Part shown: positions 1 through 29,894 of the stretch, piece after piece | Position numbering within the stretch: position 1 is the first letter of the stretch | How the letters are laid out: every line of letters begins with the position of its first letter | DNA from: a plasmid | Sequence record: NZ_CP115547.1 | DNA: 29,894 bases | Reading direction: 5' to 3' (one strand) | Made by a program: the position numbers and the translations under genes | Notes under the pieces: model-generated | Database searches by the model: none | Told to the model about the DNA's origin: nothing | Seen by the model: the letters and a program-made list of their open reading frames with translations, nothing else

Positions 1-82
1 TTTTGTTAAAATTAACAAAAAATATTTTTATTAAAATAACAGTTTACTTTCTAGTGATTATTGCGTTATCATAGGTTACAGC

Positions 83-99
83 AATTCACAAATTAGGAG
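83..99 (+). promoter_or_regulatory. Conserved leader AATTCACAAATTAGGAG (includes the RBS), copy 1, before the PF-57-like gene
   Basis: Identical 17-mer at 3601..3617 and, reverse-complemented, at 29824..29840. Copies 1 and 3 continue identically through TTTTAT-ATG. Confidence 0.6.
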
Positions 100-105
100 T
101 TTTAT

Positions 106-1215
106 ATGAGGAGCATAAAAAAAACTATCAACAAATATCAAAACAAACTAATAGTTTTAATATCAACACTAAACTACATGAACACAACCTTTGAACAATA
201 TACTCAAAACGACATACTTCACTACTTTAACGGAAATATGAAAAGAAATGGTCAAAAACCTATTAAACTTAAAACACTACAAAACTATTTATACAAATTA
301 GAAAAAATATTCAAGGTAACTAATAACTACCACAGACATTTGGGTGTAAACATGGGAACTGAGATTTATTACTCACTTAAATACACTAAAAAAGAATGTT
401 ACCGCATCATCAATAAACACTTTAGAGATAAAAAAAAGAACAGATATAAAAATCGTGTTAATGATTACCTTAAAAAGACTTGTGTAAAAAATGGGAGTGT
501 AGAAAAATGGGAGTGTTCTTATAATATATATAATAATAAAAAAGAAGAAGAAAATAAAAAGTCTATAGAAAAACTACAAGTAGAAAAATACGCTAAAAAA
601 TGTGATTTTAAGTCAAAGACTTTCCTCTCTATTTTTAATCTAAAAGCAGAAAAAAATGTTATGATTGAAATGTTAAAAGTGGTTAAAAGGACAGAAAACT
701 TCTTTGTAAACAACAACAAAAACGGAAAAATTGATGGTATCAAACCCAAAAAAAGTAAGCTTGAAAGCAAACAGCAAGAATTAAGTAGAATACTGTATGA
801 AACAAAGATTAGCTTAAAAAATGAAGGATATGACATTAAACAATTAGAAATACAGATACAAAAGATATATGAACAGTACAAACACAAACCACATTTTGTC
901 ATAGAAAATAACAAGTACAATGACTTAAGGAATATAATAGCGAAACTTAAAAAATCAGTTGAGTACGTTAAAAAGAGCACAAGAGACGATGAAAAAAATA
1001 TTAGGAACAACATATTTAGCATACTTCTTGAACAATTAAGGCATAAATTAGACATTGAAGTCTTAGCACCAATACTAAAAAAGTATTTAGATAAACAAAA
1101 TAAATTAGAGTATAAAAAGGTATTTAATAACCAATATTACCACGAACTTTTAGAGTTAGTAAAAAATAAAGAAAATTATTTAAGATTAGGAGAATGTGCA
1201 AAACTTGTTACTTAA
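106..1215 (+). CDS. Borrelia PF-57/62-family plasmid replication protein (lysine-rich, 369 aa)
   Basis: The N-terminus (KLIVLISTLNYMN...) and size fit the PF-57/62 family. It is first in the conserved order PF-57, PF-50, PF-32, PF-49. AGGAG lies 6 nt upstream and the shared 23-nt leader precedes it. Confidence 0.55.
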   Translation: MRSIKKTINKYQNKLIVLISTLNYMNTTFEQYTQNDILHYFNGNMKRNGQKPIKLKTLQNYLYKLEKIFKVTNNYHRHLGVNMGTEIYYSLKYTKKECYRIINKHFRDKKKNRYKNRVNDYLKKTCVKNGSVEKWECSYNIYNNKKEEENKKSIEKLQVEKYAKKCDFKSKTFLSIFNLKAEKNVMIEMLKVVKRTENFFVNNNKNGKIDGIKPKKSKLESKQQELSRILYETKISLKNEGYDIKQLEIQIQKIYEQYKHKPHFVIENNKYNDLRNIIAKLKKSVEYVKKSTRDDEKNIRNNIFSILLEQLRHKLDIEVLAPILKKYLDKQNKLEYKKVFNNQYYHELLELVKNKENYLRLGECAKLVT

Positions 1216-1224
1216 GGATTTGTT

Positions 1225-1782
1225 ATGAATAGCGTATTAGAACGTCTTAAAGATAAAAAAGTTGAGATTAAAGAAAAAGAGCATAAAACTATTTTTATTA
1301 AGATAGAAAGTAAAAACAACAGAACATTGTACCATACAAAAATTATGACAGACTTTTATGCATTTGGAATTAATAAGAAAAAAAATAGACTCTTTATTTT
1401 AGTTAGAAAGTTATTTAATAGAGAGCAAATGAACGAATTTCACTTATTTCCTTTAAGAGATGACGATAAATTTTTAGGTATTTATTATAGTCATAGAAAA
1501 CCAATAAAAAACGTTCTTAGAAGATATGAAGAAAATGGTATTATTAAAACAGCCACCTTTTCAAAGGTCTATTACATAGAATTTAGATTTAAAAAGGGCA
1601 GTGTTTTTTGTTATATTGTAGGAATTTCTTATTTACTTAGAAAAGAAAAATCTCATAAAAAATATTACAATTCGTTAATTCAAACGCTTTCAAATTTAGA
1701 AAAACAAGTATATGAATTTTATAACAGAAAATTACCAGATGGAGGGATTATAACCAAATGGATAAAAAAAAACCACAAGTAA
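1225..1782 (+). CDS. PF-50-family plasmid maintenance protein (185 aa)
   Basis: Size and position between the PF-57-like gene and the ParA gene; its 3' end overlaps the parA start by 25 nt. Confidence 0.45.
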   Translation: MNSVLERLKDKKVEIKEKEHKTIFIKIESKNNRTLYHTKIMTDFYAFGINKKKNRLFILVRKLFNREQMNEFHLFPLRDDDKFLGIYYSHRKPIKNVLRRYEENGIIKTATFSKVYYIEFRFKKGSVFCYIVGISYLLRKEKSHKKYYNSLIQTLSNLEKQVYEFYNRKLPDGGIITKWIKKNHK

Positions 1783-2504
1783 TTACGATTGCATCAATTA
1801 AAGGTGGTGTCGGAAAAAGCACAAGTGCTATCATATTTGCAACACTCTTGTCTAAGTACCATAAGGTACTACTAATAGATATGGATACACAAGCATCTGT
1901 TACTAGTTATTTTTATGATAAATTGGAGGATCAGAATTTAAATCTTACAGATCGAAATATTTATGAAGTTTTAATTGATAAAATAAATATAAATTCTCCT
2001 ATTGTTAGGGTAGATGATAATTTAAGTCTGTTACCAAGTTATTTAAACTTGCACTTTTTTCATAATGATAATATTGCTTTTAAAGAGTTAAGATTTAAGC
2101 AAAGTTTAAAGTTGTTACATCGCATATATGATTATATAATAATTGATACGAGTCCGAGTTTAGATATTATTTTAACAAATGCATTAGTTGTTAGCAATTA
2201 CATTATAGTTCCAATGACAGCTGAGCGTTGGTCATTTGAAAGTTTAGAAATATTAGAGTTTTTTCTAAGAAAATTAAAATTTAATATACCTGTTTCTATT
2301 TTAGTAACTAGATTCAAAAAGAATAATACTCATAAAAATTTACTAAATATGATAAAAGAAAAAATTGGATTTTTAGGGATTATATCTGAAAGGGAAGACT
2401 TGAATAGGAGAATTGCACAAAACGATGTTTTTGATTTAAGTAAGGATTATGTAAAAGAATATCAAACAGCTATTTATACATTTTTCCGTACTACGGAAAA
2501 ATGA
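1758..2504 (+). CDS. parA: ParA/Soj-type partition ATPase (Borrelia PF-32)
   Basis: Deviant Walker A box KGGVGKST within ITIASIKGGVGKSTSAII, IIIDTSPS motif, 248 aa. Confidence 0.9.
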   Translation: MDKKKPQVITIASIKGGVGKSTSAIIFATLLSKYHKVLLIDMDTQASVTSYFYDKLEDQNLNLTDRNIYEVLIDKININSPIVRVDDNLSLLPSYLNLHFFHNDNIAFKELRFKQSLKLLHRIYDYIIIDTSPSLDIILTNALVVSNYIIVPMTAERWSFESLEILEFFLRKLKFNIPVSILVTRFKKNNTHKNLLNMIKEKIGFLGIISEREDLNRRIAQNDVFDLSKDYVKEYQTAIYTFFRTTEK

Positions 2505-2519
2505 ACAAGGAGGATAACT

Positions 2520-3077
2520 GTGAATATAAAAATAACAAAACGTGTTATTGAAAATGAAAATCAAGATCTAACTAATTTAGATGATAATAATAGGACCATA
2601 GAATATTACAATTCTTTAAAAGATAAGTTAGTGTTTAATTTTCAAAAAGAAATACTTAACAAAATAGAAAGTATGAAAATTTTAAAAGAGATCAAAGATA
2701 ATCAGTATTATAAATTAGATGGATATAATAATTTTGAAGAATTTACTAGGCATTATAAAATTGCCAAAACTCAGGCTTATGAATATTTAAAAATAGCAAA
2801 TGCCATGGAAGAAGGTTTGATTCAGGAGCAAGATATTATTAAAAATGGTATTCACAATATTATACTTTCTTTAAGAGACAAAGAAGGAACGAATATTAAA
2901 AAATCAAAACAAAATCCAATAAAACCACTTCGTTTTCAACTTAAAAGTCAAGAAAGTTATGATTATTATAAGAAAAATGCCAAATTTACAAGTTTCTTAA
3001 TGGATGAGCTTTTTTCAAATCAAAAAGATTTACTTGATAAACTTTTCAATAAGTTTAAAGAATTAAAAGGTAGTTAA
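2520..3077 (+). CDS. PF-49-family putative partition partner protein (185 aa)
   Basis: Lies directly downstream of parA with a GGAGG RBS; size and position typical of Borrelia PF-49. Confidence 0.45.
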   Translation: MNIKITKRVIENENQDLTNLDDNNRTIEYYNSLKDKLVFNFQKEILNKIESMKILKEIKDNQYYKLDGYNNFEEFTRHYKIAKTQAYEYLKIANAMEEGLIQEQDIIKNGIHNIILSLRDKEGTNIKKSKQNPIKPLRFQLKSQESYDYYKKNAKFTSFLMDELFSNQKDLLDKLFNKFKELKGS

Positions 3078-3561
3078 TGGTAAGTCTTTAAGAATAACTT
3101 GTCATATAAAACATATAAAACATGTAGAACAAAAGATTTAAAAGATGAATTCTTATATAAAGTGTTTACTAAGAAGAGATATTAGATTTTATTTTGATTC
3201 ATAATGACAAATATGTTTTTGAAGTAAAAAAGCAAAAACTTGGAAAATATGGGTACAAACCTTATTTATAGGATACCAATTATGACTTTTATTATTTTTG
3301 TTATGATATCTTGATAAGAATGTATATTTATTGTGTCATTTAAAATGATAGTTGATTTTAGTTTGGATTTATTGTATGCTAATTATTATTAGTAGTGCTA
3401 TTCATTTTAGACTATCTAATTTGTGAACGCCATTAGCAGCTTTTAGAGCTTGATTAAGTATTCTTTTAAGAGAGTATTTAATGAAGCTCTAAATTTTTAT
3501 CTGCAAGTTTAATAAATCGATATTTTATAGAATTATTTTTGATTAAAAACGTTTTATAAAG

Positions 3562-3590
3562 TTGACAAAAACTAATATTTAGTGTACTAT
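3562..3590 (+). promoter_or_regulatory. sigma70-like promoter (TTGACA-17-TACTAT) driving the RecT-like gene
   Basis: TTGACA at 3562..3567, a 17-nt spacer, then TACTAT at 3585..3590. The predicted start is ~3597, which places the conserved leader at about +3. Confidence 0.4.
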
Positions 3591-3600
3591 TTTATTTAGT

Positions 3601-3617
3601 AATTCACAAATTAGGAG
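3601..3617 (+). promoter_or_regulatory. Conserved leader AATTCACAAATTAGGAG, copy 2, before the RecT-like gene
   Basis: Exact repeat of 83..99. A partial inverted core CTAATTTGTGAA lies at 3416..3427. Confidence 0.6.
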
Positions 3618-4889
3618 ATGAATATGAATAACAATAGTTTTACAAAAACAGATATGCAAAATACAAATAATATAACCAAACCAGAAATATCAAATCCAAT
3701 AACAGATAAAATGAATTCAAGTAATATTTATGAGGTATGGGAAGCATATAAGAGTATGCATGGACTTAAGAGAATGGATGCTCAATCAGAGAGAGAAATC
3801 TTAACTTTACTGAAAGTAAATAATCTAAATCCATTCAAGAAAGAAGCATACATAATTCCATTTAATGGGAGATATACAGTTGTGGTAGCATATCAAACAT
3901 TACTTATAAGGGCATATGAGGCAGGGTATAGTAAATATAGTCTTGAATTTAAAGAAGAGATGGTTAAGACAATTAAAATTGATTCTAAGGGTAATAAGAT
4001 TATACAAGACGATTGGCAATGTACAGCTTACTTTAAATCAGAGAATGGTAATAGTTATAGTTTTTCTGTTTTATTTAATGAGTATTTTAAAAACTCACCT
4101 ATTTGGAGAGAGAAACCAACGTTTATGCTAAGGAAATGTGCAGTTAGTTGTCTATGTAGAACCTTGCCAGGAGCAGGGCTTGAGAGTATGCCATATATAA
4201 GAGAAGAGTTAGGAGATGCAGATAATCTTTATGAAGCTCATAAGGTGCAACAAATAGAATATACTAAAACTGAAAAAATAGTGACTAAAGAGATGCATCC
4301 TGATTATGAGTCTGTTACCAAAGATGATAATAATCATGTACCATCCAACCTATCAATAGAGAGCGAGGTAGATAATGACGCAAATACATTGGGAACTAGA
4401 CAAGACACAACAGAGGAAGAATCTAAGGGTGTAGAGACCCCCCCTATAGATGTAAGTAGAGTTGTTAAATCTAATAATACTATAGTAAATAAAGATAATA
4501 CAGTAGCTGTAAATAAGGATAATAAAGCTAATTCAATAAAGTTTAGTTGCTATAAAAGTCTTCTCATAGCAGCACGTAGAATGCATAAGTATTTGGTTAA
4601 TAAACCATTTGATAGTATATCGCAGATAAATGCATATTTAAATGCTATAAAGCTGGGAGATGATTCGTCCTTATTAGAGTATTTTAATATGAATAAAGCC
4701 TTAAGGAATGTTAACTATTGGATAGAACTCATAAGAGAATATATATTTAAGAATGAGCATCTTATGAGAAGGTTAGATCAGTTTGAGTCCTTTGTAGCCC
4801 TCATGCAGCACAAATATGAGGATAGTCCGCTCAAATTATTTGGATTCTTGTCACGAGAGGAAGAATTAAGATATTTATTTGGTGCATAG
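3618..4889 (+). CDS. RecT/Red-beta-family single-strand annealing protein with an extra C-terminal domain (423 aa)
   Basis: RecT-like core: ...IIPFNGRYTVVVAYQTLLIRAYEAGY...SPIWREKPTFMLRKCAVSCLCRTLP. AGGAG directly abuts the ATG at 3618, so the second ATG at 3624 has better RBS spacing and is the more likely start. An acidic linker and a ~190-aa extra C-terminal domain follow. Confidence 0.55.
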   Translation: MNMNNNSFTKTDMQNTNNITKPEISNPITDKMNSSNIYEVWEAYKSMHGLKRMDAQSEREILTLLKVNNLNPFKKEAYIIPFNGRYTVVVAYQTLLIRAYEAGYSKYSLEFKEEMVKTIKIDSKGNKIIQDDWQCTAYFKSENGNSYSFSVLFNEYFKNSPIWREKPTFMLRKCAVSCLCRTLPGAGLESMPYIREELGDADNLYEAHKVQQIEYTKTEKIVTKEMHPDYESVTKDDNNHVPSNLSIESEVDNDANTLGTRQDTTEEESKGVETPPIDVSRVVKSNNTIVNKDNTVAVNKDNKANSIKFSCYKSLLIAARRMHKYLVNKPFDSISQINAYLNAIKLGDDSSLLEYFNMNKALRNVNYWIELIREYIFKNEHLMRRLDQFESFVALMQHKYEDSPLKLFGFLSREEELRYLFGA

Positions 4890-4908
4890 ATAATAAGTTA
4901 AAGTCAAT

Positions 4909-4926
4909 AAGCCCCATTAGGGGCTT
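4909..4926. terminator. Bidirectional hairpin terminator between convergent genes
   Basis: AAGCCCC-ATTA-GGGGCTT stem-loop, 20 nt after the RecT stop and 7 nt after the stop of the - strand lipoprotein gene; T-rich sequence on both sides. Confidence 0.45.
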
Positions 4927-4932
4927 TAAATA

Positions 4933-5298
4933 TTAATTTTTTAGTTTTGAATACCTCATGTATACAGACTTGGCAATAGGTTTAGTAATTCTGATGTAAT
5001 CTTGAAATAGCTTGATATTGAATATTAATGCGTCAATTGTGTGCTCATGCTTAAGATATGATGAATCAAAGTAAGTAAACTTAGGATAGTTTGTATCGTT
5101 AAACTTGTTTTTAGTTCGAGTTAAGAATACTTGTAGATACATGATGTAATCAGCAAGCTTAGCTTCATAAGTGCTTAAGTCTTTAATAGTATGTTTTATA
5201 GGAGGAGTTGGTTCATCCATTAGTGAGGCAATAGTTGTACAAGAGAATATAAATGATAATATAGCTAGATTGAGAAATAAATGAATAATTTTTTTCAA
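4933..5298 (-). CDS. Small lipoprotein (121 aa); possible outer spanin-like or Rev-position protein
   Basis: Signal peptide with lipobox (LAILSFIFS-C), followed by a proline-containing segment. Last gene of the - strand lysis block. Confidence 0.45.
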   Translation of the reverse strand: MKKIIHLFLNLAILSFIFSCTTIASLMDEPTPPIKHTIKDLSTYEAKLADYIMYLQVFLTRTKNKFNDTNYPKFTYFDSSYLKHEHTIDALIFNIKLFQDYIRITKPIAKSVYMRYSKLKN

Positions 5299-5299
5299 A

Positions 5300-5644
5300 T
5301 TATGCCTCCTTTAATATCTTGATGTAAGTGCTCATAATTTTATTTCGCTTAGCTCTGAGTTGAGAGATGTATTTTAGATAATCATCGTTATCATAGTAAT
5401 TCTGTGAATGTTGTATAATTTCGATATTAAGGCGTAATATTTCTTCAATCTCAGAGAGTAGTTTGATAGCTTCTTTTTGCTCCATTCTATTAATGTTAGC
5501 TTCATAAAGTGAGTATACGTAATTAACTACTTTAAGGAAGATGTTAGTGTAGTGAGCAGTGTTTTTATCGTGATATTTATTTTGTAAAATCTCTGTAAAT
5601 TTAGTTAGGATTTCAACACCTAGTTTGGCATTACTTAAATTCAT
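5300..5644 (-). CDS. Hypothetical coiled-coil protein (114 aa) in the lysis cassette
   Basis: ORF translationally coupled to the upstream gene by an ATGA overlap at 5641..5644. Confidence 0.4.
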   Translation of the reverse strand: MNLSNAKLGVEILTKFTEILQNKYHDKNTAHYTNIFLKVVNYVYSLYEANINRMEQKEAIKLLSEIEEILRLNIEIIQHSQNYYDNDDYLKYISQLRAKRNKIMSTYIKILKEA

Positions 5645-5961
5645 TTATGCTCCTCCTCATGTGATGTAATGTGCATAGGCAACCTCATGTTATTTGGATT
5701 AGTATTAACTTGCAGTATGAAGTTATTAATTTTGTTTTGAATAGGTGCAAGTGATGACTTTATTTGTGGAGTTAAAGCATTATCTAGTATTTCCATATTT
5801 TTAGTGTAAATGTACGTATATTGTGTGTAGAATTCTCTGAGAAGCGAGAATGCTTTATGAGAATGCTCATCAAAAGTACCATCTTTAAAGTTAGAAAATG
5901 CATCAATTAAATGTGAGATTGCCTGTAAAGCTGCATCCAAATATTCTCTGCTTAGTATCAT
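5641..5961 (-). CDS. BlyB-like holin accessory protein (106 aa)
   Basis: Immediately follows the holin-like gene with a 4-nt overlap; size and position match Borrelia blyB. Confidence 0.4.
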   Translation of the reverse strand: MILSREYLDAALQAISHLIDAFSNFKDGTFDEHSHKAFSLLREFYTQYTYIYTKNMEILDNALTPQIKSSLAPIQNKINNFILQVNTNPNNMRLPMHITSHEEEHK

Positions 5962-6149
5962 AGTGCCTCTCCATGATGATTGTTATCTTTATTGTTTTTT
6001 CGTTTATCTATGATGATGCTAATAATGTCTTTAAGTATAGGTTTAAGTAGGAAACCAAGACCTAGGATTAAACCTGAAATAATTAATAACTTATTACCAC
6101 TAATACCAAGTAAAATTTGACTTAAATCATTTATATTAATGTTGTTCAT
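5958..6149 (-). CDS. BlyA-like class holin (63 aa)
   Basis: A single hydrophobic transmembrane segment (LLIISGLILGLGFLL) followed by a highly charged C-terminus (KRKNNKDNNHHGEAL); lies directly after the tail fibre gene. Confidence 0.55.
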   Translation of the reverse strand: MNNININDLSQILLGISGNKLLIISGLILGLGFLLKPILKDIISIIIDKRKNNKDNNHHGEAL

Positions 6150-6220
6150 GGGTTTTAACCTCTCCTTTAAAAAATTTGTAGCTGTAAGTATATATCAAAA
6201 AATAGTTTTTGCTACATAGT

Positions 6221-7030
6221 TTATAATTTTACCAGCACTGGAACCCTATTTCCGCTGATATACCCACGCTTTTGTATATACCATCCCCTTAGAACTGGAC
6301 ATAAGATATCTATAAAAGCATTCCTAGCAGAGTAATAATATATTGTTGACTTTTGTGATTGAGAAGAATATTCAAGAGTTACTTTTTTGATGTAGTTAGA
6401 AGACCCAGCATTAATTGTAATATCAGCATAAATATCTAAGTAAATGGGTTTCTCATCATCAGATTCATAAAAAACAAGCCTTACCTCTTGAGTTGAGTAC
6501 TGTGAGGTCATATCCAGTACGTAAGCTTGGTTTTTAAGAGAAGACACATAAATATATGTGCTTGAAGTTTTACTCTTTGATGTAGTAAATCCAGAAGGTA
6601 TTCCCGTTAAGTATTCAGGTATTTGTGCGCGTTGTAGAGAGCTGTAACTTGATGTAACAAAGTAATTATCTTTGCTTAAGGTGTAAGTTGAGAGCCCACT
6701 ACCAAGTTTGTCTTTAACTTTACTATAAGTAGTTGAGATACTACTAGAATCGTCGTTTAAGAATTTGTTTAGTATTTTAGTGTAAACTTGATTGATAAAA
6801 TCGTCATTTTGTTGTAGTTCTGTAGCAATAGTACCTTTAATAATGTCTTTAAAGTAATTAAGGCCTTCTCCTTTAAAAGTTTTATCTTTAGCAGTGTTAA
6901 GGAAATTTTCAAAGGTAATAGCATTACACCCAGCATTTACATCATCAATAAGTAACAAGTGATTGTTTTCAACTTGTGTTAGTTTGTTTAGATTTTTTAT
7001 TTGAATATAATCATCTTGTTCATTACTCAT
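6221..7030 (-). CDS. Putative tail fibre / receptor-binding protein (269 aa)
   Basis: Ser/Thr/Tyr-rich low-complexity central region; last tail gene before the lysis cassette, which is the P2 gpH position. Confidence 0.35.
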   Translation of the reverse strand: MSNEQDDYIQIKNLNKLTQVENNHLLLIDDVNAGCNAITFENFLNTAKDKTFKGEGLNYFKDIIKGTIATELQQNDDFINQVYTKILNKFLNDDSSSISTTYSKVKDKLGSGLSTYTLSKDNYFVTSSYSSLQRAQIPEYLTGIPSGFTTSKSKTSSTYIYVSSLKNQAYVLDMTSQYSTQEVRLVFYESDDEKPIYLDIYADITINAGSSNYIKKVTLEYSSQSQKSTIYYYSARNAFIDILCPVLRGWYIQKRGYISGNRVPVLVKL

Positions 7031-7047
7031 AAATTTTAAGTTCTCCT

Positions 7048-7641
7048 TTAAGAATTAAAAGTAATAATTTCATTATTATCTTGGTCTTGCAATTTTAATG
7101 TTCTACCAACAGGTATTAAATTTTTAATAAAAGTATAAATAGAGTGTGCATATCCTTTAGGTAAGTAATTAAAAATTAAGGTTCCACATTTCATATGTTC
7201 ATTATTTGGTAGTTTATAAGAAATGCGAATTTTTTTATTTTTATTTGTATTAGAACTAGGAGATATTTTAGCTATAAAGTTGGTTTTAATTGCTCCGAGT
7301 AATTTTATATTAATAACACCATCACTTGGTACTGTAATTTCAATATCAACGTTAAGAAAAGTTTTAAACATACGAGTTAAAGACGCATCAGTTCCAATAT
7401 GTTTTAAGCAGTAAATAATACTGTCAATATTTTTTGAAAGATCCCCAACAGTTTGTGTTTCAACATAAAAAATATTAAATATATTAGATAACCAAATAGC
7501 AATAAATTTAGATGTACAATGTTTACTAATAGGAAGATTGATAAAATTAGAGTTTAGACTTTTAAGTTCAGATAAAATAACGTTAGCAAAGTGTAATTCG
7601 TTTTGAATAAACTTATCAAGTTGACTATTTCTAGTAATAAT
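7048..7641 (-). CDS. gpI-like baseplate protein with a probable non-ATG start (about 197 aa); the first ATG is at 7371
   Basis: The reading frame is open with no stop from 7656 down to the first ATG at 7371. No other ORF occupies the 278-bp gap. A GGAGG RBS overlaps the upstream gene's TAG stop, with in-frame ATT codons 5 to 8 nt downstream. The annotated 107-aa ORF is probably N-terminally truncated. Confidence 0.4.
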   Translation of the reverse strand: MITRNSQLDKFIQNELHFANVILSELKSLNSNFINLPISKHCTSKFIAIWLSNIFNIFYVETQTVGDLSKNIDSIIYCLKHIGTDASLTRMFKTFLNVDIEITVPSDGVINIKLLGAIKTNFIAKISPSSNTNKNKKIRISYKLPNNEHMKCGTLIFNYLPKGYAHSIYTFIKNLIPVGRTLKLQDQDNNEIITFNS

Positions 7642-7649
7642 TAAACCTC

Positions 7650-8528
7650 CTAACCCTCAATATCAATAATTAATCTATTTGTAATATCAAAAACAAGTAA
7701 CTGTGATGGTTCTACGTTTATGTCTTTATTTAAATTACTCTCAAAGTCACTAATACTTGAAATATTTGTAGTTGTGTCATCTTTAGTTACTGCGTATATT
7801 TTCATACTTTTAATACCCTTAATTTCATTAACAGGAGCTGTAAAGTCTTGGTATTCAAAGTTAATACCCATCCCTGAGTAATTATTTGTAATAATTCTGT
7901 TGTAAATATCTCTTATTTGTTTATCGATGTTAAGGTAAGTATGATTTTTGATGTCTAGAGTATACTTAACTTTAAGATAAACATATTTTTTCTTACCTAA
8001 AGTAACGTTGTATACTTTTTTTTGATTTAGTTCATTGCTGCCATCAATTTCAAGCTCACCTTCAAGAATGGTACCACTAGGAATAGATGTATAAAGAGTA
8101 TTGTAAAGCTTAGCTTTAAAGAGCGAGTCCTTAATTTGATCTTTACTCTCATTAAGAAGTGATTCATTTAAGATTAGGTATATTTTAACTTTACCAGCTT
8201 GGCTTATAAGGTTAACATACTCAACTTTATCTAAGCTAAGTAGCGCTTTTATCATACCAGGATGAGTAATGCTATTTGAAGTTATGTGTTTTTGAATACT
8301 ACCGAAGAATTCACCACCAGGTTGCATCCTGTCAAAGAATAAGTTAAGTTCATTAATGATTTGCTCTTCAACAATTGAGAGTGATGTTGCAATAATATTA
8401 TAAACTGAGGATGGATCATCATTTATTATAATATTATACATTTGCATAAGGTATTCTCTTTTAATGTCTATAATGCTTTTAATATTTTGTTTTAAGAAAC
8501 CAAAATCAGGATCAAATATAATACTCAT
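7650..8528 (-). CDS. Baseplate J-like protein (292 aa)
   Basis: Size and position in P2-like order (V W J I H); 4-nt overlap with the upstream gene. Confidence 0.4.
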   Translation of the reverse strand: MSIIFDPDFGFLKQNIKSIIDIKREYLMQMYNIIINDDPSSVYNIIATSLSIVEEQIINELNLFFDRMQPGGEFFGSIQKHITSNSITHPGMIKALLSLDKVEYVNLISQAGKVKIYLILNESLLNESKDQIKDSLFKAKLYNTLYTSIPSGTILEGELEIDGSNELNQKKVYNVTLGKKKYVYLKVKYTLDIKNHTYLNIDKQIRDIYNRIITNNYSGMGINFEYQDFTAPVNEIKGIKSMKIYAVTKDDTTTNISSISDFESNLNKDINVEPSQLLVFDITNRLIIDIEG

Positions 8529-8857
8529 GTGTTAATAACCGTTTCAAGTAAATCACCAGGGAAGTAAAAGGTAATATGCAATGATTTAAGTTTAATTTCA
8601 GTTTTAATTCCTGTGATGTTAATTTGAAGTTCACTGGCTATAGTATAAAAATATGATTTAATTAGATTTAGTTTGCCCAAGTTACATACTTTTAAAATAT
8701 ACAAATAATCAAGTCCCCAATGTAGTGCATAAGGGATACTGCCCTTAAGAGTTTTTAAGAATAAATTTAGGCGTTGTTTTTGTTCTTCAATGCTGTCGAT
8801 GATATGTAAGTCATTATTAAATATTAAATCGAAGTTGTCATTAACCTTAATATCCAA
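8525..8857 (-). CDS. gpW/gp25-like baseplate wedge protein (110 aa)
   Basis: Size ~110 aa; lies between the spike-like and J-like genes. Confidence 0.4.
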   Translation of the reverse strand: MDIKVNDNFDLIFNNDLHIIDSIEEQKQRLNLFLKTLKGSIPYALHWGLDYLYILKVCNLGKLNLIKSYFYTIASELQINITGIKTEIKLKSLHITFYFPGDLLETVINT

Positions 8858-8923
8858 TCTTTATCCCTTTATATTTTTAACCTTTAACCACTAAAGTAAG
8901 TATAGATCTTTTTTAGCAAAAAA

Positions 8924-9562
8924 CTAACTAAGTAAATCATAAATTTTACTCCTAATCCCATAAATCCCAGCTCTACTAGATTCATCTATAACAGCTTGTC
9001 CTGTGACTCTTAAATTAGCAATAGCGTTTGTTATATCAATTAAGATATTCTTTAGAGATTGAGAGTCATTTCTAATATCAATTTTATTGTTAGATTTAAT
9101 TAGGACTTTATTCTTGGCTATTAAGTCAATGTTATTATCTGAATGTATATCGATTTGGTTATTAGATTTAAGTTTAAGTTTATGCGTAGTCTTTAATGCT
9201 ATTTCATCACAAGCCATTTCTAGGTATTTAGGATTAATGATACTTAAGATATAGAAATGGTTTTTATCAAAGTTAATGTTATCATTTTCATTAAAAAGAT
9301 TGATGCTAGATTGAAGTAGTAATACTAATTCACCTTCATTAGGGTTTATATTGATATTTGATATATTATGTGTTTCAATTTCAAGATTATCAAATTCTTT
9401 TATTATTACAATACCTTTTTGTGAAGTTGTATCAAATGTTTTAATTGTACCTATTTTAGTAATAAAAATGTTACTGTATATCCATAGTTTTATTTCCTCT
9501 TGTGTTAGAGTTGATCCATAAAAATTTTGATTCATTCTGTAAAGATCGTAATTTAGAGTCAT
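8924..9562 (-). CDS. Baseplate spike protein (gpV/gp5-like, 212 aa)
   Basis: N-terminal OB-like region followed by periodic repeats typical of a beta-helical spike (NNQIDIHSDNNIDLIAKNKVLIKSNNKIDIRND...). Confidence 0.4.
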   Translation of the reverse strand: MTLNYDLYRMNQNFYGSTLTQEEIKLWIYSNIFITKIGTIKTFDTTSQKGIVIIKEFDNLEIETHNISNININPNEGELVLLLQSSINLFNENDNINFDKNHFYILSIINPKYLEMACDEIALKTTHKLKLKSNNQIDIHSDNNIDLIAKNKVLIKSNNKIDIRNDSQSLKNILIDITNAIANLRVTGQAVIDESSRAGIYGIRSKIYDLLS

Positions 9563-9573
9563 TAAACCTCCTT

Positions 9574-10542
9574 TTAAATTAAATTTTCACGTCTTATTAA
9601 GTCATCTATTACTCTATGATTAGAGTCATCATAAAGTTTAAGCATTAAAGAGCACTCAGCATAATTACTAAGAATAGCTGATACGTCCTCAATAGTATTG
9701 TGTATAGTATTTCCCAAGTTATCAATAAAGGATACCTTATCCCCAACTCTAAGTTCATGAGTATAGGCTACCTTAGCATTCCATCTTATTTGTGTAACCT
9801 TGTAATTAGGGCCTATTGATACTTCTTGTTGTGGGATAAATTCTAGTCCATAATCTTCAAGGGGCTCATAGTAAATATTACGTTGAGCACCATTGGTATT
9901 ACTAGTAAAAATAAAGTTACACTCAAGCGTGTTAGTAGCATTACCAATATCTGGGATAACTTTTTGTATGTACTGATAAGACATTTTAGAAATAAACTCT
10001 TGTGGGGTTTTGGCAGTGAGGTTTTCAGTTATGAACCTGTTCTTATCAATGCTACTCATTTTAATAATGTTTTTACCAGGAAATACCCACTCAATAGCTT
10101 GCCCCACAGTCATGCCTTTAAATTGTTTATTTTTAAGATCACGGTTAAAGAAATTATCCTTAGTAGCTAAATGGAGTGTAATCTCAACACAGGAATCTCC
10201 ATTAGGATAATCGGTGCTCATAGGCACTCCAATGAAACCGGACGTGATAAATTGAAAGTTTTTTTGACTTGAATATTTTTTATAAAATATTTTAACAACA
10301 TCACCATGATTAACATTGGAAGTGAAATCTAAAGGTAAATTCCAAAGTACTAATTTGACTTGTTTGCTTTTTATATAACTAAAATTTGAGTAAACATTAG
10401 AAATAGATATATCAACATGTATTCCATCTTGAGTGTCAATTATGATATAAGGTGAAGATGAAATTATATCATTGTTAATGTCTTGTTTTTTTGAAACTTT
10501 ATAAAATTCAATTTTGAAGTCATATTTAAGTACCTTAATCAT
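9574..10542 (-). CDS. gpD-like tail / late-control protein (322 aa)
   Basis: Size and position after the U-like gene and before the spike gene. Confidence 0.35.
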   Translation of the reverse strand: MIKVLKYDFKIEFYKVSKKQDINNDIISSSPYIIIDTQDGIHVDISISNVYSNFSYIKSKQVKLVLWNLPLDFTSNVNHGDVVKIFYKKYSSQKNFQFITSGFIGVPMSTDYPNGDSCVEITLHLATKDNFFNRDLKNKQFKGMTVGQAIEWVFPGKNIIKMSSIDKNRFITENLTAKTPQEFISKMSYQYIQKVIPDIGNATNTLECNFIFTSNTNGAQRNIYYEPLEDYGLEFIPQQEVSIGPNYKVTQIRWNAKVAYTHELRVGDKVSFIDNLGNTIHNTIEDVSAILSNYAECSLMLKLYDDSNHRVIDDLIRRENLI

Positions 10543-10546
10543 TTAT

Positions 10547-11313
10547 TTAACCTCGAGGCATGTATCCCATAGTAACTGGATTGTAAGTTGCCCTTGTGAT
10601 TGTTGGTATTTTAGGAGTTTTAATAGCTTTTAGTTTTTTATTAAACGTAGCATTTATTTTTTTGATTTCTTTGTTTATGTGTTTTGTTGCAAGTGGTTTT
10701 TGTTTTTCTTTAAGCAACTCAGATTCTTTTGTTTCATTATCAGTTGAGATATTATAATCAAATTTTTGAAGTGTAAATGTTTTAACAACTTCCATATTTA
10801 AACTAATTTCAACCTCATCAATATAAGGTGTATCTTTGAGTGTGATTGAGTTTATCACAACTAAGTCTTTAAGGCCAAATGTTGGGCTATAAGTGGTAAA
10901 TAGTACTTGAGCTTGAAGTCTAGATGCTAGTTGTTCTTTTGCTAAATTACCATCAAATGCTAAGAGTGCATTGCCAAAAGGAGTAGATTTAAGTAAATTG
11001 ATCATTTCTTTGTAAGGACTTGTGAGTATGCCTTTGGGTAGTGATATAAATTCTCCAGTGAGTATAGGATTATAGCTAACATATTCAGCTTTACGTGAGT
11101 AGTAATTTATAACTGGTCTTTTTGAACATGTGGTGTTATAAGTTCTAGTAATAAGCTCATTTTTGGGTTGAATAAAAAATAATTGTGGTAAGTATCCCAT
11201 TCCTTTAAGATCGGGTCTTGGAAACAATAATATAAAATTGTGACTACTAAGTACTGAAGTGATTCCTCTTAATATGTCTCTGATTAAATTTAATATTTCA
11301 TTAGAATTCACAC
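10547..11313 (-). CDS. gpU-like tail protein, probable GTG start (about 255 aa)
   Basis: AAGGAG at 11323..11318 sits 4 nt upstream of a GTG at 11313..11311. The annotated ATG start at 11521 would overlap the preceding gene by 194 nt in another frame. Confidence 0.4.
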
Positions 11314-11327
11314 CTAACTCCTTCTTT

Positions 11328-12632
11328 TTAAGGTAGCGTAGTTGATTCGTCTCTATCACCCGTATGAGTAGTACTCTTATAATATGCATTAAGACTCTCA
11401 CCACTATCACCACCCAAAACACTAGGGAGAATTGATTTAAGTTTTGCAAAAAAGTACTCAAAAGAAAATATATTTTTAATGCCTTGTATAAGTGGATTAA
11501 TGATATTTTTTTGAAAATCAAAGCTACGGGTCCAAGTAATTATTTGTAGCAAGTATTTTGATACGGGTGTTAAAATATCACTGGTCAATTTTTTAAGCTC
11601 GTCATCTAATTTTTTAACATCACTTTCTGCTTTTTCAACTGGTCCTAAGTGTTTTGTAAGATCAAGTGAAGTAAAGTCATGCAGTACTTGTTTTAGCATT
11701 CCAGTAGCAATACTTGGTTCATAAATTACATTTGCTTCGTATTTATCTTTAGCATACTCTAAGTATTTATCCCCAAATCCTTCAAATTGGCTCATTAAAG
11801 TAAATATAGAGTCTCCTTTTCCACTTAGTAAATCAGAAACTGATGATATGGCCCCCTCACTTGAGGCGATACCACTACCTTTGATTTTGGCAGCAAGTTC
11901 AACTGCCGTGTAGAGTGTCTCTTTATTACTGATTCCCATGTTTTTAAGAGTGCTCTTAAGGACACCAGATTTATTTAAGAAGTCTTCTCGTTCTATGCCT
12001 GACTCGAATGATTTAATACTTTTTAGTTTACCCAGTAGAGTGGTTTTCTCATCACTACCGAAAAATTTAGAACTAATTAGTGACATTCTTGCTTGAGTTG
12101 ATTTTTCCTTAAGAACACCAACTATATACCCTTTAGCACTTGTAAAAGCATTAGATAGGATGTTGCCAATAGCAGAACCAATTGCAATCCCAGGAATAGT
12201 GATACTTTTGCTTGCTTTTGAGATTAATTTTCTTTTTTGTTTAGTCTCTTCTTTTAAATTTTTATACTGTAATGCTCGTAAGTCTTTTGATGACATAAGT
12301 GACCGCTTAAAAGCCTCATATCTTGCTTTTTGGAATGTATGACCTTGTTTAATTAGTTTTTTTGTTTCACTTAGTCTAAATTTTTCTACTTTTTCTCTTA
12401 AATGTTCATATTTAGTTTGTTTTTTAAGCTCACGTTTTTTTTCATTTAAGTTATATTTGATAAAATCTTTTGTGCTGCCAAGTCTTATTCGTTTTGGTTT
12501 AATTAACTTTTCTATACGAGAAATATCATTTTCTAATGATTTACGTGTTGATGCGTGATCTAGGATACCTTTAAATTTAATTGTAAATTTGTCATTCACC
12601 CTTAATACCTCACCGAGATAGAATAAGTTCAA
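11328..12632 (-). CDS. Tail tape measure protein (434 aa)
   Basis: Coiled-coil, Lys/Glu-rich N-terminal half followed by a Gly/Ala/Ser-rich hydrophobic segment (ITIPGIAIGSAIGNILSNAF); follows the chaperone pair. Confidence 0.5.
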   Translation of the reverse strand: MNLFYLGEVLRVNDKFTIKFKGILDHASTRKSLENDISRIEKLIKPKRIRLGSTKDFIKYNLNEKKRELKKQTKYEHLREKVEKFRLSETKKLIKQGHTFQKARYEAFKRSLMSSKDLRALQYKNLKEETKQKRKLISKASKSITIPGIAIGSAIGNILSNAFTSAKGYIVGVLKEKSTQARMSLISSKFFGSDEKTTLLGKLKSIKSFESGIEREDFLNKSGVLKSTLKNMGISNKETLYTAVELAAKIKGSGIASSEGAISSVSDLLSGKGDSIFTLMSQFEGFGDKYLEYAKDKYEANVIYEPSIATGMLKQVLHDFTSLDLTKHLGPVEKAESDVKKLDDELKKLTSDILTPVSKYLLQIITWTRSFDFQKNIINPLIQGIKNIFSFEYFFAKLKSILPSVLGGDSGESLNAYYKSTTHTGDRDESTTLP

Positions 12633-12846
12633 GTATTTGTTTTTCTATTTTGTCCTGTGCTATTTTATTAACCTCAACAAGTTCATCATAGTACATACCC
12701 TTAACATCACTATAAGAGCAAACATTCATAAACACTGGTAAATGGTATTTATTGTTTTGAACCTTTTCAATTAAATTGAAGTAGCGTTCTTTAACTATTT
12801 CAATATTTTTTATAAAGTTTGTAGTTTCTTTATTATAGTTATGCAC
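12610..12846 (-). CDS. Tail assembly chaperone-position small protein (78 aa, GTG start)
   Basis: Starts at a GTG that overlaps the stop of the upstream gene (GTGCATAA); lies between the tube and tape measure genes. Confidence 0.3.
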   Translation of the reverse strand: MHNYNKETTNFIKNIEIVKERYFNLIEKVQNNKYHLPVFMNVCSYSDVKGMYYDELVEVNKIAQDKIEKQILELILSR

Positions 12847-13282
12847 AAATTTGATCCGTATTTTTTATGTTATTAATAACATACTCGTAATTAAATTCTT
12901 CATCATTGATATAATCAAAGACAACAAAATCACCTACATTGTTTTGATATTCTTTAAGAAAAATAAAAGATGGCTTTTTAAAGTCCGTGTCTAAATGAAA
13001 AGTATTAAACTGAACAGAATATATAATTGCAATAAGATAATCCTTATAATAAGTTGAAAATTCTCTATTATCATCTAATATAAGATAAAATTCATCTAGA
13101 AAGCCGGGTTTTATCATCAAATTAGTAATTTCTCTTAGGTATTTAACCTCACTAAGTTTTTGAACACTTTCATTTTGCATAAAGCCTAGTACTGTGTCCC
13201 ACTCGTACATCGGAAGTACTCTTAACGGGTACTGGTGTGTTTTGTCTTTACCAAGTATGTGCATTTTATATTTTGTAATCAT
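12839..13282 (-). CDS. Tail assembly chaperone-position protein (147 aa; P2 gpE/lambda gpG-like position)
   Basis: Position between the tube and tape measure genes; contains an in-frame A_AAA_AAT heptamer near its 3' end. Confidence 0.3.
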   Translation of the reverse strand: MITKYKMHILGKDKTHQYPLRVLPMYEWDTVLGFMQNESVQKLSEVKYLREITNLMIKPGFLDEFYLILDDNREFSTYYKDYLIAIIYSVQFNTFHLDTDFKKPSFIFLKEYQNNVGDFVVFDYINDEEFNYEYVINNIKNTDQICA

Positions 13283-13295
13283 TGTATTATATCCT

Positions 13296-13724
13296 TTAAT
13301 TTGGTTTAGTTATTACTTCACAATTGATTGCTCTAATCTCAAATGTGACCTTTTCAGACTCAGCAGAATAACTCCTTGCAGGCTCCTCAGTAAATACTGC
13401 CACATTACTAATAATTTTTGTTTTAATTTGATCATTAAATACAAGGTCCAGTATCTTATCATTTTTAGTTACATTCATGTTATAAAACTGATCACTTGCA
13501 AGTTGTGTGAGCAAGATATAATCTTGAGAGCCAAGTGTTACTTCAAGATGAAAGATAAAAGTTATGGTTTTAGGATCCCTAAAACTAACCACAGGCATAC
13601 CCCTATCTTCACTACTAATTACTGCTCTTGAGGTGGGCTCACTAGTTAGTTCTAATTTACCACTACTTATTTGCTTGCCACCTATTGAGAAGTAAATGTC
13701 TTTCATATCATATAAATTATTCAA
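13296..13724 (-). CDS. Tail tube protein (142 aa)
   Basis: Size and position directly after the sheath-size gene. Confidence 0.45.
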   Translation of the reverse strand: MNNLYDMKDIYFSIGGKQISSGKLELTSEPTSRAVISSEDRGMPVVSFRDPKTITFIFHLEVTLGSQDYILLTQLASDQFYNMNVTKNDKILDLVFNDQIKTKIISNVAVFTEEPARSYSAESEKVTFEIRAINCEVITKPN

Positions 13725-13727
13725 TGT

Positions 13728-14855
13728 TTATAGTCCTCCTATATTACTGAGGTAGTCTCCAATGTCTTGTGATGTGATATTAAGAGTTACACTGTTCATG
13801 CTGAAGTTGTAAATAATACCAACAGACAATTCAAGTTTTAAATTTGGGCTTGGATTTATCTTCATGCTTAAACCCTCATATGCGACAATAATGCCTTTAT
13901 CAATAAAGTTTTTAAGCGTGCATTCCAAAGTGGTAGTGTAAGCACTATCTCTTTTACCATCAAGTTGCAAAGCAGACAATTTACTATTTGCTCTGTTATT
14001 TGCGTTCCATACACGAATAAGCTTGGATGTAAGTTCATATTTGATATAATCATAAGTAAAAAGTTCATCAATTGGTTTACCAGAAAGAGTTACTCCTTCT
14101 TTGAAGGCGGGTATTCCATCAAGACCAGTTTCATTAAGAAGTGTGTAAAAGTTAATATTAGCGCTTCTAAGTTTACTGATTGTATCATCCTCAGTAATAG
14201 GGTTTATACCACTAAATTTAAGTCCATAAGGATTAGTAGAGTGGAATATGCTAGCTTCATGAAGATACCGACTTATAAATCTTAAATGCAGATGTTCGTC
14301 TGCTTTGGAGTGGATAACAATAATCCTAGATTTAGCATTACTGCCATTGTTAAACAACTCTTTTATTTCAGACTCTTTAGTTGCAAATACAAAGAAGTGC
14401 TTATCATCCTTAAAATGTGTATAGTCATCTTTATACACGGTTAGTCCATCACCACCATCATTATTACTTGCATAGGTATTAATAAGGGTTACAAAAGTAT
14501 TTCTGTTTTGTATGAGGTGTGTTTTAATTGCTTTTGATTCATTTGAGTCTTTATATATAAGTAATTTAACTGATCTAAGTCCCGTATCACCAGAAGAAAA
14601 GAATGATCCTATCCCTTTAGTTAGGTATGCTTTTTCTTTATTAAACTCATCCTCTCCATTGCTACCTTCTTTTTCAAGTGTGTTAATTTGCTTTTCAAAG
14701 TTATTTATATTCAAGTTTAGTATCTTTACTTTAGGTGTTGACTCATTAAGCTTAATTTTTGCGCATTTATATACAAGTAGTGGCGCATAATAATTTACAT
14801 ATTTTATATCTAAAGTTTCATGAATTAAATTGACATTAATTGTATCTTGTGGCAT
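13728..14855 (-). CDS. Contractile tail sheath protein (375 aa)
   Basis: The largest gene directly upstream of the tube-size gene. Confidence 0.45.
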   Translation of the reverse strand: MPQDTINVNLIHETLDIKYVNYYAPLLVYKCAKIKLNESTPKVKILNLNINNFEKQINTLEKEGSNGEDEFNKEKAYLTKGIGSFFSSGDTGLRSVKLLIYKDSNESKAIKTHLIQNRNTFVTLINTYASNNDGGDGLTVYKDDYTHFKDDKHFFVFATKESEIKELFNNGSNAKSRIIVIHSKADEHLHLRFISRYLHEASIFHSTNPYGLKFSGINPITEDDTISKLRSANINFYTLLNETGLDGIPAFKEGVTLSGKPIDELFTYDYIKYELTSKLIRVWNANNRANSKLSALQLDGKRDSAYTTTLECTLKNFIDKGIIVAYEGLSMKINPSPNLKLELSVGIIYNFSMNSVTLNITSQDIGDYLSNIGGL

Positions 14856-15410
14856 TTACCTCTCCTTTAAATGTCCTTTGTCCTTTGTTGGTGTTTCTAT
14901 TATTTGAATATTGGCTTTAAATAAACTGCTTGCACAGTATGCTAGGCTTTCATGATTAGAGTTTAGTTTTAAGAACCCGCTTTGATTTAAGTTTGACGTA
15001 CTATAAATATATATGTTAATCAAAGTAGTATATTCATCAGCATCAATACTAAATTTATGTGTGTCCCCGTTATAAAGGAAATCACTAAAGTGTGAGTATA
15101 GCCCCAATACTCTTGTGTATGCATTCTTATCAGTATCATTTTGTGTAAAACAAATAAAATATAGCGTAAAGAATATACCTAGCTCATTGACGTTATCATA
15201 AAATGCTCCAGTTCTCATATTGTGCTTAAATAAATCATCAACATTATCAAACTTAATAACTAAAATATTGCACTTTTCTACTGTAAGCTTTGATATATAT
15301 GGATGGTTATACGTATTGATGATTTGTATATCAAACTCGTGAGCAACCTCTTTAAATTTTTGCAGTATGCTAATTATGTACTTTTGAAGTGTGTATATAT
15401 CAAGTATCAT
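14856..15410 (-). CDS. Tail completion / head-tail joining protein (184 aa)
   Basis: One of a tightly packed run of small overlapping ORFs between the capsid-like and sheath-like genes. Confidence 0.3.
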   Translation of the reverse strand: MILDIYTLQKYIISILQKFKEVAHEFDIQIINTYNHPYISKLTVEKCNILVIKFDNVDDLFKHNMRTGAFYDNVNELGIFFTLYFICFTQNDTDKNAYTRVLGLYSHFSDFLYNGDTHKFSIDADEYTTLINIYIYSTSNLNQSGFLKLNSNHESLAYCASSLFKANIQIIETPTKDKGHLKER

Positions 15411-15784
15411 GTATTAATCCTAGCCTCAATTGTTTCAAGCATTAGTCCAGTGTCAATTAAAGGTGTTGCTGGGTATGCTCTTCCTTTAGCGCGCTTAGTA
15501 GCAATTGTACTTTGCTTTAACTTGGGAGTTATCTTGCCTGATAAGACGTAATCTTTGTAAAAGTTAATAAACAATTCTCCTAAGGCTTTCATACCAACCT
15601 CAATACCCTTATCAAACTCATTTTGCAGGTACGGGGTATTAATGTACTCTTTAAACTCACTTGAGGATGCTACCTCATTTAAGTGTTTACGAATAGGTAA
15701 TTTATCACTTCCCAGCTCATGTATACGTGCTATAGAGGATCTTACATCAAACCAACCAATCTCAAGTTCTATATCTATGTCCAT
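15407..15784 (-). CDS. Tail completion / connector protein (125 aa)
   Basis: Same run of small genes; 4-nt overlap with the gene on its downstream side and 10-nt overlap with the gene on its upstream side. Confidence 0.3.
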   Translation of the reverse strand: MDIDIELEIGWFDVRSSIARIHELGSDKLPIRKHLNEVASSSEFKEYINTPYLQNEFDKGIEVGMKALGELFINFYKDYVLSGKITPKLKQSTIATKRAKGRAYPATPLIDTGLMLETIEARINT

Positions 15785-16152
15785 GATATACTCCTTAAAA
15801 TAAGTGTCCTATACCCTGCACTAGAGTCAATTTTAACTATTTCAAAGTACTCTTCACAAAGTGATACTCTACACTTAAGATTAAATTCTAAGTTTTCATA
15901 TGTATAAAGCTTAGATAAATGCTCTGCATCAGAAAGACCAGAGTCTTCAATTAAAGTAAGTTCACTAGGAGTAATATCAATAATAATGCCAACAAACTCT
16001 GTGTAGTTAGCTTTATTAAAGGTGATCTCATTACTTGCAAATTCTTCATCTCTAAAGTGTGTACCCTTATAAAACTTGAGAAGTGAATCCTGCGAAAACT
16101 TATCAATCATTCGGATTGCCATACTAGAGAGTCTATGACGCAAAAGTTTCAT
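15775..16152 (-). CDS. Head-tail connector protein (125 aa)
   Basis: Same run; directly abuts the neighbouring gene. Confidence 0.3.
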   Translation of the reverse strand: MKLLRHRLSSMAIRMIDKFSQDSLLKFYKGTHFRDEEFASNEITFNKANYTEFVGIIIDITPSELTLIEDSGLSDAEHLSKLYTYENLEFNLKCRVSLCEEYFEIVKIDSSAGYRTLILRSISWT

Positions 16153-16548
16153 TTAAACAACCCCTATGGAGTAGGTTTTAGGGCTAAGTGTACCTGATTT
16201 AATTTGTGTTACAAGATTTTCAAAGGAAGAACAATAGTCCAACCCGTTACAATTTTCTTGCTGGTAATAATCAATCTCAAGTTCACCAAGCTTTTCCTTT
16301 TTTATTTGTACAAACTCATTTATCACACCACAACGTCTAAGCTGGCATCCTATATGATAAATTAGTAGTAGTGATATCTGATTAGCATTAAGTGTGTTTA
16401 AGTTAATACCACGTGTTTCAAGTATCATTTCAAGTAAGTTTGCTTGGTTTTCAAACATATCAAAGCTTAAATCTGCTTCACTTACACCAAGTAAGGATTT
16501 AATACTCGTGTATATGTCTTTAAATCCATCAGACTCACTACTACTCAT
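16153..16548 (-). CDS. Head completion protein (131 aa)
   Basis: Same run; follows the capsid-size gene. Confidence 0.3.
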   Translation of the reverse strand: MSSSESDGFKDIYTSIKSLLGVSEADLSFDMFENQANLLEMILETRGINLNTLNANQISLLLIYHIGCQLRRCGVINEFVQIKKEKLGELEIDYYQQENCNGLDYCSSFENLVTQIKSGTLSPKTYSIGVV

Positions 16549-16552
16549 ACTT

Positions 16553-17530
16553 TTAACTTTGCTTAATATTAACTCTTAATATGCTTTTACCAGTTGCAAT
16601 AAGTCCTCCAAGCACAAAATCAAGATATGAGTGTGCAATATCAGTTGAATCCTTATCTATTTGCTCATTTGGCATTGGTAACATGTATTTGCTTGGCTTA
16701 AATTTAATTAATTCTGGATTTAATGGGTAAATCAGTATTTGATGTGCAAGTAAGTTACTTGTTTGCACGTAAACGTCTTTTCTATTATTAACAGCTTTAA
16801 TAGTCTTAATAAGGAAGTCTTCCCATGAATCAGTTGATGAATACACATTAGATGATGAGGATGCACTTGGTATAGCATAAGGTTCAACTAGTTTCAAACT
16901 TGTTAATGGATCAACTAGTACCATAAATGGTGATGAGAATTCATCACCTAGCTCTAATTTGCTAAGTCCTTCTTTTATTTTTTCAAATATCTTATCCATC
17001 TTATCTTTATTGGAGGCCTCAACATCTTCTTTAATTTGATTTGGCATATTAAGCAGTCCATGCATGTTAGGAAGCAGACGCTTTTGGTTCTTACCGTCTT
17101 TTTGTATTGTGACAGTGCCCGTTAAAATAAAGTGATTTATAAGTTTAATAATCTCATTACTAGCAAGTTTATATGCTTCTCTGAATGGAAGTAAATTATT
17201 ATTTACATCACCTGCGTAATCATTATTTTGGTAATACTGCTGTGAGGTTTGCTTTAAGTGTCTAAACTTGTATTGTAATTTAAGATAGTGCAGTTGTGCT
17301 GTGTCTGACTTGAAACCAATAGTTGATATTCTCTTAACTTCATTTACTAATGTTGTAGGATTAGCATTAAGAAAAGCGTCCCATTTAATTGTTTTCAGGT
17401 ACCCTGCCTTTAAGTCAACGTCCTCTATTTGCTCACTAGAAAACCAATCATAAAATACTGGCATCTTAATCTCGGGAAATACATTTGATATCTCTTTAGC
17501 ATAATAGTTTTGATCAAATAAATCTGACAT
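16553..17530 (-). CDS. Putative major capsid protein (325 aa)
   Basis: Size and position between the scaffold/paralogue genes and the connector genes. Confidence 0.35.
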   Translation of the reverse strand: MSDLFDQNYYAKEISNVFPEIKMPVFYDWFSSEQIEDVDLKAGYLKTIKWDAFLNANPTTLVNEVKRISTIGFKSDTAQLHYLKLQYKFRHLKQTSQQYYQNNDYAGDVNNNLLPFREAYKLASNEIIKLINHFILTGTVTIQKDGKNQKRLLPNMHGLLNMPNQIKEDVEASNKDKMDKIFEKIKEGLSKLELGDEFSSPFMVLVDPLTSLKLVEPYAIPSASSSSNVYSSTDSWEDFLIKTIKAVNNRKDVYVQTSNLLAHQILIYPLNPELIKFKPSKYMLPMPNEQIDKDSTDIAHSYLDFVLGGLIATGKSILRVNIKQS

Positions 17531-17542
17531 TTTTAATCTCCT

Positions 17543-18097
17543 TTAACTTGGTTTACCTTTATTACCATAAATAGCCACATGAACCATACAAAGCTTTTTC
17601 TCAGAATCAAGTTCTATGGCGTCTGATAAAGCTACAGCATTAATTTTGCTATTACTTGAGCTTTTTTCAAGCTCGCCATTTGAATCAAATTTAAGTTTAT
17701 CTTTTCTTTTAATACCACTATTTTGTTTTGCAACTAAGTATCCAGTAAATTCCTCTGTAATAGGAAGGACTGTTGCAGTACTAGTAAACTCATCTATATC
17801 TATGCATATTCCATAAAGATCATCCTCACCCCCCACTGCAACATGTGGTTCATATTCTGGATCAATTACTTGTTTAACACCACGTTTATATGGATAACCT
17901 TTAAAGAAATAATTTTCTAATTTGTCATATCTGCTAGTAATAGTGCCACCTTGATTTGCAAAATGTAAATTTTTATCTCTAAAATCAACCGTGTTACTAA
18001 AGGTACTAACATAACTATTAGGATTTTTCATTTGTTTTTTTAGTGCCTTAGCTTTCTCTTCATATTGTTTTACTAGCTCGGTTATATTTGTTGACAT
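17543..18097 (-). CDS. Paralogue C of a tandem triplicated phage structural family (184 aa)
   Basis: Shares FRDKNLHFANQGGTITS...FFKGYPYKRGVK...EPHV.VGG.DLYGICIDIDEFTSTA..LPIT..FTGYLV with 18895..19455, at roughly 60% identity by eye. Confidence 0.5.
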   Translation of the reverse strand: MSTNITELVKQYEEKAKALKKQMKNPNSYVSTFSNTVDFRDKNLHFANQGGTITSRYDKLENYFFKGYPYKRGVKQVIDPEYEPHVAVGGEDDLYGICIDIDEFTSTATVLPITEEFTGYLVAKQNSGIKRKDKLKFDSNGELEKSSSNSKINAVALSDAIELDSEKKLCMVHVAIYGNKGKPS

Positions 18098-18112
18098 TTA
18101 TCCTCCTAAGTT

Positions 18113-18895
18113 TTAAGAAACTGCCTTGTTACCATAAAGGGATATCTTTATTAAATGCAGTTTATAATCTTCTTGTCCCTTTTTATTCTCATCATCAGTA
18201 AGTTGCAGCGTATGTATACTTGATAATGCCATTGCATTAATTGATGCTTGTGAATAACTTGATGCTTTAATAACTCTTCCATATGAATCGAAATCTAATT
18301 TATCACCAATATTAATTCCAGAAGAGCTTGATGCAACTACATAACCTTCAAAGTTATTTGTTATTGGTATTACTGTTGCTACATTACTATATTCATCAAT
18401 GTCAATGCATATTCCATACATATTCTTACCATCAGATACCTCAACAGAGATTGAATCAAGTTTTGTAGTGTCAACTTTTAATTTGACTGCTCGTTTGTAT
18501 GGAAATCCTATAGCAGTGTATTCTTCTAATTTATCAGTACTACTTGATACAGTTGTACATAAAGCATCAAACGTTATATTTTTATCTCTAAAATCAGTTT
18601 GAGGTTTAAAAACTGCCCTCTCTTCATAATTAAAGCTTTTAGAGTATTTCTTTAACTTTAATAAACATTCTTTAAGTGTTTTGCCTTGCTCAGTTTCTAA
18701 AACTGGTGCATGCCTTTTTCCTCTCCTTCTACCTCCTTCTGTATGAGTAGTAGTGAGTTGTGATTGTTCTTGTTCTAGTTGTTTTAAAGCCTCTACAATC
18801 TGAGTATCATCCATGCTAGAATAAATATCAGATTCAGGTGATGATTCTTTCTCTAAATTTGGTATTAAGCTTGTCTTTTGTTCTTTATTAGTCAT
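18113..18895 (-). CDS. Paralogue B (divergent, 260 aa) carrying an N-terminal ~100-aa extension with a basic GGRRRGKRHAP patch
   Basis: Core ...FRDKNITF...GFPYKRAVK...MYGICIDIDEYSNVATVIPITNNFEGYVV... aligns with both flanking paralogues. Confidence 0.5.
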   Translation of the reverse strand: MTNKEQKTSLIPNLEKESSPESDIYSSMDDTQIVEALKQLEQEQSQLTTTHTEGGRRRGKRHAPVLETEQGKTLKECLLKLKKYSKSFNYEERAVFKPQTDFRDKNITFDALCTTVSSSTDKLEEYTAIGFPYKRAVKLKVDTTKLDSISVEVSDGKNMYGICIDIDEYSNVATVIPITNNFEGYVVASSSSGINIGDKLDFDSYGRVIKASSYSQASINAMALSSIHTLQLTDDENKKGQEDYKLHLIKISLYGNKAVS

Positions 18896-19455
18896 TATGA
18901 ACTAAGACCTCTATTACCCAATATACTTACAAGTGCTATGTATAGGTTATCGTTAATTTTAAATGCCTTTGATAATGCAACACCATTAATGGTCCTAGAA
19001 CTTGAACCTGAGTCTTTATCTATCTCACCATTTGAATCAAATTTAATTTTTACTCCTGGTGTAATATTACTTTGACTATCCTTTTTGACTACTAAGTATC
19101 CAGTAAAGTTATTTGTAATAGGAAGTATGCTAGCAGTACTAGTAAATTCATCTATATCAACACATATTCCATATAGATCAGTACCACCTCCAACCTCAAC
19201 ATGCGGTTCATAATCATCATCAAAAGATAATTTAACTCCACGTTTGTATGGATACCCTTTAAAGAAGAAATTCTCTACCCTAGCAACACTACTAGTAATA
19301 GTGCCACCTTGGTTAGCGAAGTGTAAATTTTTATCTTTAAAACCTATATCTACAGAAAAAAGCCCAGCGTCTCTATTTGGGTTCTTCATTAGGTCTTGTA
19401 TCTCTTTTACCTTTTTATCATATTCTTCTTTTAGCTGTGTTATGTTCTGTGACAT
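18895..19455 (-). CDS. Paralogue A of the triplicated family (186 aa)
   Basis: See paralogue C; its stop overlaps the start of paralogue B at 18895. Confidence 0.5.
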   Translation of the reverse strand: MSQNITQLKEEYDKKVKEIQDLMKNPNRDAGLFSVDIGFKDKNLHFANQGGTITSSVARVENFFFKGYPYKRGVKLSFDDDYEPHVEVGGGTDLYGICVDIDEFTSTASILPITNNFTGYLVVKKDSQSNITPGVKIKFDSNGEIDKDSGSSSRTINGVALSKAFKINDNLYIALVSILGNRGLSS

Positions 19456-19467
19456 AAATATTACTCC

Positions 19468-20145
19468 TTAAGCGGTTTTTTGGTTTTTAAGATTATAAAA
19501 CTGTTCTCGTCTTAACTTGTAAGCATTAACAATAGCAATATTAAGCTCAGTAAAGTTATTTGGACTAAAATTAGGATCAAGTATTGATAATTCTTCATTT
19601 GATAAGTTAAGTTTAATATCACTCTTAGAATTGATGGTATTAGCTTGTATTCTTTTCTTTATATTTACTTTAGCAAGATTAACAAGTTGTTCAAGCACCT
19701 CTCCATCTAAATGCTGTGTGTCTCGTACTTTAGCAATAGCGTAAATATCATCAGCTGGTACGTATTTTCTAACAAGCTCTCTACGTTGTGCTTGCATTAT
19801 ATCTTTTAGTGAGTATCCCTTAGCAAGAAGTGTGTCTTTATTAAAATGTGCACTTAAATGCTTACTTGCCAAAGTATCAATCTCATTAATACGAGTAGCT
19901 TCAAGTAATAATTTCTGATCTTGTTCTTCCCTTGCTTGTGCATCTGCAAGTTCACGTGAGATCCTTTCATTAATACTTAACTGTTTTGTAGAAGAATCTT
20001 GTGTCTTTGATTCTTTATATGCCATGTATTCTTCATAGTCTTTTAAACTTAAAGTAACACTCTCTAAGTTATTACTAAGCTCTCCTGTGTTTGTATTAGT
20101 AGTATCTTTACTCTCTTGTGTACTCGCCTCTATATCTTGATTCAT
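19468..20145 (-). CDS. Putative scaffolding protein (225 aa, acidic coiled-coil)
   Basis: Glu/Gln-rich helical protein lying between the portal-like gene and the capsid-region genes. Confidence 0.3.
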   Translation of the reverse strand: MNQDIEASTQESKDTTNTNTGELSNNLESVTLSLKDYEEYMAYKESKTQDSSTKQLSINERISRELADAQAREEQDQKLLLEATRINEIDTLASKHLSAHFNKDTLLAKGYSLKDIMQAQRRELVRKYVPADDIYAIAKVRDTQHLDGEVLEQLVNLAKVNIKKRIQANTINSKSDIKLNLSNEELSILDPNFSPNNFTELNIAIVNAYKLRREQFYNLKNQKTA

Positions 20146-20156
20146 AATCTCTCCTT

Positions 20157-21362
20157 TTAATTTTCATAAAAAAATAAAGCAGATCTTAACGCGTTAAGAT
20201 CTGTTTTATTTAAATAATTACTTGTTTCTAATTCCTTATATTTACGTGTTAATTCTATGAGTTTAAAGTCTCGCTCAATTTTTTCTTCTTCACTAAGTAT
20301 ATGCAGTGAATTAAACCTCATATCTAAGTGGTAATGCTTGTTTAATTTGCTATTAATAGCAACCTCTAACTTTTCTTGTACACTCTTTAAAAAGTCATAG
20401 TAATTACTTCTATCACCCTTACCATCACTACCCAGTCCCTTAACTTGTTCATTAAAGCTTCGTGTTAATGGCTCTTTTGTATCAGCACCTATTTTTGCTT
20501 TTACTAATGCTAAGGCTTCCTTAAGGTAGTTCATATCATACTTTATGACTTCCATTGAAGCATCCGTTTCACAGCTATAAAAAATCCCATTATTATCTAA
20601 ATTAGATTTAAGTCTTGCTAGCTCACTTACTAATTCATCATCGGTATTACTTATCGAAGTGTCATTATTCTCATTTTTAGACTTAGTGCTAGTAAAGAAT
20701 TCTTTAAAGAAATTACCTCTATTCTTACTCTCTTTTGACATAGCAGCAGTGGAAAGTGCATCTTTAATATGTGAGAGTGATTCGTCTTTGTAAAATAAAA
20801 AATTATGGGTTTCTATTCTCTTCTCTATCTCTTGATAGATCTTTTCTAGTAAATACACATCAAGAAGAAAGCTTTCACTGTAACATGGACTATACGCCCC
20901 AAGAATATAATCATAATTAGAGTATACGATTAACCTGCTTTTGTGTATTTTTAAGGTAGTAAACCCTGAAGAACTTATATCTTTAGCTTCACTTTTCAAG
21001 TAATAATTTATGTGACTAGACTCTGGGCCAAGGTCTTGTACCTTAGAATAATCTAGATACATAAATCCTATGGGCAGTTCACTATTAACTTCCAAGTGCA
21101 AATCACCTTTCTGGTCTGCAGTTTTAACTAAAATATACCCAACGCCATTAAACCTACAACTAATAATGCACTGCATGAGTGATTCTTTGAGCTCTAGCTT
21201 AAGTTTATCTAATTCTTCACACATAGATGTAACAGAAGAAGACGTACTTTGCAAACTAATTCCATTCTTGAGCACGTCTTCTGCTACATTCTCTATATAA
21301 TTTCTAAAAAATATTGAGTACTTGTATAAGTCTCTTGCATTTATTTTAAATCTTAAACTCAT
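20157..21362 (-). CDS. Putative portal protein (401 aa)
   Basis: Size and position downstream of the terminase large subunit in the head module. Confidence 0.4.
   Translation of the reverse strand: MSLRFKINARDLYKYSIFFRNYIENVAEDVLKNGISLQSTSSSVTSMCEELDKLKLELKESLMQCIISCRFNGVGYILVKTADQKGDLHLEVNSELPIGFMYLDYSKVQDLGPESSHINYYLKSEAKDISSSGFTTLKIHKSRLIVYSNYDYILGAYSPCYSESFLLDVYLLEKIYQEIEKRIETHNFLFYKDESLSHIKDALSTAAMSKESKNRGNFFKEFFTSTKSKNENNDTSISNTDDELVSELARLKSNLDNNGIFYSCETDASMEVIKYDMNYLKEALALVKAKIGADTKEPLTRSFNEQVKGLGSDGKGDRSNYYDFLKSVQEKLEVAINSKLNKHYHLDMRFNSLHILSEEEKIERDFKLIELTRKYKELETSNYLNKTDLNALRSALFFYEN
20173..20210 (-). terminator. 38-bp near-perfect palindrome (core CAGATCTTAACGCGTTAAGATCTG) plus U-run: candidate intra-operon terminator/attenuator
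   Basis: 38 nt with a single mismatch to its own reverse complement. On the - strand it is followed by TTTTTATGAAAAT. It lies inside the last 15 codons of the portal-like gene, 25 nt before the next gene's RBS. Confidence 0.4.
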
Positions 21363-21487
21363 TTAAATATTCTTTTTAAATTTATATTAGCAAATATAGT
21401 GCAATAATTAGTTTTTGCTATATGTACTTAACAAAAAAATATTATGATTTTTACAAAAAAATTTTGATTGATTTTAGAATGGATTTA

Positions 21488-22042
21488 TTACTTATTTAAT
21501 ATTGAATACACTATTGGGATTAGTGTTAATAACGTACCTACAAATAATGTAATTACAGTACCAAACATCCAATAATGTAATTTAGATGAACTTTCAAGTT
21601 TTGAAGTAATCTTAATAAGTTGACTATTAAGCTCCATCTTATTAATTTCCATATCCTTTCTTACAAGAGCAACTTCATTACTTACAGATGCGATATCAGA
21701 TTTTAAGCCCGCTTCTATTTTCTCAATTTTATTATCAAGATCTCTAATATCAGCTTTTAAACCAGCATCTACCTTTTCAATCTCAAATTTTAAATTTGAT
21801 TCAACTTTTTCAATATCAGCTTTTAATTCATTTCTAACGTTATCAATTTTATTATTTAAGCTATCTTGAACTTTTTCAAGCTTAATGTCAAAGTTTTCTT
21901 TAAGGTACTCAATATCTTTATGAGTAAGCTCATTTTTATAATAGCGGTAAGCGAGGTCCTCAGCAATCTCCTGATTAATGCCCGCTTTAATAAGCTCGGA
22001 CAGTACCATTTGTCTTGTAATAACTGGTTGTGGAAGTCCCAT
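21488..22042 (-). CDS. bdr: Bdr-family (Borrelia direct repeat) membrane-anchored protein
   Basis: Bdr-like conserved N-terminus (PVITRQMVLSELIKAGINQEIAEDLAYRYYKNELTHKDIEYLKENF), central ~11-aa repeats containing KID/KAD tripeptides, and a C-terminal hydrophobic tail (WMFGTVITLFVGTLLTLIPIVYSIL). Confidence 0.65.
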   Translation of the reverse strand: MGLPQPVITRQMVLSELIKAGINQEIAEDLAYRYYKNELTHKDIEYLKENFDIKLEKVQDSLNNKIDNVRNELKADIEKVESNLKFEIEKVDAGLKADIRDLDNKIEKIEAGLKSDIASVSNEVALVRKDMEINKMELNSQLIKITSKLESSSKLHYWMFGTVITLFVGTLLTLIPIVYSILNK

Positions 22043-22082
22043 CTAAAAGCTCCTTATGTAATTATTATATAAGATTTTAAGT

Positions 22083-22092
22083 ATTATAGCAA
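22083..22092 (-). promoter_or_regulatory. Extended -10 promoter TTGCTATAAT for bdr, formed by the terminal codons of terL
   Basis: The - strand reads AAA ATA AGG TTG CTA TAA T, i.e. terL ...IRLL-stop, which equals TGcTATAAT. AAGGAG then lies 7 nt before the bdr ATG. Confidence 0.35.
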
Positions 22093-23436
22093 CCTTATTT
22101 TAGTAAAATGTGCTTTTAAAGCACGTTTATCCAGCGTAAGTAACATATACAAGGCAGACAGGCTATCAAGAGAATCATCATCACCCTTACCATCACCTTT
22201 ATACTTGTAAATATCAGAGATAGCAGATTTACTACTAAAATCTAGAATACTTAAATTTGATGACGTAATGGGATCTATTAATGTAGCAATTCTAGTAAAT
22301 TTATTACTTATGGGTTTAATAGGAGCAATTCTGTAATAATGATTCATATGTGCTCTAAGACCCATAAATGTTTTAGTAATACTACCTTGCCCAGTAGTAT
22401 TATCTCTATCTTCAATATAAAGTGTATGCACATTTAAGTTTTCTAGTATAGTTTTAATTGTATTTAATACCCTTGGGTCACTTGCTGGTAGTTTTTCTTG
22501 AAAAATAAATGCATAAAACTTGTTATCCAGTCTTTCAAGCACACAAAGTGCACTATTATCCCCACCAATACTATAAGCAGGATCTAGGTAGGCTATTGGG
22601 GATTTAAACTCATAGTTACTTATAAGATTAACATTAGTAAATATAGTATCGTGAGATGCAACCCATTCTCCAAGTAACACTCTTGCTTTATATGTGGGCT
22701 GGTCTTTATATAGTTGTTCTTGTGTTTTGATAAAGTCAACTGGTATTAATGCGTTATCATATGTTGTAAAGTTATATGTAGTGTAAGTATCAGTATTATC
22801 AATATAATCAGTTTTAAAATAATGCTCCCGGTGATCAGGATTGGTATCAAAAATGATAGTTTGCTGTCCAACTCTAAGTCTTTTAAGGCATTCTATTAAT
22901 GTCTCTTTATGAAGAGTAGTTGCTTCATTTATGTATATGATAGCAGAATTAGAGCCCCTGAAACGTTCAAAATCACTTGCCTTATCTCCACCATAAAGAT
23001 TAACTCTTAAGGAATCTACTTCAAAATAAGAAGTATTAGAGTACTTTGGTAGGAAAGATATGTTAAGCATACTAGCAATTTTATCAAATTGTCCTAATAC
23101 GTTAATTTCTAATGACTTTTGTGAGTTACCTAAAATAAAGTTATTAGTATCTTGCTTATATAAATGACGACCCTTAAGTAGTATTTTTAAGAACAGGTAA
23201 CATGCTAAGAATGTTTTGCCACTGGCAATTCCACCACAAAGAATAATCTTAGTTTGATTGTGTTTTTCTATGCTCCTTAAAACTTCTAATTGTTTTGGTG
23301 TTAAATGAGCTTGTTCAAAATCTTTAAAGTTAACATTTAAACTTTTAGGTTTAATGTAATCCTTTATATCAATACCATATTTATGTTTATATTTTTTCTG
23401 ATATTTAATAAACAAACTGCTCTTGTACATATCCAT
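22084..23436 (-). CDS. Phage terminase large subunit (450 aa)
   Basis: Walker A motif ILCGGIASGKTF near the N-terminus, nuclease-domain-size C-terminal half, lies directly after the small terminase gene. Confidence 0.8.
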   Translation of the reverse strand: MDMYKSSLFIKYQKKYKHKYGIDIKDYIKPKSLNVNFKDFEQAHLTPKQLEVLRSIEKHNQTKIILCGGIASGKTFLACYLFLKILLKGRHLYKQDTNNFILGNSQKSLEINVLGQFDKIASMLNISFLPKYSNTSYFEVDSLRVNLYGGDKASDFERFRGSNSAIIYINEATTLHKETLIECLKRLRVGQQTIIFDTNPDHREHYFKTDYIDNTDTYTTYNFTTYDNALIPVDFIKTQEQLYKDQPTYKARVLLGEWVASHDTIFTNVNLISNYEFKSPIAYLDPAYSIGGDNSALCVLERLDNKFYAFIFQEKLPASDPRVLNTIKTILENLNVHTLYIEDRDNTTGQGSITKTFMGLRAHMNHYYRIAPIKPISNKFTRIATLIDPITSSNLSILDFSSKSAISDIYKYKGDGKGDDDSLDSLSALYMLLTLDKRALKAHFTKIRLL

Positions 23437-23439
23437 AAG

Positions 23440-23985
23440 TTATTCTTTGTATTTAGTAATATCAAGAACAGCTTTAAGCTTAAGGAGCACTTTGTAACAT
23501 AGATCCATCCTTTTAGTTTCAATGTTTTTTTCAAGCTCTTTAAGCTCACTTAATCTTAAACTAAGTTCAAAGTCATTAGAATCTGTATTTGAGGTATCTT
23601 GTTTATACTGCAGTATTTCATTATGTAATTTGTTGGCCCTTGTAACATCATCTTGTAATTCTAGCTGACAATACTGATTAAATGATGAGAGAAAGGTTAA
23701 TGCGATTTTGTTCTTCTCAATCTCTACTTGGTTTTTAAGTCTATTAGCATGAGTTTCAACCTCTAAACTGCGGGCAAGCATATTATTAAAAGTATCCTCA
23801 CTAATAGTAAGCTTAGACGTACTAGTAATATAATTTGGATTATTTTGTAGGGATTCCCATTTGCGTCTCATCTTACCAACATTAACACGAGACACACCCA
23901 ATTCTTTAGCTATTTGAGAATCGTTAAGTCTAGCTTCCCTAAAGTAGAGGACATAATCATCGTATGTTTTTTTAAGTTTGCTCAT
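23440..23985 (-). CDS. Phage terminase small subunit (HTH-containing, 181 aa)
   Basis: N-terminal helix-turn-helix (LNDSQIAKELGVSRVNVGKMRRKW) followed by a coiled-coil; lies immediately upstream of the large terminase gene. Confidence 0.5.
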   Translation of the reverse strand: MSKLKKTYDDYVLYFREARLNDSQIAKELGVSRVNVGKMRRKWESLQNNPNYITSTSKLTISEDTFNNMLARSLEVETHANRLKNQVEIEKNKIALTFLSSFNQYCQLELQDDVTRANKLHNEILQYKQDTSNTDSNDFELSLRLSELKELEKNIETKRMDLCYKVLLKLKAVLDITKYKE

Positions 23986-24136
23986 ATCCTTTAACTTTAA
24001 TTTAATAAATAAGTTAACATAAACTGTACATCAAAATAACAAAGTTTACAAAAACAATAAATGGTTGTAAAAACCCATACCTTAATAAAGAGATAGAGAT
24101 ATACTTTTAAAAAATGAAAAAAATGAGGAGATATAA

Positions 24137-24577
24137 ATGAGAAGAATTAATGTTGTTTTGATTTTATCACTATTAATTAGTAGTTGCGGTCAAAATGAAC
24201 TTACTAATAGTAGTAAAGAAACAAAAAGTAGAAGTAAAAGAGAATTAAGCGAAGAACAAGTAATAGTAAAAAAAACATCCGAGGAAATATTAAGGGAAAA
24301 ATTAAATGAAGAAGAGAAAACAAATTTAGATTTCTTAAAAGAAGCATTGGGTGATAATGATAAATTCAATCAATTTGTACTTTTAAATGAAAATAAAGTT
24401 AAAGATGCTCTTGAACACATAAAAACTCAAGTTGAACAATGCAATGGCAATGAAGACGGGAAAAAAACGTTTAAAAGTACTGTACAAGGATACTTTAGCG
24501 ACAAAATGGATGAGAGCAAATTAAACCAATTTAAAAGTCAAGCAATAAGCACTTGTCAAGCAGGATCAGGTGGTTAA
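24137..24577 (+). CDS. mlp: Mlp-family (multicopy lipoprotein) surface lipoprotein
   Basis: Lipoprotein signal peptide (LLISS-C) and Mlp hallmark segments (KSRSKRELSEEQ...ILREKLNEEEKTNLDFLKEALGDNDKFNQFVL...CNGNEDGKKTFKSTVQGYFS). Confidence 0.7.
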   Translation: MRRINVVLILSLLISSCGQNELTNSSKETKSRSKRELSEEQVIVKKTSEEILREKLNEEEKTNLDFLKEALGDNDKFNQFVLLNENKVKDALEHIKTQVEQCNGNEDGKKTFKSTVQGYFSDKMDESKLNQFKSQAISTCQAGSGG

Positions 24578-24818
24578 ATGAAAGGCTAAGTTAAGATAGG
24601 AGATTTAAAGTTAGTGATTTAAGAGATAAGTAAAAGAATTAAGTAAAAGGGAATAAAAAAGAGAAAAGTAAACATTTGGTTAACAAGAGGGTAAGAGATA
24701 AGAATTGAGGAAAGATAAGATGCATTGCAAAAGAATAGGAGTTAAAAGATAAGATAAGGGGTAAATATAAAAGGATAGAGGGATAATAGAGGAGGATTAG
24801 ATAAAGTAGTGTATAAAT
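24578..24818 (+). repeat. ~240-bp polypurine/polypyrimidine tract (A+G ~80% on the + strand, ~2% C) with degenerate AAGATAAG-like units
   Basis: Only about 5 C residues between 24578 and 24818. The - strand ORF 24639..24827 is just the pyrimidine-strand translation. Confidence 0.7.
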
Positions 24819-24995
24819 CTTAACCACAAATACCTTAAAGTACCCTTTACTTTTATAAAAGTAACTTTAAATTAAATTTTTCTTGTACAATGAATCACTC
24901 ATAATTTTGACTTTATACTTTAGTATTTGATAAAATTGTGTTAACTATTTTTATGTATTTTTAATACCTTTAGTTAATATGTAAACAAGAATATA

Positions 24996-25751
24996 ATGAA
25001 TGATAAACTAAACTTGAAAATTAAAGAGTTGACCATACAAAATGCAAGGTTAAATGAAGAATTGTCTCTCCTTAAAAGCAAATTTATTAATGATAAGAAT
25101 ACTAAAAAAGTTAAAAAGACTATTCCAGTAAGGTTTTATCTTAATGATAAGACAATAAGACTTGTAAAGAAATGTATAGAAAAACTTAAAAGTCTTGACC
25201 CAATATCTGGTTGGTTTGTATATATCCTCTCAATTACTGGTTGTAGGGGCGTTGAACTGCAAAACGTAAAGCTTACTGATGTAACTAAAGAGAGGGGAAG
25301 TGATGGTGAGGTGTTTTATTCTTTGCGTGTTAACGTGGCAAAAAAGCGTAGTAACATCTGCATAAGGGAAGTGGTTATTAGTAAGTCTGAATTTGAATCT
25401 ATCATGAGCGTACATGAAGACTATTTTAATGCTAAGGGTAAAGACTCTAGGCGTACATATCTCTTTCAAAAAAGTAAAGTTAAATTTAAAAACAACCAAA
25501 TTAGTATAATAAAGATTTCATTGCAATTTAAGGCATTACTTAAAGCTTATGGATTTAAAGAGCGTAAATCACTACATCTATGCAGAAACATATTTATTGC
25601 ATCTCTTAAATCTCGTGGATATAATTCATTTGAAATAAAAGAGCTTATGAAATACTCCTCCACTTCTGAGATTGATAATGTTTATGGGTTATCTAGTGCT
25701 AGTAAGATTCAAGCTTACAGGGATATTAAAAACACTCTTACTTCTAAATAA
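24996..25751 (+). CDS. Small tyrosine recombinase / integrase-family protein (251 aa)
   Basis: Box I-like ITGCRGVELQNVKLTDV, HxxR box (HLCRNIFIASL) and C-terminal tyrosines (KYSS / NVYG) with spacings consistent with the R...HxxR...Y catalytic set; N-terminal coiled-coil. Confidence 0.5.
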   Translation: MNDKLNLKIKELTIQNARLNEELSLLKSKFINDKNTKKVKKTIPVRFYLNDKTIRLVKKCIEKLKSLDPISGWFVYILSITGCRGVELQNVKLTDVTKERGSDGEVFYSLRVNVAKKRSNICIREVVISKSEFESIMSVHEDYFNAKGKDSRRTYLFQKSKVKFKNNQISIIKISLQFKALLKAYGFKERKSLHLCRNIFIASLKSRGYNSFEIKELMKYSSTSEIDNVYGLSSASKIQAYRDIKNTLTSK

Positions 25752-25930
25752 CTATTATTTTTGATAAAATACTTTAAGGTAAAACAATTATTATTTTTTC
25801 ACCGTATTTTCTATCCATTTATAAGCAACAAATACCCAAAGTCGATAAACCTGGTATTTATTGCTTTAAAAAAGTTATTCGTAAATTTTAGTTATATTTA
25901 TTTTTGCTAAAATATGTTATAATGCAATTG

Positions 25931-26020
25931 ATAATATTGTGATAATTTTGAAAAAAACTCATATACCAAAAATATATGATTACCAATAAGAGCACAAGGG
26001 GAGTGCTCTTATTTATTTTT
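25931..26020 (+). ncRNA. Candidate small RNA unit 1: extended -10 promoter (TGtTATAAT, 25915..25923) to an intrinsic terminator (25987..26020)
   Basis: Promoter TTTTTGCTAAAATATGTTATAAT. The terminator is TAAGAGCAC-AAGGGGA-GTGCTCTTA followed by TTTATTTTT. There is no credible ORF between them. Confidence 0.3.
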
Positions 26021-26317
26021 AAAGAGTAAAAATAGTTTACAATATAATTTTTTTTTGATAAAAAAATTAGCATATTTTAATATGCATATATAACCATAAT
26101 TAAACAAATAATTAAGTGCAAATCTTAGATATTTGTTTAATTTATTTTGATAATTTAATGGTATAATAAGCTTTGACTTTAAAACTTAAATAAAAATTTC
26201 TTATTTTTACAAGTATTGCTTACAAAGACACTTAAGTTATTTAGGTGTCTTATAAGCACATTTAAAAACTATCAAAAACACTTCAAATAATTACTATTTT
26301 TTGCTAAAATATTATTA

Positions 26318-26400
26318 ACATCATGTTTTGTGTTTTTGTATTATTTGAATTAAATAGTATCTTTAACAGATTTAAAGGGTATCTATTTGATACCCTTTAG
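26318..26400 (+). ncRNA. Candidate small RNA unit 2: TGcTAAAAT promoter (26302..26310) to an 11-bp stem hairpin (26373..26399)
   Basis: Upstream box AACTATCAAAAACA at 26267..26280, promoter-like TTTTTTGCTAAAATATTATTA, hairpin TAAAGGGTATC-TATTT-GATACCCTTTA; no clear U-run. Confidence 0.25.
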
Positions 26401-26475
26401 GTATTCTTAATTACTTCTAACTATCAAAAACAGATTGCAATAATTATCTTTTTTTGCTAATATAATATTATTAGT

Positions 26476-26572
26476 AGCAAATTACTAATTTTGAACCTTT
26501 AACTTCATTATATTTAATTAATATTTATAATAAGAATAAATACCCAATCTGGTTTTGGGTATTTATTTTCAA
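26476..26572 (+). ncRNA. Candidate small RNA unit 3: TTGCTAATATAAT promoter (26455..26468) to a bidirectional terminator hairpin (26533..26570)
   Basis: A second copy of the AACTATCAAAAACA box at 26420..26433, and a ~55-bp direct repeat of unit 2's promoter region at about 80% identity. The hairpin AAATACCCAA-TCTGGTT-TTGGGTATTT is followed by ATTTTC and also lies 20 nt after the Dam gene stop on the - strand. Confidence 0.25.
26533..26570. terminator. Bidirectional stem-loop terminator ending the - strand Dam operon (and + strand unit 3)
   Basis: A 10 to 15-bp stem with a 7-nt loop, flanked by T-rich sequence on both strands. Confidence 0.45.
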
Positions 26573-26589
26573 ATACCTTACCTGCTAAA

Positions 26590-27411
26590 CTAAGTAATGT
26601 AATTACTAAACATTTCAAGTTGAACATAATGATTCTTTTTAATATCAATATTTGATTTATTAGTTTTGTATGATGTCCCTAGTATCTCATACTTAGTATG
26701 CCCAAACCTACTAGCTACACCAGTTGAACGAGCAATGTAATTAACGTAAAGATTATGTTTAAATAAAAGCTCTAATACTTCTGAGTCATTAAATTCACTT
26801 ATTGCAAACTGCCAATCATACTTCTTCATCTCTATAATTAAAGTTTCAAGAGAATCCAAATCCCAACCCTTATTATCATCTAATCTACCCTTAGAAATTG
26901 AATAGGGAGGATCAAGGTATACAAATGTTGAGGATACCTTATCTCTTTTTGACAAAACACTTAAAAAATTAAAGATGTCACGAGAAGTAAAGACCGCACA
27001 TTCAATCATTTCTTTAATTTTAGATTTATAAGTTCTAATCATATCCATAAATGCTCTTTTTGCATTACTTCTGCGCAAACCTATAGTTGAACTACATGTA
27101 GCATAAATAGAATATAGACTTCTTAAAACCATGTACTCTATTTTATCTTGATTCTCATTTATGATCCTATCATAAATAATAGCTTCTCTTATACGTTTGT
27201 AAAGCAATGCAGGATCTCGCCTTAGAATATAAAAAAACTTATATATAAACTTAGAATTATCATTAAGGATATTATAACGAGCTAACGGTTTTGCAAAAAA
27301 TATAGAGCCTGTACCAAAAAATCCTTCTATATATAAAGTATGTCTAGGAAAAAGATTTATAATTCTTTCTCTATACCTATACTTATCTCCTTCTCTCCTT
27401 AATAGTTTCAA
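26590..27411 (-). CDS. Dam-family (class D12) DNA N6-adenine methyltransferase, orphan
   Basis: Motif I EGFFGTGSIFF and motif IV VYLDPPY in alpha-group order; no adjacent restriction endonuclease-like ORF. Confidence 0.8.
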   Translation of the reverse strand: MKLLRREGDKYRYRERIINLFPRHTLYIEGFFGTGSIFFAKPLARYNILNDNSKFIYKFFYILRRDPALLYKRIREAIIYDRIINENQDKIEYMVLRSLYSIYATCSSTIGLRRSNAKRAFMDMIRTYKSKIKEMIECAVFTSRDIFNFLSVLSKRDKVSSTFVYLDPPYSISKGRLDDNKGWDLDSLETLIIEMKKYDWQFAISEFNDSEVLELLFKHNLYVNYIARSTGVASRFGHTKYEILGTSYKTNKSNIDIKKNHYVQLEMFSNYIT

Positions 27412-27824
27412 TGCTTTCTAAATATCCTTTTTGATAAAGTGTGGTAAGGAGTCCCTTTCTCTTTAAGTTTAAGTGAATCATAAAGCAAAATAGAATTATT
27501 TGTTGCTATAAAGTGACTTCCAGGAACTCTGGGGGTCTTAACTTCACTAACTTCAAACTCATTTAACTTACTGATGTAAGTATTAGGTTCCCATCTTACA
27601 TCACTTTTAATACCATAATAATTAAATATTTTGCATGGGTTTAAAATAAAACAATTGCTCTTTATATATCCAAGATTAATAAACTTATGATAATTATCAT
27701 TAATATCAAAGATAGTAAATTCTAAAGTCTTAAATTTACTTATATAGTAATGCAAGCATAATAAGTAACATCCAAATTTTTGTATTTCTTTCTTTAACTT
27801 TGGGTCATTTTGTCTTATATTCAT
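27408..27824 (-). CDS. Hypothetical protein (138 aa), translationally coupled to the Dam gene
   Basis: ATGA overlap with the methyltransferase start; no recognisable motifs. Confidence 0.35.
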   Translation of the reverse strand: MNIRQNDPKLKKEIQKFGCYLLCLHYYISKFKTLEFTIFDINDNYHKFINLGYIKSNCFILNPCKIFNYYGIKSDVRWEPNTYISKLNEFEVSEVKTPRVPGSHFIATNNSILLYDSLKLKEKGTPYHTLSKRIFRKH

Positions 27825-27869
27825 ATCTATTTTTTAAATCTCCTATTTTAAATACTAATAAATATAAAT

Positions 27870-28274
27870 TTATATAAATGGAGATCTTACAAATTCATTC
27901 TCTCCATTTATAGCACTAGAATAACACTTAACATCATCAAATAAAGACAACATCTCATTTATAAATGAATGCATTTTAAAATACTTATTCACAAAGATAC
28001 TATTTTTATTAATCTTAATAATGCTACTACATGACATGCAATCACAATGATGTTCTTTATAAACCTTTAAAAATGTGTCTAGATACTGCTTTGCATCAGT
28101 AGCAGTAAATGTTGCGATCTCCTCCTCACCATTCCAATAAAGTCTATAATCCTTACTATATAATACTTTTTCAAATGATGATTTAAAACACATCATTTCT
28201 TCGATAATCTGTGTCTTTGAAATAACTTTACTACTCAATAGATGCATCCTTACTTTGAAGTTGGGTCCTCTCAA
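27870..28274 (-). CDS. Hypothetical Cys/His-containing protein (134 aa; HHCDCMSC cluster)
   Basis: ORF in the exonuclease-to-Dam operon; possible metal-binding cluster. Confidence 0.35.
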   Translation of the reverse strand: MRGPNFKVRMHLLSSKVISKTQIIEEMMCFKSSFEKVLYSKDYRLYWNGEEEIATFTATDAKQYLDTFLKVYKEHHCDCMSCSSIIKINKNSIFVNKYFKMHSFINEMLSLFDDVKCYSSAINGENEFVRSPFI

Positions 28275-28458
28275 GTTCCTTTAAATCACGTGCAAATAAC
28301 TTTAAGGCCTCAAGACGTTCTCGTCTTAAGTAATACTCATAAACAGATTGCCTTATAATCCTCTTTATATAGCGCAAACTCAACCTTAAGACACTACATA
28401 CTACTACTAGTAGTATTACCATACAACCACCCCAAACACTTGCAATAAGTATATTCAT
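28231..28458 (-). CDS. Small membrane protein (75 aa): N-terminal transmembrane helix plus a charged coiled-coil tail
   Basis: Hydrophobic segment ILIASVWGGCMVILLVVVCSVL followed by an R/E-rich tail; overlaps the next ORF by 44 nt. Confidence 0.3.
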   Translation of the reverse strand: MNILIASVWGGCMVILLVVVCSVLRLSLRYIKRIIRQSVYEYYLRRERLEALKLFARDLKELERTQLQSKDASIE

Positions 28459-28470
28459 ACTCCCAATCTC

Positions 28471-29817
28471 CTAACCAGCTAAAGTATCAGGAATGTACGC
28501 ATTATATGAGGTACCTAAATTAAACCCAAGATCTTCTTTACTTATCAGATACCTAAATCTATCCTTAATAGCACGCTTGGTTGTATCCAGTACAAATAGA
28601 TTACCCCCAAACCTATAATTTACATGTTCACTAAATAAATTATCTTTAAACATATTATCTATGCATAATTTAAGCTTATCTTTAATAGATTTAGTTATCT
28701 TTGCAAGTTCTAAAGCATTATCTTTCTCAATTTTATTGATCTGTGCTTGCAAATAATTAATTTCAATAAGGCTATCCTTTAAACGCTGAGTTTCTACCTC
28801 ACCAATCTCAAGTTCAATAGACTCAACAAACTCCATAAATTCAACTCTATAATCAAGTTCCGATATATTTTTATATATATAACTATCCTCAAGAATACTT
28901 TTGATATGCACACTTAACTCCTCTAAACTGGTAGTTTTAATATCAATATCAGTTTGTGCTCTTAAACGTGTACAAATGTGATTTACTTCTCTGTCTAATT
29001 CTTTTACAAATGACATTACTTTACTTATAAGATCATTATTACGTATAATTACACAGTTGATTGCTTCATTTCCTATAAGGAAGAATAGATTCCCTTTGTC
29101 TAAACCTGTACATGCCAGTTGTATTTGTACTTGAATATAATACTTAAAGAAATACCGATTATCTAAGAAATTACCAGTTTTATTATATTCTAAAATAGCA
29201 CTGCGAAGACTTAGATTATCACTACATTTAATCTCAAGTAACTCTGCCTCTCCTTGTGTATTCACAAACCACCCATCAATTGTTGAACCAACTAAAGTAT
29301 CCTCTCCATTAATCTTTTTAAAATAGTTATATTTATCTATTCCATTGGCGTATTTATTCTTATGTAGAACCTGGATATTATCGGAATATATACGAATAAA
29401 TTCATCAAAGCCTAGGGTTTCTAACATCTTACCTTTTCTCATGCTCAAGTTATCTTCAAAAGGAATTTCTCTTCCTAAAGCTTTAAGCACCTTGCCAGTC
29501 ATTAGTTTTAAGGCACTCTCTTGGCCAACAAATATACTTCCTACCTCACTTGCACCCATACGTTTTAATGATTCTCTTTGAATACTAAAATCAACTTTGC
29601 TATTAAACTTAAAGAATTCGTTCTTGGAAATATTTGGTAGCCTGCGTCCTATTCTACTTATCTTACTTGTATTTTGTTGTGTGTTCTTAACCTGTTCTTT
29701 AGTTTGATTTACAAATCCTTTATAACCTTTAAACATTGGCTGACCATAGACACTAAGATGCCCCATCCTTACCTCTACGTTGTTATCATTTGTTTTTGTT
29801 ATTTTATTTATACTCAT
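28471..29817 (-). CDS. YqaJ/lambda-Exo-family (PD-(D/E)XK) recombination exonuclease with an N-terminal ~70-aa extension
   Basis: YqaJ N-terminal motif (LKRMGASEVGSIFVG), catalytic-region motifs (STIDGWF...GEAELLEIKC) and the family's YYIQVQIQL motif. It is the likely partner of the RecT-like gene. Confidence 0.7.
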   Translation of the reverse strand: MSINKITKTNDNNVEVRMGHLSVYGQPMFKGYKGFVNQTKEQVKNTQQNTSKISRIGRRLPNISKNEFFKFNSKVDFSIQRESLKRMGASEVGSIFVGQESALKLMTGKVLKALGREIPFEDNLSMRKGKMLETLGFDEFIRIYSDNIQVLHKNKYANGIDKYNYFKKINGEDTLVGSTIDGWFVNTQGEAELLEIKCSDNLSLRSAILEYNKTGNFLDNRYFFKYYIQVQIQLACTGLDKGNLFFLIGNEAINCVIIRNNDLISKVMSFVKELDREVNHICTRLRAQTDIDIKTTSLEELSVHIKSILEDSYIYKNISELDYRVEFMEFVESIELEIGEVETQRLKDSLIEINYLQAQINKIEKDNALELAKITKSIKDKLKLCIDNMFKDNLFSEHVNYRFGGNLFVLDTTKRAIKDRFRYLISKEDLGFNLGTSYNAYIPDTLAG

Positions 29818-29823
29818 ATAAAA

Positions 29824-29840
29824 CTCCTAATTTGTGAATT
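29824..29840 (-). promoter_or_regulatory. Conserved leader AATTCACAAATTAGGAG, copy 3, before the exonuclease operon
   Basis: The reverse complement is identical to 83..99 and is followed by the same TTTTAT spacer and ATG (29817). Confidence 0.6.
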
Positions 29841-29850
29841 AATAAAATAA

Positions 29851-29860
29851 ATATATAGCA
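29851..29860 (-). promoter_or_regulatory. Extended -10 promoter TGCTATATAT for the exonuclease/Dam operon
   Basis: The - strand reads TTTTTGCTATATATTTATTTTATTAATTCACAAATTAGGAG. TTGAAA at 29876..29871 is a possible -35. The leader motif begins just after the predicted start. Confidence 0.4.
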
Positions 29861-29894
29861 AAAATTGTTTTTTCAAAGTTTTTGTTATAATATT

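Follow-up and report, generated by a model that had tools for sequence, protein, structure and literature searches.

A shared leader box in a Borrelia miyamotoi prophage-plasmid as the probable target of a plasmid-specific antisense sRNA

Why should a plasmid maintenance operon, a RecT-family annealase gene and an exonuclease operon be preceded by the same 17 nucleotides? We analysed this question in a circular, cp32-like prophage-plasmid of Borrelia miyamotoi (NZ_CP115547.1, 29,894 nucleotides; the whole stretch is called the window). The first-pass annotation of this DNA had reported three exact copies of the 17-mer, at 83, 3601 and 29824(-), and an inverted 12-mer at 3416. All four were found again, and the gene identities guessed at that time (Borrelia_orfA/PF57, RecT and DUF244+YqaJ) proved correct. 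The boxes, the genes downstream and the associated promoter-like sites are as follows.

43..72, + strand: promoter-like site of the PF57 operon (TTTACT, 18 nt, TATCAT)
83..99, + strand: leader box copy 1, AATTCACAAATTAGGAG, in the 5' UTR of the PF57-PF50-PF32-PF49 operon; the Shine-Dalgarno (SD) sequence GGAG adjoins the box and forms part of it
106..3077, + strand: target operon 1, with PF57 (106-1215, Borrelia_orfA), PF50 (1225-1782, DUF226), PF32 ParA (1758-2504) and PF49 (2520-3077, Plasmid_parti/BpaB-like)
3562..3590, + strand: promoter-like site of recT (TTGACA, 17 nt, TACTAT)
3601..3617, + strand: leader box copy 2, AATTCACAAATTAGGAG, in the 5' UTR of recT
3624..4889, + strand: target gene 2, recT (RecT-family annealase)
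28471..29817, - strand: target gene 3, a DUF244/YqaJ-like exonuclease gene (nucP/bppA-like; Pfam DUF244+YqaJ) that heads its operon
29824..29840, - strand: leader box copy 3, AATTCACAAATTAGGAG, in the 5' UTR of the DUF244/YqaJ nuclease operon
29850..29876, - strand: promoter-like site of the DUF244 operon, read by eye (TTGAAA at 29876-29871, 15 nt, TATATT at 29855-29850)

All three boxes thus sit between a promoter-like site and a start codon. The DUF244 site is homologous to the TTGACA/TTGGCA promoters of other plasmids, and was missing from the promoter scan because its 15-nt spacer breaks the spacing rule of the scan. Beyond the three exact copies, the 17-mer had no further match in the window with up to three mismatches (0.46 expected). 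The 12-mer core, TTCACAAATTAG, matched exactly four times, at 85, 3603, 29827(-) and 3416(-), against an expectation of 0.69, and none of 100 shuffles reached four matches. Copies 1 and 3 are identical over 28 nt (83-110 versus 29813-29840), so that their identity, earlier described as running through the ATG, reaches 2 nt beyond it; with 136 bp between them, the two make up a perfect inverted repeat that spans the junction of the circle. The identity of copy 2 to the others ends exactly at the 17-mer, where the flanks have diverged. The start of recT is probably the ATG at 3624, which leaves a 6-nt spacer and is also the RefSeq call, rather than position 3618.

To place the box in a wider context, we compared cp32-like plasmids, about 30 in all, from Borrelia of the relapsing-fever and Lyme groups, in which W denotes the window plasmid and L-numbers the others. 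The motif is not one fixed sequence: each plasmid has its own box, common to its three leaders. Leader identity was 0.86 within plasmids versus 0.58 between them, a value reached in 0 of 2000 permutations (30 plasmids, with some related sequences counted more than once). The flanking promoter hexamers and GGAG are conserved between plasmids; within the leader only (T/A)AGGAG is kept, and the 10-14 nt upstream vary between plasmids and match within them. Complementarity to the 3' end of 16S rRNA does not account for such a pattern. This agrees with the earlier opinion that the motif is not just a strong ribosome-binding site (RBS). The boxes are asymmetric, always point toward the gene, abut GGAG and keep a constant register to the SD sequence. 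Although the promoter of PF57 has no relation to the other two promoters, its leader has the same box in the same register in every plasmid. The first-pass annotation had also suggested searching other cp32-like plasmids for the 17-mer; because the motif is plasmid-specific, such a search would mostly fail. The 17-mer itself is not conserved; conservation lies in the agreement of the three leaders of any one plasmid with each other.

Between close relatives, the box stands out as an island of divergence inside DNA that is 95-100% identical. For L014 and L017, whose PF57, PF50, PF32 and PF49 are 89, 98, 99 and 97% identical, the boxes differ, and the divergence islands fall exactly at the three leaders and at the seed described below. 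Different boxes are also found on co-resident plasmids with 91-99% identical PF57 and PF50. Conversely, L015 and L029 have an identical box though their PF32 and PF49 are only 73% identical. In the B. miyamotoi sample, W and L007 share a box (PF50, PF32 and PF49 being 87, 96 and 97% identical), and plasmids with 95% identical PF57 can differ in it. Two kinds of protein partner were rejected along the way. The box as a site for the plasmid's own PF49/BpaB, PF32 or PF50, a reading suggested by box types that tracked these proteins in 11 plasmids, was ruled out as the main explanation by Lyme-group boxes that change while the proteins are 97-99% identical, and by the reverse situation. PF57 was discarded as the specificity partner since the protein is a mosaic, with an N-terminal type common to plasmids that have four different boxes.

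The inverted core at 3416, listed earlier as a fourth copy of the motif, is not another target. It is the seed of a conserved putative sRNA gene, the homologues of which in B. burgdorferi are experimentally mapped transcripts. The module in the window consists of the following elements.

3352..3380, + strand: putative sRNA promoter (TTGATT at 3352-3357, 17 nt, TATGCT at 3375-3380)
3388..3500, + strand: putative sRNA gene of ~113 nt, between PF49 (end 3077) and recT (3624), homologous to SR0979/SR0982/SR0990/SR0996/SR0999/SR1004
3416..3427, + strand, as RNA: anti-box seed core, CUAAUUUGUGAA, the exact complement of leader positions 85-96; the whole seed spans 3410-3429
3442..3498, + strand: intrinsic-terminator-like 3' end, with a long hairpin (3442-3493) and a T-run (3494-3498)

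The order of the module is constant in more than 30 plasmids: a TTGATT-17-TAnnCT promoter, a 5' hairpin, the seed, and a hairpin with T-run, all upstream of and co-directional with the annealase gene. The TTGATTTTA-type -35 element is kept in all plasmids, and the window promoter, absent from the list of the generic promoter scan, is homologous to the promoter of strain B31 with a mapped transcription start site (TSS) at 18932. The generic terminator scan returned nothing at 3000-3700, because its loop and GC rules exclude a long AU-rich hairpin; the hairpin was assessed by folding and covariation instead. Folding of 3380-3505 gave -37.9 kcal/mol (z -5.3), and 12 of the 17 pairs of the long hairpin show compensatory changes (28 sequences). 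Rfam gave no match at the gathering threshold across the whole window. A covariance model built from 19 Lyme-group sequences, and from no relapsing-fever sequence, had its best window match at 3388-3500 (33 bits, E about 0.017) and found syntenic matches in all relapsing-fever plasmids (E 1.7e-4 to 0.1), all of these E-values being rough. The sRNA ends used in the comparisons came from automatic extraction, with exceptions set by hand.

The only inverted copy lies inside this element, and it co-varies with the boxes of its plasmid. It corresponds to TTCACAAATTAG in W, ATCATAAAATAGG in L003, ACACTTTATAGG in L006, AACATTATAGG in L009, TTACTAAATAAAGG in L014 and TTATCATAAAAGG in L017; two substitutions between W and L003 are matched across all four copies. 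The context of the inverted copy is unrelated to the leaders and its orientation is opposite, yet it changes with them. When searched for without gaps (up to 2 mismatches in 14), the fourth copy turned up only in plasmids of the window's type; once the search was restricted by position and the sequences were read, it was seen in all types, in some with indels.

Eight mapped sRNAs of B31 match the module: SR0979 (on cp32-1), SR0982, SR0984, SR0990, SR0996, SR0999, SR1004 and SR0923 (on lp56; Popitsch 2017, supplement; Petroni 2023, Supplementary Data 2). These intergenic RNAs of the SR0979 family have been catalogued only as transcripts, with no target or function given (Arnold 2016; Popitsch 2017; Petroni 2023). 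The mapped TSS of SR0979, 18932, coincides with the predicted +1 and lies 6 nt past the homologous -10 element. Its seed, CUACCUAUGGUAAUU, is complementary to the leader of BB_P30, the PF57 homologue, which has a mapped 5' UTR of 28 nt, and in this family the seed complements the PF57, ERF and nucP leaders of its own plasmid. The mapped 3' end of the B31 sRNA (76 nt) falls inside the 5' arm of the big hairpin and not after the T-run (Petroni 2023). Transcript 3' ends are also found 6 nt inside PF57 ORFs. In the RNA-seq with spermidine, the trends of the sRNA and of PF57 were inconsistent, being opposite on cp32-1 and cp32-8 and in the same direction on cp32-6 (Petroni 2023).

We then computed the pairing between seeds and leaders. 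The seed is complementary to the box and to the SD sequence. With the PF57 leader, the window sRNA is predicted to form 12 Watson-Crick pairs and one G.U pair (RNAduplex, -20.9 kcal/mol), and U3415 could pair, as G.U, with the G that follows in the SD sequence. The window duplexes are short and AU-rich (12-13 bp, -17 to -21 kcal/mol). With some related sequences again counted more than once, duplexes of cognate sRNAs with translation-initiation regions averaged -18.7 kcal/mol versus -10.6 for non-cognate ones (0 of 5000 permutations), and the cognate sRNA ranked first of 32 for 50 of the 90 targets; the SD sequence was covered by the predicted duplex in 102 of 102 cognate pairs. For the five co-resident cp32s of B. 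tanukii, the cognate sRNA was best in all five cases. Changes compatible with wobble pairing were in excess (36 versus 14); relatedness and the conservation of the SD region both confound this count. The partition function revealed no clear enrichment of seed accessibility, the duplex-forming stretch being unpaired at 0.39 versus an sRNA average of 0.35. The seed lies 3.3 kb from the PF57 leader and does not overlap it; the putative sRNA is thus trans-encoded, with three targets, and not a cis-antisense RNA.

A similar arrangement occurs on other replicons. On lp54, lp28-8 and one B. persica plasmid, PF49 is followed by an sRNA-like module with a seed that is complementary, if G.U pairs are included, to the PF57 leader of the same plasmid. 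On lp54 and lp28-8 the module is found with no annealase gene downstream, and these plasmids are without recT or exo genes. Because the pairing with the PF57 leader is also predicted on such replicons, control of PF57 seems to be the primary function, to which prophage plasmids would have added the recombination genes as targets. A conserved RNA-type stem-loop directly downstream of BB_A21 (PF49) on lp54 was described before as 'Sequence #5', with no target proposed (Delihas 2009; PMC2674063); its position with respect to PF49 is that of the window sRNA, and upstream of the stem-loop we found a seed complementary to the lp54 PF57 leader. Fragments of cp32 carrying bbp29-bbp32 replicate and displace only the cognate cp32 (Wachter 2023; PMC9839762). 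These fragments contain the sRNA and the PF57 leader and are without PF49.

We consider it likely that the 17-mer is the 5'-UTR target site of an antisense sRNA that is plasmid-specific, acts in trans and represses translation of the PF57 operon, of recT and of the DUF244/YqaJ operon. The predicted pairing of seed and leader emerges from the computation itself; pairing in vivo, repression, and control of copy number and incompatibility by the sRNA are what we infer. The RNA would be transcribed from its own promoter, from about 3388 to 3500 on the + strand, with its 5' hairpin, seed and long terminator hairpin, and the seed would base-pair with the identical leaders of the PF57-PF50-PF32-PF49 operon, recT and the DUF244/YqaJ operon. 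Translation initiation would be blocked, possibly with mRNA decay or premature termination as well; blocked initiation is the most likely effect, since the ribosome-binding site lies within the duplex. The plasmid itself is the source of the sRNA, so the amount of sRNA would rise and fall with copy number and would exert negative feedback on the replication initiator. As seed and boxes are not the same from plasmid to plasmid, control would be separate for each co-resident replicon, and the seed/box pair would act as a compatibility determinant. The first-pass annotation had proposed an operator or RNA leader that co-regulates a replication-recombination regulon; the idea of a dedicated regulatory element stands, and of its two forms the RNA leader is favored over the DNA operator.

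The main rival explains the boxes as DNA operators or centromere-like sites, recognised by a plasmid-specific DNA-binding protein, most plausibly the ParB analogue BpaB (PF49). The protein would occupy the starts of the three transcription units plus one more site upstream of recT, and would combine roles in partition and in global regulation. We regard this as unlikely. It would suit the disposition of the four sites as two inverted pairs flanking promoters, and in the B. miyamotoi sample the box type does follow the type of PF50/PF32/PF49, as for W and L007, and does not track PF57. In the wider sample, however, the box does not co-vary with the protein (L014/L017, L021/L031, L015/L029). The sites are also asymmetric and fixed in orientation and register to the SD sequence, the fourth copy is within a mapped sRNA, between two hairpins, and the pairs of lp54 and B. 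persica need G.U wobbles, which are meaningless for DNA identity. BpaB binds erp Operator 2, and the cp32-encoded variants tested in the literature all bind one common erp sequence; moreover, fragments without PF49 still show cognate-specific incompatibility. BpaB has a reported effect on the expression of nucP and ssbP, so that a layer of control at the DNA level may coexist with the sRNA.

Could the sRNA-like element act solely in cis, as a 5' UTR or attenuator of the annealase gene, with the anti-box sequestering the recT RBS and with transcripts from the upstream promoter either ending at the hairpin or continuing past it? In that case the identity of the PF57 and nuclease leaders would be a by-product of recombination between repeated leader modules. 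Petroni (2023) annotated 18932-18729 as the 5' UTR of BB_P29 (ERF) and counted the sRNA 3' end as one of those located upstream of ORFs, and because of this label the element could act mainly in cis; on cp32-type plasmids, in addition, the annealase gene always follows it directly and in the same direction. We nevertheless find this reading distinctly improbable. Between the hairpin and its leader, the annealase gene has a strong promoter of its own, lp54 and lp28-8 keep the module and its complementarity to PF57 with no annealase gene to serve, and the PF57 leader shares box and register under an unrelated promoter. In L007, the seed, the PF57 box and the nuclease box still match, and it is the degraded ERF gene that bears a foreign box. 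It is highly improbable that the repeats have no regulatory function, being homogenised by gene conversion (perhaps via the plasmid's own RecT/ERF-exonuclease) and drifting freely, or merely providing an efficient translation-initiation region. In Lyme-group cp32s the regions upstream of the annealase and nuclease genes are near-identical inverted repeats of at least 70 nt, first codons included, and the inversion of the maintenance cassette between Lyme and relapsing-fever types means that recombination across these repeats happens. But in the window the identity of copy 2 stops abruptly at the edges of the box, divergence islands in otherwise near-identical DNA are the opposite of neutral drift, the fourth copy co-varies from an unrelated context and in the opposite orientation, and a pure RBS role cannot explain different boxes on plasmids that use the same ribosome.

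A Borrelia cell can stably maintain as many as about 20 replicons, among them 6-12 nearly identical cp32 prophage plasmids. No plasmid parS is defined for them. A matched sRNA/leader pair may explain how many sister plasmids are controlled separately in one cell. More tentatively, it is possible that a separate PF49-adjacent antisense sRNA, directed at the RBS of the initiator mRNA, exists on every replicon of the PF57/62 type: on cp32 prophages, lp54 and lp28-8, and perhaps on each of the 20 or so plasmids in a cell. The sRNA-leader pair, and not ParA or BpaB, would then be the primary determinant of copy number and incompatibility, new compatibility groups would arise by co-ordinated replacement of seed and boxes, and on prophage-plasmids the Red-like recombination and replication genes would be held in check by the sRNA as an RNA immunity factor. 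The replicon-specific pair of sRNA and initiator leader would be the missing specificity element among co-resident plasmids with PF57 and PF50 that are 91-99% identical, and a family of abundant, uncharacterised sRNAs would gain a function and targets. It would also be explained why bbp29-bbp32 shuttle vectors displace only the cognate cp32, and there would be a route to the design of compatible or displacing vectors and to specific plasmid curing in Lyme and relapsing-fever spirochaetes.

The kind of control that we propose is known, as antisense RNAs act on the rep genes of several plasmids (CopA/CopT of R1, RNAI of ColE2 and of IncB/I plasmids, RNAII of pMV158); the predicted trans-encoded seed with three targets sets the window pair apart. 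As in those systems, a small plasmid-encoded RNA is complementary to the leader or RBS of a rep mRNA, is replicon-specific and would have a dose that tracks copy number; the replicon-specific sequence makes such RNAs natural incompatibility determinants. RNAs of the CopA/CopT type are countertranscripts of the target DNA, and their complementarity is therefore automatic, whereas the window sRNA is encoded 3.3 kb from the PF57 leader and its seed of 12-20 nt must co-evolve with three targets, two of them recombination genes. The c4 antisense RNA of phages P1/P7 (immI) and the CI RNA of satellite phage P4 are short processed RNAs with a seed that pairs at the RBS of downstream early genes, and the heteroimmunity of P1 and P7 stems from co-varying changes in the RNA and its targets. 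Like the window sRNA, they are encoded by (plasmid-)prophages, with the RNA gene upstream of and co-directional with one target. Unlike it, they control antirepressor or early-operon transcription and not a replication initiator and partition operon, and they have no sequence or structural homology to it. KorB-OB of RK2 and omega of pSM19035 are proteins that combine the roles of global regulator and centromere binding. With BpaB, which is reported to affect nucP and ssbP, they resemble the proposed sRNA as plasmid maintenance factors that co-regulate several operons of their own replicon; they differ from it in relying on protein-DNA recognition, in the single site shared by the tested BpaB variants and in the lack of co-variation of box and PF49 in the wider sample. 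The closest likeness is to the SR0979 family. Its members and the window element have a promoter sequence of the same type and the same 5' hairpin, seed position and hairpin, and lie upstream of and co-directional with the ERF/RecT gene, beside the PF57-PF49 cassette. The window element belongs to a relapsing-fever species and is only about 50-60% identical in sequence; it follows PF49, whereas the SR0979-family sRNAs precede PF57, because the cassette is inverted.

The window, 29,894 bp long, comprises an entire circular prophage plasmid of the cp32-like type from Borrelia miyamotoi; its first 8 kb are essentially identical to pYekat-19-cp30-4 (NZ_CP117112.1). The exact 17-mer AATTCACAAATTAGGAG, reported in a first-pass annotation at 83, 3601 and 29824 (minus strand), was recovered at each position, and a scan of the window allowing up to three mismatches gave no further match. 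The fourth, inverted copy of its core at 3416-3427 was also borne out; the 12-mer core occurs four times against 0.69 expected, a count reached in none of 100 shuffles. Every copy of the leader motif (the box) has a start codon on one side and a promoter-like site on the other, the DUF244 promoter being identified by eye only. Copies 1 and 3 (83-110 and 29813-29840) form a perfect 28-nt inverted repeat, 136 bp apart over the circle junction. The first ATG of the recT ORF (3618) abuts the GGAG, and the ATG at 3624, which is the RefSeq start, has a normal 6-nt spacer.

Genes preceded by the box and elements of the putative small RNA (sRNA) gene in the window
106-1215: PF57 (Borrelia_orfA), then PF50 (DUF226), PF32 (ParA) and PF49 (Plasmid_parti, BpaB-like)
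3352-3357: sRNA -35
3375-3380: sRNA -10
about 3387: sRNA +1, predicted
3410-3429: sRNA seed
3442-3493: sRNA long hairpin
3494-3498: sRNA T-run
3624: probable start of the RecT-family annealase gene
28471-29817, other strand: DUF244/YqaJ nuclease gene, first of an operon

For PF57, the annealase gene (RecT or ERF) and DUF244, the sequences 5' of the gene were compared across two sets: 10 more complete plasmids, representing eight B. miyamotoi types plus B. hermsii and B. burgdorferi, and 50 loci of B. persica and minor Borreliella species. Plasmids differ in the 10-14 nt from the transcription start to the (T/A)AGGAG ribosome-binding site, and this variable part is the same, or nearly so, across the three genes of any one plasmid (window, AATTCACAAATTAGGAG; cp30-11, AATTCATAAAATAGGAG; cp30-7, AATAC(A/G)CTTTATAGGAG; cp29, TACATTATAGGAG; B. 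lusitaniae, ATAATAGATGTTCGGAGG). Among 30 plasmids, box identity was 0.86 within and 0.58 between plasmids, and none of 2000 label permutations reached the observed value. The -35 and -10 hexamers flanking the box, and the GGAG, are kept in all plasmids. Moreover, PF57 has a promoter unrelated to those of the annealase and DUF244 genes, yet shares their box and its register.

The inverted core had been listed in the first-pass annotation as a further copy of the motif. Its presence stands; we now read it as the seed of an sRNA, that is, as the regulator, co-varying within a fixed module. It precedes the annealase start by about 150-220 nt, in the orientation opposite to the leader, and co-varies with the box of its plasmid, with indels in some plasmids. 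The module is found in every plasmid, co-directional with the annealase gene, and consists of a promoter-like site (TTGATT-17-TA..CT), a 5' hairpin, the seed, an A-rich stretch, a long hairpin and a T-run, with the annealase promoter directly 3' of it. The seed is made up of a conserved CUACCU followed by the box complement (anti-Shine-Dalgarno and anti-box). The region folds at -37.9 kcal/mol (z -5.3), far better than shuffles, and compensatory double changes were found in 12 of the 17 hairpin pairs among 28 sequences. No family in Rfam matched the module. When a covariance model (CM) was trained on Lyme-group sequences only, it matched the window at 3388-3500 (33 bits, E about 0.017); all relapsing-fever plasmids gave a match at the syntenic position as well. 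A weak second match at 20116-20212 (+; 27 bits, E about 0.16), present at the same place in two other plasmids (L003 and L006), is antisense to a late-gene operon on the opposite strand and is probably a mere hairpin resemblance.

At exactly this place, minus-strand intergenic sRNAs were found on five cp32s of B. burgdorferi B31 (SR0979, SR0982, SR0990, SR0996 and SR0999; Popitsch et al., 2017). Their 5' and 3' ends, and those of SR0984, SR1004 and SR0923 (lp56), have been mapped, and most are flagged as found too by Arnold 2016 (Petroni et al., 2023). On cp32-1, the predicted +1 and the mapped start site, 18932, are the same base (AGCGUAGUU...), and the 76-nt RNA includes the seed CUACCUAUGGUAAUU, which complements the mapped 28-nt 5' UTR of BB_P30/PF57 (AAUUAUUAAUUACCAUAGGAGAAAAAAC) as well as the ERF and nucP leaders. 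The literature searched assigns no function or target to these sRNAs. Because of its position, architecture and CM score, the window element belongs, as a predicted member, to the SR0979 sRNA family. In the 3'-end maps, RNAs end 6 nt into the PF57 ORFs of B31 cp32-7 (19123, +) and lp54 (11757, +), very abundant RNA ends lie about 150-170 nt into BB_P30 on cp32-1 (19264/19283, +), and the cp32-1 sRNA ends inside its own long hairpin (Petroni et al., 2023). The ends within PF57 ORFs and BB_P30 could have arisen by premature termination or by cleavage guided by the sRNA.

Modules were also found outside the prophage plasmids. On lp28-8-type linear plasmids the module lies directly 3' of PF49, is matched by the CM and is close in sequence to the sRNA of the window; its seed CCUUAAUUUGUG complements the plasmid's own PF57 leader GCACAAAUUAAGGAG in a 12-nt exact match, and no annealase or nuclease gene was found near it. 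On lp54, a seed CUCUUAAUAUAAG after the PF49 homologue, with a hairpin and then a T-run downstream, pairs with the PF57 leader CUUAUAUUAGGAG over 13 bp including one G.U; Delihas (2009) had described this element as a conserved stem-loop, 'Sequence #5'. A B. persica plasmid likewise has an sRNA-like module after PF49, with a seed complementary to its own PF57 leader.

Modules on these replicons
L026, 8917-9032 (+): lp28-8-type
L032, 9042-9178 (+): lp28-8-type
L047, about 8880-8990: lp28-8-type
L061, about 7660-7790: lp28-8-type
L052, about 9120-9215 (+), and L056, about 9160-9255 (+): lp54 of B. yangtzensis and B. sinica
L012, about 9090-9260: B. persica plasmid

Since modules occur on replicons without annealase or nuclease genes, the PF57 leader is the predicted target that all of them share, with the recombination genes as additional predicted targets on cp32-type elements. 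On B31 lp54, BB_A21/PF49 is closely followed by an undescribed small feature, 'BB_A22' (BB_RS07755), whose basemean, about 3500, exceeds that of PF49 several-fold (Petroni et al., 2023); this feature may represent the sRNA of lp54.

With RNAduplex, the mean energy of sRNA and translation-initiation region was -18.7 kcal/mol for cognate pairs, from the same plasmid, and -10.6 for non-cognate pairs; 0 of 5000 permutations reached the observed value. For 50 of the 90 targets the cognate sRNA came first among 32, and for 72 it was one of the three best; near-duplicate plasmids largely explain the shortfall. In the window the predicted energies were -20.9 (PF57), -16.9 (recT) and -18.1 kcal/mol (DUF244), and in all 102 cognate pairs the predicted duplex covers the Shine-Dalgarno sequence. 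For the five co-resident cp32s of B. tanukii HK501, whose PF57 and PF50 are 91-99% identical (PF57, 91-97%; PF50, 93-99%), the best partner was the cognate sRNA in five of five. The window and cp30-11 boxes differ by two substitutions, each found in all three leaders and accompanied by the complementary change in the seed. Wobble-compatible and pair-breaking transitions stood at 36:14, a count confounded by relatedness and by the conserved Shine-Dalgarno region.

Among the initial 11 plasmids, box type went with the PF50/PF32/PF49 type and not with PF57, pointing to a BpaB operator or parS. This tracking broke down in the wider sample. B. lanei cp32-6 and B. finlandensis lp32-6 differ in their boxes, with PF57, PF50, PF32 and PF49 being 89, 98, 99 and 97% identical; other pairs have differing boxes despite 90-94% identical PF32 and PF49, and, conversely, identical boxes occur with PF32 and PF49 only 73% identical. 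A BpaB-type operator is possible as an additional layer, as reviews put parS near the PF57 5' end and report a BpaB effect on nucP and ssbP. Such an operator sits poorly with four findings: the box co-varies with no maintenance protein, boxes are fixed in orientation and register, the fourth copy lies inside an sRNA, and some of the pairing is through G.U.

In a sliding comparison of the B. lanei and B. finlandensis plasmids, the three leaders stood out as divergence islands amid 95-100% identical DNA, and a fourth, intergenic island contains the fourth copy of each plasmid's own box. This pattern contradicts neutral gene conversion as the source of the copies, and so do two other findings: identity ends at the box, and the fourth copy has different surroundings. 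The reading of the module as purely a 5' UTR of the annealase gene, acting in cis, is contradicted both by the lp54 and lp28-8 modules and by the PF57 and nuclease targets.

From the observed sequences, their co-variation, the predicted pairing and the homology to mapped sRNAs, we infer pairing in vivo, the sign of regulation and a role in copy number and incompatibility. A short plasmid-made RNA would pair through its seed with the box and Shine-Dalgarno sequence of the PF57-operon, recT and nuclease-operon mRNAs. Initiation should then be blocked, and cleavage or premature termination may follow; speculatively, the RNA ends in PF57 ORFs and the sRNA 3' end in its own hairpin could reflect such processing. 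RNA dose would track plasmid dose, giving the initiator operon an inhibitor-dilution feedback, a feature of classical antisense-controlled plasmids. Diversity of seed and box would make the loop private to each replicon. Fragments spanning bbp29-bbp32 replicate and displace the cognate cp32 only (Wachter, 2023); they include the sRNA and PF57 leader and not PF49, which fits a private loop. The first-pass proposal of an operator or RNA leader co-regulating a replication-recombination regulon appears right in spirit, and is sharpened in that the inverted copy would be the regulator, a reading of high relevance for Borrelia plasmid biology.

CopA/CopT, ColE2 RNAI and pMV158 RNAII exert antisense control of rep translation, to which the window element may be likened. 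It is not a member of this countertranscript class, because it would be trans-encoded and has three predicted targets. The putative element also resembles the immunity RNAs c4 (P1/P7) and CI (P4), whose co-variation with their target sites defines heteroimmunity.

Several rearrangements were also seen. PF57 (106-1215, alignment) is a mosaic between plasmid types, with near-identical blocks common to plasmids with unrelated PF32/PF49 and with breakpoints, one of them about 10 codons into the gene. Relapsing-fever and Lyme cp32s have the PF57-PF50-PF32-PF49 cassette in opposite orientations with respect to the annealase and nuclease genes (1-3620, against the B. burgdorferi cp32s L005 and L062); the inverted repeats flanking the cassette are the annealase and nuclease promoter-leaders, and the sRNA remains beside the annealase gene despite the inversion. 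In a B. yangtzensis contig (L030), DUF244 directly follows PF57-PF50, without PF32 and PF49, and cassettes L036 and L039 are without PF50; in L030 and L036, agreement between the seed and the three leaders is retained. In B. miyamotoi p1999-cp24-2 (L007, 3560-4600), the PF57 leader, DUF244 leader and seed are all of the window type, the ERF leader bears a box (TAGTACATTATAGGAG) that belongs to a different plasmid type, and the ERF annotation is fragmented; this plasmid looks like a recombinant with a decaying, mismatched target. Finally, the divergent DUF244-PF57 intergenic region of the window (29841-29894 and 1-82) has a central near-palindrome, TTTTTTGTTAA AA TTAACAAAAAA, within a larger imperfect palindrome, and is a possible origin or partition site.

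Follow-up and report, generated by a model that had tools for sequence, protein, structure and literature searches.

A lineage-restricted palindrome in the portal gene of Borrelia miyamotoi cp30 plasmids, a probable by-product of template switching

A model for the template-switch mutations associated with quasipalindromes was reportedly put forward by Ripley in 1982. Quasipalindromes become more perfect through template switching (PMC7202029), and template switching can build perfect stems in a single event and can mimic compensatory changes (PMC8794818). When such a stem lies next to a U-run, it is the intrinsic terminator that offers itself for comparison: in Borrelia burgdorferi the average terminator has a stem of ∼7 bp, with 5 U and 3 A, and ORF-internal 3′ ends with intrinsic-terminator scores account for 151 of 994 internal ends (PMC10319736). 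Two further systems are relevant to a palindrome that carries GATC sites on a prophage plasmid. For phiBB-1 (cp32), the pac region has been mapped to 377 bp of intergenic sequence, upstream of erp (PMC11008901), and in relapsing-fever Borrelia a chromosomal Dam methylates GATC (PMC4873019). Here we describe a palindrome from a Borrelia plasmid that invites comparison with each of these systems.

The palindrome and its host gene

The window that we analyzed is a stretch of 29,894 nt from plasmid record NZ_CP115547.1, a cp30/cp32-like prophage plasmid of Borrelia miyamotoi. The palindrome and the genes around it are located as follows, in coordinates of the window.

20157..21362, minus strand: portal gene, 401 aa (Pfam Phage_portal_3, E = 6.5e-55)
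19468..20156, minus strand: downstream cistron of the same operon, DUF1357 (E = 4.5e-67), with its ATG at 20145
20172..20211, both strands: zero-spacer near-perfect palindrome, 40 bp, 19/20 complementary pairs
20172-20191 and 20192-20211: palindrome arms from the repeat finder, 20 nt each, 95% complementary, no spacer
20189..20194, both strands: central ACGCGT, the single ACGCGT of the window (CGCG occurs 3 times in the window)
20182..20185, both strands: GATC site 1, inside AGATCT in the left arm; missing from the lp66 palindromic allele
20198..20201, both strands: GATC site 2, in the right arm, the mirror image of site 1

An earlier sequence-only reading had placed the palindrome inside the 3′ end of a portal-like gene, and the Pfam match bears this out. 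Homologues of the ORF at 20157..21362 carry the RefSeq annotation 'phage portal protein', and the palindrome corresponds to portal codons 384-397, within the last 18 codons, while the Pfam portal domain ends at residue 370. The C-terminal peptide said to be still encoded there, ...KTDLNALRSALFFYEN*, is correct. The palindrome is real and near-perfect, but its length is 40 bp by the repeat finder instead of 38 bp, and the supposed single-base departure from the reverse complement is really one mismatched pair, 20179/20204 (A·C on the mRNA strand, G·T on the + strand). The two GATC sites do surround the central ACGCGT as described, starting at 20182 and 20198 with ACGCGT at 20189. The core had been called GC-rich and unusual for a replicon of ∼28% GC; this applies to the central 24 nt (∼42% GC), but the palindrome as a whole has ∼30%, against 29.1% for the window (the first two values are our own counts). 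The central ACGCGT includes, on the mRNA strand and at the axis, the Ala codon GCG, which is rare (3% of the plasmid's Ala codons).

The palindrome is the top short-range inverted repeat of the window, with a score of 16 compared with a maximum of 13 in 200 dinucleotide-preserving shuffles. Because none of the shuffles (0/200) reaches this score, and only ∼1e-4 of the synonymous ways to encode the peptide do, it is neither a chance occurrence nor a by-product of the protein sequence. It is genuine and non-random and, as the comparisons below demonstrate, derived and restricted to a lineage. A search of the window for the half-site gave 3 matches at ≤2 mismatches, 2 of them the palindrome itself, where 1.9 are expected by chance; the idea of an operator or repeat was dropped, neither half-site nor core recurring convincingly in the window. 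An Rfam search of 19900-20500 at E values up to 10 returned only generic hairpin matches (miRNA or sRNA), far below gathering scores.

Distribution and origin

The exact 58-nt stretch occurs in 29 PLSDB records, all of Asian-type B. miyamotoi (cp30s, lp70 and 15-19-kb plasmids), a one-codon variant of it in 2 records, and a related palindrome in 2 European lp66 records; palindromic alleles are documented by over 30 complete plasmid records that are independent of one another. Among the Asian strains, no intact portal gene with this C-terminal module was seen to lack the palindrome, a pattern that a sweep could explain. Arm complementarity is 19/20 in the three palindromic alleles and 7-11/20 in the non-palindromic ones (7/20 in one allele), which are found on European cp30-5, cp30-9, cp29-1 and lp92, in a remnant copy on the Asian lp70, in American B. 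miyamotoi and in B. nietonii. The palindrome is thus missing from paralogues that are ∼96% identical over 2.5 kb, from American B. miyamotoi and B. nietonii, and from the Lyme cp32s, and it is likewise missing in B. turicatae, B. coriaceae, B. persica and Borreliella; the protein tails of other relapsing-fever species yielded no palindromic allele. The sequence-only reading had allowed for the case that homologous genes lack the palindrome, and this is largely what we found, the 96%-identical paralogues included.

The relatives that lack the palindrome encode the same portal tail without a hairpin. No substitute hairpin was found in the non-palindromic alleles, whose structures reach only -2 to -8 kcal/mol and are positioned elsewhere; a weak stem, AGCTCC...GGAGCT, is present at the corresponding position in some Lyme cp32s. 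A genus-wide hairpin was considered and rejected, RNAalifold giving -4.9 kcal/mol and negligible covariation for 13 sequences (Borreliella). Between the Asian and lp66 palindromes, 3 of 40 positions differ, which is about the divergence of the flanks (over the 2-kb query, identity to the lp66 record is 94.0%), and the palindrome is no more conserved than its surroundings. Each of the three palindromic alleles has a different single mismatch, and 2 of the 3 are A·C on the mRNA strand. When IMG/VR was scanned with an 18-mer that is conserved upstream of the palindrome, 52 contigs of metagenomic or viral origin matched; these were judged unrelated without inspection.

The changes that separate palindromic from non-palindromic alleles are clustered and directional. 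Compared with European cp30-5 (96.3% identical over 2,560 columns), the window differs at 11 positions of a 22-nt segment (20178-20199), and the adjoining 41 and 169 nt are identical (binomial P∼7e-7). Relative to the nearest non-palindromic allele, pairing is gained at 8 of the 9 positions that differ and lost at none; over the comparisons made, the fraction that gains pairing ranges from 8/9 to 12/14, again without a loss. A run of six changed bases, TCTGCT, is exactly reverse-complementary to the AGCAGA that the lp66 allele has in its opposite arm. The ancestral coding (N-K-A/T-E/D-L) is kept in the 5′ arm, the 3′ arm being the part that was rewritten, and the GCG at the axis is the codon that copying of the opposite arm would give. 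We therefore have the marks by which a template switch is recognized, namely a clustered multi-nucleotide change, a gain of reverse complementarity, and an imperfect-repeat ancestor polarized by outgroups.

On balance, we think it probable that the palindrome is young, that it stems from one B. miyamotoi cp30 branch, and that it is a mutational by-product, template switching being its likeliest source. We infer this mechanism from the comparison of alleles. The event would have started from a pre-existing imperfect inverted repeat in the cp30 portal gene, where the replicating polymerase would briefly have copied the opposite arm, as in quasipalindrome-associated mutation. One or a few such switches may have rewritten ∼20 nt in what would be a dispensable C-terminal tail of the portal protein, changing ...LR(E/T/L)KLFFYEN to ...L(R/S)SALFFYEN and raising the complementarity of the arms from ∼11/20 to 19-20/20. 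The new stem would then have come to adjoin the conserved Leu-Phe-Phe-Tyr codons (UUA UUU UUU UAU) and, because it abuts them, the transcript is predicted to contain a hairpin of -14.6 kcal/mol followed by a U-run. In the late operon such a hairpin would, at most, stabilize a 3′ end or bring about leaky pausing or termination within the gene.

How completely does a template switch account for the observed changes? When the 3′ arm is rebuilt by reverse-complementing the 5′ arm of any ancestral allele in the sample, 4-6 differences are left over, mostly at the axis and in two polymorphic 5′-arm codons, and the outer 13 nt are reproduced exactly if the ancestor joined GCA and GAG, which are known from two separate records (L093 and L037, respectively). 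A one-step switch from any sampled non-palindromic allele fails to give the exact palindrome, leaving three changes near the axis, from GAC ACA to AAC GCG, unexplained; to account for these, one must assume an ancestor missing from the sample, a further switch in the opposite direction, or point mutations. One pair, probably G:C at the outset, has been altered on both sides between alleles and is now T:A in the Asian allele and A·C in lp66. As far as such patterns go, selection for pairing would equally yield both a directional gain of pairing and a double-sided change of this kind. If the template-switch reading is correct, the locus is a clean natural case of template switching that builds a long near-perfect hairpin in coding sequence, and a useful illustration, ancestral and derived alleles both being preserved among paralogous plasmids.

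Terminator-like features of the hairpin

On the mRNA strand the palindrome can be read as an RNA stem-loop with a U-rich tail, made up of two elements.

20180..20203, minus strand: core stem-loop CAGAUCUUAA-CGCG-UUAAGAUCUG, 10 bp, 3 of them G-C as counted by the scan, closing a 4-nt loop
20165..20179, minus strand: U-rich tract CUUUAUUUUUUUAUG, adjoining the core stem on its 3′ side, codons Ala-Leu-Phe-Phe-Tyr

Beyond the one A·C mismatch, the core stem lengthens by 6-7 A-U pairs to 20172-20211 (17-18 bp extended), and the predicted energy goes from -9.8 kcal/mol for the core to -14.6 kcal/mol for the extended stem; in its 101-nt RNA context the folding z-score is -2.66 compared with shuffles. 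A pattern scan flags the hairpin, with both a stem-loop and an adjoining U-tract, and an A-tract lies upstream of the stem on the mRNA strand. The sequence-only reading had called this a strong intrinsic terminator, followed by a U-run on the mRNA (minus) strand and placed between the portal-like gene and the scaffold/capsid genes. The U-run does adjoin the core stem, and the geometry (stem, 4-nt loop, U-run, upstream A-tract) is that of a terminator, but the predicted strength is moderate. The hairpin lies within the portal ORF in mid-operon, and neither at the end of a transcription unit nor in a regulated leader, and the structure is not kept in homologous operons.

All LFFYE-type alleles examined from relapsing-fever Borrelia, palindromic or not, have the codons TTA TTT TTT TAT; judged by these alleles, the U-run consists of conserved Leu-Phe-Phe-Tyr codons and is older than the hairpin. 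The resemblance to a terminator thus arises mainly because the palindrome abuts a pre-existing run of Phe codons. A terminator discriminant calibrated on E. coli was negative for the hairpin and also for the plasmid's intergenic hairpins; we do not rely on the result. In the B. burgdorferi Term-seq data, the only Borrelia set of this kind, a look-up of the cp32 portal genes BB_P01, L01, S01, M01, R01 and O01 showed no 3′ end listed near the gene end. Because the cp32 late genes are essentially silent there (∼0-28 reads), this look-up is uninformative about portal 3′ ends, rather than negative.

The hairpin might be a selected intrinsic terminator, attenuator or 3′-end stabilizer within the late operon, separating expression of its terminase-bdr-portal part from that of the genes for head, tail and lysis that follow. 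We consider this unlikely. The geometry is canonical, and stem and tail match or exceed those of the average B. burgdorferi terminator, in a species where ORF-internal terminator-like 3′ ends are frequent (PMC10319736); against this, the stem is A-U rich, with a core of just -9.8 kcal/mol. The hairpin also stands 13-21 nt before the stop codon of a translated ORF, where a coupled ribosome would probably melt the stem, and read-through of a selected terminator could come from translating ribosomes or from an antiterminator. The next cistron begins 11 nt past the portal stop, and its ribosome-binding site (AAGGAG, 20151-20156) directly follows that stop codon, outside the hairpin.

The changes are directed towards pairing, one pair is altered on both sides, and the Asian lineage and the European lp66 lineage have each kept the palindrome, as a selected terminator would predict; but conservation does not exceed that of the flanks, all three alleles are mismatched, 2 of them with A·C rather than a tolerated G·U, and near-identical paralogues and every other species with the same operon layout do without the palindrome or a replacement hairpin. 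Stopping transcription upstream of the scaffold/capsid genes would, moreover, contradict virion stoichiometry, the pattern scan found no promoter-like site between the palindrome and the next gene, and the ORFs downstream of the portal gene are all intact.

It is also conceivable, but in our estimation improbable, that a one-step template switch made a working bidirectional terminator, which attenuates ∼25 downstream genes (for head, tail and lysis) and was spread by gene conversion among paralogous plasmids; the + strand is itself terminator-like, with UUUUAUUUAAAU as its tail. If this were true, a terminator born de novo would damp or domesticate the cp30 prophages of Asian-type B. miyamotoi. 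If the hairpin truly terminates, it would show that one mutation can rewire the expression of an entire prophage late operon, in a human pathogen in which gene transfer is mediated by cp30/cp32 phages.

The DNA palindrome and its comparison with known systems

The sequence-only reading had further suggested that, on a plasmid encoding a Dam-family methylase, the paired GATC sites make a methylation-sensitive binding or packaging site, and that GATC might be locally enriched. No such enrichment was found. GATC is depleted across the window (50 observed compared with ∼79 expected), with a maximum of 4 per 500 bp and an unremarkable local density, and ∼74% of random placements contain, by chance, a GATC pair ≤16 nt apart. 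The second site is in any case automatic because GATC is self-complementary, so that one site in one arm of a palindrome implies its mirror in the other. The European lp66 allele, a 19/20 palindrome, has no GATC and reads GAAC...AGCT; GATC is therefore neither clustered beyond chance nor kept wherever the element is present. As for the enzyme, the plasmid methylase matches the Pfam D12 class (47.7 bits, cutoff 22) but is far under the NCBIfam Dam cutoff (41.6 compared with 114.85 bits), and its specificity need not be that of Dam.

Packaging under Dam control has a precedent in the P1 pac site, and the symmetry of the palindrome, its two GATC 16 bp apart and the D12-class methyltransferase on the plasmid would all suit a Dam-sensitive site at which a dimeric protein binds or cleaves (pac, operator, replication or partition element). 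The chromosomal GATC Dam of relapsing-fever Borrelia (PMC4873019) would suit it as well. We nevertheless regard such a site as very improbable, given the GATC-free lp66 palindrome and the plasmid-wide depletion of GATC, the singleton palindrome, whose half-site does not recur above chance in the window, and the absence of the palindrome from sister plasmids, whose replication, partition and packaging must work in a like manner. A packaging site, in particular, conflicts with the mapped phiBB-1 pac region, which lies elsewhere, upstream of erp (PMC11008901).

We find it scarcely credible that the palindrome is a chance or coding by-product of L-N-A-L-R-S-A-L in an A+T-rich genome, or of unrelated point mutations: the conserved L-x-A-L-R motif already gives CTT...TTAAG, and the ancestral alleles are quasipalindromic (10-11/20, compared with ∼6/20 by chance in our own base-composition estimate), but in addition to the shuffles and recodings described above, 8 of 9 differences make pairs (of order 1e-3 or less if independent at 1/3 each, again our own estimate), and the differences are packed into 22 nt of an otherwise identical 230-nt stretch. 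Next to no credence can be given to a recombinogenic cruciform or a cryptic replicated-telomere-like ResT substrate that feeds cp30-derived linear plasmids: zero-spacer palindromes can extrude cruciforms, the + strand folds as ssDNA at -13.1 kcal/mol (z = -5.3), and the same palindrome is found on circular (cp30) and linear (lp70, lp66) plasmids, but there it is internal (∼29 kb of 70 kb) and not terminal, the paralogue mosaic breakpoint is ∼135 nt off, near 20346, with deletion junctions elsewhere, and the axis-proximal CGTTAAGATCTG is unlike the A/T-only Borrelia telomere repeat, e.g. TTTATTAGTATACTAATAAA on lp54. A resemblance to a telomere or ResT site was rejected by inspection against this lp54 repeat.

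Neither the terminator effect, nor the GATC pair, nor the DNA palindrome as such is supported as a selected function, and we infer that function is absent or weak. If the template-switch reading is correct, the locus also warns against taking every striking palindrome that comes with a U-run and GATC sites for a regulatory element.

Compared with the phage pac sites of phiBB-1 and P1, the palindrome shares the character of a candidate cis-acting DNA element, containing GATC, on a headful-packaging prophage plasmid. Unlike the phiBB-1 pac, it is far from the erp-upstream region, inside the portal gene, and not common to sister plasmids; unlike the Dam-regulated P1 pac, it has two GATC only, which are mirror images and are both lost in the lp66 allele. 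It resembles intrinsic terminators in having a stem-loop, an immediate U-tract and an A-tract ahead, with stem and tail sizes at or above the Borrelia average (PMC10319736), but it differs from them in lying inside a translated ORF of a tightly packed operon, in its A-U-rich stem, and in its lack of conservation in homologous operons.

Unlike the known cases of template switching, the event here is deduced from comparative data only, is located in a protein-coding tail, where it changed 3-5 amino acids, and is such that no single event from a sampled ancestor covers every change. In common with quasipalindrome template switching, it presents a tight multi-nucleotide cluster in which each change copies the opposite arm. 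The apparent compensatory changes recall the creation of RNA stems described by Monttinen and Löytynoja in 2022, where they can come from the same process (PMC8794818), and the passage from an imperfect to a near-perfect inverted repeat is that of the E. coli thyA hotspot studied in the Lovett laboratory (PMC7202029).

The palindrome and its gene neighbourhood

We re-read the palindrome from the window and found its sequence exactly as the sequence-only reading gave it: it is near-perfect, with a length of 40 bp rather than 38 bp. Its position and the genes discussed below are:

20172-20191 and 20192-20211: abutting 20-nt arms of the 40-bp palindrome, 95% complementary, one mismatched pair (repeat finder)
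20157..21362, minus strand: portal gene (Pfam Phage_portal_3, E = 6.5e-55)
21488-22042, minus strand: bdr gene, between the terminase large subunit and portal genes
Near the palindrome: DUF603 and terminase large subunit genes (gene calls, homology)
Near the palindrome: DUF1357 gene and three DUF228 paralogues (gene calls, homology)
26590-27411: D12-class adenine methyltransferase gene, plasmid-encoded

Both GATC sites (starts 20182 and 20198) and the central ACGCGT (start 20189, its single occurrence in the window) were recovered; the GC-rich core holds for the central 24 nt, but not for the whole palindrome, at ~30% GC by our own count versus 29.1% for the window. With a score of 16, this is the window's top-scoring short inverted repeat, a score reached by 0/200 dinucleotide-preserving shuffles (maximum 13); the observation is confirmed, far beyond chance. 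When the encoded peptide LNKTDLNALRSALFFY was recoded with randomly drawn synonymous codons, weighted by the plasmid's own codon usage, only ~1e-4 of the recodings scored as high, so the palindrome is not explained by the protein sequence. GCG, at the axis, makes up just 3% of the plasmid's Ala codons.

In a similarity search, B. miyamotoi plasmids showed 94-97% identity to the 2-kb stretch around the palindrome (94% for the lp66 record). This identity and the local gene set indicate a cp30/cp32-like prophage plasmid of an Asian-type relapsing-fever spirochaete, of the kind described in strain Izh-4 (PMC6945570). The order terminase large subunit, bdr, portal is seen in relapsing-fever cp30 plasmids; gene tables for B31 cp32s put the terminase (BB_P42, BB_S45) at the end of the record and the portal (BB_x01) at its start, with no bdr listed between. 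Many RefSeq/UniRef records of the portal homologues (proteins P0005-P0120) are titled 'anti-CBASS protein Acb1 family protein', at odds with the portal annotation and operon position; Pfam PF06381 is Phage_portal_3, formerly DUF1073.

The portal gene is itself a mosaic. Several Asian cp30 plasmids (locus L036; proteins P0002-P0012) match the window at 98-100% identity as far as ~20346, below which they carry another C-terminal module (...VKYFSLKMHFGSL...LFIKIGEE) and other downstream sequence, placing a recombination breakpoint ~135 nt upstream of the palindrome. A hypervariable, indel-rich segment at 20631-20790 is the sole other dense cluster of differences from the 96%-identical European paralogue. 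Truncated portal 3'-end remnants on linear and small plasmids (European lp92, L040; Asian lp70 at 8013-8084, L099; a 15.5-kb plasmid, H54), in two cases joined to blyB-family genes past a short DUF1357 piece, are relics of deletions in cp30-derived DNA.

Two other structured regions were found in the window. A 52-bp zero-spacer imperfect palindrome (3442-3493; 26-nt arms, 85% complementary), in the 540-bp non-coding gap 3078-3617 between a putative partition/replication gene cluster and a RecT-like gene, is a candidate element for plasmid maintenance or termination. An 840-bp stretch without a long ORF (25752-26589) contains three strong hairpins (25985-26013, 26370-26402, 26535-26567), of which two or more have T-rich tails; set between the integrase-like and methyltransferase genes, they could act as convergent terminators.

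Distribution and origin of the palindrome

We compared portal 3' ends at 32 loci from Lyme-group and other Borrelia genomes, those of 17 selected plasmid records, and protein tails from additional species. In PLSDB, 29 records share the exact 58-nt stretch, and every one of them is Asian-type B. miyamotoi (cp30s, lp70, 15-19-kb plasmids); two PLSDB records carry a one-codon variant (ACA -> GAA), and two European lp66 records a related palindrome (...GCA GAA CTT AAC GCG TTA AGC TCT GCT...). Arm complementarity is 19/20 in each of these three alleles, with a different single mismatch in each. Conservation does not extend to the other homologues: the palindrome is absent from European cp30-5, cp30-9, cp29-1 and lp92, from the remnant second copy on Asian lp70, from American B. 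miyamotoi, B. nietonii, B. turicatae, B. coriaceae and B. persica, and from the reptile-associated strain RT1S and all Lyme cp32s. Arm complementarity in non-palindromic alleles, where measured, is 7-11/20, and no substitute hairpin precedes their U-run, the folds found (-2 to -8 kcal/mol) being sited elsewhere. Some Lyme cp32s have a weak stem, which was rejected for want of RNAalifold support (-4.9 kcal/mol).

The outgroups carry the non-palindromic tail, ...EL(H/D/N)(A/T/V)LRxKLFFYE, a polarity that makes this tail ancestral. The window and European cp30-5 share 96.3% identity across 2,560 aligned columns; 11 differences fall within 22 nt (20178-20199), with none in the 41 nt below and 169 nt above (binomial P ~7e-7). 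Relative to the nearest non-palindromic allele, 8/9 differing positions change from unpaired to a Watson-Crick pair, and 0 the reverse. A run of six changed bases, TCTGCT, reverse-complements AGCAGA of the opposite arm; the 5' arm keeps the ancestral coding, and the 3' arm is the part rewritten (R-x-K -> R/S-S-A).

Such clustered, pair-gaining changes are the classic signature of quasipalindrome-associated template switching. There the polymerase transiently copies the opposite arm, and the imperfect inverted repeat comes closer to perfect (PMC7202029); long perfect stems can also arise from it in one event, and it can imitate compensatory substitutions (PMC8794818). No sampled ancestor accounts for everything: a copy of its 5' arm fails to explain three axis changes (GAC ACA -> AAC GCG), for which an intermediate outside the sample, a second event or point mutations must be invoked. 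We give a little better than even chances to a recent, lineage-restricted template-switch product in a dispensable portal C-terminal tail, with a terminator look that is incidental and, at most, a leaky pausing or terminating effect.

The hairpin on the mRNA strand

The mRNA-strand RNA forms a 10-bp stem capped by a CGCG loop, gains 6-7 A-U pairs past an A.C mismatch (total -14.6 kcal/mol) and is followed by CUUUAUUUUUUUAUG. With -9.8 kcal/mol in its core stem, it falls short of a strong intrinsic terminator; the plus strand is as terminator-like, and the palindrome region matched no Rfam family. The U-run consists of the codons TTA TTT TTT TAT (Leu-Phe-Phe-Tyr), found in all LFFYE-type alleles with or without the hairpin; the terminator-like look therefore comes from a new stem beside an old, coding-imposed U-run.

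A selected attenuator is a possible but less likely reading. The directional gain of pairing is also expected under selection for a hairpin, and one pair has changed on both sides (T:A in the Asian allele, A.C in lp66; inferred ancestor G:C). Several findings nevertheless speak against selection. Sister plasmids with the same operon manage without a hairpin; the Asian and lp66 palindromes differ at 3/40 positions, about the divergence of their flanks; and every palindromic allele has acquired a mismatch, in two of three A.C on the mRNA strand rather than a tolerated G.U. The hairpin also lies within the translated ORF, 13-21 nt ahead of the stop codon, with the ribosome-binding site of the next cistron directly after that stop, and our scan found no promoter-like site between hairpin and next gene. 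An efficient terminator at this place would cut off expression of the genes for scaffold, capsid, tail and lysis proteins, all still intact. Intragenic terminator-like 3' ends exist in B. burgdorferi (PMC10319736), so a partial termination effect is plausible; in the sole Borrelia 3'-end data set, cp32 late genes have essentially no reads.

GATC sites, packaging and known systems

Dam-regulated and packaging readings of the palindrome are unlikely: the lp66 allele keeps its palindrome with zero GATC, GATC is depleted on the plasmid rather than enriched (50 observed vs ~79 expected), and experiments have mapped the phiBB-1 pac region to a site upstream of the erp locus rather than to the portal gene (PMC11008901). 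A GATC pair within 16 nt is a chance event in ~74% of random placements; GATC being self-complementary, one site in an arm automatically yields its mirror. Relapsing-fever borreliae methylate GATC via a chromosomal Dam (PMC4873019), and the Dam-family methylase ascribed to the plasmid corresponds to an encoded methyltransferase of class D12, so the two sites are probably methylated; nothing marks them out from others. The palindrome half-site was not found elsewhere in the window (a singleton). Further palindromic tetramers also fall below the counts expected from base composition over the whole window (TCGA, 14 vs 79 expected; CGCG, 3 vs 13 expected).

Template switching is the best-supported explanation of the palindrome. 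We regard it as a further example of an already known mutational and structural kind, and as one of modest interest.

Follow-up and report, generated by a model that had tools for sequence, protein, structure and literature searches.

Predicted small non-coding transcription units arrayed between a recombinase gene and dam on a Borrelia miyamotoi cp30 prophage plasmid

An intergenic array between int and dam

The window analysed here, the whole 29,894-nt stretch of record NZ_CP115547.1, is a Borrelia miyamotoi cp30 plasmid, a cp32-like prophage. Its gap at 25752-26589 runs exactly from the stop codon of int (25751) to that of dam (26590). int is annotated as a tyrosine-type recombinase in identical plasmids. 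dam closes the early operon, which converges on int and comprises a DUF244/YqaJ exonuclease gene, two small ORFs, DUF261 and dam itself; it stops at the last hairpin of the array described below. G+C content is 20% in the gap and 29% in the window.

An earlier reading of the letters alone, hereafter the sequence-only reading, had called the gap non-coding, and this held: no annotation falls in it among the matching plasmid records listed, and its ORFs have no protein-family match in PHROGs or NCBIfam. Rfam 15 at gathering thresholds returned no match anywhere in the window, and a search of the gap at E up to 10 gave nothing credible, its best sub-threshold match scoring 22.6 bits against a threshold of 80. 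No tRNA or tmRNA was found. Short-word BLAST of the gap against the whole window scored internal repeats alone, and no array unit is antisense to a plasmid gene. The features are as follows.

24996..25751, + strand: int, tyrosine recombinase gene (BppC-like), matching Pfam Phage_integrase at 30.6 bits
25758..25871, + strand: U0, head TTTTTGATAAAAT directly 3' of the int stop, with TG at 25762-25763 and predicted -10 TAAAAT at 25765-25770
25901..26020, + strand: U1, two predicted extended -10 elements, TGCTAAAAT (25905-25913) and TGTTATAAT (25915-25923)
26049..26149, + strand: Ux, degenerate head TTTTTTTTGATAAAAAAAT and palindrome GCATATTTTAATATGC at 26070-26085
26145..26258, + strand: Uy, TTTTGATAATTT and a perfect extended -10 match, TGGTATAAT (26159-26167)
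26264..26402, + strand: U2, box 26267-26280, predicted -35 TTCAAA at 26282-26287, 17-bp spacer, TGCTAAAAT at 26302-26310
26416..26572, + strand: U3, box 26419-26432, predicted -35 TTGCAA at 26435-26440, 17-bp spacer, TGCTAATAT at 26455-26463
26590..27411, - strand: dam, DNA adenine methylase, last gene of the early operon
29864-29851, - strand: exonuclease promoter-type motif TTTTTGCTATATAT, 34 nt upstream of the DUF244/YqaJ start

The gap holds six head-plus-hairpin modules. The three units counted by the sequence-only reading are all present, but the total is not three: U0, U1, Ux, Uy, U2 and U3 follow one another at head-to-head spacings of 143, 148, 96, 153 and 153 nt (about 150 nt). The promoter motif on which that count relied lies on the + strand throughout, as TTTTTGCTAAAAT at 25901 and 26298 and as TTTTTGCTAATAT at 26451, and its direct repeats are likewise in place, the box AACTATCAAAAACA at 26267 recurring unchanged at 26419 and a 32-nt repeat (26286/26439) keeping 84% identity.

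Both motif and hairpins are concentrated far beyond expectation. On the + strand, the 838 nt contain motif TTTTGNTAWNWT five times where 0.14 would be expected, the highest count in 2000 simulations being two; across the window it occurs 13 times against 3.4 expected, and eight of the 13 copies are intergenic. Three of the window's five perfect hairpins with a stem of at least 10 bp lie inside the gap, which makes up 2.8% of the sequence; chance would give about 0.1 such hairpins in all 29.9 kb. Intrinsic terminators of the canonical kind are fairly scarce in Borrelia (PMC10319736), which makes this cluster of strong hairpins unusual. The stem-loop motifs of Delihas 2009 are other elements than the array hairpins.

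The modules differ in how they end. Terminator-like hairpins stand at 25985-26013, 26370-26402 and 26535-26567, as had been claimed; the stem followed by a T-run is found in units 1 and 3, and the unit 2 hairpin lacks one (3 T in 8). U1 has a small hairpin at 25959-25979 ahead of its intrinsic terminator at 25985-26013, whose T-run reaches 26020 (fold z = -3.0), giving a predicted RNA of ~90-100 nt. In U2, the promoter at 26282-26310 is listed in the promoter scan with TG present, the 5' body at 26313-26341 is nearly invariant, and the fold z-score is -4.5. U3 carries a body hairpin at 26471-26488, and its terminal hairpin is followed on the + strand by a T-run. On the - strand this hairpin terminates the dam operon as well, and the terminator scan lists it as a - strand terminator.

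The remaining modules recur elsewhere. U0, with an imperfect hairpin at 25818-25871, is an extra 143-nt module between direct repeats TTATTTTTG(A/C)TAAAATA; a homologue lies 3' of an int remnant on lp97, and most paralogues lack it. Ux has a long A/T-rich hairpin at 26098-26142 followed by TTTATTTT (7 T downstream; z = -3.7), and its body and hairpin occur behind intact heads in L002 and on lp64. Uy, common to the same two, ends in a hairpin at 26217-26258 (inner stem 26225-26251; z = -3.4) and has no T-run. Overall, a U-tract follows the hairpin in U1, Ux and U3 and is missing from U0, Uy, U2 and U2'.

Predicted promoter heads and the int gene end

All heads share one sigma-70-type layout, in which an A-tract box precedes a -35-like hexamer and a 17-bp spacer leads from there to an extended -10 element, TGnTAnnnT. 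Fifteen internal heads are free of coding constraint. In all 15, TG is fixed, as are the -10 positions T1, A2 and T6; the base that follows TG may be C, T or A, and a -35-like hexamer (TTCAAA, TTGCAA, TTAACA, TTGATG and others) sits exactly 17 nt upstream. These invariant and variable positions form the pattern expected if promoter function is selected. At the level of sequence, the array heads vary like genuine sigma-70 extended -10 promoters, and each unit has its own predicted promoter.

The heads are homologous to the end of the recombinase gene. Those of U2 and U3 are ~46-nt copies of the last codons of int, its stop codon and the U1 promoter (alignment z = 5 to 8.6), and in the canonical paralogues the -35 hexamer of U1, TTGAAA, is the last two sense codons of int. 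The heads share common descent, so that finding them repeatedly does not count as independent evidence of function.

The same type of motif appears at other prophage genes. It lies 5' of int at 24907-24936, the top row of the generic promoter scan, in the PF-57/DUF244 divergent region (29880 and 1) and close upstream of the portal gene. The claim that the exonuclease operon uses the array promoter type was borne out by TTTTTGCTATATAT, found on the - strand where expected, and equivalent motifs stand upstream of DUF244 in the European cp30-7 and in B. burgdorferi cp32-9. A promoter of the nucP/ssbP operon, a homologous operon, was reportedly described by Chenail et al. 2012. The generic scan itself returned 14 matches in the real and 15.4 in shuffled DNA, and in B. 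hermsii it also gave strong-looking - strand sites. B. burgdorferi promoters rely on the -10 box, with slight conservation at -35 (PMC5314773).

Conservation across paralogues and species

Unit 1 is conserved in position across relapsing-fever Borrelia. Positional orthologues occur in B. miyamotoi, B. turicatae, B. hermsii, B. coriaceae and B. persica, the last represented by fragmentary contigs that were the sole return of a recombinase search of genome contigs. In these five species the motif starts 7-9 nt past the int stop and the first + strand hairpin or terminator follows at +68 to +117, built from at least five unrelated stem sequences. The promoter-hairpin layout described by the sequence-only reading is kept for unit 1, but the hairpin sequences are replaced rather than covarying. 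For hairpins inside the array, only the + strand has the T-run; the terminal one is bidirectional and, in every species, stands where the - strand operon stops. An uninformative scan of viral contigs with a degenerate DNA pattern gave 115 matching stretches, on environmental and other viral contigs.

Within B. miyamotoi, conservation is block-wise. Most cp30 paralogues carry exactly three units in 427-483 nt, a layout found in Asian, European and American isolates, and other species have one to three units. Mean identity among six canonical paralogues is 96.6% for U1; for U2 it is 94.7% in the 5' body and 96.2% in the hairpin among paralogues. Across paralogues, identity reaches 94-97% in U1, in the 5' end and hairpin of U2 and in the U3 head, against 88-93% in the int coding sequence. 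The U3 body is 66% identical and comes in three or more unrelated versions. Paralogues have exchanged RNA bodies, and the unit-1 body is very different from one species to another. Block similarity could be maintained by gene conversion among co-resident paralogues, with no selection on an RNA.

The array is absent from B. burgdorferi cp32 (Lyme group) and from the B. turcica plasmid, both of which have the same flanking genes. There, int and dam are separated by 14 nt (B. burgdorferi cp32-9) and 32 nt (B. turcica).

Structural comparison gave a limited signal of strandedness. One-sided stem changes in U2 are of the G-U type on the + strand, and across 27 distinct hairpins G-T mismatches number 16 against 10 for A-C, overall indecisive, the + strand lean being confined to U2 and Uy. 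Covariance was not found: none of 26 U2 pairs has a two-sided change in a within-species alignment that holds too little variation, and no compensatory base-pair change occurs inside B. miyamotoi. A cross-species MAFFT alignment of unit 1 yielded no consensus structure and no pairs from RNAalifold, because MAFFT could not bring the non-homologous hairpins into register.

Probable small RNA genes and competing interpretations

On balance, we lean towards reading the gap as a head-to-tail + strand array of small, independently transcribed non-coding units. The six units are most likely small RNA genes with promoters copied from the end of the int gene. Between the two possibilities first raised, a small RNA array or an iteron-like origin, head variation, the occurrence of this motif type near prophage genes, the position of unit 1 and block conservation best support the former, and the latter is not supported by the evidence given below. 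We infer that the promoters fire and that discrete RNAs of ~90-100 nt accumulate and act as regulators. Control of prophage or host genes would be the most plausible role for these putative RNAs, and the related promoters of the units suggest co-regulation.

Unit 1 would be the ancestral member. Its canonical -35 (TTGAAA) would come from the last two sense codons of int, its -10 would fall a few bases past the stop, and the unit would end at the first terminator downstream. With its own promoter and that terminator, unit 1 would be a 3'-UTR-type small RNA sharing its 3' end with the int mRNA. DapZ and MicL of enterobacteria are 3'-UTR-type small RNAs transcribed from a promoter of their own that lies within the last part of the preceding coding sequence. 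Unit 1 resembles them in the origin of its -35, the place of its -10 and its use of the first downstream terminator. It differs in that its parent is a prophage recombinase, that no chaperone-binding features or seed can be defined and that its body is not conserved between species.

The other units may have arisen by duplication of the ~46-nt head made up of the int 3' end and promoter. Unequal or inter-plasmid recombination between heads would then add, remove and swap units among co-resident cp30 prophages, and the last unit would stop at the bidirectional terminator in which the convergent early operon ends too. Listeria LhrC1-4 and Pseudomonas PrrF1/PrrF2 are tandem small RNA genes, each with a promoter and a terminator. 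The cp30 array shares with them the head-to-tail order, units of ~100-150 nt and a promoter and hairpin in each. In those systems it is the bodies that are homologous; in the cp30 array homology is limited to the heads and some hairpins, and unrelated bodies can be exchanged.

Recombination of this kind could also have left little of function behind. The array may be largely debris plus ordinary terminators, unequal crossing-over between cp30 paralogues having duplicated the int 3' end, with hairpins that merely insulate the convergent int and early-operon transcripts and incidental transcription from the heads. We regard this as unlikely. It would explain why the heads are copies of the int end, why unit number and content vary and bodies are swapped, why in every species the - strand operon ends in a bidirectional terminal hairpin, why Lyme-group cp32 and B. 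turcica manage without the region, and why a search for targets gave no result. However, promoter-critical positions are invariant in unconstrained heads where neighbouring bases vary, and U1, the U2 5' end and the hairpins are conserved like int or better. Three units are kept across B. miyamotoi and one to three elsewhere, the motif stays fixed at +7 to +9, and insulation needs just one terminator. Should the units prove silent, the region would be a recombination-scrambled terminator zone.

The target search concerned pairing between the putative RNAs and plasmid mRNAs. The sequence-only reading had proposed that unit 1 pairs with the PF-57 and exonuclease leaders. The complementary 9-mer ACTCATATA is indeed present at 25957-25965, but the pairing did not stand: the match is weak, at least two matches arising in 7 of 100 shuffles, and these leaders are not among the best duplexes of unit 1. 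Most paralogues have ATACATATA in place of ACTCATATA, and one plasmid of this kind has other sequences in the two leaders, without complementarity. RNA duplex folding of each unit against 41 translation-initiation regions of the plasmid gave none that beats shuffled controls, the controls being mononucleotide shuffles and the search covering this plasmid rather than the chromosome. The RNA bodies are the least conserved part of the array, the opposite of typical seed-driven small RNAs.

Diversification of the bodies might itself be the function. The heads would then be co-regulated operator-promoters, and the bodies a diversifying small RNA repertoire that the roughly ten co-resident cp30 prophages deploy against each other or against incoming relatives, an RNA-based form of immunity or competition. 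Such a system would follow a logic like that of P1/P7 c4 or P4 CI, its array being a recombination-shuffled set of cassettes that grew out of the int 3' end. We consider this distinctly unlikely.

Precedents for RNA genes in such positions come from other prophages. Lambda oop, P22 sar, P1/P7 c4, DicF and AgvB/AsxR are prophage-encoded small RNAs or ORF-less moron-like modules. The array resembles them as a set of ORF-less, putative promoter-terminator modules in intergenic DNA beside prophage early or recombination genes; it differs in having no sequence or Rfam similarity to them, in not being antisense to plasmid genes and in comprising several units that vary among paralogues. Downstream of int in phage lambda, tI and sib serve termination and retroregulation. 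The array has in common with them a strong hairpin at a short, conserved distance past int, but tI/sib needs no promoter between int and hairpin and no array, and the array bears no sign of RNase III processing.

A role at the DNA level is very unlikely in our judgement. The heads would be binding sites for a plasmid or prophage protein, making up an operator array, a sink for a regulator, a partition-like site, or a lytic replication origin activated by transcription; the origins of phages T7 and T4 have tandem promoters beside A/T-rich DNA. Several features fit. Each head holds an inverted pair, TATCAAAAA upstream and TTTTTG(A/C)TA downstream; a - strand copy of the motif lies 23 nt away in B. 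turicatae, B. hermsii and B. coriaceae; two inverted copies form TTTTGTTAAAATTAACAAAA at 1-20, beside the GC-skew minimum; the gap is A/T-rich relative to the window; and the bodies vary freely, as expected if RNA sequence is immaterial. Yet base variation in the heads follows the RNA-polymerase consensus and not a palindromic operator, the hairpins and + strand T-runs are left without a role, and B. burgdorferi cp32 lacks the region despite having the same replication and early genes.

The iteron-like origin proposed at the outset is not supported. Iteron origins (P1 oriR, F oriS, pSC101) and the array are alike in their direct repeats within A/T-rich non-coding plasmid-prophage DNA; they differ in repeat length and spacing, initiator, skew switch and the absence of the region from cp32. 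The array repeats are ~46 nt long and spaced 96-153 nt apart, not short (about 17-22 bp) and phased, and their neighbours are int and dam, with no adjacent initiator gene. Cumulative GC skew has its minimum at ~29 kb / position 1, on the PF-57 side, and only a local bump at 24-26 kb, with no switch in the gap. The B. turcica plasmid also lacks the region. Nor does the gap correspond to pac (cp32, phiBB-1): the match to the B. burgdorferi segment falls at 24888-24978 (E = 6e-6), on the upstream side of int. The pac-containing region of cp32 phiBB-1 has been mapped upstream of erp (PMC11008901).

Unit 2 contains an ORF that could make it an mRNA, leaderless or with a short leader, for a hydrophobic peptide of 21-25 aa (MFCVFVL...), a type I toxin-like or membrane micro-protein with the neighbouring units as its regulators. 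Its ATG at 26323 lies 12 nt past the -10, neither a 3-nt indel nor a loop inversion closes the frame, one B. persica contig has an ORF in a comparable position, MVFFVVSFISVVNRGF, and short or absent leaders are documented in B. burgdorferi (PMC5314773). Even so, we judge the peptide highly improbable: all variant differences are non-synonymous, the lp64 copy is frameshifted at the C-terminus, the ORF has neither a Shine-Dalgarno sequence nor a family match, a second B. persica copy has a different body and no ATG, the hydrophobic stretch is shorter than a membrane helix needs, and by our own estimate a 24-codon open frame arises by chance in about 9% of cases in such A/T-rich, A-poor sequence. 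A type I toxin-antitoxin pair is not supported, the U2 ORF showing no trace of purifying selection and the - strand promoter-like sites inconsistent between species.

That the heads are attP-like or integron-like recombination sites of the adjacent tyrosine recombinase, and the units captured or exchanged cassettes, is an equally remote prospect, for although the array adjoins the recombinase gene, unit number varies, bodies are swapped and paralogue unit boundaries fall at the head motif (as with the 143-nt U0 insertion), homologous recombination between 46-nt heads gives the same boundaries, no core-type inverted repeat around a 6-8 bp spacer was found to be conserved, the recombinase persists in B. 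burgdorferi and B. turcica beside a gap of only 14-32 nt, integrated copies on lp64, lp66 and lp97 run continuous across the region and are not broken there, the would-be cassettes have promoters but no ORFs, their hairpins are unlike attC sites (consensus compared by eye), and the 251-aa recombinase reaches 26 bits with the Xer/integron-type model, whose cut-off is 220.

Read as small RNA genes, the units bear on how these prophages are controlled. To our knowledge, no repressor has been defined for Borrelia cp32/cp30 prophages, and the control of their lysogeny, induction and paralogue coexistence is largely unknown. Strong, conserved predicted promoters for small non-coding transcripts, placed between the recombinase gene and the early recombination/replication operon, offer a concrete, testable candidate for one part of prophage control in relapsing-fever species. 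We found no study of small RNAs in relapsing-fever Borrelia in the literature searched, so the predicted transcripts are candidates for the first small RNA genes of this group. The array would also exemplify how new small transcription units arise, from a promoter made partly of a gene's last codons, duplicated and joined to unrelated bodies.

A gap between convergent transcription units

The gap at 25752-26589 runs exactly from the stop codon of the tyrosine recombinase gene int (25751) to that of the DNA adenine methylase gene (26590), and both transcription units converge on it. The 2.4 kb around it are 100% identical to B. miyamotoi cp30-type circular plasmids such as pIzh-5-cp30-11, annotated as a cp32-like prophage. 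That annotation places on the plasmid the PF-57/50/32/49 maintenance genes and a RecT/ERF gene, a long - strand late operon (terminase, portal, holin), mlp and tyrosine recombinase genes, and a - strand early operon of DUF244/YqaJ exonuclease, two small ORFs, DUF261 and the methylase.

The gap is built from promoter-like starts (heads), intervening bodies and hairpins. Every sequence feature listed in the sequence-only reading is present. Its three units (U1, U2, U3) stand as described but are an undercount, as three more modules of the same design (U0, Ux, Uy) bring the total to six, ordered U0, U1, Ux, Uy, U2, U3 along the + strand at spacings of 143, 148, 96, 153 and 153 nt.

Features of the array
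25758-25871: U0, extra module
25901 and 26298: TTTTTGCTAAAAT, promoter-type motif
26049-26149: Ux, extra module
26145-26258: Uy, extra module
26267 and 26419: 14-nt box, two identical copies
26451: TTTTTGCTAATAT, promoter-type motif
25985-26013, 26370-26402 and 26535-26567: terminator-like hairpins
34 nt upstream of the exonuclease gene, - strand: TTTTTGCTATATAT

The motif and hairpin features of the gap are beyond chance. Its + strand has five matches to the relaxed motif TTTTGNTAWNWT (0.14 expected) and the whole window has 13 (3.4 expected; 8 of 13 intergenic); three of the window's five perfect hairpins with stems of at least 10 bp fall inside the gap. A 32-nt repeat in the gap has 84% identity. 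Predicted unit RNAs all fold better than shuffles (z -2.2 to -4.5); the three units that were also folded on the - strand do likewise there, being palindromes. The hairpins of U2, Uy and U0 lack a U-tract.

Heads as copies of the int end

An alignment of all heads, taken from the window, from eleven further B. miyamotoi loci and from five other species, revealed where they come from. U2 and U3 begin with a ~46-nt copy of the last codons of int, its stop codon and the unit-1 promoter; alignments to the int end are gapless and ~80% identical (z = 5 to 8.6), and no shuffle scored as high. The box previously noted at -45 is thus homologous to int coding sequence.

As promoters, the heads have every element: TGnTAnnnT is preceded, across exactly 17 bp, by a -35-like hexamer, which in canonical unit 1 is TTGAAA and is formed by the final two sense codons of int. 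Across 15 internal heads without coding constraint, the TG and -10 positions 1, 2 and 6 are invariant, while C, T or A follows the TG and -10 positions 3-5 vary. As read from these alignments, such variation is a signature of selection for RNA-polymerase recognition, not of common descent alone. Motifs of this type also stand upstream of int (the top row of a generic promoter scan), of the exonuclease operon and of the portal gene, and occur in the region upstream of PF-57. A European cp30 and B. burgdorferi cp32-9 have one ahead of the exonuclease gene too. Mapped 5' ends of B. burgdorferi primary transcripts show a conserved -10 box and a little-conserved -35 (PMC5314773).

Related elements occur elsewhere on the plasmid. 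A candidate operator or origin-associated element is TTTTGTTAAAATTAACAAAA at 1-20, which comprises two inverted copies of the head motif TTTTGNTAA and lies upstream of PF-57 beside the cumulative GC-skew minimum. Between bdr and portal in the late operon, 21384-21440 (-) carries three T-rich, TG-containing promoter-like motifs, one of which, TATTTGCTAATAT, stops 22 nt short of the portal start, suggesting a putative internal promoter.

Arrays across plasmids and species

Unit number varies among arrays. In most cp30 paralogues the gap spans 427-483 nt and comprises exactly three units; American isolates likewise carry three, despite the absence of the methylase gene. The window and one Yekaterinburg plasmid carry extra units, and the copies on lp64 and lp97 contain four to six. 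The distance from the int stop to the motif start is 7-9 nt in B. miyamotoi, B. turicatae, B. hermsii, B. coriaceae and B. persica, with a hairpin after it at +68 to +117. Stems across species comprise at least five unrelated sequences (AAGAGCAC, AAGGACACC, AAATACCTAAG, AGAGGC, ATGACTTAAG). T-runs of internal hairpins, where present, are confined to the + strand. In each array the final hairpin is preceded by an A-run and followed by a T-run, and so reads as a two-way terminator shared with the convergent operon. In B. venezuelensis and B. duttonii a promoter-like box and a terminator are present but the head motif is missing, and no such gap exists in B. turcica (32 nt) or B. burgdorferi cp32-9 (14 nt).

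Mean pairwise identity among eight B. miyamotoi arrays
Unit 1 (six canonical copies): 96.6%
U2 5' end: 94.7%
U2 hairpin: 96.2%
U3 head: 93.8%
int coding sequence: 88-93%
U3 body: 66%, at least three unrelated versions

Structural differences between arrays have both ends at heads; the 143-nt U0 insertion is bounded by TTATTTTTG(A/C)TAAAATA. Separately, three hairpin loops are exactly inverted relative to paralogous plasmids with stems kept (25996-26002 and 26548-26554 against L007, 26384-26388 against L004; CAAGGAG/CTCCTTG, TCTGGTT/AACCAGA and CTATTTG/CAAATAG), a pattern suggestive of DNA-level template switching mediated by hairpins. The B. hermsii cp30-2 gap (L014 3265-3441) has near-consensus - strand promoter-like sites in a generic scan (TTGACA-17-AATAAT, TTGATA-18-TATAAT), one directed into the int 3' end; antisense transcription of int or unit 1 may follow from these predicted sites.

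Small RNAs, debris or DNA elements

We lean towards reading the gap as a series of small transcription units on the + strand. On this view int would have a 3'-UTR-type sRNA, unit 1, whose own promoter lies across the stop codon; later units would join a duplicated head to other bodies, and the last would stop at the terminator shared with the early operon. Recombination between 46-nt heads, both within and between the many co-resident cp30 plasmids, would account for units being gained, lost and swapped. We infer transcription, RNA size and any regulatory role from sequence.

The chief internal point against sRNAs of the classical seed-driven type is the poor conservation of the predicted RNA bodies, which keeps two alternatives alive: the array could be recombination debris around ordinary terminators, a possible but doubtful reading, or the heads could function as DNA, in protein binding or in an origin-related role, which we consider improbable. 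The iteron-like origin proposed earlier lacks support, as the repeats are unlike iterons and the cumulative GC-skew minimum lies at the PF-57 end, not the gap. A micro-peptide in unit 2 is very unlikely: differences in its 21-25-codon ORF are all amino-acid-changing, the lp64 copy is frameshifted, and gap ORFs have no PHROGs or NCBIfam matches. We give equally little credence to recombinase-mediated cassette exchange. Against an att site, prophage copies integrated in linear plasmids are continuous across the gap, and species without the gap have the recombinase.

Pairing of unit 1 with the PF-57 and exonuclease leaders, suggested previously, found no support. ACTCATATA, one arm of a small internal unit-1 hairpin in B. 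miyamotoi (CAUAUA...UAUAUG), has complementarity to the start region of the exonuclease gene and, across 8 nt, to that of PF-57. As many matches arose in 7 of 100 shuffles, and unit 1's best duplexes include neither leader. Most paralogues have ATACATATA instead, one of them with both leaders different and non-complementary. Complementarity of any unit to the plasmid's 41 initiation regions never exceeded shuffled controls. The leaders themselves form a long-range inverted repeat: the divergently transcribed PF-57 and DUF244/YqaJ genes have the same 26 nt of leader, ribosome-binding site and start, TTCACAAATTAGGAGTTTTATATGAG, at 85-110 (+) and 29813-29838 (-). One European cp30-7 plasmid has other leaders at both genes, and these again resemble one another.

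Homology to a known packaging site also lies elsewhere. The experimentally mapped B. burgdorferi cp32 pac region lies upstream of erp, 5' of the recombinase gene (PMC11008901), and its window homologue, 24888-24978, is outside the gap. This is the sole window segment significantly similar to the cp32-9 region upstream of int (74% over 94 nt), and, because that region holds the published phiBB-1 pac site, it is the better candidate location in which to seek a cp30 pac site. Between mlp and int, 24578-24810 is purine-rich and almost C-free (2.1% C), with the window's two longest C-free runs (86 and 90 nt). In B. burgdorferi cp32-9 (L012 ~6590-6950, bdr-DUF244), three ~25-nt direct repeats, TTTAAATTCTC(T/A)TGTTAAAGA, unrelated to the B. 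miyamotoi array, lie in a 470-nt gap upstream of the exonuclease gene.

Prophage promoter-terminator sRNA modules, tandem sRNA arrays and sRNAs whose promoters sit within the end of the upstream gene are known kinds; here the promoters are repeated rather than the RNAs, an unusual twist. No Rfam family, tRNA or tmRNA was found in the gap, and the array, without an Rfam homologue, is not mentioned in the literature searched. As a prediction from sequence, it gives studies of prophage control in relapsing-fever Borrelia a concrete point of entry.
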